From assembly GCF_032444005.1 (NCBI RefSeq), contig NC_091283.1, forward strand, positions 105,772,001 to 105,836,000: 64,000 bases of DNA, read 5' to 3'. Below the pieces are notes generated by a model. That model did no database searches and was not told where the DNA came from. It was given only the letters and a program-made list of their open reading frames with translations. Every line of letters begins with the position of its first letter. Within the stretch, counting starts at the first letter, position 1. This stretch comes from Ranitomeya imitator. Its lineage: Eukaryota. Position numbers and translations under genes: made by a program. This document shows, piece after piece, positions 1 to 64,000 of this stretch.

Positions 1-686
1 GCAAGATTGTGACCCTGCTGAAAGTCAGGTCCCCCTTCCCGCATACCATACCACCTTACACAGGGACAAACAGGAAGGTGCAGATGAAAGTGCAGGTTCC
101 TTCATCAGGTGGGGGGAGGAATACTAGTTGGCGACGTCACTGGCACAGGGCCTCTCATAGTACGCAAAAGTGTTGCTGCCGATGGGAGGCGCCCCCGCCG
201 TGCAAACACACCGCTGTACGTTGAGGGGCCCTGTGCCAGTGCCAATGCCAACAAGTGGGCCCCCCCTGCTTGCTCAGGATCACAGCACTTGCAAAGTTGA
301 AATACTTACCTCTCCCTGCTCCACTGCCGTGACGTGGTCCAGATTTCCTGGGCCCACTAATTACTTGAACCAGCCCTACCCCACACAACTTTAGCCAAAT
401 GACCCCCAATTTCAAATGCCTTCCAATTATTATAAGGTAAATTACGCTTGACAAGCTTCATTAAGAAGAATGGATGGTTTTGACATTAAAATGGGCACTC
501 TAGGTGTTTTCCTGGCCCCCACTCACTGCCGACTATGCTGCCCCATTGACTTGCATTGGGTTTCGTGTTTCGGTCGATCCCGACTTTACGTCATAATCGG
601 CCGATTTCACTCGACCCGACTTTTGAGATAGTCGGGTTTCGCGAAACCCGGCTCGACTCTAAAAAGGTCAAGGTCGCTCAACTCTA
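1..686 (+). mobile_element. Terminal 686 bp of a hAT DNA transposon (same family as 35917-57635, opposite orientation; runs off the window)
   Basis: Reverse complement of 35917-36602 at identical length with only a few substitutions; ends in TIR ...TCGCTCAACTCTA at 686. Strand is given by transposase sense of the full copy. Confidence 0.9.
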
Positions 687-2349
687 GTAATCAGCAAGCT
701 GCCAGGAACACACTACTTCACTACACTAAGGACTGACAGTGGCAGTTAAAGAGGACTTATTAATGTAGAGAAAAATGCAAGAAGTTACAGTGCTCAAAAT
801 CTGGAGAGGTTGGTATGTACTAACTTTGAGAGGGGGGACAATAGTATACAGCATCTTAAAGAAGCACTCTTCCTCCCATCAAAATTTTTATCCTCTTAAT
901 ATATTGCATTCACATATTATACAGCACGGTTTACTTACAATTGCTCATTTTGACTTTCTACCCAGAGAATTAATCTCTTTTCCATTAGGTCTAAGACTTC
1001 AAGTGATTAAAAAGTGACTAGCTGAATCCTTTTAATCTCTATGTAGAAAAAGGAGGTCACTTTTCCATCTATGATTCATGAGTCACTGCAAAATTCCCTA
1101 GTAGAGGACTGGGGGAAACAAGTGGATCAGGAGTTGAAGAGGGGAATAAGAAGAGACTTCTTGTTTCTACATAGAGCAGAGAAAAGAGAAATATTAGCTG
1201 GGTAGAAAGGCAAAACGAGCAATTGTAAGTACACAGTGCTATATAATATGATGACTGCAATATATTAAGAGGATTACAACTTTGATATGGGTGCAACTTC
1301 AATGTGAAAGGGAGCCTTGTGCTTAGATCTTCAGGATTTAGGGTGACTTTGTCAATTCCCTTGTTTTGTCAAGTTACTTATCTATTGGTCTCAATGGTAA
1401 ATGTATAACTTTTTATCCTAAATTCTCCTAAGATTCACAAACATGATGATCATTTTCACAAACATAATGATCATTTTCACAAACAAAACCAAATGATCAG
1501 ATAATGAGTGAGATACAAATCATCGAAAACTTTTCTCCCCTTCAGCCAGGAGCCATGACTTTACTTTACCCTCACTATTGTTATTTATCAAACATAAAAA
1601 CACTTAAGGATGTGAAACTTCTTTATAAAAGGCTGAAAAAACATCTTTATTGTAAAAAGGTAGTTAAAAAGACATATACAGCTCTGGCAAAAATTAAGAG
1701 ACCACCGCAACAAAACCCTGTCATGGGCAGCCCAATCTCCAGACCTGAACCCCATTGAAAACCTCTGGAATGTAATCAAGAGGAAGATTGGATAGTCACA
1801 AGCCATCAAACAAGGAAGAACTTCTTAAATTTCTGCACCAGAAGCAGTGTGAAAGACTGGTGGAAAGCATGCCACAACGCATGAAAGCTGTGATTAAAAA
1901 TCATGGTTATTCCACAAAATATTGATTTCTGAACTCTTCCTGAGTTAAAACATTAATATTGTTATTTCTAAATGATTATGAACTTGTTTTCTTTGCATTA
2001 TTAGAGGTCTGAAAGCACTGTTGTTGTTTTTTTTTTAATTTTGACAATTTTACCTTTTCAGAAAAAAAATATTATTGTATTGCTTGGAACTTCAAAGACA
2101 TGTTGTCAGAAGTTTATAGAATAAAAGAACAATTTACATTTTACTTAAAAATATACCTATTAACATATCAAAAGGCGGTACATAATGACCACAAAAAGAG
2201 TATAATCCTTAAATAAACATTTTATTGAATAACAAACATCACAAAAATCGCGAACAATGGATAAAAAGGAACTACTGGAAACCACTAGTCAAAGGGAGCA
2301 CTGTGACCAGCACACAGCCAATGCCTATGTAAACACGATCACTCAATAC

Positions 2350-2929
2350 TAGGGTTGAGCGAAACGGATCGTTCATTTTCAAAAGTCGCCGACTTTTGGC
2401 AAAGTCGGGTTTCATGAAACCCGACCCAATCCCTGTGTGGGGTCGGCCATGCGGTACGCGACTTTCGCGCCAAAGTCGCGTTTCGTATGACGCGCTTGGC
2501 GCCATTTTTTTCAGCCAATGAAGGGGCGTGGGCAGAGTGATGACATAGGTCTTAGGGGCGTGGACGCCTATTGCCATGTTGTCGCTTGTGCGCTGTAGCG
2601 ATTTGCACTGTGTAACACCAGCTTTTCANNNNNNNNNNNNNNNNNNNNNNNNNNNNNNNNNNNNNNNNNNNNNNNNNNNNNNNNNNNNNNNNNNNNNNNN
2701 NNNNNNNNNNNNNNNNNNNNNNNNNNNNNNNNNNNNNNNNNNNNNNNNNNNNNNNNNNNNNNNNNNNNNNNNNNNNNNNNNNNNNNNNNNNNNNNNATTA
2801 GGTTTCGTGTTTCGGTCGATCCTCGACTTTTCGCCATAATCGGCCGATTTCACTCGACTCGACTTTTGAGATAGTCGGGTTTCGCGAAACCCGGCTCGAC
2901 CCTAAAAAAGTCAAGGTCGCTCAACCCTA
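2350..2929 (+). mobile_element. hAT element spanning an assembly gap (true length unknown)
   Basis: TIRs TAGGGTTGAGCGA at both ends; perfect 8-bp TSD CTCAATAC (2342-2349, 2930-2937); both ends are homologous to the ends of 35917-57635. Confidence 0.88.
2629..2796. other. Assembly gap (168 N)
   Basis: Run of N. Confidence 1.
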
Positions 2930-5900
2930 CTCAATACCTCTCAAATGTTAATGTGCAAGGTACAGACATAGCGGTCTGTACAAATGGCTTTGGATTAAAT
3001 AGCAGCATTTCATTATATCTAAAGTGCATAGTGCATCATGTCCATAATGGACCGTTTTTGGAATGCATAAACCATGCATATTACCAGCATCATGCCTGCT
3101 TAAGTCTGTAAGTATTTCATACCTCTCTTTTATGTTTGGTTTATGCATTCCAAAAACGGTCCATTATGGACATGATGCATTATGCACTTTAGATATAATG
3201 AAATGCTGCTATTTAATCCAAAGCCATTTGTGCAGACCGCTATGTCTGTACCTTGCACATTAACATTTGAGAGGTATTGAGTGATAGTGTTTACATAGGC
3301 ATTGGCTGTGTGCTGGTCACAGTGCTCCCTTTGACTAGTGGTTTCCAGTAGTTCCTTTTTATCCATTGTTCGGGGTTTTTTTTTATGTTTATGTTATTCA
3401 ATAAAATGTTTATTTAAGGATTATACTCTTTTTGTGGTCATTATGTACCGCCTTTTGATATGTTAATACGTATTTGAGTTTTTGTCCTACTAGACCTTTT
3501 TGGGGCATTTGTTTTGTGTTAATATTAAAAATATACCTATAACAGACAAACTGAACATTTTGCAGTGGTCTCTTAATTTTTGCCAGTGCTGTATATAAAA
3601 CCAATATCACAATAAATTAACAAGAAAGGGAGAAACAAGTGCAGGAAAAGGGTGGGTACACCTGGGTAGTATACCGTATGATACACTGTACAGTCCATAT
3701 GAAATCCGGCAAATGCAAATAAGCATTGTGCCAGACAAAACATAGTGTCCATATGGCAAATCAGAAGAGGTGCTATGTAAAGCGCGAATAAGTCACAGTG
3801 ACGATCCTGCATAGCACCAATCTATCGAGCAATATATAGGCTACACATATAGGACTAAAAATAAAGGTAACATTACCAGCAGTGTATGGAACCAGGGACC
3901 CACCACACCCTACTCTCCAGGGACAAAGCATTTCATTGCAAAACGCGCGTCGGGTGTGGTGTGGCCCTGGTTCCATACATGGTCTTTGTTTACTTTTTAA
4001 CGTTTCTCAGACGATGATAGGTCCCTCTTTAAAGAGAATCCAGCCTAATGTAGAGACAGACACCCTCATTCCAGTGATATATCACTTACTAGTCTGTTTG
4101 CTTTTCACAAGAGGACTAGTAAACATACTGCCATGTAGTTCTTCATATTCATTAGCTCTGTATAACCCCTCCACCACCAAAGCTTTCTGCTTATGCACAG
4201 TGTACATAGAAAGCTACCAATCAGTGGTAAGGGCGGGGTTATACAGAGCTTAGCATTCAGAGAACTGGTAGCTCCACAGCAGATAAAACAGGGATTTTAT
4301 AAAGACTGCTGCAAGTAAGTTATACATTGCTGGAATCAGGGTCTCTGCCCCTTCATCATGCAACTAGCAGATGAGATAGCAAAAAAACTGATGGCGCATT
4401 AACCGAGCATGCTAGGGTGTTAGCTGAGTATCATGGGGGCTTGAGTACTATGTTCAAGTCCCCACGGCTGAATGATTTGAGGCGGATAGACAGCTGCAAC
4501 ACATGCAGGTTTGCCTATCAACCATGAGGCATGCAGACGTGGGGATTTGAACATATTACTCGAGCCTCCGCAATACTTGTATAACACCGGAGCATGCTCA
4601 GATAACGCTGTATCAGAGCACGCTCGCTCATCACTACTAATATACTTTACTATACATTACATGATGGCCATTCATGAACAGATCAAGATCACCAAACTGT
4701 TGCTCTGTTCTGACTTATAGGGGAAGGTTCAAAGCAGGGGGCCCTCCATAACCGGGTCTGTATGCTCAATAGGAAAAATGAAAAGCAAAAAGACACGGTC
4801 AAAAGAGCGCTAAGGATCAGAGGTTAAAATGATGAATCTTTATTCCACTAGGCGTTTCAACGGACAACGCCATCTTCATTAGGTGGCAATGGGTAGCCAC
4901 GTAGTGGAAAAAAGAGTCATCATTTTAACCTCTGATCCTTAGCGCACCTTTGACCTTGTCTTTTTGTTTTTCAGTCATCCTTCCCCCTTCTGAGGGTACA
5001 CGGCTGGAGCTGCAGCGGACCCACCACTTCCCACCTCTGACCGGCTCACAGCGCTCCTGAAGACAGAGGTTGTCTTTATTGGACAGCTCCTTTAAATGGT
5101 ATTTGGTTACCAATCAGTATGCAGTAGGAAGAAATAGAAGAAATTATGGAGCTCAGAGGGTAGAGGAACAACAATGCAAACCGAGAAGAAAGCGCACTAA
5201 AAAGAGCATATCTCATGACGGCTACAATATAAAGAGTGTGCATAGAATTTATTGTACTAGTGTTTGATTGAGTATGACTGAGTGGGCGCCATGGACCCTG
5301 GGAATTACAATTTAGCAAGGATACGTATCTGCAATAGACGTTAATGGCAGGTTACATCAACCTCATAAATCTTGAGACAAGTGGGGAACAAAAATCAATA
5401 TGCAAGGTGATATTCAATAACATTGTCTCCGGTGGTTTGACTGTCCTTAAGGAAAAGGAATAAGATTCTTTGCAGAGATAGCAATAGGAGACACAACCCA
5501 CCAATCTTCTATTTCTTATTATTCCTCTTCTTTCAGAAAAGGGAAAGCTTAGTTTGTGTTATAGAATCACATATGTTCGTTATGTAACTTACCAATGACA
5601 CGAAGAATCAGATACCCAATATGTCTTCCCCTGACTGAAGACTAGATGGTAACGAAAACCACTAATGATCCTATTAAGGCAGAAAAAGAATAGCTATTGA
5701 TCTATCGGGTCTGTTTGCAGGATGCATTTTTATAAGCCGCTACAATGGGGGGATATAATTAACCCCTGCGAGATATGTAATAATCTGGAGCAGTGCAGAG
5801 TGCGGGGGAGGGGGGCCGAAAATACATTTTGAAATTCATGCTCTTAGTTCCAGTGTCAGGTGCATATAATCAGCATTGGTTCTCAGTGATTTTAATTAAT

Positions 5901-6324
5901 TTAATTGGCCATATGAGCTCAGGTTGTTGCCTCAGAACAGAATTGTCCTTTACGCGACCTTTAAACATCTGGATATCGGATTCAACAAATGGACATATTA
6001 ACAATTTGTCACCAAGGCTTTATAACAATGAAGCAAGTGTTTATTATGGCTGAAATGCCTTTTATTACAGCTTATTCACACAGTCCGGTCATATTGTGGC
6101 CGCACATTAATGTACCCCTAAAGTGTCAGGCTCATCATGCTACTATTAAAAAGTTAATATTTAATTAATTAGGTTTTATACTTAATTTTTTACAAAATTA
6201 AAATTGGATTTAAATATGCTTTCAAATCAATGTGATTTCAGAGTCAAATTCTCATAGGCAAATATTCGCTAGGTATTTGTTTTTTTTAGAGGAAGCCTAT
6301 CATTTCAGAGAACATTTTGTTTAA

Positions 6325-6841
6325 GGCCTCTTTCACACTTCAGTTGTTTGGCGTCTGTCTAAAACCGCCATTTTCCTCAAATAATGGATCCGTCATTTTT
6401 TTTTGACGGATCTGCTATTTTCCCATAGACTTGCATTAGCGACGGATTGTGACGGATGGTCGTCCGTTCCATCCGCCATGCGACGGATCCGTCGAAATTT
6501 GGCGGACGTCATCTAGAGATAGACGGACATTATAACGTTTTTTGTCAACGCCGAAATGGCGGATCGCGACGGATCCGTCGCGTCCGCCATTCCATAGATT
6601 GCCCTCCTATGTGCGATGGATCCGTCGCGACCGTCATTTCGGCGGATCCGTCGCCCCAATCCGCTTTTTCAATTGCGCATGCTCCAAAAAGTAGATACTT
6701 TTCCCAGACAACCCCCAAGTAACGGATCCGTCAAAAAAACGGATCTGTTAGAACCGTTTTCTCAACAATTGTGACGGATCCGTCGATCCGTCACTATGTC
6801 AGAAGTGACTGACGCGTGAAAACTGAAGTGTGAAAGAAGCC
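6325..6841. mobile_element. PIF/Harbinger-type (Tourist-like) MITE
   Basis: 20-bp TIR GGCCTCTTTCACACTTCAGT (1 mismatch); TAA on both sides; interior packed with GACGGATCCGTC palindromes. Confidence 0.8.
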
Positions 6842-9084
6842 TAAGTAGCAGACTAAAAACCATAGGGTGAGGTGAGACTAGCCCTGGCCGGCTACTCCCA
6901 GCACTTCTCTAGGTGATCGACAGACCTATTTCCTGTGTGTACTTAGCGAGAGATCTGACAGTCGCCTGGAGCAGAACTACTGGTTTTATTTTTACTTGCC
7001 GATTCGGCATGAGAAAAAAATAGCTGCATGCTGCGATTGGTAGCATATATCAGATACCGCGCACCCATACAAGTTTATAGGTGCATGCAAAACATCGGAC
7101 TACACTCTGATATTATCTGATTGCAGGCTGAAAAACGCCACTCGCTGAATGGAGAAGATGGAGAAACTAAGTTCTCTGATTCTTCCATGAGAGACAACCG
7201 GATCACAGTAAAGTTACACTCCGCTCATGCTCACCGCTGAGTTTGAGCCGAGGGTCGTTTCCTTATGGCATGAGAGACTCATCAGATGCTGTACGCTAGT
7301 TTGAGTGAACCCTCAGAATCTTCGCCGTTTGTCTCAATGTTCTATCGAATGAAGTGGGCAGAGACTCTAGTCAGCAGATGACCACAAGCCTGGCAATCAC
7401 ATCTCCATGGTTGAGCGACGACCTCTGGAACTGGCAAATGGACAGTACAAACCATTACTATTCAACAAGCTAATAATACAAAAAAATGTACTTACATCGT
7501 GCCAACATATACCGCAGCACTTTACAATTAAGCTAGCGAAAATTTACTCAAGGATTAAGAACTGCTTTGAATAGGACCTTTCACCACATTATTCATATTG
7601 AGCTGGACACATCATGTAAAAGTGGATGCAGGTCAATGATTTGAAAATCAATGTAAGACCCCTGTTCTCCAGATAGGTGCGGAATCTGACCCGATCAGAC
7701 CTTCATTACTTGTGGAATTGATATAGATTCTTCTTTGAAAGTTTCTTTTTCTTCTAGTATACATTCAGAAATGTGATGATCACATGCCTTTAAAACCTAT
7801 ACAATACTGTAAAAAAATATTATTTGTTTCTCCTGTAAATAACATATCCGAAAATTGCTTCAATCTTCCATGTGAGTGCTTTGATAATAATTTGCCAGAC
7901 TGTGCTGCCCTTTTCTTGCCACAGATGAAAGTCGCTACTTATCATATGCTACTTATTATAGTCACGGTGGATGAAGAAATGTCTTCAAACCGCTCATGAA
8001 GCTTGAGGGAATAAAATCGATGACCTTGTTAATAGACAATCCTTAAAAACTTTGCATGACATGGCCTCTCTTTCACCTCCTCAGACCGGTCTCTAGACAG
8101 CAGCCAATATTTCAGGAACTTTATATTACCTAATGGAGGAGGTCTCTGGTGAAGCGTGTGCTCGTATCTATAGTTAGACTGATTCATCTTTTCTGTCATA
8201 CATGTATATACAAACCTTTGCTTTTAAGGGATTCCCGAGGGACCAGTTTATAGGTCCATGAAATAATAATGGTCATCTAGCAAGCTCAATTCCTATTATT
8301 TACTTATCACCCTAACAAACCTATGTTATCAATTTTACGTCCTGGAAAAACCAACACTGGGAATAAGAATTTTTTTTTTTACTTTCACTCTGTTTTCTAC
8401 TTTGGTGTGCTGATGTAATTTTAAGAAGGGGAAGTCTTTTGTTAGTACTATAAGCTAGATGTCTAATAAATACAAGAGGTTGTATGGGAAGGGATGTAAA
8501 GAACATTCAACATAGAAGAAATGAATGATAAAAACAAATAGCAATAATCTTGCCTAGTTTGTTTGTCAGTCTACTGGATTATATTTATGTCGAAAAGGCA
8601 AAAAACTTCCAAGAGTACAAAAAGGAGTTCATTTTATTTAGATTTTATGCATTTTTGGCTGTCAGACAAAAAGATGGGGTTAGACAGGTATTTTGGTGTA
8701 ACATTCAGTTGCTGCAGGTACTTATCTCACGCCAGACACATGACTGATACATCTGTCATAAAACTGTTGAAAATGGCAGAAATTTTGGTCTTAAATAGTA
8801 GAGATGAGCAGATTGATCTGCGGATGATTGAGATCGAGTCAAATTATGACTATTTATATGAAACTATGTGAAATTTGAGTCGTAGTTTGTAAAAAAACCT
8901 TTCCCCATCATCACTTCCCATACTGCTGAAGCTATGATGCATTGCAATCATGACATCTAGTGGGTTATCATATCTTGTACAGTGGGGGACAGTACCAGGG
9001 CCATTGCCGATCAGCGGTTTCCCATGGAGAACATTTTGTACGGCAGAGTCATTTTCCATCTCGAGAGTCACTGGGTAAGTCTTT

Positions 9085-10190
9085 CTCTCCTGTAGAGTGT
9101 AAGCTCTTATGGTCAGTGGGGTCCTCTCTCTCCTGTAGAGCATAATCTCTTATGATCAGCAGGGTCTTTTCTCTATCTCTCCTGTAGAGTGTAAGCTCTT
9201 ATCATGGACCTCTCTATCTCTGTCCTATAGAGTGTAAGCTCGTATGATGGACCTCTCTTTCTCTGTCCTATAGAGTGTAAGCTCTTATCATGGACCTCTC
9301 TTTTTCTGTCCTATAGAGTGTAAGCTCTTATGATGGAACTTTTTCTCTCTCCTATAGAGTGTAAGCTCTTATCATGGACCTCTCTTTTTCTGTCCTATAG
9401 AGTGTAAGCTCTTATGATGGAACTCTTTCTCTGTCCTATAGAGTGTAAGCTCTTATGATGGAACTCTCTTTCTCTGTCCTATAGAGTGTAAGCTCTTATG
9501 ATGGACCTCTCTTTCTCTGTCCTATAGAGTGTAAGCTCTTATGATGGACCTCTCTTTCTCTGTCCTATAGAGTGTAAGCTCTTATGATGGACCTCTCTTT
9601 CTCTGTCCTATAGAGTGTAAGCTCTTATGATGGACCTCTCTATCTCTGTCCTATAGAGTGTAAGCTCTTATGATGGAACTCTTTCTCTGTCCTATAGAGT
9701 GTAAGCTCTTATGATGGACCTCTCTATCTCTGTCCTATAGAGTGTAAGCTCTTATGATGGACCTCTCTTTCTCTGTCCTATAGAGTGTAAGCTCTTATGA
9801 TGGACCTCTCTTTCTCTGTTCTATAGAGTGTAAGCTCTTATGATGGAACTCTTTCTCTGTCCTATAGAGTGTAAGCTCTTATGATGGACCTCTCTATCTC
9901 TGTCCTATAGAGTGTAAGCTCTTATGATGGACCTCTCTATCTCTGTCCTATAGAGTGTAAGCTCTTATGATGGAACTCTTTCTCTGTCCTATAGAGTGTA
10001 AGCTCTTATGATGGACCTCTCTATCTCTGTCTTATAGAGTGTAAGCTCTTATGATGGACCTCTCTTTCTCTGTCCTATAGAGTGTAAGCTCTTATGATGG
10101 AACTCTTTCTCTCTCCTATAGAGTGTAAGCTCTAATAGCCAGCGTTGTTCTCTCCCTCCCTCCTGTAGAGTGTAGGCTCCTATGGTCAGT
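9085..10190. repeat. 43/41-bp minisatellite, roughly 24 copies
   Basis: Unit TATAGAGTGTAAGCTCTTATGATGGACCTCTCTTTCTCTGTCC with a 41-bp GAACTCT variant; degenerate edges. Confidence 0.95.
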
Positions 10191-11568
10191 AAGGTGATCT
10201 CTCTTCTCTCTCTGATGTTTATTTTCTGAGCAATTTTAAGCTTTCCAGTATTGAGATTCATGCAAATTATTTGCTGCAAATCAAATGGGGTAAGGTAGTG
10301 AGTCATATACATGGATCTAAATATGGTTATGAGATCCACGTGATAACCCAAGCGTCCCCTCAACTCAATGTGCACACCCGGAAGAAGCTGGTGGTGAAAC
10401 GTGCGTCGGGGTGAGGGGACGCTTGGGTGATCAGGCCTATGCACAGTGTACACAGAAAGCTGCAATCAGTGGTGGGGCAGGGTTATACAGAGCTCATGAA
10501 TACTGACTATATGGCAGCAGGTTTAAGGATGTGAGCGGCACATCCGTCCAACAATAATTAAAAATGTTTTCATGCTTTATTCAAAATGCATTAAAGATGT
10601 GGAATCCAAAAAATATATATAAAACCTGATACGATTCTGGAGCAAGTGCACTTAATCATTAGACATCCTATGACTAAGGGCGCTTGGACGCCAGAAACGC
10701 ATCGTCGGGTTTTATATATTTTTTGTATTACATGTTTTTAATGAATTTTTAATAAAGCATGAAAGAATTTTTTCTTTTTGTTGGACGGATGTGCCGCTCA
10801 TTTCCTCGTATCCTTGAACCTTTGGCTGAACTTCACCAGCAGGACCGACACCCGACATACAGATCTCAACCCTAAACATCGGACGATATGGCATGGTGAG
10901 CTCACAATTCCCCTCTGGCAAAATGGCAGCAGGTTTACTTTTCTCCCATACTTTTTTACTTTTATCTGGGAGGACTAACTGGTTCCTTCTATTTGTTGCT
11001 CCTTCACCTTATTTGAATCTGTCTTAGCGTCTCACCTTGGGTTCTTGTATCTCTCCTCACACTTGCCTTTCCCCTTATTGGTAGTGTGTTTCGGCCTCCA
11101 CTCTGGTTCCTCAGGGGGTACGAGAAATTCCTTGAAGGCCTTTTAGGGAGCCAGGTCCGAGGTGGTGTTTTTTAGTTGTGTGGCTAGGGCCTCTCTAGTC
11201 TGTACAGGGACCAAATGGGTGTGAGTGTGAACACGTTCATAACACACATAAATCAGTGATTGTGTTAAAGGCACAGCAAGCAGCCTAGTAAGTGACACAT
11301 CATGGGAATCAGGGTCTCTGTCTCTACTTTACTCTGCTCCCAGATTAGGTGAAATCTGGTGAAAAATTCGCTTTAATACAGATCATAAAAAAAAATAAAA
11401 ATAAATGTAACATAAAAGCCTGATTTAAATATTAGATCATTCCCTTTAAGTCATCTATCCAGTACGTGCCAAACACTGCCTGCCTATATCACTACCATTA
11501 CCTGACAGATTCATTTGTATTTTTAGCAGCTATTCCTGCTTTCTCTCCTGCACCTGTTTAATACTTAA

Positions 11569-11896
11569 AGGGACACTGTCACCTGGATTTGGAGGGAACA
11601 ATCTTCAGCCATGGAGGCGGGGTTTTGGGGTTTTTGATTCACCCTTTCCTTACCCGCTGGCTGCATGCTGGCTGCAATATTGGATTGAAGTTCATTCTCT
11701 GTCCTCCGTAGTACACGCCTGCACAAGGCAATCTTGCCTTGTGCAGGCGTGTACTATGGAGGACAGAGAATGAACTTCAATCCAATATTGCAGCCAGCAT
11801 GCAGCCAGCGGGTAAGGAAAGGGTGAATCAAAAACCCCAAAACCCCGCCTCCATGGCTGAAGATTGTTCCCTCCAAATTCAGGTGACAGTGTCCCT
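11569..11896. mobile_element. T2/Kolobok-type palindromic MITE
   Basis: TTAA|AGGGACACTGTCA...TGACAGTGTCCCT|TTAA; the whole 328 bp is a near-perfect palindrome. Confidence 0.9.
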
Positions 11897-12171
11897 TTAA
11901 TGGTGTTTTCATGTTATTGCCGCTTCTGTATGGCTAGTAATTATGATAATGTGATTTACTACTTAGTGATCTGTTATTTGTCCTAACCGATAACAAAACC
12001 GTCATAATTAATAGAAAACAAAATACTTCCTGCCTATTTTTTTTAAGTCTTCTTTTTTCACTCTACTTTAGTTTTGACAAACTGGAAGTATAAAGCAAGG
12101 AGCAATAATGAACAAATTTACTTATATTCTCTTAATATTAGTAATATTAATATCTATCAAATATATTTAGA

Positions 12172-13443
12172 CTAGATAGTGGCCCGATTCTAACGCATCG
12201 GGTATTCTAGAATATGTATGTAGTTTATTTATGAAGATTTGAGAATAATGCAATGAATACACAGGATTCGGCCGGCCAGCCGGGTGCGACCAATTAGTGA
12301 AGCGTGGTTCAAATCCCGCGCCAATTGGTGGCCGGACTGCATCTGTCGCTGATTGTTTGCGGCCGGCCGGGCACGACTAATCAGTGGAGCCAGGGCGAAC
12401 TCCAGGTTTTTGAGGACTCCGGGCGAAAGAGTCTCACAGCCACGTAGCATATAACACAGGCCACATAGTATATAGCACAGCCCACGTAGTGTATAGCACA
12501 GCCACGTAGTGTATAGGACAGCCATGTAGTATATAGCACAGCTATGTAGTATATAGCACAGGCACGTAGTATATTGCACAGCCACGTAGTTTATAGCACA
12601 GCAGCCGCATAGTATTTATCACAGCCCACGCAGTATATAACACAGGCCATGTAGTATATAACACAGCCACATAGTATATAGCACAGCTGTGTAGTATATT
12701 GCACAGCCACGTAGTATATAACACAGCCACGTAGTATATAGCACAGCCAACGTAGTATATAGCACAGCCCACGTAGTATATTGCACAGCGACGTAGTACA
12801 TAGCACAGCAACATAGTATATAACACAGCCCACGCAATATATAGCACAGCCCACACAGTATGCAACACAGCCCACATAGTATATAGCAATGTGGGCACCA
12901 TATCCCTTTTAAAAAAAGAATTAAAATAAAAAAATAGTTATATACTCACCTTCTGGCGGCCCCTGGATCCAGCGACGCTCTGTTCCCAGTAATGCTTTGC
13001 GGCAATAACCTGTGATGTAGTGATCTCGCGAGACCGCTACGTCATCTCCGGTCATTGCTGCAATGCATTCTTGGGACCAGAGCGTCACGAGGAGTGGGAA
13101 AGACTGATGCGGACGGCGGAAGGTGAGAATATAATGATTTTTTATTATTATTATTTTTAACATTATATGTTTTTACTATTGATGCTGCATAGGCAGCATC
13201 GCTAGTGAAAAGTTGGTCACACTTATAGGGTTAATGGCAGTGTGACTGGACTGCGTTACACCGCGTTGTGCCGCAGTCCATTAACGCAATGTGGGCTCTG
13301 ACTGGAGGGCAGTATGGAGGGGGCACTGACTGGAGGGGAGTAGGGAGGGGTGAATTCGTGGCCGGACTGTGCCTGTCGCTGATCAGCGACATGGGATGTC
13401 CGTAACAGACAAACAGGCAGACAGACAAAGATGATTATATAGA
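12172..13443 (-). mobile_element. Non-autonomous Helitron with internal ~21-bp minisatellite
   Basis: On the minus strand: A|TCTATATAAT...CCCGATGCGTTAGAATCGGG hairpin...CTAG|T; GCACAGCCACGTAGTATATA repeats at ~12440-12890; same family as 25403-26598. Confidence 0.8.
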
Positions 13444-15132
13444 TAGGTCAAAAGATTTCCCCATTTGACACTTAGACCCATAATTATTATACATTATTTA
13501 CATTATACCATCATAATATGTTAGATAATTAGATAATCTGTGATTTTCTATACTGATTTTAATTTGGTGCTTGACACGTCTCCGGAAATCATCCAACGCA
13601 CACAAACCTGACAGCTGCCAAAAAATAAAAGACAAAAATGGATTTAACCAGTCTTTAAATAGAGCAAGAACAATAGATCCTGGGGTCTGGCCAGAGGCAG
13701 TGCAGAGAAGCACAAAGCAAACACTTAGAAACCTAGCTTCACAGGATAAGCAATGATACCTGTCTGGAGCCACAAGGAGCTCCGTCCCAATTTAGAAGTA
13801 TTAAATGTATTCATCTGGAGCTGCTGAAAAGCTTCATCTCCATCCGCCAGACTTATTGCAGGGATTCTCTGTGGCTGTGAGGCCTTGAAATGTATTATTA
13901 GCAAATATCATAGTTTCAAGAAGTAATGCTCGGTGTTAGAAGAACTTGCTGAGGTGCGGCCTTCGTAGTTTTAAAATGTCAGGGCTCTGAGGAAAAGCTA
14001 TGACATAAGCATGTCAGGATTTGCGGAAAAGTGACAATGACTTACGTCCAGGGAAACAGATATCTGAAATGTACTTGTTGTTCCTAGACTGTATCCTATT
14101 CAGTGTTATTCTGAGAATTTAGGCATGAAAGAATCATACTTTAACCTATTGCTCCCAGATGATGTTTAAAGGGAATCTGTCAGTAAGATCAACCCTCTTA
14201 AGCAATCTATATGGACATGTAGGGCATAGGAAGCTGAATAAAATGATACCTTAATATCTGCAATCCAATGTCTTATTCCAGAGAAATCAAAGTGTTTCTT
14301 AATATGCAAATGAGCCGTTAAGATCTATGGGCAGGACAAAGATCTGCACGAGAATCTGCCTCCAGAGATTATTGTAAATGAAAGGGAGTGTTACCGGTGT
14401 GATGTGTAATGGCCGCTCTCTGCTCTCCTAATCTCACTGCAGAGCGGTGTGTGATTATAGCCAACACATCTTGCAGGTTCCTCTCAGCTTCCGCTTCCAT
14501 CTCGCAGTCGGCCAGTACAGTTCAGCAGAGCTGTGAGAACCTCAGTTGCTAACGTGTTTGTAAGGAGACAATGTTCGGCTCTACTATTCTGTTTTAGTTG
14601 TATGTCTCACACTGGTAACTCCCCCTTTCATTCTGTCAAGTGCACAAATGTGAAATACCAGGTATATTAGAAATATGTAGAACTTTTCTCTCATGCACTG
14701 GTTAATGGGGTTGTCCATCAATATGTCAAATGAATGAACCTTTTGGGGACATTATAAAATAACAAACAACCATGCCTCAAATATCATATCCAGTGCTGCC
14801 CCAACTCTGATGTCCCAGTGGTCCCTGCAGTGATAACGTGCCACACCAGTGATACCGGTAAGTACGGTAGTTATCTGCTGTATATACCGTTAATACTACT
14901 GAGGTGAGTGATTAGTTGCAGCATTATTAGTAGACAAAATTTCAACAAAGACCATCATGGACCACATGGATTTGATGAGTAATCGACAATTTTTGTATAA
15001 CATTTTCTGCAGGTACTTTCATTACACTCTAGGTCTAGGACAATCCCTTAAAATACATAAGGCCTCTACAAAGTTACTGTTTGTGAGGTCTTAAATGACT
15101 ATTGTATTTCCAGGAAACTTGATCTTATATAA

Positions 15133-15551
15133 AGGGAATCTGTCAGCAGATTTTTGCTATATAATCTAAGGGCAGCGTGACATAGGGGCTGAGACACTGA
15201 TTTCAGTGATGGTACACTTTTTAAGCTGTTTACTGTTGTTTCAATATAACTGTTTTATTAGCAGAAGATTATCATTACAGGACTACAGCTCATGTGTATC
15301 CTGGTCCAACTCCGCCCCTCCACTGATTATCAGCTTACTATCAATTTAAAATGTACACTGAAAGCTGCTAATGAGAATTGTGGGTGGGGTTAGCTTTCTC
15401 AGCTTTGCTACATGCTACATCTTAAAAACTCTGATTGTGTCCCAACTGCTAGACCTAGAAAACTAAGTGATACATTGTTGGAATCAGGGTCTCTTTTCCT
15501 ACATTATTCTGCTCTCAGATGAGGTAGCAAAAATCTGGTGACAGATTCCCT
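15133..15551. mobile_element. T2-type MITE
   Basis: AGGGAATCTGTCA...TGACAGATTCCCT termini with (A/T)TAA flanks. Confidence 0.7.
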
Positions 15552-16032
15552 TTAACAGGAAATCTGTTTAATAGACAGTCTGCAAACCACTAAAGGTCAC
15601 TCCAAGGTAATGGTTATTCGATGTCTCTCTTTTGACTAACTAGCTGCTTGTTGCCTATTATATAGGAAATCTGTGTTAGCATAAAAGATATCTGAGATGG
15701 ATTACAGGAATTGTGGTGGGGCTTTAATTCTCTGCTCCTTCTCTTCTGTCTATTAAACTGCATGGAGGCATAACAGAAAAGAGGGCTTTTACAGTGAAGG
15801 AAATAAGTATTTGATCCCATGCTGATTCTGTAAGTTTGCCCACTGACAAAGACATGAACAGTCTATAATTATAAGGGTAGGTTAATTTTAACATTGAGAG
15901 ATAGAATAACAAAAATAAAATCCAGGAAATCACATTGTAAAAATTATTTAAATTTATTTGCATTTTGCATTGAGAAATAAGTATTTGATCCCCTACCAAC
16001 CATTACGAGTTCTAGCTCCTACAGACCAGTAA

Positions 16033-16499
16033 GGCCGGCGTCACACTGGCATTTTAAATGGCCGAGTGCAATGCGATAAAAAAATCGCATTGCACTCGGA
16101 CCAATGTTAAGCTATGGGGCAGCTCCCACCAGCCGACTTTTTGTCGGCCGTTTTCCTCGGTCCGAGACAATCGCAGCATGCTGCGATTGTCTCGGACCAA
16201 GGAAAACTCTCGGCTCACTCGCACCCATATAAGCCTATGGGTGCGAGTGAGACAGCGCACACCACTCAGATATCATCCGAGTGATGTGCGTTATAAGGGG
16301 ACCCCAGCAATGAAGGAGATGGAGAAATTAGTTTCTCCGCCTCCTCCGCAGCTGTGCTCCGATCCTCCCGGTGTGAGAAAATCGGAGCACAGACGCATGA
16401 CACTCGGCTCCTGCTCTGCTGCGAGCAGGAGCCGAGTGTCATTAGCATATCGCATCCGATGATCTCGCATCGGTGCAATACGCCAGTGTGACGCCAGCC
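16033..16499. mobile_element. PIF/Harbinger-type MITE inside Tc1
   Basis: TIR GGCCGGCGTCACACT / AGTGTGACGCCAGCC; TAA/TTA flanks; Tc1 sequence is continuous across it. Confidence 0.8.
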
Positions 16500-17559
16500 T
16501 TAGACGCTCCTAATCAACTCGTTACCTGGGCAAGACAAAAGAGCTTTCTAAGGATAACAGGGACAAAGTCATAGACCTGAACAAAGCTGAAATGGCCTAC
16601 AAAACCATAAGTAAAGCGCTGGGTGAAAGGGGTCAGTTGGTGCAATAGTAAGAAAATGGAAGAAATACAAAATAACTGTCAATCAACAGTGATCTCGGGC
16701 ACTATGCAAAATCTCATCTCGTGGGGTATCATTGATCATGAGGAAGGTGAGAAATCAGACTAAAACTACACCAGGGAACTTGTTAATAATCTCAAGGCAG
16801 CTGGGACCACTGTCATCAAGAAAACCATTTGTCACACATTACGCCGTAAAGGTTTAACCCCTTTTACAACCAGAGGTATTTTTGGTTTTGCATTTTCACT
16901 TTTTGCTCCCCTTCTTCCCAGAGCCATAACTTTTGAACGACACCATTGGTTCACCATATCGTGTACTAGAATACGGGAAAAAATTCCTAGTGCGGTGAAA
17001 TTGCAAAAAAAAAAGTGCAATCCCACACTTGTTTTTTGTTTTGCTTTTCTACTAGTCTTACTGAATGCTAAAACTGACCTGCCGATATGATTCTCCTGGT
17101 CATTACAAGTTCATAGACACCAAACATGTCTAGGTTCTTTTTTATCTAAGTGGTGAAAAAAAAATCCAAACTTTGTTAAAAAAAAATAAAAAATTGTTCC
17201 ATTTTCTGATACCCATAGTATCTCCATTTTTTGTGATCTCGGGTTACGTGTGCACTTATTTTTTGCGTGCCGAGTAGTGTTGAGCATTCCGATACTGCAA
17301 ATATCGGGTATCGGCCAATATTCAGTGTATCGGAGTTCTGATAATGAGTTCCAATATTTTTACAATATCGAATACCGGAATCGGAAGTTCCCATAATGCA
17401 ATGAGCCAGTTGAGGATCCTAAGAAGTGTGGACACATCCTGTTAGGCATGTTAGCCATGTTAACTAATGTCATGGCTGTGATTGGCTGCTGAAATGATGT
17501 CATGATGTCATGTAATGGAGTGTGGGAGGTGCGTGGGCGGAGACTGCATGTCTGTGTGT

Positions 17560-19030
17560 GCGGGCAGGGTCTATGCGTGACCCTGCGGGGTCTTTGCGGG
17601 CCTGCCGGGGGTCTGTATGGGCCTGCTGGGGGTCTGTGCGGGTTGCCGGGGGTCTGTGCGGGTTGCCGGGGGTCTGTGCGGGCCTGCCGGGGGTCTGTGC
17701 GGGCCTCTCGGGTGTTGTGTATACCGGAAACCAATACAAGTCAATGAGACAAATATCGGAATGAAAATAAACCCTTTCTTTCCTTGTACATCCCTGTCGG
17801 GAGGGGGGAAGAATGTGGGCGGTGCGTGGGCGGACACTGTACGTGTCTGTGTGTGCGGGCGGGGTCTGTACGGCCTCTCAGGGTCTGTGCGGGCCTGTCG
17901 GGGCCTGTACGGGCCTCTCAGGGGTCTGCACGGGCCTGCCAGGGGTCTGTACGGGCCTCTTGGTGTCTGTGCGGGGCTGCCAGGGTTCTGTGCGGGCCTA
18001 CCGGGGCCTGTACGGGCCTGTCGAGGGTCTGTGCGGGCCTGCCGGGGGTCTGTATGGGCCTGCCGGGGGTCTGTGTGGGCTGCCGGGGGTCTGTGCGGGC
18101 CTCTTGGGTGTTGTGTATACCGGAAACCAATGCAAGTTAATGAGACACAAATATCGGAATGAAAATAAACCCTTTCTTTCCTTGTACATCCCTGTTGGGA
18201 GGGGGGAAGAATGTGGGCGGTGCGTGGGCGGACACTGTACGTGTCTGTGTGTGCGGGCGGGGTCTGTACGGCCTCTCAGGGTCTGTGCGGGCCTGTCGGG
18301 GCCTGTACAGGCCTCTCAGGGGTCTGCACGGGCCTGCCAGGTGTCTGTACGGGCCTCTTGGTGTCTGTGCGGGGCTGCCGGGGGTCTGTACGGGCCGCTC
18401 GGGGTTCTGTGCGGGCCTGCCGGGGCCTGTACGGGCCTGTCGGGGCCTGTACGGGCCTCTCAGGGGTCTGCACGGGCCTGCCAGGGGTCTGTACGGGCCT
18501 CTTGGTGTCTGTGCAGGGCTGCCGGGGTTCTGTGCAGGCCTACCGGGGCCTGTACGGGCCTGTCGAGGGTCTGTGCGGGCCTGCCGGGGGTCTGTATGGG
18601 CCTGCCGGGGGTCTGTGTGGGCTGCCGGGGGTCTGTGCGGGCCTCTTGGGTGTTGTGTATACCGGAAACCAATGCAAGTTAATGAGACACAAATATCGGA
18701 ATGAAAATAAACCCTTTCTTTCCTTGTACATCCCTGTCGGGAGGGGGGAAGAATGTGGGCGGTGCGTGGGCGGACACTGTACGTGTCTGTGTGTGCGGGC
18801 GGGGTCTGTACGGCCTCTCAGGGTCTGTGCGGGCCTGTCGGGGCCTGTACGGGCCTCTCAGGGGTCTGCACGGGCCTGCCAGGGGTCTGTACGGGCCTCT
18901 TGGTGTCTGTGCGGGGCTGCCGGGGGTCTGTACGGGCCGCTCGGGGTTCTGTGCGGGCCTGCCGGGGCCTGTACGGGCCTGTCGGGGGTCTGTGCGGGCC
19001 TGCCGTGGGTCTGTGTGGGCCTCTCGGGGG
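17560..19030. repeat. GC-rich ~19-20-bp minisatellite in higher-order blocks
   Basis: GGGTCTGTGCGGGCCTGCCG-like units; marker ATGAAAATAAACCCTTTC recurs at 17761, 18159 and 18701 (398- and 542-bp periods). Confidence 0.9.
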
Positions 19031-19169
19031 GTCTTTGTGTCTGTGTGCAGGCATTGTCCGATGGGACTACAAGTCCCATCGGGCTATGCCTGCTACAATG
19101 ACAGTGATTGACACATTAGCCAATGATGGGACAGTAGTAGTCCCATCATCCGGCTAATGTGTTGAATGT

Positions 19170-19470
19170 GAAAAACTACATACATACTACATACATACAT
19201 GCAACATACAGTACATACTACATACATACATACATACTACATACATACTACATACATGCAACATACTATATACATACAATATACTATATACATACTACAT
19301 ACATACAACATACATACTACATACATACATACAACATACTACATACATACGACATACATACTACATACATACAACATACTATATACATACTACATACATA
19401 CTACATTCATACATTACATGCAATACATTCATACATAACATACAATACATACATACAGACATACAGTACA
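19170..19470. repeat. (CATA/TAC)-rich simple repeat; inverted counterpart at ~22740-22910
   Basis: Direct reading of the sequence. Confidence 0.9.
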
Positions 19471-20079
19471 TATAACATAGAGTTCATACTCACCATCACA
19501 TGTCACTTTGATCCCCGAAGCCAGTGTCATCTGTAAAAAATATTAACATAACAAACAAACAATATACTCTCTGATCCGCTGAAATCCACAAGTGTCCCAC
19601 GATGATCTCCCGTGGGGAATAGCAGAATCAGCTGATGCGAACGCTCTCTAGGGCCTCCAGGAATATAATGACGAGAGGAAGGTATCCTTCAGCACTGTAT
19701 TCCTCCACCGCTGTAAAAAAAATAGTCCCTAGTCTCACTTTTGGCATTGCTGTGTGAGAAGGTTCCCACACAGCAATTCCATAAAATGAGACCCTTAACT
19801 ATAGTAACCTCTCAGTGATGCACTACAGGAGCCATTGTCTCCTGTCAGTGTGTCACTGAGGGTCCAATAGAGCAGTGACATCACCCGATGTCACTGCTCT
19901 ATAGGGAAGATCATCGTGGGACACTCGTTATTAATTGGACTGCGTCGGACAGGGAGTATACGGTTTATTATTTTACGTTTTTTGCAGGTGCTGAAGTATG
20001 GTAAGTATGGTTAAATGAAGAATATTAAAATACTTTTTGCTGGCTGTGTCTTTATTTTTTTTAAACTCTTTCACTATTG

Positions 20080-21834
20080 ACATAGTAACATAGTAACATA
20101 GTTAGTAAGGCCGAAAAAAGACATTTGTCCATCCAGCTCAGCCTATATTCCATCATAATAAATCCCCAGATTTAGGTCCTTCTACAGAACCTAATAATTG
20201 TATGATACAATATTGTTCTGCTCCAGGAAGACATCCAGGCCTCTCTTGAACCCCTCGACTGAGTTCGCCATCACCACCTCCTCAGGCAAGCAATTCCAGA
20301 TTCTCACTGCCCTAACAGTAAAGAATCCTCTTCTATGTTGGTGGAAAAACCTTCTCTCCTCCAGACGCAAAGAATGCCCCCTTGTGCCCGTCACTTTCCT
20401 TGGTATAAACAGATCCTCAGCGAGATATTTGTATTGTCCCCTTATATACTTATACATGGTTATTAGATCGCCCCTCAGTCGTCGTCTTTTTTCTAGACTA
20501 AATAATCCTAATTTCGCTAATCTATCTAGGTATTGTAGTTCTCCCATCCCCTTTATTAATTTTGTTGCCCTCCTTTGTACTCTCTCTAGTTCCATTATAT
20601 CCTTCCTGAGCACCGGTGCCCAAAACTGGACACAGTACTCCATGTGCGGTCTAACTAGGGATTTGTACAGAGACAGTATAATGCTCTCATCATGTGTATC
20701 CAGACCTCTTTTAATGCACCCCATGATCCTGTTTGCCTTGGCAGCTGCTGCCTGGCACTGGCTACTCCAGGTAAGTTTATCATTAACTAGGATCCCCAAG
20801 TCCTTCTCCCTGTCAGATTTACCCAGTGGTTTCCCGTTCAGTGTGTAATGGTGATATTGATTCCTTCTTCCCATGTGTATAACCTTACATTTATCATTGT
20901 TAAACCTCATCTGCCACCTTTCAGCCCAAGTTTCCAACCTATCCAGATCCATCTGTAGCAGAATACTATCTTCTCTTGTATTAACTGCTTTACATAGTTT
21001 TGTATCATCTGCAAATATCGATATTTTACTGTGTAAACCTTCTACCAGATCATTAATGAATATGTTGAAGAGAACAGGTCCCAATACCGACCCCTGCGGT
21101 ACCCCACTGGTCACAGCGACCCAGTTAGAGACTATACCATTTATAACCACCCTCTGCTTTCTATCACTAAGCCAGTTACTAACCCATTTACACACATTTT
21201 CCCCCAGACCAAGCATTCTCATTTTGTGTACCAACCTCTTGTGCAGCACGGTATCAAACGCTTTGGAAAAATCGAGATATACAACGTCCAATGACTCACT
21301 GTTGTCCAGCCTATAGCTTACCTCTTCATAAAAACTGATTAGATTGGTTTGACAGGATCGATTTCTCATAAACCCATGCTGATATGGGGTTAAACAGTTA
21401 TTCTCATTGAGATAATCCAGAATAACATCCCTCAGAAACCCTTCAAATATTTTACCAACAATAGAGGTTAGACTTACTGGCCTATAATTTCCGGGTTCAC
21501 TTTTAGAGCCCTTTTTGAATATTGGCACCACATTTGCTATGCGCCAGTCCTGCGGAACAGACCCCGTCGCTATAGAGTCCCTAAAAATAAGAAATAATGG
21601 TTTATCTATTACATTACTTAGTTCTCTTAGTACTCGTGGGTGTATGCCATCCGGACCCGAAGATTTATCTATTTTGATCTTATTTAGCCGGTTTCGCACC
21701 TCTTCTTGGGTTAGATTGGTGACCCTTAATATAGCGTTTTCATTGTTTCTTGGGATTTCACCTAGCATTTCATTTTCTGCCGTGAATACCGTGGAGAAGA
21801 AGGTGTTTAATATGTTAGCTTTTTCCTCGTCATC
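20080..21834 (-). mobile_element. 5'-truncated CR1 LINE
   Basis: 3' tail of ATGTTACT-type repeats at 20080-20105; contains the RT ORF. Confidence 0.95.
20191..21768 (-). CDS. CR1 ORF2 C-terminal part (reverse transcriptase), open but lacking the endonuclease
   Basis: 525-codon open frame with KSSGPDGIHP, PGNYRPVSLTS, YLDFSKAFD, GVPQGSVLGP and FADDTKL motifs. Confidence 0.92.
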   Translation of the reverse strand: MLGEIPRNNENAILRVTNLTQEEVRNRLNKIKIDKSSGPDGIHPRVLRELSNVIDKPLFLIFRDSIATGSVPQDWRIANVVPIFKKGSKSEPGNYRPVSLTSIVGKIFEGFLRDVILDYLNENNCLTPYQHGFMRNRSCQTNLISFYEEVSYRLDNSESLDVVYLDFSKAFDTVLHKRLVHKMRMLGLGENVCKWVSNWLSDRKQRVVINGIVSNWVAVTSGVPQGSVLGPVLFNIFINDLVEGLHSKISIFADDTKLCKAVNTREDSILLQMDLDRLETWAERWQMRFNNDKCKVIHMGRRNQYHHYTLNGKPLGKSDREKDLGILVNDKLTWSSQCQAAAAKANRIMGCIKRGLDTHDESIILSLYKSLVRPHMEYCVQFWAPVLRKDIMELERVQRRATKLIKGMGELQYLDRLAKLGLFSLEKRRRLRGDLITMYKYIRGQYKYLAEDLFIPRKVTGTRGHSLRLEERRFFHQHRRGFFTVRAVRIWNCLPEEVVMANSVEGFKRGLDVFLEQNNIVSYNY

Positions 21835-24800
21835 CCCCTATATTTTATAGCCAGAAAGGCTACGCAGACAGCTGCAGGCTGATATTCATAGCCTAGAGAG
21901 GGGCCATGGATATTGCCCGCCCGGCTACAAATACCAGTCCGCAGCCACCCCAGAAATGGCGCATCTGTAAGATACGCCAATTCCGGCACTTAGCCCTTCT
22001 CTTCCCATTCCCGTGTAGTGGTGGGATATGGGGTAATAAGGGGTTAATGTCACCTTGCTATTGTAAGGTGACATTAAGCCGAGTTAATAATGGAGAGGCG
22101 TCAATAAGATGCCTATCCAGTATTAATCCTACAGTAGTGAAAGAGTTAAAAAAAAAATAAAGACACAGCCAGAAAAAAAGTATTTTAATATTCTTAATTT
22201 AACCATACTTACCATACTTCAGCGCCTGCAAAAAACGCAAAATAATAAACCGTATACTACCTGTCTGCCGTAGTCCAATTAATAACGAGTGTCCCATGAA
22301 GATCTCCCCTATAAAACAGTGACATCGGGTGATGTCACTGCTCTATTGGACCCTCAGTGACACACTGACAGGAGACAATGGCTCCTGCAGTGCATCACTG
22401 AGAGGTTACTATAGTTCAGGGTCTCACTTTACGGCAAAAGCTGCGTGGGAATCTTCTCACATAGCAATGCCAAAAGTGAGACTAGGGGCTATTTTTTTAC
22501 AGCGGTGGAGGAATACAGTGCGGAAGGATACCTTCCTCTCGTCATTGTATTCCTGGAGCCCTTAGAGAGCGGTCGCATCAGCTGATGCTGCCGTTCTCCA
22601 CGGGAGATCGTCGTGGGACACTCGTGGATTTCTGCGGACAGGGAGTATATTGTTTGGTTGTTATTTTAATATTTTTTACAGATGACACTGGCTTTGGGGA
22701 TCAAAGTGACAAGTGATGGTAAGTATGTACTCTGTTATATGTACTGTATGTCTATATGTATGTAATGTATGAATGTATTGTATGTAGTATGTATGTATTA
22801 TGTATGTAGCATGTATATAGTATGTATGTTGTATGTATATATGTAGTATGTATGTAGTATGTATGTATGTAGTATGTATGTAGTATGTACAGTATGTAGT
22901 ATGTATGTTTTTTTGTTTGTTTTTTTTTACATTCAAAACATAAGCCGGATGATGGGACTACTACTGTCCCATCATTGGCTAATGTGTCAATCACTGTCAT
23001 TGTAGCAGGCATAGCCCGATGGGACTTGTAGTCCCATCGGACAATGCCTGCACACAGACACAAAGACCCCCCGAGAGGCCCGTACAGACCCACGGCAGAC
23101 CCGCACAGACTCCTGAGAAGCCTGTACAGACCCCCGGCAGGCCTGCACAGACCCCCAAGAGGCCTGTACAGGCCCCCGGCAGGCCCGTGCAGACCCCTGA
23201 GAGGCCTGTACAGGCCCTGGCAGGCCCGCACAGACCCCAAGAGGCCGTACAGACCCCGCCCGCACACACAGACACGTACAGTGTCTGCCCACGCACCGCC
23301 CACATTCTCCCCCCCTCCTGACAGGGATGTACAAGGAAAGAAAGGGTTTATTTTCATTCCAATATTTGTGTCTCATTGACTTGCATTGGTTTCCGGTATC
23401 GGAATCGGCGATACCCGATATTTTTTGGGTATCGGTCCGATCCAATCCGATCCGATATTTCCTGATATCGGAAGGTATTGCTCAACACTAGTGCCGAGCT
23501 GATATTTTTAATGATACCATTTTGGTGCAGATACGATCGTTTGATCACCCGTTATTGCATTTTGATGTAATGTCACGACGACCAAAAAAAATGTATTTCT
23601 GGTGTTCTGACTTTAGCAATTAAGTTAATCCTTTTTTTTATTGATAGATCGGGCGATCTTAAATGCGGCGATGCCAAATATGGGTATGTTTGATTTTTTT
23701 ATTGCTTTACTTTGAATGGGGCGAAAGGGGGGTGATTTGAACTTTTATTTTTTAAAATTTTTTATATTTTTTAAAACATTTTTTTACTTTTGCAATGCTT
23801 CAATTGTCTCACTAGAAGTTGCCATAACCTGATCAGTTCTGTTACATGCAGGCGATGATCAGTTCACCTGTATGTAGCTGAATTACTCACTTGCTATGAG
23901 CGCTGACCACTGGGTGACACTCACAGCAAGCCGGCAGTGAACCATAGAGGTCTCCAGGAGAAATCTGGTTGTCATGCCAACCTATCAGTGACCCGCAATC
24001 ACGTGACGAGGGCCACCAATGGGCGGATTTCCGGCTCGATTGTGCATGTTTGACAGCAGCATTTAACGGGTTAATAGCCGTGGGTGGATCGCGATTCCAC
24101 CCATGGCTGTTTCGGTCACATGTCAGCTGTTCAAAACAGCTGACATACCAGGAAATATGTGGACTCACCGCCGGAGCCCACATCAAAGGGAGGGTGTTCG
24201 ACATCGGCGTACTTTTCCGCCCAATGTTGGAAAGGGATTAAAATCCTGCAATGTCCACAAGGCCCTCCTGCTCAAGAAGGCAAATATGCAGGCCTGTCTG
24301 AAGTTTGCCAATAAAAACCCGGATGATTCTCTGAGTCATTGGGAGAAGGTGCTGTGGTTAGATGAGACAAAAACTGAGCTCTTTAGCATTAACGCAACCC
24401 GCCATGTTTGGAGGAAGAGAAATGCTGCCTTTGACCCAAAGAACACTGTCCCCACTGTCAAGCATGGAGGTGGAAACATTATGTTTTGGGGGGTTTCTCT
24501 GCTAAGGGCACAGGACTACTTCACCGTATCAATGGGACAATGGATGGAGCCATTTACCATAAAATCCTGAATGACAACTTCCTTCCCTCCACCAGGACAT
24601 TAAAAATGGGTCATGGCTGGGTCTTCCAGCAGGACAATAACCCAAAACATACAGCCAAAGCAACAAGGGAGTGGCTCAAAAGAAGCACATTAAGGTCATG
24701 GAGTGGCCTAGCCAGTCTCCAGACCTTAATCCCATAGAAAGCTTATGGAGGGAGTTCAAGCTCTGAGTTGCCAAGTGACAGCCTCAAAATCTTTATGATT

Positions 24801-25402
24801 TAGAGATGATCTGAAAAGAGGAGTGGACCAAAATTCCTCCTGACATGTGCACAAACAACATCATTAACTACAAAAAATGTATGACTGCTGTGCTTGCCAA
24901 GAAGGGTTTTGCCACCAAGTATTAAGTTAAGTCTTGTTTGCCAGAGGGAACAAATACTTATTTCTCACTGCAAAATGCAAATAAATTTATGTAATTTATA
25001 CAATGTGATTTTCTGGATTTTATTTTTGATATTCTATCTCTCAATGTTAAAATTAACCTACCCTTGAAATTACAGATAAGTTCACGTCTTTGTCAGTGGG
25101 CAAACTTATAAAATCAGCAAGGGATCAATAAATTATTTCCTTCACTGTATTATAGAATAGTCAAGAGAATGACAGGAGAAAGACATGCTGGGAGTGAGGG
25201 AAAAGAAGTTCTTGCACCTATAGTGCGGCACAATGTTGATAAAGAGGAATCGCCCACTAAAGAAGACTCAGTAGCAAGGTAAAAGGCCTGAGTATGAGGA
25301 CAGTTCTTACTGGACTGGCACTTGAAGCAAAGGCAATGTGCTTTGTTGTAGAGAATGAGGCTATACTAATCTACAGGCTTTAGATGAAAACACAAGTACG
25401 CA

Positions 25403-26598
25403 TCTACTATATAATTGTCTAAGGGTCACTTCCGTCTTTCTGTCTGTCCTTCTGTCTGTCTTTCTGTCACAGATATTCATTGGTCGCAGCCTCTGTCTGT
25501 CATGGAAATCCAAGTCGCTGATTGGTCGCGGCAAAGCAGCCACGACCAATCAGCGACGGGCACAGTCTGGAAGAAAATGGCCGTTCCTTACTCCCCGCAG
25601 TCAGTGCCCGGTGCCCGCATACTCCCCTCCAGTCACCACTCACACAGGGTTAATGTCGGCGGGTAACGCACTCCGTAACTGCTGCTAATAACCCTGTGCG
25701 TCCCCAACATTTTACTATTGATACTGCCTATGCGGCATCAATAGTAAAAAAATACAATGTTAAAAATAATAAAAAAAACAAAAAAACTGCTATTCTCACC
25801 CTCTGTAGTATGACGATGTGCTCGTGCCGGCCGCCATCTTCTGTTCCCGGCGATGCATTGCGAAATTACCCAGAAGAAGTCATCTGGGTAATTTCGCAAT
25901 GCATCCTGGTTATGGAAGATGGCGGCAGCCGGGTGCGTATCGCCGGAGCTTCGCTGGATCCCAGGGGTGAGTTTATAACTATTTTTTATTTTAATTATTT
26001 TTTTTAACAGGGATCTGGTGCCCACACTGCTGTATACTACGTGGGCTGTGTTAGATACCGAGTGGCTGCTATATACTACATAGGCCGTGTTATATACTAT
26101 GTGGACTGTGTGATATACTCCGTGGGCTGTGCTATATACTGCGTAGGCTGTGCTATATATTACGTGGCCACTGTTATATACTGCGTGGGCAGTGTTATAT
26201 ACTACGTGGCTGCTATATAGTGCGTGGGCTGTGCTATATATTACGTGGCCAGTGTTATATACTGCGTGGCCTGTGTTATATATTATGTCGCCAGTGTTAT
26301 ATACTGCGTGGCTGCCATATACTGCGTGGGCTGTGTTATATAGTACGTGGCTGTGCTATATACTGCGTGGCCACTGTTATATATTGCGTGGCCTGTATTA
26401 ACGCATCAGGTATTCTACAATATGTATGTATATAGCAGCCACATAGTATATAGCACAGGCCACGTAGTATTTGTCTGCTATATACTACATGGCTCCTATA
26501 TACTACGTGGCCTGTGCTATATAGTATGTGGCTGCTATATACATACATAAATACATATTCTAGAATACCCGACGCATTAGAATCGGGCCACCATCTAG
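25403..26598 (+). mobile_element. Non-autonomous Helitron with internal minisatellite
   Basis: A|TCTACTATATAA...CCCGACGCATTAGAATCGGG hairpin (26568-26587)...CATCTAG|T. Confidence 0.85.
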
Positions 26599-26844
26599 TT
26601 TTTTAATAAAACCTTTATGCAAAAAAATTATACTGTAGCTTGTAACAAAAAAAGCATTGAAAGTTATTCTGTTCGAAGTAGTAAATTATTAAGATCAATG
26701 AAGTGTACAGATTTAGAAGAAGATTAATGTTCTTGCATATTATTTCCTTTTATTTTCATTTAGTCGATAGTGCTGTAGCTCTCCCTGCACAATGACACTA
26801 CGGCGCGTAACGTCCTGGCAGATAATGACAATGGCTCCACTTAC

Positions 26845-27037
26845 TCTGTGTTTGGCTCTTAGGATCGATTTTGTTGTTCATATTGTTTTCAATTGCAAAA
26901 ACTCCCAGTCTTTAAAGAACTGCAATAATTGATGGCGTTTAACCGACTGGTTGCTAAATCTGTATCGATCTTCACAAAAAAATCGAACTCATGTCATGCA
27001 GGCTGTCACTGTCGGTCGAGTTCTGCTCGGTCTTTAG
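26845..27037 (-). other. Candidate host exon (193 nt)
   Basis: TTTTACTTTTTCAG acceptor and GTAAGT donor in non-repeat-looking sequence; ATG at 26881 gives MNNKIDPKSQTQ up to the donor. Splice motifs only. Confidence 0.3.
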
Positions 27038-27205
27038 CTGAAAAAGTAAAATGATTACTTGGCATTTTACTGCTATTTTTCATGATACAATGAAGGGAAG
27101 CTTCCCAGTTCGCACATGTCAGATGATGGCTGTGCTTTACATCCGGCATCTGTGTGTAACGGCAGCGATCAGAGCTACATCCGATTACTGTTGTTTGATC
27201 TTAAT

Positions 27206-27516
27206 TAGTGATGAGCGAATATACTCAGTACTCGAGATTTCTCGAGCACGCTCGGGAGTCATCCGAGTATTTTTTAGTGCTCGGAGATTTAGTTTTCTGC
27301 GCCGCAGCTGAATGATTTACATCTGTTAGCCAGCATAAGTATATGTGGGGGTTGCCTGGTTGCTAGGGAATCCCCACATGTACTTATGCTGGCTAACAGA
27401 TGTAAATCATTCAGCTGCGGCACAGAAAACTAAATCTCCGAGTACTTACAAATACTCGGAGGACACCCGAGCGTGCTCGGAAAATCTCGAGTACCGAGTA
27501 TATTCGTTCATCACTA
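27206..27516. mobile_element. hAT MITE (311 bp)
   Basis: TIR TAGTGATGAGCGAATATACTC / GAGTATATTCGTTCATCACTA; 8-bp TSD ATCTTAAT. Confidence 0.9.
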
Positions 27517-28079
27517 ATCTTAATACCATTATCAAACACCAATATCACTGCATTTAATTGGAGTGATGTACCATTTCCTATCAACCCCCTGCAATGCGAT
27601 CTCAGGGTGTCGATAGGTTATCATGGCAACCATGGGCCTGCCAAAGGCGTCCATGGCTACCATCTTGCTATTCCAGGGAAATCCAGCCACAGTAAATGCT
27701 GCAATATTGAAGCATTGCAAAATATAAAACAGACAAACAATCAAAGGAATGATTGCAGGTTCCATTCCCCTAAGGGGATTAAGAAAAAATGAAAAAAAAA
27801 AAAAAAGTTGATAAAATCTAACAAAAAATAAAATAAAAAAATGTACAAAATTTGAAACATCCTTTTTTTCCAGTTTAAAATAAAAATCAAAAAAGCATAT
27901 TTGGTGTCACTGCAGCTGTAAAGGTAAAGAATCCATACCATAGACTCCATAAAGAGAAAAAAAAACATGCAGATACTAGAATTTCAGATTTAGGTTGCAT
28001 GCCATAACAAATAATTGAAACAATTACACGTCCCAAAATAGTTTCAAAAACACCAGCCTGCCATGCAAAAGGCATCTGA

Positions 28080-28456
28080 GGGTATGTGCACACGATGCGG
28101 AAAACGCTGCGGATCCGCAGTGCTTCCACAGCAGTTTCCCATGAGTTTACATTACAATGTAAACCTATGGGAAACAAAAAACGCTGTGCACATGCTGCAG
28201 AAAAAAATCGCGGAAACACAGCGGTTTACATTCCACATCATGTCACTTCTTTCTGCAGATTCCGCAGCGGTTTTACAGCTGCTCCTATGGAAAACTGCAG
28301 TTGTAAAACCGCAGTGAAAACTGCAGAAAATCCATGGTAAATCTGCGGTAAATCCGTGATAAATCTGCAGCAAAAGCGCAGCGTTTTTGCCCTGCAGATT
28401 TATCAAATCCGCTGCGGAAAAATCCGCAGTGGGCCAGAATACATATGCACATAGCC
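28080..28456. mobile_element. PIF/Harbinger-type MITE, diverged
   Basis: Imperfect TIR GGGTATGTGCACA / TGCACATAGCC; TGA/TAA flanks; internal GCGGA/CCGCAG repeats. Confidence 0.6.
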
Positions 28457-30873
28457 TAACAGTTCCATTGCTAGAAATATGAGACAGAAATCTCAGAAAA
28501 TGTTGATAAATTTGTATTTTTTGCACAGTTATGCATTATGAAAGTTACTAATATAATTTAAAAAAAACTATACAAGCTTGGTATCTCCATATTCATACTG
28601 ACTTGAAGAATATGTTGAACAACATTATTTTGAGATATAAATGAAATCTTTAATAAAAAAGTATTTAACTATGGAATAATGAAAATTAAGTAACTATAGC
28701 TTTATTAAATTACTATTTTTAAAAATAGTAAGAATAAAACAGAAATTGTCTCTGGTAGGGGCATGGAATGTACCTGGAAAATACCCTGTAGAAATAAGAA
28801 ACAAATAGCATTGCATAGAAACATATGGAGAAGAAAATTTGTAAATGTGCCAGTGCAAAGTATAGAAAATGTCCTCCTCCTATTGTTATCTAGAGTAATA
28901 TGCACTGAATAGATAATAGTACCCAATGCTACCTATATATAAATTAATTATTCTATAGGTGTAAATAATTCTTAGGGCAGAGAAACACTGCCGTATTTCT
29001 CGTGGGAGAATCGCATCGTAAAACCCGTACTGGCTGTTGGCTCTCCAGACCTGAGCCTGACAGCTGCCTAGTAATCCATCATGCTGCCATGCTAGGGTCA
29101 GGAGAGGTACCGATGCGATGCGGCAATGTCTCTGCCCATAATAATAAAATCACCTCTGATGGGAATATGTCCAGCTCTGTGTCCCTACACCCTGACGCGT
29201 GTTTCGCCTTGCTTCTTCCATAGACACGGAGAGTGGCATATTCCCATTTTTCATTATTCCATAGTTCACTTCTTTTTTTAAAATTTGTTTTATGTCTTAA
29301 AATAACATTGTTCCATGGTAAGTTTGAAGTTGTATGTAACTTTATCAGGACACTATTAACAACTGAAGAATATATTGTCATGTCATTTTTACCATACACT
29401 GAATTTTATACAAACTAAACCCAAAAAACAATGGCGGAATTGCATTTTTGTTTTTCACCAATTAATTCTACTTGGATTTTGTCTGACTTGTCAGTACATT
29501 ATATGGTAAAATGAATCATGCCATTCATAACTCCAACTTGTCCTCCCAAAAACACACTCTCATTTGGCTACATTGAAGAAATGAAAATAGTACCTAAAAA
29601 CCAAAGCATAAAATGAAAAATTATTAATATAGGAGAGAATATATAGAAAGCATTAATAATGGTGGAATTCAACATTTCTAAGTACTAAAACAGTTAATTA
29701 AGTTCTTTAAATTGAAGAATATTCATAATTTCAAGAAGACATATATCTTTCTCGGCACCATCTACGGTAATTCTTCCGAAAGAAGTTCAGTATAAAGGAT
29801 ACTTCTAATTTTTACTACAGTAGATAAGACTGTGTCCACATCCCTTTACATTCAATTAACTTTTTGAAGCATAGGCTCCAGAAGTTTGTTTGTGTGTGTA
29901 TATATATTTACATATATTTATATATTATGTTTTTGATTGAAAATTGTTGCACTTCCCACTACAGTTGAGACGAATGTAAACTGTTGTTTACCAGCTAAAT
30001 CTATACAACGACACACTTTTGACATGCATTTGGCTGATAATAGCCTAAGGGTCCTTGGTTACAAGAGACAAACGTGAGCACATTTAATAGAAAATTGTGC
30101 TTGATGGCATACTGCAAAGTGACAGCCAAATCCAAGTACAGCGACAAGCTGCTATAATAATCATATCCCTTACACTAAAACAGTCACTACATATTAATTA
30201 CACATGGAATTTTCTAAAAAACAAAATCACATATCATGGCTTTATGATAATGATACAGTAGGAATTTACATTGTATACACAGATCGTCGCATTACACAGC
30301 ATTATGAGCAAATATCACACAACTTTAGTAGACGTTAGGGGGTTACCTATGGTATCCTAGCCCCATATAATCTTTTCATCAGTTTTTTTCATTGAAACAT
30401 ATATTTTAATTTCTTATAATGAGGTTTTATAGTTTGCATGTGTATATACAGTACATGTGTAATTACATATATAGTAGCTAAGCCAGGTAGGCTCGGGTTC
30501 AATCCTAGCGTCCCAGCACTAGAGGCTCTGAATGGGTGCACCTGGCTATCTCTACATATTTCCAGGCTAGGTGTTCACCTTCATCAGTCAGCTGTGGGAA
30601 GCTGAGCAGACCAGATTGTGTTGGAGCTAAAGAAAGACAAGCAAAACTCTCTCTATCAGAAAAGTCTGTAAAGGCCGTGTGCATGAAACTGCAAGTATCA
30701 GTGGTTTGCTATGGATGATAGCTGTTCTGTGGGACCAAACTGGTACTAGCTCAGTGGTGTCTGAAGTAGCCAGGGTCTATATTGTTTAGTTGGTGTCTAG
30801 ACAAAGATTTATGGTTTTGTTTTCAGTGCTGTGCTACCTGTGGAAATGAAACTGATGAGCATGAATAGCTACA

Positions 30874-30966
<93 letters not shown>
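30874..30966. repeat. (TA)n microsatellite at the Tc1 insertion site
   Basis: Direct reading of the sequence. Confidence 0.95.
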
Positions 30967-30970
<4 letters not shown>

Positions 30971-31629
30971 AGACCAAAAGTTTGGACACATCTCATTTAA
31001 CCCCTTTACCCCCAAGGGTGGTTTGCACGTTAATGACCAGGCCAATTTTTACAATTCTGACCACTGTCCCTTTATGAGGTTATAACTCCGAAACGCTTCA
31101 ACGGATCCTGGTGATTCTGACATTGTTTTCTCATGACATATTGTACTTCATGATAGTGGTAAAATTTCTTTGATAGTACCTGCGTTTATTTGTGAAAAAA
31201 ACGGAAATTTGGCGAAAATTTTGAAAATTTCGCAATTTTCAAACTTTGAATTTTTATGCAATTAAATCACAGAGATATGTCACACAAAATACTTAATAAG
31301 TAACATTTCCCACATGTCTCCTTTACATCAGCATAATTTTGGAACCAATTTTTTTTTTTGTTAGGGAGTTATAAGGGTTAAAAGTTGACCAGCAATTTCT
31401 CATTTTTACAACACCATTTTTTTTTAGGGACCACGTCTCATTTGAAGTCATTTTGAGGGGTCTATATGATAGAAAATGCCCAAGTGTGACACCATTCTAA
31501 AAACTGCACCCCTCAAGGTGCTCAAAACCACATTCAAGAAGTTTATTAACCCTTCAGGTGTTTAATAGGAATTTTTGGAATGTTTAAATAAAAATGAACA
31601 TTTAACTTTTTTACACAAAAAATTTACTT

Positions 31630-33830
31630 CAGCTCCAATTTGTTTTATTTTACCAAGGGTAACAGGAGAAATTGGACCCAAAAAGTTGTTGTCCAATTTG
31701 TCCTGAGTACGCTGATACCCCATATGTGGCAGTAAACCACTGTTTTGGCGCATGGGAGAGCTCGGAAGGGAAGGAGCGCTATTTGACTTTTCAATGCAAA
31801 ATTGACAGGAATTGAGATGGGACGCCATGTTGCGTTTGGAGAGCCACTGATGTGCCTAAACATTGAAACCCCCCACAAGTGACACCATTTTGGAAAGTAG
31901 ACCCCCTAAGGAACTTATCTGGATGTGTGGTGAGCACTTTGACCCACCAAGTGCTTCACAGAAGTTTATAATGCAGAACCGTAAAAATAAAAAATCATAT
32001 TTTTTCACAAAAATTATATTTTTGCCCCCAATTTTTTATTTTTCCAAGGGTAAGAGAAGAAATTGGACCTCAAAAGTTGTTGTCCAATTTGTCCTGAGTA
32101 CGCTGATACCCCATATGTGGCAGTAAACCACTGTTTGGGTGCATGGGAGAGCTCGGAAGGGAAGGAGCGCAGTTTGACTTTTCAATGCAAAATTGACAGA
32201 AATTGAGATGGGACGCCATGTTGCGTTTGGAGAGCCACTGATGTGCCTAAACATTGAAACCCCCCACAAGTGACACCATTTTGGAAAGTAGACCCCCTAA
32301 GGAACTTATCTAGAGGTGTGGTGAGCACTTTGACCCACCAAGTGCTTCACAGAAGTTTATAATGCAGAACCGTAAAAATAAAAAATCATATTTTTTCACA
32401 AAAATTATATTTTTGCCCCCAATTTTTTATTTTTCCAAGGGTAAGAGAAGAAATTGGACCTCAAAAGTTGTTGTCCAATTTGTCCCGAGTACGCTGATAC
32501 CCCATATGTGGCAGTAAACCACTGTTTGGGCGCATGGGAGAGCTCGGAAGGGAAGGAGCGCCGTTTGACTTTTCAATGCAAAATTGACAGGAATTGAGAT
32601 GGAACGCCATGTTGCGTTTGGAGAGCCACTGATGTGCCTAAACATTGAAACCCCCCACAAGTGACACCATTTTGGAAAGTAGACCCCCTAAGGAACTTAT
32701 CTGGATGTGTGGTGAGCACTTTGACCCACCAAGGGCTTCACAGAAGTTTATAATGCAGAGCCATAAAAATAAAACAAAATTTTTTCCCCACAAAAATTAT
32801 TTTTTAGCCCCCAGTTTTGTATTTTCCCTAGGGTAACAGGAGAAATTGGACCCCAAAAGTTGTTGTCCAATTTGTCCTGAGTACGCTGATACCCCATATG
32901 TGGGGGGGAACCACCGTTTGGGCGCATGGGAGGGTTCGGAAGGGAAGGAGCGCCATTTGGAATGCAGACTTAGATGGAATGGTCTGCAGGCGTCACATTG
33001 CGTTTGCAGAGCCCCTAATGTACCTAAACAGTAGAAACCCCCCACAAGTGACACCATTTTGGAAAGTAGACCCCCTAAGGAACTCATCTTGATGTGTTGT
33101 GAGAGCTTTGAACCCCCAAGTATTTCACTACAGTTTATAACGCAGAGCCATGCAAATGAAAAATATTTTTTTTTCCACAAAAATTATATTTTAGCCCCCA
33201 GTTTTGTATTTTTCCAAGGTTAGCAGGAGAAATTGGACCCTAAATGTTGTTGTCCAATTTGTCCTGAGTACGCTGATACCCGATATGTGGGGGGGAACCA
33301 CCGTTTGGGCGCATGGGAGGGCTCGGAAGGGAAGGAGCATCATTTGGAATGCAGACTTAGATGGATTGGTCTGCAGGCGTCACATTGCGTTTGCAGAGCC
33401 CCTAATGTACCTAAACAGTAGAAACCCCCCACAAGTGACCCCATATTGGAAACTAGACCCCTCAATGAACTTATCTAGATGTGTTGTGAGAACTTTGAAC
33501 CCCCAAGTGTTTCACTACAGTTTATAACGCAGAGCCGTGAAAATAAAAAATCTTTTTGTTTTCCCACAAAAATTATTTTTTAGCCCCCAGTTTTGTATTT
33601 TCCCAAGGGTAACAGGAGAAATTGGTCCACAAAAGTTGTTGTCCAATTTGTCCTGAGTACGCTGATACCCCATATGTTGGGGTTAACCCCTGTTTGGGCA
33701 CACAGGAGAGCTCGGAAGGGAAGGAGCACTGTTTTACTTTTTCAACGCAGAATTGGCTGGAATTGAGATCGGACGCCATGTCGTGTTTGGAGAGCCCCTG
33801 ATGTGCCGAAACAGTGGAAACCCCCCAATT
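31630..33830. repeat. ~390-bp tandem array, ~6 copies
   Basis: AATTGGACC...GTTGTCCAATTTGTCCTGAGTACGCTGATACCC recurs every 387-393 bp. Confidence 0.92.
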
Positions 33831-33834
33831 ATAA

Positions 33835-34205
33835 CTGAAACCCCAATCTAAACACACCCCTAACCCTAATTCCAACGGTAACCCTAACCACACCTCTAAC
33901 CCTGACACACCCCTAACCCTAATCCCAACCCTATTCCCAACTGTAAATGTAATCTAAACCCTAACCCTAACTTTAGCCCCAACCCTAACTNNNNNNNNNN
34001 NNNNNNNNNNNNNNNNNNNNNNNNNNNNNNNNNNNNNNNNNNNNNNNNNNNNNNNNNNNNNNNNNNNNNNNNNNNNNNNNNNNNNNNNNNNNNNNNNNNN
34101 NNNNNNNNNNNNNNNNNNNNNNNNNNNNNNNNNNNNNNNNNNNNNNNNNNNNNNNNNNNNNNNNNNNNNNNNNNNNNNNNNNNNNNNNNNAACCCTAGCC
34201 CTAAC
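33835..34205. repeat. Degenerate (CCCTAA)n telomere-like tract flanking a 200-N gap (33991-34190)
   Basis: CCCTAACCCTAA variants on both sides of the gap. Confidence 0.8.
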
Positions 34206-37139
34206 GGGAAAATGGAAATAAATACATTTTTTTTTATTTTTCCCTAACTAAGGGGGTGATGAAGGGGGGTTTGATTTTCTTTTATAGTGAGTTTTTTAGC
34301 GGATTTTTATGATTGGCAGCCGTCACACACTGAAAGACCCTTTTTATTGCAAAAAATATTTTTTGCAATACCACATTTTGAGAGCTATAATTTTTCCATA
34401 TTTTGGTCCACAGAGTCATATGAGGTCTTGTTTTTTGCGGGACGAGTTGACGTTTTTATTGAAAACATTTTTGGGCACGTGACATTTTTTTTATCGCTTT
34501 TTATTCCGATTTTTGTGAGGAAGAATGACCAAAAGCCAGCTATTCATGAATTTCTATTGGGGGAGGCGTTTATACCGTTCCGCGTTTGGTAAAATTGATA
34601 AATCAGTTTTATTCTTCGGGTCAGTACGATTACAGCGATACCTCATTTATATCATTTTTTTATGGTTTGGTGCTTTTATACGATAAAAACTATTTTACAG
34701 AAAAAATAATTATTTTTGCATCGCTTTATTCTCAGGACTATAACTTTTTTATTTTTTTGCTGATGATGCTGTATGGCGGCTCTTTTTTTGCGGGACAATA
34801 TGACGCTTTCAGCGGTACCATGGTTATTTATATCTGTCCTTTTGATCGCGTGTTATTCCACTTTTTGTTCGGCGGTATGATAATAAAGCGTTGTTTTTTG
34901 CCTCGTTTTTTTTTTTTTCTTCTTACGGTGTTTACTGAAGGGGTTAACTAGTGGGACAGTTTTATAGGTTGGGTCGTTACGGACGCGGCGATACTAAATA
35001 TGTGTACTTTTATTGTTTTTTTTTTTTTATTTAGATGAAGAAATGTATTTATGGGAATAATATTTTTTTTTTTTTTTCATTATTTTGGAATATTTTTTTT
35101 AATTTTTTTTACACATTTGGAAAATTTTTTTTTTACTTTTTTACTTTGTCCCAGGGGGGGACATCACAGATCAGTGATCTGACAGTTTGCACAGCACTCT
35201 GTCAGATCACTGATCTGACATGCAGCGCTGCAGCCTTCACAGTGCCTGCTCTGAGCAGGCTCTGTGAAGCCACCTCCCTCCCTGCAGGACCCGGATCCGC
35301 GGCCATCTTGGATCCGGGGCTCGAGCAGGGAGGGAGGTGAGGAGACCCTCGCAGCAACGCGATCACATCGCGTTGCTGCGGGGGGCTCAGGGAAGCCCGC
35401 AGGGAGCCCCCTCCCTGCGCGGTGCTTCCCTGCACCGCCGGCACATCGCGATCATCTTTGATCGCGGTGTGCCAGGGGTTAATGTGCCGGGGGCGGTCCG
35501 TGACCGCTCCTGGCACATAGTGCCGGATGTCAGCTGCGATAAGCAGCTGACACCCGGCCGCGATCGGCCGCGCTCCCCCCGTGAGCGCGGCCGATCGGCT
35601 ATGACGTACTATCCCGTCCAGGGTCAGATAAGCCCAGGGCACCTCGACGGGATAGTACGTCTAAGGTCACAGAGGGGTTAAAGATTTTTCTGTATTTTCA
35701 TGACTATGTAAATTGTACATTCACACTGAAGGCATCAAAACTATGAATTAACACATGTGAAATTATATACTTGACAAAAAAGTGTGAAACAACTGAAATT
35801 ATGTTTTATATTCTAGGTTCTTCAAAGTAGCCACCTTTTGCTTTGATGACTGCTTTGCACACTCTTGGCATTCTCTTGAGGAGCTTCAAGAGGTAGTCTC
35901 CAGGAATGGTTTTCACTAGAGTTGAGCGACCTTGACCTTTTTAGAGTCGAGCCGGGTTTCGCGAAACCCGACTATCTCAAAAGTCGGGTCGAGTGAAATC
36001 GGCCGATTATGACGTAAAGTCGGGATCGACCGAAACACGAAACCCAATGCAAGTCAATGGGGCAGCATAGTCGGCAGTGAGTGGGGGCCAGGAAAACACC
36101 TAGAGTGCCCATTTTAATGTCAAAACCATCCATTCTTCTTAATGAAGCTTGTCAAGCGTAATTTACCTTATAATAATTGGAAGGCATTTGAAATTGGGGG
36201 TCATTTGGCTAAAGTTGTGGTGGGTAGGGCTGGTTCAAGTAATTAGTGGGCCCAGGAAATCTGGACCACGTCACGGCAGTGGAGCAGGGAGAGGTAAGTA
36301 TTTCAACTTTGCAAGTGCTGTGAACCTGAGCAAGCAGGGGGGGCCCACTCGTTGGCATTGGCACTGGCACAGGGCCCCTCAAAGTACAGCGGTGTGTTTG
36401 CACGGCGGGGGCGCCTCCCACCGGCAGCAACACTTTTGCGTACCATGAGAGGCCCTGTGCCAGTGACGTCGCCAACTAGTATTCCTCCCCCCACCTGATG
36501 AAGGAACCTGCACTTTCATCTGCACCTTCCTGTTTGTCCCCGTGTAAGGTGGTATGGTATGCGGGAAGGGGGACCTGACTTTCAGCAGGGTCACAATCTT
36601 GCAGTGTAGCGTGCACGGGAAATGTTGCGTTATGGGTCAATGTACCAGCAGACTCATCTATCACTGGCTGGGCAATGGGCAGGATGAGGAGGAAACACAG
36701 ATATAGGCCCAAAGAATAAAGTGGGCTAAATGCAGTTCAAAATTGGTAACACAGGACTAATCAGGGGGCATTGCAGTGGAGGACAACTGGAATGAGAGGC
36801 TGACACAGAGAGTAGGCCCAAATCAGTAAGTAGTCGAAATGCAGTTCAAAATTGGCAACAGTAGTAAACAGGCGGCACAGCTTTGTTCAGTGGAGGAGAA
36901 CAGCAAGGAGTGGCAGACACCGATAGTAGGCCCCAACCCAACTAGTAGGCCAAATGCAGTCTAACATTAACAACTACTTAATGAGCGCCTGAAAACGGAA
37001 TTTCAGGACAGGAAACCAGGAGAACAGCAAGGAGCGGCAGACACCGATAGTAGGCCCCAAACCAACTAGTACGCCAAATGCAGTTGTTCCGTTTAACCAC
37101 AATTTAATGAGAGCCTGAAGATAGAAGTTCAGGAAAGGC

Positions 37140-38395
37140 AACCTGGAGAACACCTTGGAGTGGAACACACCATCTCTCTACACCCCATACCCAATTTGTA
37201 GGTCTAATGCAGCGTAGTTTCCAACAACTACTAAACGAGAGCATGATGATCGAAGCATTGGCGAGGAAACCTGGGGAACACCTTGGAGTGGAACACACCA
37301 TCTCTCTACAGTGGAACACACCATCTCTCTACACCCCATACCCAATTTGTAGGCCTAATGCAGCGTAGTTTCCAACAACTACTAAACGAGAGCCGGAAGA
37401 TCGAAGCAATGGAGAGGAAACCTGGGGAACACCTTGGAGTGTAACACACCATCTCTCTACACCCCATACCCAATTTGTAGGCCTAATGCAGCGTAGTTTC
37501 CAACAACTACTAAACGAGAGCCGGAAGATCGAAGCAGTGGAGAGGAAACCTGGGGAACACCTTGGAGTGTAACACACCATCTCTCTACACCCCATACCCA
37601 ATTTGTAGGCCTAATGCAGCGTAGTTTCCAACAACTACTAAACGAGAGCCGGAAGATCGAAGCAATGGAGAGGAAACCTGGGGAACACCTTGGAGTGTAA
37701 CACACCATCTCTCTACACCCCATACCCAATTTGTAGGCCTAATGCAGCGTAGTTTCCAACAACTACTAAACGAGAGCCGGAAGATCGAAGCAATGGAGAG
37801 GAAACCTGGGGAACACCTTGGAGTGTAACACACCATCTCTCTACACCCCATACCCAATTTGTAGGCCTAATGCAGCGTAGTTTCCAACAACTACTAAACG
37901 AGAGCATGAAGATCGAAGCAATGGAGAGGAAACCTGGGGAACACCTAGGAGTGTAACACACCATCTCTCTACACCCCATACCCAATTTGTAGGCCTAATG
38001 CAGCGTAGTTTCCAACAACTACTAAACGAGAGCATGAAGATCGAAGCAATGGAGAGGAAACCTGGGGAACACCTTGGAGTGGAACACACCATCTCTCTAC
38101 ACCCCATACCCAATTTGTAGGCCTAATGCAGCGTAGTTTCCAACAACTACTAAACGAGAGCATGATGATCGAAGCATTGGCGAGGAAACCTGGGGAACAC
38201 CTTGGAGTGGAACACACCATCTCTCTACAGTGGAACACACCATCTCTCTACACCCCATACCCAATTTGTAGGCCTAATGTAGCGTAGTTTCCAACAACTA
38301 CTAAACGAGAGCCGGAAGATCGAAGCTCAGGAAAGGCAACCTGGGGAACACCTTGGAGTGGAACACACCATCTCTCTACACCCCATACCCAATTT
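37140..38395. repeat. 128-bp tandem array inside the hAT (~10 copies; resumes at 47671-47790 after the PLE)
   Basis: CCCCATACCCAATTTGTAGGCCTAATGCAGCG recurs with a 128-bp period. Confidence 0.95.
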
Positions 38396-38753
38396 TACTT
38401 ACAGGGAGAAACAAGAGTTTTCTTGGGTAAACAGTAAAAGGTCAAAATTTATTGATAGTTCACATTACATATCATAAATAATTTTCAAAGAACAATCAGA
38501 TAAAGTGATACATGTGCAGATACAATACCGGGGTAACCAGGAATCACCGGTTGCATTTGCCCCTTAGTGCAAAATAATCCATTTAGACATAAAGTGCATG
38601 TGCATTAGGGTATAGCACCAGTAAGTAGCCTTGCCCAGAATCGATCTTATATATATAGTAACAAGGGGTCTATATAATATAGTACCCTACAGGGCCGGTA
38701 CACACTTACCACGGGCAAACGCTGAAGGGGACCTGGGGCGGGTGTAGAAAAAG

Positions 38754-38797
38754 CCCGACGCGCGTTTCGCGTCTCCAATAGAACGCTTTCTCAAGGG
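38754..38797 (-). ncRNA. Minimal type I hammerhead ribozyme motif (inverted copy)
   Basis: Reverse complement of 47178-47221. Confidence 0.65.
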
Positions 38798-39509
38798 AAG
38801 TGAGAATAACATATGCAGGAGGACCTTTTAAGGTCAAAGAGTGCATCACATGCCCATCAAGGGCCAATCAAAGGTGGCCGAATAGCGGCGCATGCGCACC
38901 GCGTGTCACAGGTCCTGGCAGTGCAAAGGAGCGTCAACGTTACTGCGCACGCGCGGGGAGTAAATAATAATCCCCAGGCGTGCGAGCAAGGTAATAAGAC
39001 GCGCCGTCGCTCAGCAGGAATCCCGGGCACTGGCGCGCATGCGCACAGCCACTATATCACCAACGTAAAGAGGAGAAACCTCTACATTGCACCGGAAGTG
39101 CAGAAAACGTATAGTACCAAGTACGGTACCTAAGAGAAATTGAACATATATATGACATCATAAGAACCACAATATATCAATAATTATATCACAGATCACA
39201 AGTAACACAGTAATCAAGTTTAGTTCGATCCAAAAAGTGGTTCTCAGTCCATCAATTTCACATGATATTGTCTTGTGCATCTTCCGGCAGTTGATAAGTA
39301 GCACAGATGGTGACAGTTAGTATCCTGAATCCAAAATAGATGAAAGAAGGGGCCACAGACTTTTGAGGTCCCACTGCAAGGTTATAAATGTAACAGAATT
39401 ACACAAAACATAAAAAGAAATTAAAAACAATAAAAACATAGACACCCTAACCAAATGTCCATAGGACCATGACAGGAGCAAAAACCAATAGAATATAAGG
39501 AATAGATAA

Positions 39510-40808
39510 TCAGGATCCCAAAAATGAGGCAAAAGAAAGGGACTCATTCAGCCCCCTAGGGGTCAGTGTATCCAATAATGTGATCCATTTCGCCTCGACT
39601 TGTGCCAAGGTTTTCTTGTAGTCCCCCCCTCTTATACCAAGATGAATTACATCTATCCCCCTCACCTTAAATGAAGATGGTTCACAATTATGGTATTGTC
39701 TAAAGTGACGGGGGATGGTTTTGAGGAGGGTAACATCGGTCGCTGTCCTGGCCGCACAAATGTCCCGCACATGCTCCCGCACCCTTATTCTAAGCTCTCT
39801 TGAGGTGAGTCCCACGTAAATTTTGGAGCACCCACATGTAGCATAGTAGATCACATTTGTGCTGCTACAAGAGATCCGATGTCTTATATCATAAGTTTTT
39901 TTACCGTCTGAAGAACAGAAGGTAGAGCAGCGCAGGACATTTGTGCAGGCAAGACAGCGACCGCATGGTATGGATCCCAATGTTGGACCCCTAGAACTGA
40001 ATGGGTGCTTCGTGGTAGGCACATAATGGCTTTTTACAAGGAGATCCTTTAAATTTTTGGATCTCCGTGCAGTCATTAGGGGGTAATCACCCAAAGATGT
40101 TCCCAGGGAGGGCTCAGTATTCAAAATTGACCAGTGTTTAGAAAGGATCTGCCGCATATCCTCCCATTCATGATTGAATATTGATATAAACCGAATAGGT
40201 CCATTCTCGATTGTACGTGGCCGAGCCCTGGTAGCTTTGAGGAGATCGCCACGTGGAGTCGCCCGTGCCCTCCGATATCCTTGTTTGATGCACCGGTTAG
40301 AATAACCGCGTGCAGCAAATCTGGATTTAAGATCGGAGGCCTGTACTTCAAATTTTGCATCAGACGAACAGATCCGCCTCATCCGGAGGAACTGTCCGAC
40401 CGGGACGGCCCTAATAGTAGAGGAAATGTGAGCTGAGGACGCATGAATCAAAGAATTCACAGATGTCGGTTTACGATATACATCTGTTTGAATGGACCTA
40501 TCATGGTCCACTTCAAAGGTAACATCTAAAAAATTAACCCTCTTGACATCATAATTATAGGTCAAAAATATATTCAAAGGATTCCGATTCAGCGTCCCCA
40601 TAAATTCCTCGAGTTGCTGCACCGTCCCATCCCACAAAAAGAAAACATCATCCAAATACCTATGCCAGCACAGCACATGGGAGGCGGCCCGTGGGCCCTC
40701 GTCGCCAAAGATTGATCTCTCCCAGGCTCCCAAGAAGAGATTAGCATACGAGGGCGCACAGGCCGCGCCCATGGCTGTGCCACGCCTCTGTAAATAAAAA
40801 CAGTCCTT
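39510..40808 (-). pseudogene. 5'-truncated PLE ORF (RT C-terminal half + GIY-YIG), inverted copy
   Basis: Same protein as the 3' part of the full ORF except one R>H change (EVDHDR). Confidence 0.9.
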
Positions 40809-40823
40809 ATAGACAAAAAAAAA

Positions 40824-42122
40824 AAGGACTGTTTTTATTTACAGAGGCGTGGCACAGCCATGGGCGCGGCCTGTGCGCCCTCGTATGCTAATCTCTTCTT
40901 GGGAGCCTGGGAGAGATCAATCTTTGGCGACGAGGGCCCACGGGCCGCCTCCCATGTGCTGTGCTGGCATAGGTATTTGGATGATGTTTTCTTTTTGTGG
41001 GATGGGACGGTGCAGCAACTCGAGGAATTTATGGGGACGCTGAATCGGAATCCTTTGAATATATTTTTGACCTATAATTATGATGTCAAGAGGGTTAATT
41101 TTTTAGATGTTACCTTTGAAGTGGACCGTGATAGGTCCATTCAAACAGATGTATATCGTAAACCGACATCTGTGAATTCTTTGATTCATGCGTCCTCAGC
41201 TCACATTTCCTCTACTATTAGGGCCGTCCCGGTCGGACAGTTCCTCCGGATGAGGCGGATCTGTTCGTCTGATGCAAAATTTGAAGTACAGGCCTCCGAT
41301 CTTAAATCCAGATTTGCTGCACGCGGTTATTCTAACCGGTGCATCAAACAAGGATATCGGAGGGCACGGGCGACTCCACGTGGCGATCTCCTCAAAGCTA
41401 CCAGGGCTCGGCCACGTACAATCGAGAATGGACCTATTCGGTTTATATCAATATTCAATCATGAATGGGAGGATATGCGGCAGATCCTTTCTAAACACTG
41501 GTCAATTTTGAATACTGAGCCCTCCCTGGGAACATCTTTGGGTGATTACCCCCTAATGACTGCACGGAGATCCAAAAATTTAAAGGATCTCCTTGTAAAA
41601 AGCCATTATGTGCCTACCACGAAGCACCCATTCAGTTCTAGGGGTCCAACATTGGGATCCATACCATGCGGTCGCTGTCTTGCCTGCACAAATGTCCTGC
41701 GCTGCTCTACCTTCTGTTCTTCAGACGGTAAAAAAACTTATGATATAAGACATCGGATCTCTTGTAGCAGCACAAATGTGATCTACTATGCTACATGTGG
41801 GTGCTCCAAAATTTACGTGGGACTCACCTCAAGAGAGCTTAGAATAAGGGTGCGGGAGCATGTGCGGGACATTTGTGCGGCCAGGACAGCGACCGATGTT
41901 ACCCTCCTCAAAACCATCCCCCGTCACTTTAGACAATACCATAATTGTGAACCATCTTCATTTAAGGTGAGGGGGATAGATGTAATTCATCTTGGTATAA
42001 GAGGGGGGGACTACAAGAAAACCTTGGCACAAGTCGAGGCGAAATGGATCACATTATTGGATACACTGACCCCTAGGGGGCTGAATGAGTCCCTTTCTTT
42101 TGCCTCATTTTTGGGATCCTGA
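40824..42122 (+). pseudogene. 5'-truncated PLE ORF, direct partial copy
   Basis: 420-aa track ORF identical to the C-terminus of 43370-46465. Confidence 0.9.
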
Positions 42123-42834
42123 TTATCTATTCCTTATATTCTATTGGTTTTTGCTCCTGTCATGGTCCTATGGACATTTGGTTAGGGTGTCTATGTTTTT
42201 ATTGTTTTTAATTTCTTTTTATGTTTTGTGTAATTCTGTTACATTTATAACCTTGCAGTGGGACCTCAAAAGTCTGTGGCCCCTTCTTTCATCTATTTTG
42301 GATTCAGGATACTAACTGTCACCATCTGTGCTACTTATCAACTGCCGGAAGATGCACAAGACAATATCATGTGAAATTGATGGACTGAGAACCACTTTTT
42401 GGATCGAACTAAACTTGATTACTGTGTTACTTGTGATCTGTGATATAATTATTGATATATTGTGGTTCTTATGATGTCATATATATGTTCAATTTCTCTT
42501 AGGTACCGTACTTGGTACTATACGTTTTCTGCACTTCCGGTGCAATGTAGAGGTTTCTCCTCTTTACGTTGGTGATATAGTGGCTGTGCGCATGCGCGCC
42601 AGTGCCCGGGATTCCTGCTGAGCGACGGCGCGTCTTATTACCTTGCTCGCACGCCTGGGGATTATTATTTACTCCCCGCGCGTGCGCAGTAACGTTGACG
42701 CTCCTTTGCACTGCCAGGACCTGTGACACGCGGTGCGCATGCGCCGCTATTCGGCCACCTTTGATTGGCCCTTGATGGGCATGTGATGCACTCTTTGACC
42801 TTAAAAGGTCCTCCTGCATATGTTATTCTCACTT

Positions 42835-42878
42835 CCCTTGAGAAAGCGTTCTATTGGAGACGCGAAACGCGCGTCGGG
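42835..42878 (+). ncRNA. Minimal type I hammerhead ribozyme motif (upstream pLTR)
   Basis: CCC-TTGAGAA-A-GCGT(loop)ACGC-GAAA-CGCGC-GTC-GGG; predicted cut after 42875. Confidence 0.7.
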
Positions 42879-43229
42879 CTTTTTCTACACCCGCCCCAGG
42901 TCCCCTTCAGCGTTTGCCCGTGGTAAGTGTGTACCGGCCCTGTAGGGTACTATATTATATAGACCCCTTGTTACTATATATATAAGATCGATTCTGGGCA
43001 AGGCTACTTACTGGTGCTATACCCTAATGCACATGCACTTTATGTCTAAATGGATTATTTTGCACTAAGGGGCAAATGCAACCGGTGATTCCTGGTTACC
43101 CCGGTATTGTATCTGCACATGTATCACTTTATCTGATTGTTCTTTGAAAATTATTTATGATATGTAATGTGAACTATCAATAAATTTTGACCTTTTACTG
43201 TTTACCCAAGAAAACTCTTGTTTCTCCCT

Positions 43230-43352
43230 GTAAGTATGTTTGTTTGAGTGGGTATACTTTCTTTTTGTATGGGCTAATTTTAGCCTTCTATGCTGACAGA
43301 ATTATGTCAAAGAGGTTGTGGTGGCTACTAATTATTTCTGTGTTTTTCACAG
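43230..43352 (+). other. Predicted 123-nt spliceosomal intron in the PLE leader
   Basis: GTAAGT donor at 43230; TACTAAT branch-like motif at 43326-43332; pyrimidine tract; CAG at 43350-43352. Confidence 0.7.
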
Positions 43353-43369
43353 TGGACCTCTATGGTAAT

Positions 43370-46300
43370 ATGGATTTCCGTGCGCGCGATCAGACGTGGC
43401 GCGCACTAATTAATGATACTGTGCAGGATGATGCAGAGGGTTGTTCGGTGGGATCTGACAGGAGCATACAAGATGCTATTAACAAATTTAAAGATCTATT
43501 AAGGAGACGGACACGTATTTGGTGGAACCATGCGTTCCTAGAGAAATATATACAAAAAGATCTGATACCCCGAGGTTTACGGGTGCAGGTCTTCCCATCC
43601 TTTCCTGTTGAAGACGAAACATTTAAAAACAAGTGGGAAACCTTGACTAACACATGCTCTAGAGGTTTCCTGGAACTCCTGAAAAATATGAACCAGGATT
43701 CCCTGACCTCTTTGGAGGTCGAAATTGAGGAGTTACAGGTTATTCTACGTAGGGATATGACGACTGACGCCCTCAAAAAGCTAAATGAGGAGATGGACTC
43801 GCTCTCCCAAAAATGGGCGAATGAAATCCAGACTACGAAAAGTAAGAAATTTCAGAGGGATGTGGAAGATAAGAGGCTCTCACGGATCTATAGGTGGCGG
43901 AGTGGTAATGATCGGTCTAGGCCACAATTTAGAAATTCGTCATATTCAAGGTCACGATCGACATCCGCTAGATCTAATATTTCAGGAGAGGAGGAGATGG
44001 TATCTAAAAACACCAAACTGAGTGGGACTTCGGGAGGCACATCAAGTTATAAACGGACAACGAGACAGATTGTTAAATCTAAGGCCAACACAGGGGCATC
44101 ATCCGATTCCCAGGGGGGGCTCCAGGTAGTTAATCTATCATCCTATCAACTTACAGATGTTCAGTTACAACTCTTATCTAAGGGATTATCTTTTTCTCCT
44201 ACTAACTCATTTCATTATTTTACAGCTATAAAGGATCTGCACTTATTCTCCCGGAAGCTTCTATTAAAGAAATTACATCAGAAAAAGAATTTTTGTGAAC
44301 CCATGACTGAGATCGAGAGGGAGGCTCTCCAGAATCTGGAGGATCTTCTGGATGAACAGGTTGGTTCAGACACCAATAAATTTCCTACTTCATCCTTACC
44401 CAGATCTACCAGGTTCCCCCCCTTGTCTCTGAGCCCGGCGATTGAGGTCTTCACTAGATGTGTTAGTGAGGACTTCAAGAAACTTTCAACAAGGAGACGT
44501 TATGATAATTTGACACATAAGGAACGCCTGGCTTTATCTCAATTACAATCTTTGCCTGATATTGTCTTTAAATCAGCAGACAAGGGGGGGAACATTGTGA
44601 TCTGGCCTCAGGATAAATACGAGCGTGAGGCCCTCAGACAATTGAGGAACCCCGACACATACTCCAGATTATCCTGCAGTCCTCTGGTTGGCTTCTCTCT
44701 CGATCTACAGGGCATTTTGGTCCGAGCCTTGGACAGAGATGTTATTACTAAACAGGTGTTAGAGGGTCTAACGGTGAAATTCCCTAAAATTCCAACCTTC
44801 TACCTGTTACCTAAGATCCACAAGAATGCCCTCGACCCCCCAGGGCGTCCCATTGTGTCTGGCATCGGGGGTCTCTGCAATCCGATCTGTCAATTCATTG
44901 ACTTTTACCTTAAACCCCTAGTGGAGACATTACCGTCATATGTACGGGACACAACGGACGCCCTGGCGAGGGTTGACGGCATTCTTGTGGACCATGATAC
45001 TTTGATGGTGACCGCCGACGTGGAGAGCCTTTACACTTGTATTGACCATCAACATGGCATGGAGGCAGTCCGCCTCTTCCTGGGGGCCTCCGACCGTGAC
45101 GGCCCTTTATGCGATTTTATCCTCGAGTTGCTGCACTATGTCCTTACCCATAATTTTTTTGTCTATAAGGACTGTTTTTATTTACAGAGGCGTGGCACAG
45201 CCATGGGCGCGGCCTGTGCGCCCTCGTATGCTAATCTCTTCTTGGGAGCCTGGGAGAGATCAATCTTTGGCGACGAGGGCCCACGGGCCGCCTCCCATGT
45301 GCTGTGCTGGCATAGGTATTTGGATGATGTTTTCTTTTTGTGGGATGGGACGGTGCAGCAACTCGAGGAATTTATGGGGACGCTGAATCGGAATCCTTTG
45401 AATATATTTTTGACCTATAATTATGATGTCAAGAGGGTTAATTTTTTAGATGTTACCTTTGAAGTGGACCGTGATAGGTCCATTCAAACAGATGTATATC
45501 GTAAACCGACATCTGTGAATTCTTTGATTCATGCGTCCTCAGCTCACATTTCCTCTACTATTAGGGCCGTCCCGGTCGGACAGTTCCTCCGGATGAGGCG
45601 GATCTGTTCGTCTGATGCAAAATTTGAAGTACAGGCCTCCGATCTTAAATCCAGATTTGCTGCACGCGGTTATTCTAACCGGTGCATCAAACAAGGATAT
45701 CGGAGGGCACGGGCGACTCCACGTGGCGATCTCCTCAAAGCTACCAGGGCTCGGCCACGTACAATCGAGAATGGACCTATTCGGTTTATATCAATATTCA
45801 ATCATGAATGGGAGGATATGCGGCAGATCCTTTCTAAACACTGGTCAATTTTGAATACTGAGCCCTCCCTGGGAACATCTTTGGGTGATTACCCCCTAAT
45901 GACTGCACGGAGATCCAAAAATTTAAAGGATCTCCTTGTAAAAAGCCATTATGTGCCTACCACGAAGCACCCATTCAGTTCTAGGGGTCCAACATTGGGA
46001 TCCATACCATGCGGTCGCTGTCTTGCCTGCACAAATGTCCTGCGCTGCTCTACCTTCTGTTCTTCAGACGGTAAAAAAACTTATGATATAAGACATCGGA
46101 TCTCTTGTAGCAGCACAAATGTGATCTACTATGCTACATGTGGGTGCTCCAAAATTTACGTGGGACTCACCTCAAGAGAGCTTAGAATAAGGGTGCGGGA
46201 GCATGTGCGGGACATTTGTGCGGCCAGGACAGCGACCGATGTTACCCTCCTCAAAACCATCCCCCGTCACTTTAGACAATACCATAATTGTGAACCATCT

Positions 46301-46465
46301 TCATTTAAGGTGAGGGGGATAGATGTAATTCATCTTGGTATAAGAGGGGGGGACTACAAGAAAACCTTGGCACAAGTCGAGGCGAAATGGATCACATTAT
46401 TGGATACACTGACCCCTAGGGGGCTGAATGAGTCCCTTTCTTTTGCCTCATTTTTGGGATCCTGA
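43370..46465 (+). CDS. PLE polyprotein (1031 aa from the ATG at 43370): N-terminal domain, RT, Cys linker, GIY-YIG endonuclease
   Basis: Uninterrupted frame; motifs LIPRGLR, GRPIVS, TADVESLYT, GTAMGAACAPSYANLF, RYLDD, PCGRCLAC (Neptune-type linker) and VIY...YVG..R....R..EH. The track ORF extends upstream to 43187 without a likely start. Confidence 0.93.
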   Translation: MDFRARDQTWRALINDTVQDDAEGCSVGSDRSIQDAINKFKDLLRRRTRIWWNHAFLEKYIQKDLIPRGLRVQVFPSFPVEDETFKNKWETLTNTCSRGFLELLKNMNQDSLTSLEVEIEELQVILRRDMTTDALKKLNEEMDSLSQKWANEIQTTKSKKFQRDVEDKRLSRIYRWRSGNDRSRPQFRNSSYSRSRSTSARSNISGEEEMVSKNTKLSGTSGGTSSYKRTTRQIVKSKANTGASSDSQGGLQVVNLSSYQLTDVQLQLLSKGLSFSPTNSFHYFTAIKDLHLFSRKLLLKKLHQKKNFCEPMTEIEREALQNLEDLLDEQVGSDTNKFPTSSLPRSTRFPPLSLSPAIEVFTRCVSEDFKKLSTRRRYDNLTHKERLALSQLQSLPDIVFKSADKGGNIVIWPQDKYEREALRQLRNPDTYSRLSCSPLVGFSLDLQGILVRALDRDVITKQVLEGLTVKFPKIPTFYLLPKIHKNALDPPGRPIVSGIGGLCNPICQFIDFYLKPLVETLPSYVRDTTDALARVDGILVDHDTLMVTADVESLYTCIDHQHGMEAVRLFLGASDRDGPLCDFILELLHYVLTHNFFVYKDCFYLQRRGTAMGAACAPSYANLFLGAWERSIFGDEGPRAASHVLCWHRYLDDVFFLWDGTVQQLEEFMGTLNRNPLNIFLTYNYDVKRVNFLDVTFEVDRDRSIQTDVYRKPTSVNSLIHASSAHISSTIRAVPVGQFLRMRRICSSDAKFEVQASDLKSRFAARGYSNRCIKQGYRRARATPRGDLLKATRARPRTIENGPIRFISIFNHEWEDMRQILSKHWSILNTEPSLGTSLGDYPLMTARRSKNLKDLLVKSHYVPTTKHPFSSRGPTLGSIPCGRCLACTNVLRCSTFCSSDGKKTYDIRHRISCSSTNVIYYATCGCSKIYVGLTSRELRIRVREHVRDICAARTATDVTLLKTIPRHFRQYHNCEPSSFKVRGIDVIHLGIRGGDYKKTLAQVEAKWITLLDTLTPRGLNESLSFASFLGS

Positions 46466-47177
46466 TTATCTATTCCTTATATTCTATTGGTTTTTGCTCC
46501 TGTCATGGTCCTATGGACATTTGGTTAGGGTGTCTATGTTTTTATTGTTTTTAATTTCTTTTTATGTTTTGTGTAATTCTGTTACATTTATAACCTTGCA
46601 GTGGGACCTCAAAAGTCTGTGGCCCCTTCTTTCATCTATTTTGGATTCAGGATACTAACTGTCACCATCTGTGCTACTTATCAACTGCCGGAAGATGCAC
46701 AAGACAATATCATGTGAAATTGATGGACTGAGAACCACTTTTTGGATCGAACTAAACTTGATTACTGTGTTACTTGTGATCTGTGATATAATTATTGATA
46801 TATTGTGGTTCTTATGATGTCATATATATGTTCAATTTCTCTTAGGTACCGTACTTGGTACTATACGTTTTCTGCACTTCCGGTGCAATGTAGAGGTTTC
46901 TCCTCTTTACGTTGGTGATATAGTGGCTGTGCGCATGCGCGCCAGTGCCCGGGATTCCTGCTGAGCGACGGCGCGTCTTATTACCTTGCTCGCACGCCTG
47001 GGGATTATTATTTACTCCCCGCGCGTGCGCAGTAACGTTGACGCTCCTTTGCACTGCCAGGACCTGTGACACGCGGTGCGCATGCGCCGCTATTCGGCCA
47101 CCTTTGATTGGCCCTTGATGGGCATGTGATGCACTCTTTGACCTTAAAAGGTCCTCCTGCATATGTTATTCTCACTT

Positions 47178-47221
47178 CCCTTGAGAAAGCGTTCTATTGG
47201 AGACGCGAAACGCGCGTCGGG
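47178..47221 (+). ncRNA. Minimal type I hammerhead ribozyme motif (downstream pLTR)
   Basis: Same sequence as 42835-42878, 4343 nt downstream; predicted cut after 47218. Confidence 0.7.
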
Positions 47222-48253
47222 CTTTTTCTACACCCGCCCCAGGTCCCCTTCAGCGTTTGCCCGTGGTAAGTGTGTACCGGCCCTGTAGGGTACTATATTA
47301 TATAGACCCCTTGTTACTATATATATAAGATCGATTCTGGGCAAGGCTACTTACTGGTGCTATACCCTAATGCACATGCACTTTATGTCTAAATGGATTA
47401 TTTTGCACTAAGGGGCAAATGCAACCGGTGATTCCTGGTTACCCCGGTATTATATCTGCACATGTATCACTTTATCTGATTGTTCTTTGAAAATTATTTA
47501 TGATATGTAATGTGAACTATCAATAAATTTTGACCTTTTACTGTTTACCCAAGAAAACTCTTGTTTCTCCCTGTAAGTATGTTTGTTTGAGTGGGTATAC
47601 TTTCTTTTTGTATGGGCTAATTTTAGCCTTCTATGCTGACAGAATTATGTCAAAGAGGTTGTGGTGGCTACCCATACCCAATTTGTAGGCCCAATGCAGC
47701 GTAGTTTCCAACAACTACTAAACGAGAGCCGGAAGATCGAAGCTCAGGAAAGGCAACCTGGGGAACACCTTGGAGTGTAACAAACCCTCTCTCTACACCA
47801 CGGAAGGGCTGATTCTTAGGAAGGAAGGCTGTCGGAAAGAAGCAGGGCGCATCCGAGGGTGATTATATTCTTATTAGGTATATACTCACCCTCGGACGCG
47901 CCCTGCTTCTTTATTTGTAATGAATGTTTATTTGCAATGTGGTTTTGACTTACTCTATTTTTTTGGTAAATAATGATTTTATTATTTTCATTGTTTTGCA
48001 TCTTCTTGGCAATAATATAAAGAAGACGCGACAGGACAACACTCGGTGGATGCCATATCTGTGTTTAAAATTGAAAAAACCTTTCAGTTAACTACTTGCA
48101 GGAGAAAGTTATTGTAGCTGGTGGCCATTTTTAGTACTGTACCAGATTTTTGTTGTATGTGTTTGTTTTTAATGTTAAAATGTCTGCATTTGATATCTCT
48201 CCAGTATTTTCTTTTTTATAAGCAACATACTTATTTTTATATTTTCTGATGTT

Positions 48254-50243
48254 GGTTCCAGGGGTACACGGGCAGCAGTGGTGTGGTCAGTGGAGGCCTA
48301 GTGGAAGGAGTGACCGCAGACAGGCATCGAAGGCCTAAAATAATAACACATGGCTGTAGGCAATTTTAAATTGGTTACAGGGGTACACGGGCAGCAGTGG
48401 TGTGGTCAGTGGAGGCCTAGTGGAAGGAGTTACCGCAGACAGGCATCGAAGGCCTAAAATAATAACACATGGCTGTAGGCAATTTTAAATTGGTTCCAGG
48501 GGTACACGGGCAGCAGTGGTGTGGTCAGTGGAGGCCTAGTGGAAGGAGTGACCGCAGACAGGCATCGAAGGCCTAAAATAATAACACATGGCTGTAGGCA
48601 ATTTTAAATTGGTTCCAGGGGTACACGGGCAGCAGTGGTGTGGTCAGTGGAGGCCTAGTGGAAGGAGTGACCGCAGACAGGCATCGAAGGCCTAAAATAA
48701 TAACACATGGCTGTAGGCAATTTTAAATTGGTTACAGGGGTACACGGGCAGCAGTGGTGTGGTCAGTGGAGGCCTAGTGGAAGGAGTCACCGCAGACAGG
48801 CATCGAAGGCCTAAAATAATAACACATGGCTGTAGGCAATTTTAAATTGGTTCCAGGGGTACACGGGCAGCAGTGGTGTGGTCAGTGGAGGCCTAGTGGA
48901 AGGAGTGACCGCAGACAGGCATCGAAGGCCTAAAATAATAACACATGGCTGTAGGCAATTTTAAATTGGTTCCAGGGGTACACGGGCAGCAGTGGTGTGG
49001 TCAGTGGAGGCCTAGTGGAAGGAGTGACCGCAGACAGGCATCGAAGGCCTAAAATAATAACACATGGCTGTAGGCAATTTTAAATTGGTTCCAGGGGTAC
49101 ACGGGCAGCAGTGGTGTGGTCAGTGGAGGCCTAGTGGAAGGAGTGACCGCAGACAGGCATCGAAGGCCTAAAATAATAACACATGGCTGTAGGCAATTTT
49201 AAACTGGTTCCAGGGGTACACGGGCAGCAGTGGTGTGGTCAGTGGAGGCCTATTGGAAGGAGTGACCGCAGACAGGCATCGAAGGCCTAAAATAATAACA
49301 CATGGCTGTAGGCAATTTTAAATTGGTTACAGGGGTACACGGGCAGCAGTGGTGTGGTCAGTGGAGGCCTAGTGGAAGGAGTGACCGCAGACAGGCATCG
49401 AAGGCCTAAAATAATAACACATGGCTGTAGGCAATTTTAAATTGGTTCCAGGGGTACACGGGCAGCAGTGGTGTGGTCAGTGGAGGCCTAGTGGAAGGAG
49501 TGACCGCAGACAGGCATCGAAGGCCTAAAATAATAACACATGGCTGTAGGCAATTTTAAATTGGTTCCAGGGGTACACGGGCAGCAGTGGTGTGGTCAGT
49601 GGAGGCCTAGTGGAAGGAGTGACCGCAGACAGGCATCGAAGGCCTAAAATAATAACACATGGCTGTAGGCAATTTTAAATTGGTTACAGGGGTACACGGG
49701 CAGCAGTGGTGTGGTCAGTGGAGGCCTAGTGGAAGGAGTGACCGCAGACAGGCATCGAAGGCCTAAAATAATAACACATGGCTGTAGGCAATTTTAAATT
49801 GGTTCCAGGGGTACACGGGCAGCAGTGGTGTGGTCAGTGGAGGCCTAGTGGAAGGAGTGACCGCAGACAGGCATCGAAGGCCTAAAATAATAACACATGG
49901 CTGTAGGCAATTTTAAATTGGTTCCAGGGGTACACGGGCAGCAGTGGTGTGGTCAGTGGAGGCCTAGTGGAAGGAGTGACCGCAGACAGGCATCGAAGGC
50001 CTAAAATAATAACACATGGCTGTAGGCAATTTTAAATTGGTTACAGGGGTACACGGGCAGCAGTGGTGTGGTCAGTGGAGGCCTAGTGGAAGGAGTGACC
50101 GCAGACAGGCATCGAAGGCCTAAAATAATAACACATGGCTGTAGGCAATTTTAAATTGGTTCCAGGGGTACACGGGCAGCAGTGGTGTGGTCAGTGGAGG
50201 CCTAGTGGAAGGAGTGACCACAGACAGGCATCGAAGGCCTAAC
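48254..50243. repeat. 119-bp tandem array, ~17 near-identical copies, inside the hAT
   Basis: CAGGGGTACACGGGCAGCAG recurs at an exact 119-bp period from 48260 to 50164. Confidence 0.97.
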
Positions 50244-50712
50244 ATAACAAAAATGTCAATACAATGGTATTGTCAGTGGCAGGCATTGAAGGATGTCAGC
50301 GCATAGACTAAACATTGGTGGAGCTGTGAGATAATTTTGCAAGTGGTAGAGCACTGTTTGAGCTGGGGTGGGGGGAAACTGTCTTGTGGCTGGCGGTACA
50401 GGCCCAGGGCCCCTCATATTACAACGGTGTGTCTGACGTTGGGTGCGCACCACCACCGCCAGAGACACTTTATTGTACTAGGAGGGACCCAGTGGCAGTG
50501 CCGTCGACCAAAAGCGGGCTCACCCACCTCTTCAGACAAACTGCACTCTCATGGGTGCTGTCGCCAAGTGTCGATACCACGGCCCCGTGTGGGGAGTTTG
50601 GCCATTTAGTGAGGTGTAAACATGTCGTATGCTGGACAATCAGGTGCAGAAAATTACGAGATTGGAAAAGGCATTCAGAATAGTCCACAGGCAAGACCTT
50701 TTCATAGGAAAG

Positions 50713-53700
50713 CTAGGTGTCAGCCGGGCAAGGTGGGGCAAAAGATTTCGAAATCCAGTTGTGGTTCATTTTAATGAAGGTTAGATCATCTACATTTTGG
50801 GTAGCCAGACGAGTCCTTTTTTCTGTTAGTATTGAACCTGCAGCACTGAATACTCTTTCTGATAGGACACTAGCTGCCGGGCAAGCAAGCTCCTGCAATG
50901 CATATTCTGCCAATTCTGGCCAGGTGTCTAATTTTGATGCCCAGTAATCAAATGGGAATGACGGTTGAGGGAGAACATCGATAAGGGATGAAAAATAGTT
51001 TGTAACCATACTGGACAAATGTTGTCTCCTGTCACTTTGAATTGATGCTGCAGTACCTGTCCTGTCTGCGGTCATAGCAAAATCACTCCACAACCTGGTC
51101 AGAAAACCCCTCTTGCCAACGCCACTTCTGATTTCTGCCCCTCTAACTCCTCTGGTCTGCTGGCCCCTGCAGCTCGTGTGAGAACGATCACGGGCGCTGT
51201 GTGCAGGGAATGCCAGAAGCAAACGGTCAACGAGAGTTGATTGTTTGGTTGCTAATATTAGTTCCAAGTTCTCATGTGGCATTATATTTTGCAATTTGCC
51301 TTTATAGCGAGGATCAAGGAGGCAGGCCAACCAGTAATCGTCATCATTCATCATTTTAGTTATGCGTGTGTCCCTTTTGAGGATACGTAAGGCATAATCC
51401 GCCATGTGGGCCAAAGTTCCAGTTCTCAAATCTGCGGTTGTGCTTGGTTGAGGGGCAGTTTCAGGCAAATCCACGTCACTTGTGTCCCTCAAAAAACCAG
51501 AACCCGGCCTTGCCGCGCCAACAATTTCCAGTGGCCCCGGAAAAGCTTCCTCATTAAAAATATAATCATCCCCATCATCCTCCTCGTCCTCCTCCTCCTC
51601 TTCGCCCGCTACCTCGTCCTGTACACTGCCCTGGCCAGACAATGGCTGACTGTCATCATGGCTTTCCTCTTCCTCAGCTGCAGACGCCTGATCCTTTATG
51701 TGCGTCAAACTTTGCATCAGCAGACGCATTAGGGGGATGCTCATGCTTATTATGGCGTTGTCTGCACTAACCAGCCGTGTGCATTCCTCAAAACACTGAA
51801 GGACTTGACACATGTCTTGAATCTTCGACCACTGCACACCTGACAACTCCATGTCTGCCATCCTACTGCCTGCCCGTGTATGTGTATCCTCCCACAAAAA
51901 CATAACAGCCCGCCTCTGTTCACACAGTCTCTGAAGCATGTGCAGTGTTGAGTTCCACCTTGTTGCAACGTCTATGATTAGGCGATGCTGGGGAACGTTC
52001 AAAGAACGCTGATAGGTCTGCATACGGCTGGAGTGTACGGGCGAACGGCAGATATGTGAGCAAAGTCCACGCACTTTGAGGAGCAGGTCGGATAACCCCG
52101 GATAACTTTTCAGGAAGCACTGCACCACCAGGTTTAAGGTGTGAGCCAGGCAAGGAATGTGTTTCAGTTGGAAAAGGGAGATGGCAGCCATGAAATTCCT
52201 TCCGTTATCACTCACTACCTTGCCTGCCTCAAGATCTACAGTGCCCAGCCACGACTGCGTTTCTTTCTGCAAGAACTCGGACAGAACTTCCGCGGTGTGT
52301 CTGTTGTCGCCCAAACACTTCATAGCCAATACAGCCTGCTGACGTTTGCCAGTAGCTGCCCCATAATGGGAGACCTGGTGTGCAACAGTGGCAGCTGCGG
52401 ATGGAGTGGTTGTGCGACTGCGGTCTGTGGACGAGCTCTCGCTTCTGCAGGAGGACGAAGAGGAGGAGGAGGGGGTGCGAACGGCTACAGCCAATTGTTT
52501 CCTAGACCGTGGGCTAGGCAGAACTGTCCCAAACTTGCTGTCCCCTGTGGACCCTGCATCCACCACATTTACCCAGTGTGCCGTGATGGACACGTAACGT
52601 CCCTGGCCATGCCTACTGGTCCATGCATCTGTTGTCAGGTGCACCTTTGTGCTCACAGATTGCCTGAGTGCATGGACGATGCGCTCTTTAACATGCTGGT
52701 GGAGGGCTGGGATGGCTTTTCTGGAAAAAAAGTGTCGACTGGGTAGCTCGTAGCGTGGTACAGCGTAGTCCATCAGGGCTTTGAAAGCTTCGCTTTCAAC
52801 TAACCGGTAGGGCATCATCTCTAACGAGATTAGTCTAGCTATGTGTGCGTTCAAACCCTGTGTACGCGGATGCGAGGCTAAGTACTTCCTTTTTCTAACC
52901 ATAGTCTCATGTAGGGTGAGCTGGACTGGAGAGCTGGAGATCGTGGAACTAGCGGGGGTGCCGGTGGACATGGCAGACTGAGAGACGGTGGGAGATGGTA
53001 TTGTTGCCACCGGTGCCCTAGATGCAGTGTTTCCTACTACGAAACTGGTGATTCCCTGACCCTGACTGCTTTGGCCTGGCAAAGAAACCTGCACAGATAC
53101 TGCAGGTGGTGCGGAAAATGGTGGCCCTACACTGCCGGAAAGGATGTTGCGTTGCTGACTAGCTTCATTGGCCGAGGGTGCTACAACCTTAAGGGACGTT
53201 TGGTAGTTAGTCCAGGCTTGCAAATGCATGGTGGTTAAATGTCTATGCATGCAACTTGTATTGAGGCTTTTCAGATTCTGTCCTCTGCTTAAGGTAGTTG
53301 AACATTTTTGACAGATGACTTTGCGCTGATCAATTGGATGTTGTTTAAAAAAATGCCAGACTGCACTCTTTCTAGCATCGGATACCTTTTCAGGCATTGC
53401 AGACTGAGCTTTAACTGGATGGCCACGCTGTCCTCCAACAGGTTTTGGCTTTGCCACGCGTTTTGGGCAAGATACGGACCCGGCAGATGGAACCTGTTGC
53501 GATGTTGATGCCTGCTGCGGCCCCTCCTCCTCCGCTTCAGAACTGCTGCCGCCTGCACCCTGTTCCCCCAATGGCTGCCAATCGGGGTCAAGAACTGGGT
53601 CATCTATTACCTCTTCTTGTAGCTCGTGTGCAACTTTGTCTGTGTCACCGTGTCGGTCGGTGGTATAGCGTTCGTGATGGGGCAACATAGTCTCATCAGG

Positions 53701-54282
53701 GTCTGATTCTTGATCAGCACCCTGCGAGGGCAATGTTGTGGTCTGAGTCAAAGGACCAGCATAGTAGTCTGGCTGTGGCTGTGCATCAGTGCACTCCATG
53801 TCAGATTCAACTTGTAATGGGCATGGACTGTTAACTGCTTCACTTTCTAAGCCAGGGACGGTATGTGTAAAGAGCTCCATGGAGTAACCCGTTGTGTCGC
53901 CTGCTGCATTCTTCTCTGTTGTTGTTTTTGCTGAAGAGGACAAGGAAGCGACTTGTCCCTGACCGTGAACATCCACTAACGACGCGCTGCTTTGACATTT
54001 ACCAGTTTCACGAGAGGAGGCAAAAGAGCTAGAGGCTGAGTCAGCAAGATAAGCCAAAACTTGCTCTTGCTGCTCCGGCTTTAAAAGCGGTTTTCCTACT
54101 CCCAGAAAAGGGAGCGTTCGAGGCCTTGTGTAGCCAGACGACGAACCTGGCTCCACAGCTCCAGACTTAGGTGCAATATTTTTTTTCCCACGACCAGCTG
54201 ATGCTCCACCACTACCACTACCCTCATTACCAGCTGACAATGAACGCCCCCGGCCACGACCTCTTCCACCATACTTCCTCAT
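50713..54282 (-). CDS. hAT transposase, 1189 aa, intact frame
   Basis: BED finger (SAVWHFF..C..C...H...H), catalytic LTTDAWTS / VSDNGRN / VLSERVFS, PCLAH, TRWNST, and the C-terminal hAT dimerisation motif (YWASK..WPELA). Confidence 0.95.
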   Translation of the reverse strand: MRKYGGRGRGRGRSLSAGNEGSGSGGASAGRGKKNIAPKSGAVEPGSSSGYTRPRTLPFLGVGKPLLKPEQQEQVLAYLADSASSSFASSRETGKCQSSASLVDVHGQGQVASLSSSAKTTTEKNAAGDTTGYSMELFTHTVPGLESEAVNSPCPLQVESDMECTDAQPQPDYYAGPLTQTTTLPSQGADQESDPDETMLPHHERYTTDRHGDTDKVAHELQEEVIDDPVLDPDWQPLGEQGAGGSSSEAEEEGPQQASTSQQVPSAGSVSCPKRVAKPKPVGGQRGHPVKAQSAMPEKVSDARKSAVWHFFKQHPIDQRKVICQKCSTTLSRGQNLKSLNTSCMHRHLTTMHLQAWTNYQTSLKVVAPSANEASQQRNILSGSVGPPFSAPPAVSVQVSLPGQSSQGQGITSFVVGNTASRAPVATIPSPTVSQSAMSTGTPASSTISSSPVQLTLHETMVRKRKYLASHPRTQGLNAHIARLISLEMMPYRLVESEAFKALMDYAVPRYELPSRHFFSRKAIPALHQHVKERIVHALRQSVSTKVHLTTDAWTSRHGQGRYVSITAHWVNVVDAGSTGDSKFGTVLPSPRSRKQLAVAVRTPSSSSSSSCRSESSSTDRSRTTTPSAAATVAHQVSHYGAATGKRQQAVLAMKCLGDNRHTAEVLSEFLQKETQSWLGTVDLEAGKVVSDNGRNFMAAISLFQLKHIPCLAHTLNLVVQCFLKSYPGLSDLLLKVRGLCSHICRSPVHSSRMQTYQRSLNVPQHRLIIDVATRWNSTLHMLQRLCEQRRAVMFLWEDTHTRAGSRMADMELSGVQWSKIQDMCQVLQCFEECTRLVSADNAIISMSIPLMRLLMQSLTHIKDQASAAEEEESHDDSQPLSGQGSVQDEVAGEEEEEDEEDDGDDYIFNEEAFPGPLEIVGAARPGSGFLRDTSDVDLPETAPQPSTTADLRTGTLAHMADYALRILKRDTRITKMMNDDDYWLACLLDPRYKGKLQNIMPHENLELILATKQSTLVDRLLLAFPAHSARDRSHTSCRGQQTRGVRGAEIRSGVGKRGFLTRLWSDFAMTADRTGTAASIQSDRRQHLSSMVTNYFSSLIDVLPQPSFPFDYWASKLDTWPELAEYALQELACPAASVLSERVFSAAGSILTEKRTRLATQNVDDLTFIKMNHNWISKSFAPPCPADT

Positions 54283-54479
54283 TGTTTTAAAAACGTAAAC
54301 AAACTAACGGTATTTGTTGCTGTCACACAAATTACACGGTGAGCTATAACTTCAGTATGATTTAGCTACCCCTTTACAGGTGAGTGAGACCACAACGAAA
54401 ATCAGGCACAATGTTACACACTCTGTTGTTGGTGGCAACAAATGAGAGAGATGCCACACACGCAGGACTGTCACTGAAG

Positions 54480-56890
54480 CACAAATGTAAATATTAATCT
54501 CCCACTGATTTGATTTTTTTTTTTTTTTAAGGGAGACTTTAGGAAAAAAAATAATAGAATAAAATGATTTTTTCAGGAAGAATTTAGAAACCAAATAAAA
54601 TAAAATGATTTTTTCAGGGAGAATTTAGAAAACAAATAAAACAAAAAAAGGCTTTCTATGGCCCACTGAGTGAGAGACGACGCACACAGGAGTCAGGAGT
54701 GGCACAGAAGCCCAGAGGCCAATATTTATCTCCCACTGATTGATGTAGTGATTTTTTCAGGTAGATTTTGGAACCCAAATCAAGCTAAAAAAAATAATAG
54801 GCTTTCTATGGCCCACAATTGGAGAGAGAGAGAGAGATGGCACACCCAGGAGTCAAGACTGGCACACAAGCAGAAAGGGCAATATTAATCTCCCACTGAT
54901 TTGTTTTTTTTTTTTTTTTTTCAGGGAGACTTTAGGAAAAAAAAATAGAATAAAATGATTTTTTCAGGAAGAATTTAGAAACCAAATAAAATAAAATGAT
55001 TTTTTCAGGGAGAATTTAGAAAACAAATAAAACAAAAAAAGGCTTTCTATGGCCCACTGAGTGAGAGATGACGCACACAGGAGTCAGGAGTGGCACACAA
55101 GCCCAGAGGCCAATATTTATCTCCCACTGATTGATGTAGTGATTTTTTCAGGTAGATTTTGGAACCCAAATCAAGCTAAAAAAATAATAGGCTTTCTATG
55201 GCCCACAATTGGAGAGAGAGAGAGAGATGGCACACCCAGGAGTCAAGACTGGCACACAAGCAGAAAGGGCAATATTAATCTCCCACTGATTTGTTTTTTT
55301 TTGTTTGTTTTTTCAGGGAGACTTTAGGAAAAAAAAAATAGAATAAAATGATTTTTTCAGGAAGAATTTAGAAACCAAAGAAAATAAAATGATTTCTTCA
55401 GGGAGAATTTAGAAAACAAATAAAACAAAAAAAGGCTTTCTATGGCCCACTGAGTGAGAGATGACGCACACAGGAGTCAGGAGTGGCACACAAGCCCAGA
55501 GGCCAATATTTATCTCCCACTGATTGATGTAGTGATTTTTTCAGGTAGATTTTGGAACCCAAATCAAGCTAAAAAAAATAATAGGCTTTCTATGGCCCAC
55601 AATTGGAGAGAGAGAGAGAGATGGCACACCCAGGAGTCAAGACTGGCACACAAGCAGAAAGGGCAATATTAATCTCCCACTGATTTGTTTTTTTTTTTTT
55701 TTTTTTCAGGGAGATTTTAGGAAAAAAAAAATAGAATAAAATGATTTTTTCAGGAAGAATTTAGAAACCAAATAAAATAAAATGATTTTTTCAGGGAGAA
55801 TTTAGAAAACAAATAAAACAAAAAAAGGCTTTCTATGGCCCACTGAGTGAGAGATGACGCACACAGGAGTCAGGAGTGGCACACAAGCCCAGAAGCCAAT
55901 ATATATCTCCCACTGATTGATGTAGTGATTTTTTCAGGTAGATTTTGGAACCCAAATCAAGCTAAAAAAATAATAGGCTTTCTATGGCCCACAATTGGAG
56001 AGAGAGAGAGAGATGGCACACCCAGGAGTCAAGACTGGCACACAAGCAGAAAGGGCAATATTAATCTCCCACTGATTTTTTTTTTTTTTTTTTTTTTTCA
56101 GGGAGACTTTAGGAAAAAAAAAATAGAATAAAATGATTTTTTCAGGAAGAATTTAGAAACCAAAGAAAATAAAATGATTTTTTCAGGGAGAATTTAGAAA
56201 ACAAATAAAACAAAAAAAGGCTTTCTATGGCCCACTGAGTGAGAGATGACGCACACAGGAGTCAGGAGTGGCACACAAGCCCAGAGGCCAATATTAATCT
56301 CCCACTTTTTTTTTTTTTTCCAGGGAAAATTTATAAACCCAATAAAAAAAATAAAAATAAATAGGCTTTCTATGGCCCACTATCTGAGAGAGAGAGATGG
56401 CACGTTTAGGACTGGCACACAAGCCCAAGGGCCAATATTAATCTCCCACTGATTGATTTATTGATTTTTTCAGGTAGAATTTAGAACCCAAATAAAGCAA
56501 AAAAAAAAAAAATGGGCTTTCTATGGCCCACTGAGTGAGTGATGATGCACACAGGAGTCAGGAGTGGCACACAAGCCCTGAGGCCAATATTTTTCTCCCA
56601 CTGATTGATGTAGTGATTTTTTCAGGTAGATTTTAGAACCAAAATCAAGCAAAAAAATAAATAGGCTTTCTATGGCCCACTGAGTGAGTGATGATGCACA
56701 CAGGAGTCAAGAGTGGCACACAAGCCCTGAGGCCAATATTTTTCTCCCACTGATTGATGTAGTGATTTTTTCAGGTAGATTTTATAACCCAAATCAAGCA
56801 AAAAAATAAATAGGCTTTCTATGGCCCACTGAGTGCGAGATGACACAGACAGGGATGGCACTCTAGCAGAAATGTCAATCTTAATCTCCC
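54480..56890. repeat. ~393-bp tandem array (~6 copies, internally dimeric) upstream of the transposase
   Basis: GAGATGACGCACACAGGAGTC recurs near 54670, 55061, 55454, 55847 and 56246; each unit holds two GGCTTTCTATGGCCCAC subunits. Confidence 0.93.
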
Positions 56891-57328
56891 ACAAAAAAAA
56901 AAAAAAAAGCAGGGAGTGTCCTTCAATTACTATCTCCCTGCAGTAATCTCAGCCAGGTATGGCAGGCAGCAATAAGGAGTGGACTGATGCACAAATTAAA
57001 TAAAAAGTGTGTACAAACCAAAAAGATAGCTGTGCAGAAAGGAAGGAACAAGAGGATTTGTGCTTTGAAAAAAGCAGTTGGTTTGCACAGCGGCGTACAC
57101 ACAGCAATGCAGCTATCAGGGAGCCTTCTAGGGCAGCCCAATGAGCTACAGCGCTGAGGGGGAAAAAAAAAAATGTAGCTTCCACTGTCCCTGCACACCG
57201 AAGGTGGTGTTGGGCAGTGGAAATCGCTACAGCACAAGCGGTTTGGTGGTTAATGGACCCTGCCTAACGCTATCCCTGCTTCTGACGAAGCGGCAGCAAC
57301 CTCTCCCTAAGCTCAGATCAGCAGTAGT

Positions 57329-57473
57329 AACATGGCGGTCGGCGGGAACGCCCCTTTATAGCCCCTGTGACGCCGCAGACAGCAAGCCAATCACTGCAAT
57401 GCCCTTCTCTAAGATGGTGGGGACCAGGACCTATGTCATCACGCTGCCCACACTCTGCGTTTACCTTCATTGG
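57329..57473 (-). promoter_or_regulatory. Candidate Pol II promoter of the hAT transposase
   Basis: On the minus strand: CCAAT (57469-57473), TATAAA (57355-57360) and YY1-like CCGCCATGTT (57329-57338), in the expected order. Motif match only. Confidence 0.35.
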
Positions 57474-57783
57474 CTGAGAAATGGAGCTTTTCGCGTCATT
57501 GAAACGCGACTTTGGCGCGAAAGTCGCGTACCGCATGGCCGACCCCGCACAGGGGTCGGATCGGGTTTCATGAAACCCGACTTTGCCAAAAGTCGGCGAC
57601 TTTTGAAAATGAACGACCCGTTTCGCTCAACCCTAGTTTTCACTTCACAGGTGTGCTCTGTCAGGTTTAATAAGTGGGATTTCTTGCCTTATAAATGGGG
57701 TTGGGACCATCAGTTGTGTTGTGCAGAAGTTTGGTGGATACACAGCTGATAGTCCTACAGAATAGACTGTTAGAATTTGTATT

Positions 57784-58664
57784 ATGGCAAGAAAAAAGCA
57801 GCTAAGTAAAGAAAAACGAGTGGCCATCATTACTTTAAGAAATGAAGGTCAGTCAGACCGAAAAATTGGGAAAATTTTGAAAGTGTCCCCAAGTGCAATG
57901 GCAAAAACCATCAAGCACTACAAAGAAACTGGCTCACAAGAGGACCGCCCCAGGAAAGGAAGACCAAGAGTCACCTCTGTTTCTGAGGATAAGTTTGTCC
58001 GAGTCACCAGCCTCAGAAATTGCAGGTTAATAGCAGCTCAGATTAGAGACCAGGTGAATGTCACACAGAGTTCTAGCAGCAGACACATCTCTACAACAAC
58101 TGTTAAGAGGAGACTTTGTGCAGCAGACCTTCATGGTAAAATAGCTGCTAGGAAACCACTGCTAAGGACAGACAACAAGCAGAAGAGACTTGTTTGGGCT
58201 AAAGAACACAAGGAATGGACATTAGACCAGTGGAAATCTGTGCTTTGGTGTGATGAGTCCAAAGTCCAGTGGAAATCTGTGCTTTGGTCTGATGAGTCCA
58301 AATTTGAGATCTTTGGTTCCAACCACCGTGTCTTTGTGCGACGCAGAAAAGGTGAACGGATGGACTCTACATGCCTGGTTCCCACCGTGAAGCATGGAGG
58401 AGGAGGCGTGATGGTGTGGGGGTGCTTTGCTGGTGACACTGTTTATTCAAAATTGAAGGCATACTGAACCAGCATGGCTACCACAGCATCTTGCAGCGGC
58501 ATGCTATTTCATCATGTTTGCGTTTAGTTGGACTATCATTTATTTTTAAACAGGACACTGATCCCAAATACACCTCCAGGCTGTATAAGGGCCATTTGAC
58601 CAAGAGGGAGAGTTATGGGGTGCTACGCTAGATGACCTGGCCTCCACAGTCAACAGACCTGAAC
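57784..58664 (+). pseudogene. Tc1 transposase, disrupted
   Basis: MARKKQLSKEKR...GRPRVT...WSDESKF...[14 protein letters not shown]; 39-bp duplication; frameshift after GDT; interrupted at 58665. Confidence 0.9.
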
Positions 58665-59345
58665 TGTTGTGAATTCTGCTCTTGAGTTCCCTCCAGTGGT
58701 TGTTGGTGGGAATGCAGTTGTCTCTGACTCGCAGTCCTGGCAAGGTGTATCGGATAATTACAATTCTGACTGGGATATTTAGGTGTGCAGGATCCTTTAG
58801 CCCTTGCCAGTTGTCAATGTTTCTTTGGAAGTATTGGATCTCTGCCTGGCCTCTCCTGCTTAACTGCAAATTCAGCAAAGATAAGTGTTTTGTTTTTGTA
58901 TCTGTGGCACACTGCTGTGTGCTTGTTTCAGTTTTATTCCTGCTCTGTTTGTAGGATTCACTGGAGTTGCAGATATACGCTCCTGCATCTTTAGCTAGAT
59001 GTAGGAAGTTTTTTGTATATTCTGCTGTGGATTTCTTGAAGGGTTTTAATACTGACCGAACAGAACTCTGTCCTATCCTGTCCTATCTAGCTAGAGTGGC
59101 CTCCTGTGCTAAAATCCTGTTTTTCTGCCTGTGTATGTTTTTTCCTCTCCGACTCACCGCCAATATTTGTGGGGGGCTGTCTATCCTTTGGGCATTTTCT
59201 CTGAGGCAAGATAGTATTCCGATTTCCATCTTTAGGGGTATTTAGTCCTCCGGCTGTGACGAGGTGTCTAGGTGTGTTAGGTACACTCCACGGCTACTTC
59301 TGGTTGCGGTCTTAAGTTCAGGATTGCAGTCAGTATAGTGGCCAC
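58665..59345 (+). mobile_element. LTR-like fragment inserted in Tc1
   Basis: Non-Tc1 block beginning TGTTGTGAA; no CA end or TSD seen; some Tc1 sequence appears lost at the right junction. Confidence 0.45.
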
Positions 59346-60864
59346 TTTGAAGCTCATCAAGAGAATGCCAAGAGTGTGCAAAGCAGTCAAAGCAAAAGGT
59401 GGCTACTTTGAAGAACCCAGAATATAAGACATAATTTCAGCTGTTTCACACTTTTTATATATAATTCCACATGTGTTAATTCATAGTTTTGATGCCTTCA
59501 GTGTGAATGTACAATTTTCATAGTCATGAAAATACAGAAAAATCTTTAAATGAAAAGGTGTGTCCAAACTTTTGCTCTGTACTGAATATATATATGTATA
59601 TTTTATATTGTAGGGATAGATTCTAAAGATTCCTAGAAGTTTATATTGTAGGGATAGATTCTAAAGATTCCTAGTGGTTTCCTATAGTAACCCTCCCATT
59701 ATAATTCATTAATGGGGAGTTGCACCAAATGAACTTATGGTCCATTTTCATTGCATGATTATAGTGATCGAGTGGTTCTAGGAATACTTTTTTTCATGAT
59801 AATCTTGTATTGAAAACAATCTGCCAATCACTGGACTAACGGTCAAACTGCTCATTCATTGGGTGAAATGATCTTTTGGATTCCTCAAAGATCATCGTTC
59901 TCAACAGCACATCGTCCTATGTAGCCAGGACTTTGAACTGTCAAGAACAATTTCAGCCTGTGTGCATTGAGTGATATATTGCTGATCTATTACAGGCTGT
60001 GCAGTGTGCATCAGAAGGACAGTCTGCCTGTGTAAACAGGCTTACTAGATGACCGCCAATCAGCAAAAATCCAAAAATCAGATCAGACTAATGCATTCTG
60101 TGAGGTTTTTTTTCACACTGACCATTGTTATTGGATCAGGGTACTTTTTGCTGACCATCTAAACTAGACCTAATACTGATACAGTAAGGAGGAAGACCGG
60201 ACTGCAGGTACCTGTGCCTGACCGGTTCCGGAACTGTTGAGGCTGCATCCCATGTTGTCCGGGGAAAGGCAAAAAGGCCCGGACAGGTTCCCTGACCCGG
60301 AAGCTGGGGGGCGCAGTTAGAAGTAAAAGCGTGTGCAGCATCGGACAGTTTCTCGCCAGCGGTGACATAGGCAAGGTGCGTGCGTAGCGGGCTCCAAAGG
60401 GTGTGCAGCCAGGCCAAAACGACACGCGGCTGATCCGATGCCAGGATGCTGCTGGAGCCCACCGCAATAATAAGGAAAAAGCCGGAAGCTCTGTTCAGCT
60501 AAGCGCCGCACGCCAGCCTAAGTGCCAGGGCAGAGTTCAGGAGTTGGATTGTTCGCTGCTGCTCTCGTTGTTGGACCATTGTCTACAGGACCTTTTTGGA
60601 GAAACCTCACGCCAGCTGTTGTCGGCATTACAGACTTTGTGGGAACAGGCAGCACGTAGCACAGAGAGAGAAGTTCAGCATGCCCGGTGGCTGACAGAGA
60701 GCGAGGTGCCTTGTGCTTCGTGACCTTGAGTACAGCGCACATGCCACAAAGAGGGAACCGGGTACTGGACAGATGCTTCTAGCTTACCTTATTAGCATAT
60801 ACCTTCCCACCTGTGTGTGCTAGCCTTGTGCCACTTTTTTTTGTGCTTTAAATTCACCGAAAAT

Positions 60865-62960
60865 ATATCAGCGTGCTCCAAGTTTTTGCATTTTAGGCTG
60901 TTTTGCCACTGTTTTTGCTGTCTGTTACTCTAATTATATCCAGCACCATTTGGTATTTTAAAAATATAAAGGCCACATATTTGCCAGTGTGGTATTTCCG
61001 TGACAGTCCTCATATATGCTCCTCATATATGCATATATGCCCCATGCTCAAATTTCCTCCCACGTCTCATCTAACTCTCTCCTTGACAACCTCCAATCTG
61101 GCGTCCGCCCCCACCACACTCCACCGAAACTGCCCTGACAAAAATTACTAATGACTTACTCACAGCCAAAGCTAACAGACAGTTCTCCATCCTCCTCCTT
61201 CTTGACCTGTCCTCTGCTTTCGACACAGTCGATCACTGCCTACTGCTACAGATTCTTGCTTCCCTTGGCATCAAAGACCTTGCCCTGTCCTGGATTGCTT
61301 AATACCTTTCTGACCGCACATTTAGCATTTCCCACTCCCACACTACCTCCTCATCCTGCCCCCTCTCTGTTGGAGTCCCTCAAGTCTCTGTCCTAGGGCC
61401 CCTACTTTTTCCATCTATACTCTTGGCCTAGGACAACTCATAAAGTCCCATGGCTTCCAGTACCACCTGTATGCGGACGACACTCAGTTCTACCTCTCTG
61501 GCCCAGATGTCACCTCTCTGCTGTCCAGAATCCCAAAGTGTCTGTCAGCCATATCCTCCTTCTTCACCTCTCGCTTCCTAAAACTCAATGTAGACAAAAC
61601 CGAACTCATCATCTTTCCCCATCTCACGTATCCCCCCTACCTGACATATCTATTATGGTAAATGGCATCACGCTCTCTCCCGCACCTGAAATCCACTGCC
61701 TCGGGGTAACTCTCGACTCTGCCCTGTCCTTCAAACCGCACGTCCAAACTCTTGCCACCTCCTGTCGCCTCCAACTCAAAAATATTGCCAGAATCCATTC
61801 CTTCCTCAGCCCACAATCTACCAAAATTGTTGTGCATGCCCTCATCATCTCCCGCCTCGACTACTGCAACACCCTCCTCTGTGGCCTCCCTGCTAACTCT
61901 CTTGCACCACTCCAGTCTGTCCTCAACTCTGCTGCCCGGCTAGTCCACCTCTCTCCTCGCTACTCCCCTGCTTCTCCCCTCTGCAAGTCCCTCCACTGGC
62001 TCCCAATTCCCCAACGAATCCAGTTCAAACTACTAACACTGATCTACAAAGCCATCCACAACCTGTCCCCTCCCTGTATCTCTGAACTAATCTCCCAATA
62101 TCTTCCCTCCGATCCTCCCAAGACCTCCTTCACACTTATTCGTTCCTCACACAACCGCCTCCAAGATTTCTCCCGAATATCCCCCATCCTCTGGAATTCC
62201 ATGCCTCAACACATCCGACTATCCACCACCCTAGGAACCTGAAAACCCATCTCTTCAAGAAAGTCTACAGCCTGCAATAACCATTCTGACGCCTCGCCAT
62301 TGCCAGAGCCACCGCCTCGCCATTGCCAGAGCCGCCGCCTCGCCATTGCCAGAACCGCCGCCTCTCCATCGCCAGAGCCACCGCCTCGCCCCTACCTTCT
62401 GCCTCTTCCCCACTATCCCATAGAATGTAAGTCCGCAAGGACAGGGTCCTCTCCCCTCTGTACTAGTCTGTCACTGTAAACTTGTTTACTGTAAACGATA
62501 TCTATAACTCTGTATGTAACCCCTCTCTCATGTACAGCACCATGGAATTAATGGTGCTATATAAATAATAATAATAATATATCTGCGTGCTCCAAGTTTT
62601 GGTATTTTAGGCCGTTTTGTCACTGTTTCTGCCATCTGTTACTCTATATATACAGCACTATTTGGCATTTAAAAAAAAACAAAAAACATATTTGCCAGTG
62701 TGGTATTTCCGTGACAGCCCTCATATATCTGCGTGGTCCAAGTTTGGGCATTGTAGGCCGGTGTACACCTTTTTTTGCTGCCTGATACTCTAATTCTATA
62801 CAGCAATATGTAGCTTCAAAAATTATAAAAAGGCCACATATCTGCCAGTGTGGTATTTCTGTGACAGCCCTCATATCTGCGTGGTCCAAGTTTGGGCATT
62901 GTAGGCCACTGTACCCCTTTTTTTCTGTCTGATACTCTAATTCTATACAGCACTACTTTG
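60865..62960. repeat. ~147-bp tandem repeats (about 4 copies) split by the L2 insertion
   Basis: ATCTGCGTG(C/G)TCCAAGTTT...TTGCCAGTGTGGTATTTCCGTGACAG near 60868, 62581, 62727 and 62875. Confidence 0.75.
61040..62578 (+). mobile_element. 5'-truncated L2-type LINE with frameshifted RT
   Basis: [29 protein letters not shown] and ISRLDYCN motifs; (AAT)n tail; 23-bp repeats at ~62290-62390. Confidence 0.88.
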
Positions 62961-63143
62961 CATAAATTTACTTCACAAAAAAGCCCCCCAAAATTGAATA
63001 CAGTCTGTTATATCAGGCTGAGGCCTGCCTGGTGTTTGGGTTTTAAAAATCGTAGATTTGCAGGCATACTGATCAGATATTATTTCGCTTCTAATAAATA
63101 TATTTGTGTTGAGCATTTGAAATAGTGCAGTAGTCCATTTAAA

Positions 63144-64000
63144 ATGGGCAAGGCAAGGGCCGGGTATTGGACGTGATGATGATGGTGCATGCAGAGGACG
63201 TGGCCGGGGCCAAGGTGAAAGTGGGCAACAACAAAGACCCACATCTTCTCGCTCGACCTTCCTTTCCCAGTTTCTAGGTGACCGCAGCACACTACTATTG
63301 AAGCCAGAGCAGTGTGAAACGGTTGTTGGTTGGATAGCGGATAATCCTTTCTGTCACTTAACCACCACCACCACCATGTCTTCCACACGGTCAAGTATGA
63401 GTAGCCGTGAGTGTGGCCCGGATATTCCTCACCATGATCCTCCTTCCTCCCACCATGCCGAGTGCCCTGAGACAAACAGATCCCACACTTGGACACTCTG
63501 AAGAGCTGTTCAGTTTTCCATTTCAAGATTCTGAACTCTCGGCTGGTCAATTTGAAGTGGGGACAGATGAGATCGCATGTACAGATGCCCAAAGCTTTGA
63601 CCAGCCCCAGTCACACAAAGACAATGGTGGGAATGTGTCAGAAGAGGTGGACGATGATAAGACACAATTGCCAGAAAGTCAGGAGGAGGAGCAGGGTGTG
63701 GATGTGGAAGATGAGGTGGTGGATGACATAGTGACTGACCCAACCTGGCAGGAGGACATGCAGAGCGAGGGCAGCAGCACACATGGAGAAGGAGGCATAT
63801 CACCACAACAGGCCGGAAGAAGAAGTGTGGTGGCCACAGACAGAAGGCATGCATCCGTTCCCCGTAACACCAACATAAGGGAAGTACCATTCCAACTGTT
63901 AGATCTTCCAAGTTTGGTTATTTTTTAAAGAGTCTGCCGATAACCCCAAACAGACCATTTGCAGCACCTACCATGCGCGCATCAGCAGGGGTAGCAAAAC
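63144..64000 (+). pseudogene. Degenerate 5' part of a second, diverged hAT transposase
   Basis: GRGRG, LLKPEQ, DPTWQ and VWLFFK..C...ISRG motifs collinear with the N-terminus of the 50713-54282 protein but spread over several frames; runs off the window. Confidence 0.75.

What the first reader, a model, noticed from the sequence alone, without database searches (positions are those of the whole stretch)
42835..47221. Two variant hammerheads exactly one unit apart could excise a 4343-nt PLE monomer (candidate circular RNA intermediate)
Seen: CCC-TTGAGAA-A-GCGT..ACGC-GAAA-CGCGC-GTC-GGG at 42835, 47178 and inverted at 38754. The core reads U3 U4 G5 A6 G7 A8 A9, so the canonical C3-G8 tertiary pair is swapped for U3-A8. 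There is an extra A before stem II, only 3 bp of stem I, and a 2-bp stem III whose ACGCGCGT segment is self-complementary. Known: minimal hammerheads occur in PLE pLTRs and can act as dimers via palindromic stem III. Inference: double cleavage releases 42876-47218, which contains the whole intron and ORF. The insertion's 3' end lies 452 nt beyond the cut site and the copy runs 1.58 units. Both facts fit reverse transcription around a circularised monomer, retrozyme-style, although an uncleaved read-through transcript of a tandem donor would also explain them. A CUGANGA motif search would miss this ribozyme.
Basis: partly seen in the sequence, partly recalled or inferred. Interest (0 to 1): 0.8.

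Follow-up and report, generated by a model that had tools for sequence, protein, structure and literature searches.

The report
Known-type minimal hammerhead in frog Penelope element
The repeated 44-base motif is a real but already described kind of small self-cutting RNA motif (a minimal hammerhead with a swapped core base pair) in the terminal repeats of a very young Penelope-like jumping gene; the proposed circular RNA intermediate is an old published hypothesis that this locus neither proves nor refutes.

Summary
**Observation:** confirmed. An identical 44-nt motif sits at 42835(+), 47178(+) and 38754(-). The two sense copies are exactly one 4343-bp unit apart. They lie inside a Penelope-like element (PLE) inserted into a 128-bp satellite as an inverted partial arm plus 1.58 tandem units.

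**Identity:** the motif fits the published PLE "minimal type I hammerhead" class point by point:
- canonical core, apart from a U3-A8 pair;
- one extra nucleotide before helix II;
- a G10.1-C11.1 pair;
- a palindromic helix III;
- a 3-bp helix I.

Rfam finds nothing, but it also misses canonical-core PLE hammerheads. A covariance model trained only on unrelated PLE loci ranks the three window copies first (17.6 bits, E about 0.004). Across 86 PLE loci, positions 3/8 are CG 24 times, UA 5 times, UG once, and never anything else.

**Novelty:** low. The U3-A8 variant, the extra nucleotide, action as a dimer, and the model of a circular RNA template for more-than-unit reverse transcription were all published in 2014 (PMC4209133).

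**Mechanism:** later biochemistry (PMC11167929) favours an uncleaved RNA template with internal initiation. Contigs in RNA-labelled runs cross the cut site intact. The circle model is untested here.

The scan noted the same kind of motif on another piece of this genome (s1-279639).

The parts
42835..42878 (+). Minimal type I hammerhead motif, sense copy 1. Layout: helix I CCC/GGG; core U3 U4 G5 A6 G7 A8 A9; unpaired A; helix II GCGUU/GACGC with an 8-nt loop; G12 A13 A14; palindromic helix III segment ACGCGCGU; C17 = 42875. The predicted cut is between 42875 and 42876.
   Evidence: Covariance model R2, trained on unrelated PLE loci, scores it 17.6 bits with E about 0.004.
47178..47221 (+). Hammerhead motif, sense copy 2, identical to copy 1 and exactly 4343 bp downstream. 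The predicted cut is between 47218 and 47219.
38754..38797 (-). Hammerhead motif in the inverted partial arm. It is sense only on the minus strand.
38396..40821 (-). Inverted partial PLE copy. It is the reverse complement of unit positions 45154-47579. It differs from unit 2 at two bases. At the 43109/47452 position it carries the unit-1 base.
40824..45166 (+). First complete 4343-bp period of the direct copy. Order of parts: 3' part of the ORF, pLTR with the hammerhead, leader intron, 5' part of the ORF.
45167..47671 (+). Second, partial period (2505 bp), with one mismatch to the first (47452 A versus 43109 G). It ends inside the leader intron, 452-453 nt past the second hammerhead cut site.
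43370..46465 (+). Intact PLE ORF of 1031 aa. [quoted passage not shown] The best relatives are PLE proteins of dendrobatid frogs (64-70% identity).
43230..43352 (+). Putative retained leader intron: GTAAGT donor, CTAAT branch-like site, pyrimidine tract and CAG acceptor, just upstream of the ATG at 43370. It has not been verified with RNA.
Evidence: sequence only.
42820..42849 (+). Competing hairpin A (UUCUCA/UGAGAA plus extension). It sequesters the first catalytic box in the monomer minimum-free-energy fold.
42859..42875 (+). Competing hairpin B (GACGCG/CGCGUC). It sequesters the 3' strand of helix II, GAAA and the cleavage triplet in the monomer minimum-free-energy fold.
38382..38395 (.). 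Left copy of the 13-14 bp duplicated target (CCCATACCCAATTT) within the 128-bp satellite. The right copy is at 47671/47672-47684.

Best explanation
**Identity.** The motif belongs to the known class of minimal type I hammerheads carried in the pseudo-LTRs of Penelope-like elements. It has the U3-A8 covariant core.

**Why two copies one unit apart.** PLEs insert as partial tandems, so two sense copies a unit apart is the normal layout. Here the insertion is an inverted arm plus 1.58 units, all made in one very recent event.

**Likely action of the RNA.**
- As a monomer, the RNA prefers two hairpins that mask both catalytic boxes.
- The 8-nt palindrome ACGCGCGU lets two copies form a double hammerhead. 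The two copies could lie on one multimeric transcript or on two transcripts.
- This suggests weak cleavage that depends on a dimer or on a protein, as published for other PLE hammerheads.

**Template of this insertion (inferred).** The template was most probably an uncleaved RNA longer than one unit. Reverse transcription began internally in the pLTR, inside the leader intron, about 452 nt 3' of the cut site. It ran through two intact hammerhead sites and then folded back to give the inverted arm.

**Shown versus inferred.** Shown: the anatomy, class membership by comparison, and covariation within the class. Inferred: catalysis, action as a dimer, and the nature of the template.
For: **Conserved positions.** Every conserved hammerhead position other than the 3/8 pair is canonical: U4 G5 A6, A9, G12 A13 A14, A15.1-U16.1, C17 and G10.1-C11.1.

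**Independent PLE loci (86 loci, 363 kb).**
- The same architecture occurs 30 times on the ORF strand, 0 times on the other strand, and 0.1 times in shuffles.
- 26 of the 30 have the extra nucleotide before helix II.
- N3/N8 is CG 24 times, UA 5 times and UG once, with none of the 13 other combinations (Fisher p = 4e-5).
- L071 carries the identical heptamer UUGAGAA.

**Covariance model.** R2, built only from those loci, ranks the three window copies first (17.6 bits, E about 0.004). The next best hit scores 11.4 bits at E 0.63.

**Class covariation.** 99% of cells are paired, and 9 of 10 pairs show compensatory changes.

**Phylogeny.** UA-core elements are scattered among CG-core ones on the RT tree.

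**Folding energies.** The double hammerhead is -28.3 kcal/mol against -26.8 for two monomer minimum-free-energy folds. The monomer hammerhead fold is -5.1 against a minimum of -13.4.

**Literature.**
- PMC4209133 describes the U3-A8 variant, the extra nucleotide, the palindromic helix III, and low activity seen only in dimers.
- PMC11167929 shows internal initiation, unprocessed RNA as the substrate, and no RNA-seq ends at the cut site.

**RNA libraries.** Five RNA-labelled runs hold all sampled 31-mers across the cut site.
Against: - There is no cleavage assay and no read-level RNA data for this sequence.
- Rfam hammerhead models give no hit even on a 121-nt search. They also miss canonical-core PLE hammerheads, so this weighs little.
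- The covariance-model E-value is modest and rough.
- The nearest-neighbour model disfavours the active fold, and the dimer minimum-free-energy fold (-34.3 kcal/mol) is not the double hammerhead.
- All three copies are identical, so this element family itself offers no covariation.
- Closer frog relatives could not be fetched.
- The RNA label on the runs is a guess, and contaminating DNA could explain contigs that cross the cut site.
Confidence: 0.72

Rival explanations
1. The two hammerheads cut a multimeric transcript, the 4343-nt monomer is ligated into a circle, and the PLE reverse transcriptase copies 1.58 laps of that circle into the target, in the manner of a retrozyme.
For: - The insertion is longer than one unit and crosses the cut site twice on the + strand. 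A linear processed monomer cannot template that.
- The two laps differ at only 1 of 2505 bases.
- The palindromic helix III allows a double hammerhead.
- The model is explicitly proposed in the literature (PMC4209133 and PMC6765202).
- Animal retrozymes with related pLTR-derived hammerheads do make circular RNAs (PMC7229834, listed; 2026 preprint).
Against: - A religated junction leaves no scar, so nothing in the DNA distinguishes a circle from an uncleaved tandem read-through.
- In vitro, a PLE uses unprocessed RNA, ribozyme-dead mutants insert equally well, and no RNA-seq ends map to the cut site (PMC11167929).
- PLE min-hammerheads cleave very poorly in vitro.
- RNA-labelled runs hold contigs that cross the cut site intact.
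- The 3' end inside the intron fits the published internal-initiation "tail" without needing a circle.
Confidence: 0.1
2. The motif keeps hammerhead-like sequence but does not cleave in vivo. It would act instead as a structured pLTR element, for example the two stable hairpins or a binding site for the element's own protein. Alternatively it is simply a neutral relic inherited with the pLTR.
For: - The monomer minimum-free-energy fold masks both catalytic boxes, and the hammerhead fold is 8 kcal/mol worse.
- Helix I is only 3 bp.
- Published PLE min-hammerheads have very low protein-free activity, and the authors themselves left open functions other than self-cleavage.
- In Anolis, cleavage needed the protein and was dispensable for insertion.
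Against: - Every catalytic position is intact in a very young element.
- Across PLEs the 3/8 pair covaries (CG, UA, UG only), and G10.1-C11.1 is invariant. Those constraints make sense for a catalytic core rather than for a generic hairpin.
- The motif occurs only on the sense strand.
Confidence: 0.15
3. The inverted-plus-tandem arrangement, and with it the "two hammerheads one unit apart", is an assembly artefact of a multi-copy repeat.
For: The arms are about 100% identical. The family is highly multi-copy in the DNA run (2084 contigs laid).
Against: - The structure sits between in-register satellite flanks with a 13-14 bp target duplication.
- The three copies carry two singleton differences.
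- An inverted arm with a partial tandem is the classic PLE insertion form.
Confidence: 0.03

Closest known systems
PLE minimal hammerheads (min-HHR) of Cervera & de la Pena 2014, in particular the U3-A8 covariant found in Schistosoma Cercyon PLEs
   Same: - Type I topology, located in the pLTR on the sense strand.
- U3-A8 in place of C3-G8.
- An unpaired nucleotide between A9 and G10.1.
- A G10.1-C11.1 pair.
- A short helix I.
- A palindromic 15.x/16.x segment that implies a dimer.
- Two copies one unit apart in tandem PLEs.
   Different: - The host is an anuran, and the PLE is of the clade with a GIY-YIG endonuclease.
- The palindrome is longer (8 nt including A15.1/U16.1).
- Helix I is only 3 bp.
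- Two GC-rich alternative hairpins compete with the active fold.
- Activity of this sequence has not been tested.
Poseidon PLE of Anolis carolinensis (PAc; Frangieh et al. 2024)
   Same: - An autonomous RT plus GIY-YIG PLE in tandem repeats, with a hammerhead in the pLTR.
- The 3' boundary of the insertion lies at an internal site of the RNA (the "tail"), which fits the end at 47670/47671.
   Different: - PAc has a canonical C3-G8 core that overlaps its start codon.
- Here the motif lies about 490 nt upstream of the ATG and is separated from it by a putative intron.
- There is no biochemistry for this element.
Metazoan non-LTR retrozymes (small circRNAs with type I hammerheads)
   Same: Type I hammerheads with a weak, palindromic helix III occur in tandem repeats. 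They are thought to depend on PLE machinery and to derive from pLTRs.
   Different: Retrozymes are short, non-coding and non-autonomous, and they demonstrably accumulate as circular RNA. This unit is 4343 nt and encodes the full RT-EN protein. No circle has been shown.
Rfam Hammerhead_1 / Hammerhead_3 / HH9 / HH10 / Hammerhead_II models
   Same: They share the catalytic boxes and the three-helix junction.
   Different: There is no hit at E<=10. The models expect a real helix III and longer helices I and II, and they also miss canonical-core PLE min-hammerheads.

Membership tests
PLE minimal type I hammerhead | Conserved catalytic positions: U4 G5 A6, A9, G12 A13 A14, A15.1-U16.1 and H17 | tested here: met
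   Read directly from the sequence: UUGAGAA ... GAAA ... U C. C17 is at 42875 and 47218.
PLE minimal type I hammerhead | Watson-Crick pair between positions 3 and 8 (C-G, or the published U-A covariant) | tested here: met
   The window has U3-A8. In 30 motifs from independent PLE loci the pair is CG 24, UA 5 and UG 1, with no other combination. The U3-A8 covariant is published in PMC4209133.
PLE minimal type I hammerhead | An unpaired nucleotide between A9 and G10.1, and a G10.1-C11.1 closing pair | tested here: met
   The extra A is present, followed by G...C. 26 of 30 relatives have the extra nucleotide. G-C is invariant in 22 of 22 distinct rows.
PLE minimal type I hammerhead | Helix II of at least 4 bp and a short helix I | tested here: met
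   Helix II is GCGUU/GACGC (4 Watson-Crick pairs plus 1 wobble). Helix I is CCC/GGG, 3 bp. Relatives have 3-7 bp.
PLE minimal type I hammerhead | A minimal, palindromic helix III that allows a double-hammerhead dimer | tested here: met
   ACGCGCGU is self-complementary, with a duplex energy of -13.3 kcal/mol. The nested double-hammerhead structure evaluates to -28.3 kcal/mol.
PLE minimal type I hammerhead | Located in the pLTR of a PLE, on the strand of the RT ORF | tested here: met
   All three copies lie in the non-coding repeat, about 490 nt upstream of the ATG and about 710 nt downstream of the stop codon, on the ORF strand of their own arm.
PLE minimal type I hammerhead | Recognised by a structure and sequence profile built from other members | tested here: met
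   Model R2, trained without the window, places the three copies as the top hits at 17.6 bits and E about 0.004 (a rough value). The next best hit is at E 0.63.
PLE minimal type I hammerhead | Self-cleavage at H17, as a dimer or with protein | not testable with these tools
   This needs in vitro transcription or RNA end mapping. Only assembled contigs were available.
Rfam hammerhead families (RF00163, RF00008, RF02275-7) | Score at or near the family's gathering threshold | tested here: not met
   No hammerhead hit at E<=10 on either the 16-kb or the 121-nt search. The same negative result holds for the canonical-core PLE motifs in L002, L003 and L004.
Penelope-like element (endonuclease-containing) | [quoted passage not shown] | tested here: met
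   - The ORF 43370-46465 has the ADKGGN, APSYAN and YxDD-type motifs and a GIY-YIG-like C-terminus.
- 410 homologues at E<=1e-20 carry the same precomputed PLE-associated Pfam families, and four of the best 120 also carry GIY-YIG (PF01541).
- The tandem and inverted anatomy is documented.
Retrozyme / circRNA-producing ribozyme element | A unit-length circular RNA accumulates | not testable with these tools
   No read-level RNA data were available. In a tandem locus, contigs cannot distinguish circles from tandem read-through.
Retrozyme / circRNA-producing ribozyme element | A non-autonomous, non-coding unit | tested here: not met
   The unit encodes an intact 1031-aa RT-EN protein.

The most novel reading that the evidence does not exclude
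This very young, fully intact frog PLE really does use its U3-A8 double hammerhead to excise a coding 4.3-kb monomer. The monomer is ligated into a circle and copied by rolling reverse transcription. That would make it an autonomous, protein-coding counterpart of retrozymes and would explain why PLEs insert as more-than-unit tandems.
Probability: 0.1. Interest if true: 0.8.

Novelty: new member of a known kind. Interest (0 to 1): 0.27.

Why it matters
The biological role of the hammerheads that every PLE carries is still unsettled. Two ideas compete: processing and circularisation on one side, and a dispensable or protein-assisted element on the other.

This locus adds no new principle. It does offer a clean test object:
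- an intact ORF;
- three identical ribozyme copies;
- a defined target duplication;
- an insertion that provably crossed three uncut ribozyme sites.

The survey made here gives independent support that the PLE motif is under selection as a catalytic core. In 86 PLE loci the 3/8 pair is only ever CG, UA or UG, and UA cores are scattered across the RT tree. The survey also shows that Rfam-based annotation systematically misses this class.

Tried and rejected
- **Rfam.** cmscan at E<=10 on 16 kb and on 121 nt gave no hammerhead. I rejected this as evidence against the motif, because canonical-core PLE motifs in L002, L003 and L004 are missed as well.
- **Closest frog PLE loci.** I tried to fetch loci from Ranitomeya, Dendrobates and Anomaloglossus (54-70% protein identity) to look for covariation within the family. 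No DNA was served.
- **Read laying on two RNA-labelled runs, one unlabelled run and one DNA run.**
  - Only Logan contigs were returned, so there is no read-level information on ends.
  - The two RNA runs chosen had no contig over the motif.
  - The "goes back 4301" joints merely reflect how the stretch was cut relative to the 4343-bp unit. They are not circle junctions.
- **MAFFT alignments of the motifs.** These misplaced gaps in helix II and helix III, so I did not use them for structure.
- **First covariance model R1.** With five near-identical sequences it was overfitted, and the window motif was not among its hits up to E 10. It served only to seed the structural alignment for R2.
- **treekit.** The treekit build call did not return. 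I replaced it with MAFFT plus FastTree, for which branch support was not assessed.
- **Other copies in the window.** A BLAST of the unit against the rest of the window found none.
- **Literature.** A search for kinetic data on C3U/G8A double mutants found nothing usable. Lunse et al. 2017 is not held in the library.

Full report
**1. What is in the sequence**

None were found in 100 shuffles.

The surrounding anatomy is one composite insertion, 38396-47671.
- An inverted partial arm, 38396-40821, is the reverse complement of unit positions 45154-47579.
- Two bases separate it from a direct copy, 40824-47671. That copy spans 6848 bp, or 1.577 periods of 4343 bp.
- The two direct laps differ at one base (43109 G, 47452 A).
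- The inverted arm carries the unit-1 base at that position and has one private change at the 45471-equivalent position.
- The insertion sits in a 128-bp satellite whose register continues across it.
- A 13-14 bp duplicated target, CCCATACCCAATTT, lies at 38382-38395 and at 47671/2-47684.

The unit encodes an intact 1031-aa protein (43370-46465). It has Penelope-type reverse-transcriptase motifs and a GIY-YIG-like C-terminus. The best database relatives are PLE proteins of dendrobatid and other frogs, at 64-70% identity for the closest. The host is therefore most likely an anuran.

A GT..AG leader intron is plausible at 43230-43352 from sequence alone.

C17 is 42875 and 47218, the would-be monomer is 42876-47218, and the + copy ends 452-453 nt past the second cut.

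**2. Is the motif a hammerhead?**

Read as a type I hammerhead, the motif has these parts:
- helix I, CCC/GGG (3 bp);
- core U3 U4 G5 A6 G7 A8 A9;
- one unpaired A;
- helix II, GCGUU/GACGC, closed by G10.1-C11.1;
- G12 A13 A14;
- an ACGCGCGU segment, in which A15.1 and U16.1 are the outermost bases;
- C17.

Every invariant core position except the 3/8 pair is canonical.

Rfam 15 gives no hammerhead hit, even at E<=10 on a 121-nt search. I tested whether that silence means anything. Contigs encoding related PLE proteins (L002, L003, L004) carry motifs of identical architecture with a canonical CUGANGA box, and Rfam misses those too. Rfam silence is therefore uninformative for this class.

*Descriptor search.* I scanned 86 independent PLE loci (363 kb; 6 fetched through protein hits and 80 from a metagenome scan). 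The descriptor fixes only these features:
- U4 G5 A6 and A9;
- GAAA;
- U16.1-H17;
- helix II of at least 4 bp;
- helix I of at least 3 bp;
- a palindromic inner helix III.

Positions 3 and 8 were left free.
- It finds 30 motifs on the ORF strand, none on the opposite strand, and 0.1 in shuffles.
- In the window it finds only the three reported sites.
- Positions 3/8 are CG in 24 motifs, UA in 5 and UG in 1. None of the other 13 combinations occurs (Fisher p = 4e-5 on all hits, 4e-4 on distinct sequences).
- One locus, L071, has the same heptamer UUGAGAA as the window.
- 26 of the 30 carry the extra nucleotide before helix II.

*Covariance model.* I built a model iteratively from these relatives only (R1, then alignment A6, then R2). 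R2 ranks the three window copies first in the whole 64-kb window on both strands. They score 17.6 bits at E about 0.004, with rough calibration. The next hit scores 11.4 bits at E 0.63.

*Covariation in the training alignment.* 99% of cells are paired, 9 of 10 pairs show compensatory changes, and G10.1-C11.1 is invariant. All slid-register controls collapse. One caveat applies: the alignment is fitted to the model.

*Phylogeny.* On a quick FastTree of the PLE ORFs, the UA-core elements, including the window's, are scattered among CG-core ones. The single U.G case lies in the sister clade of a UA case (branch support not assessed).

I conclude that the motif is a member of the PLE minimal hammerhead class.

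**3. How it probably works**

Thermodynamic prediction does not favour an active monomer.
- The hammerhead fold of the 44-mer is -5.1 kcal/mol, against a minimum free energy of -13.4.
- Two hairpins, 42820-42849 and 42859-42875, mask both catalytic boxes.
- The palindrome allows a nested double hammerhead of two copies at -28.3 kcal/mol. That is comparable to two monomer minimum-free-energy folds (-26.8), but it is not the dimer minimum (-34.3).

This matches what is published for the class. Single motifs show no detectable cleavage, and dimers show weak cleavage, mostly at non-physiological Mg2+ concentrations (PMC4209133). For an Anolis PLE, cleavage occurs only when the element's protein is present (PMC11167929).

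Catalysis by this particular sequence is inferred, not shown.

**4. The circular-RNA inference**

The insertion crosses an intact hammerhead site three times: twice on the + copy and once on the inverted arm. A linear, doubly cleaved monomer therefore cannot have been the template. That much follows from the sequence.

A circle and an uncleaved read-through transcript of a tandem donor make the same prediction for the DNA, because religation restores GUC|GGG without a scar. The single difference between laps, and the private change in the inverted arm, are compatible with either reverse-transcriptase error or donor heterogeneity.

External evidence leans towards the uncleaved template.
- In vitro, the Anolis PLE initiates reverse transcription at an internal site of an unprocessed RNA.
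- Ribozyme-dead mutants insert equally well.
- No RNA-seq ends were found at the cut site.
- The 3' end here, inside the leader intron, looks like such an internal initiation point.

In this organism, five runs labelled as RNA, from two studies, hold all six sampled 31-mers of 42830-42925. That means contigs cross the cut site uncut. The label is a guess and DNA carry-over is possible.

Read-level ends could not be examined. The served data were assembled contigs, and the two RNA runs I laid had no contig over the motif.

The inverted arm shares the unit-1 base at the one position where the two laps differ. This fits a fold-back copy of the nascent first unit and needs no second template. That reading is inference.

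**5. Comparison with what is known**

- the U3-A8 covariation;
- the G10.1-C11.1 pair;
- the short helix I;
- the palindromic helix III and action as a dimer.

The same paper also proposed that ligated circular RNAs could template more-than-unit reverse transcription and so explain the tandem arrangement. The 2019 review PMC6765202 repeats this model. A 2026 preprint links animal retrozymes to PLE pLTRs, with Xenopus as the worked example.

The element is not a retrozyme, because it is autonomous and coding.

The finding is therefore a new member of a known kind, and the mechanism proposed for it is a known, still untested hypothesis. The scan has also noted the same kind of motif on another piece of this genome (s1-279639).

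**6. Verdict**
- Observation: confirmed.
- Identification as a PLE minimal hammerhead: well supported by comparison.
- Circular intermediate: neither supported nor excluded, and less likely than an uncleaved template.
- Interest: low to moderate. The main value is as a clean substrate for the decisive experiments, and as a reminder that Rfam-based annotation misses this class.

Noticed in passing
window 37031-38528 and 47671-47799: A 128-bp satellite array hosts the PLE insertion, and its register continues across the insertion. Some spacings are 151 bp (128 + 23). No hammerhead-like motif was found in it by the descriptor or by model R2.
   Followed up: partly
window 48133-50337: About 18 copies of a 119-bp tandem repeat at 98-100% identity, with a strong positive GC skew (0.30 in the 48-50 kb bin). 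Model R1 gave only spurious 11-bit hits there.
   Followed up: no
window 40771-40859: The fold-back junction between the inverted and direct arms forms a near-perfect hairpin with an A11/T11 loop. This is what produces the sub-threshold Rfam mir-1303 hit (50 bits against a gathering score of 107). It is an artefact of the inverted repeat, not a miRNA.
   Followed up: partly
window 47829-47925: An inverted-repeat hairpin of about 83 nt just outside the insertion gives sub-threshold hits to several plant MIR families on both strands. It is probably part of a repeat or a small inverted-repeat element.
   Followed up: no
window 42820-42875: Two stable hairpins (UUCUCA/UGAGAA and GACGCG/CGCGUC) sequester both catalytic boxes of the hammerhead in the monomer fold. 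They could be a built-in off-state that only dimerisation or a protein relieves, or simply a by-product of the CG-rich helices.
   Followed up: partly
window 38523, 43109, 47452 and 41128/45471: The inverted arm shares G with unit 1 at the one site where units 1 and 2 differ, and it has one private change. This fits a fold-back copy of unit 1 rather than a second independent cDNA.
   Followed up: partly
L025:3346-3386: A PLE min-hammerhead with a U3.G8 wobble. On the quick RT tree it lies in the sister clade of the UA-core element L071. It may be an intermediate on the path from C-G to U-A.
   Followed up: partly
loci L016, L023, L030, L036, L040, L043, L044, L046, L048, L051, L053, L054, L056, L060, L063, L064, L066, L069, L070, L074, L079, L085, L086: A large clade of metagenomic PLEs (record prefix JGI858J16261) has no descriptor or R1 hit, although several contigs have over 1 kb of flank. 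Their pLTR ribozyme, if there is one, must have a different shape.
   Followed up: no
window 42729-42878 (run X3): A contig from a related subfamily matches up to the last base of the hammerhead (42878) and then continues with a visibly homologous but much more divergent sequence. The motif and about 100 nt upstream of it seem better conserved than what follows.
   Followed up: no
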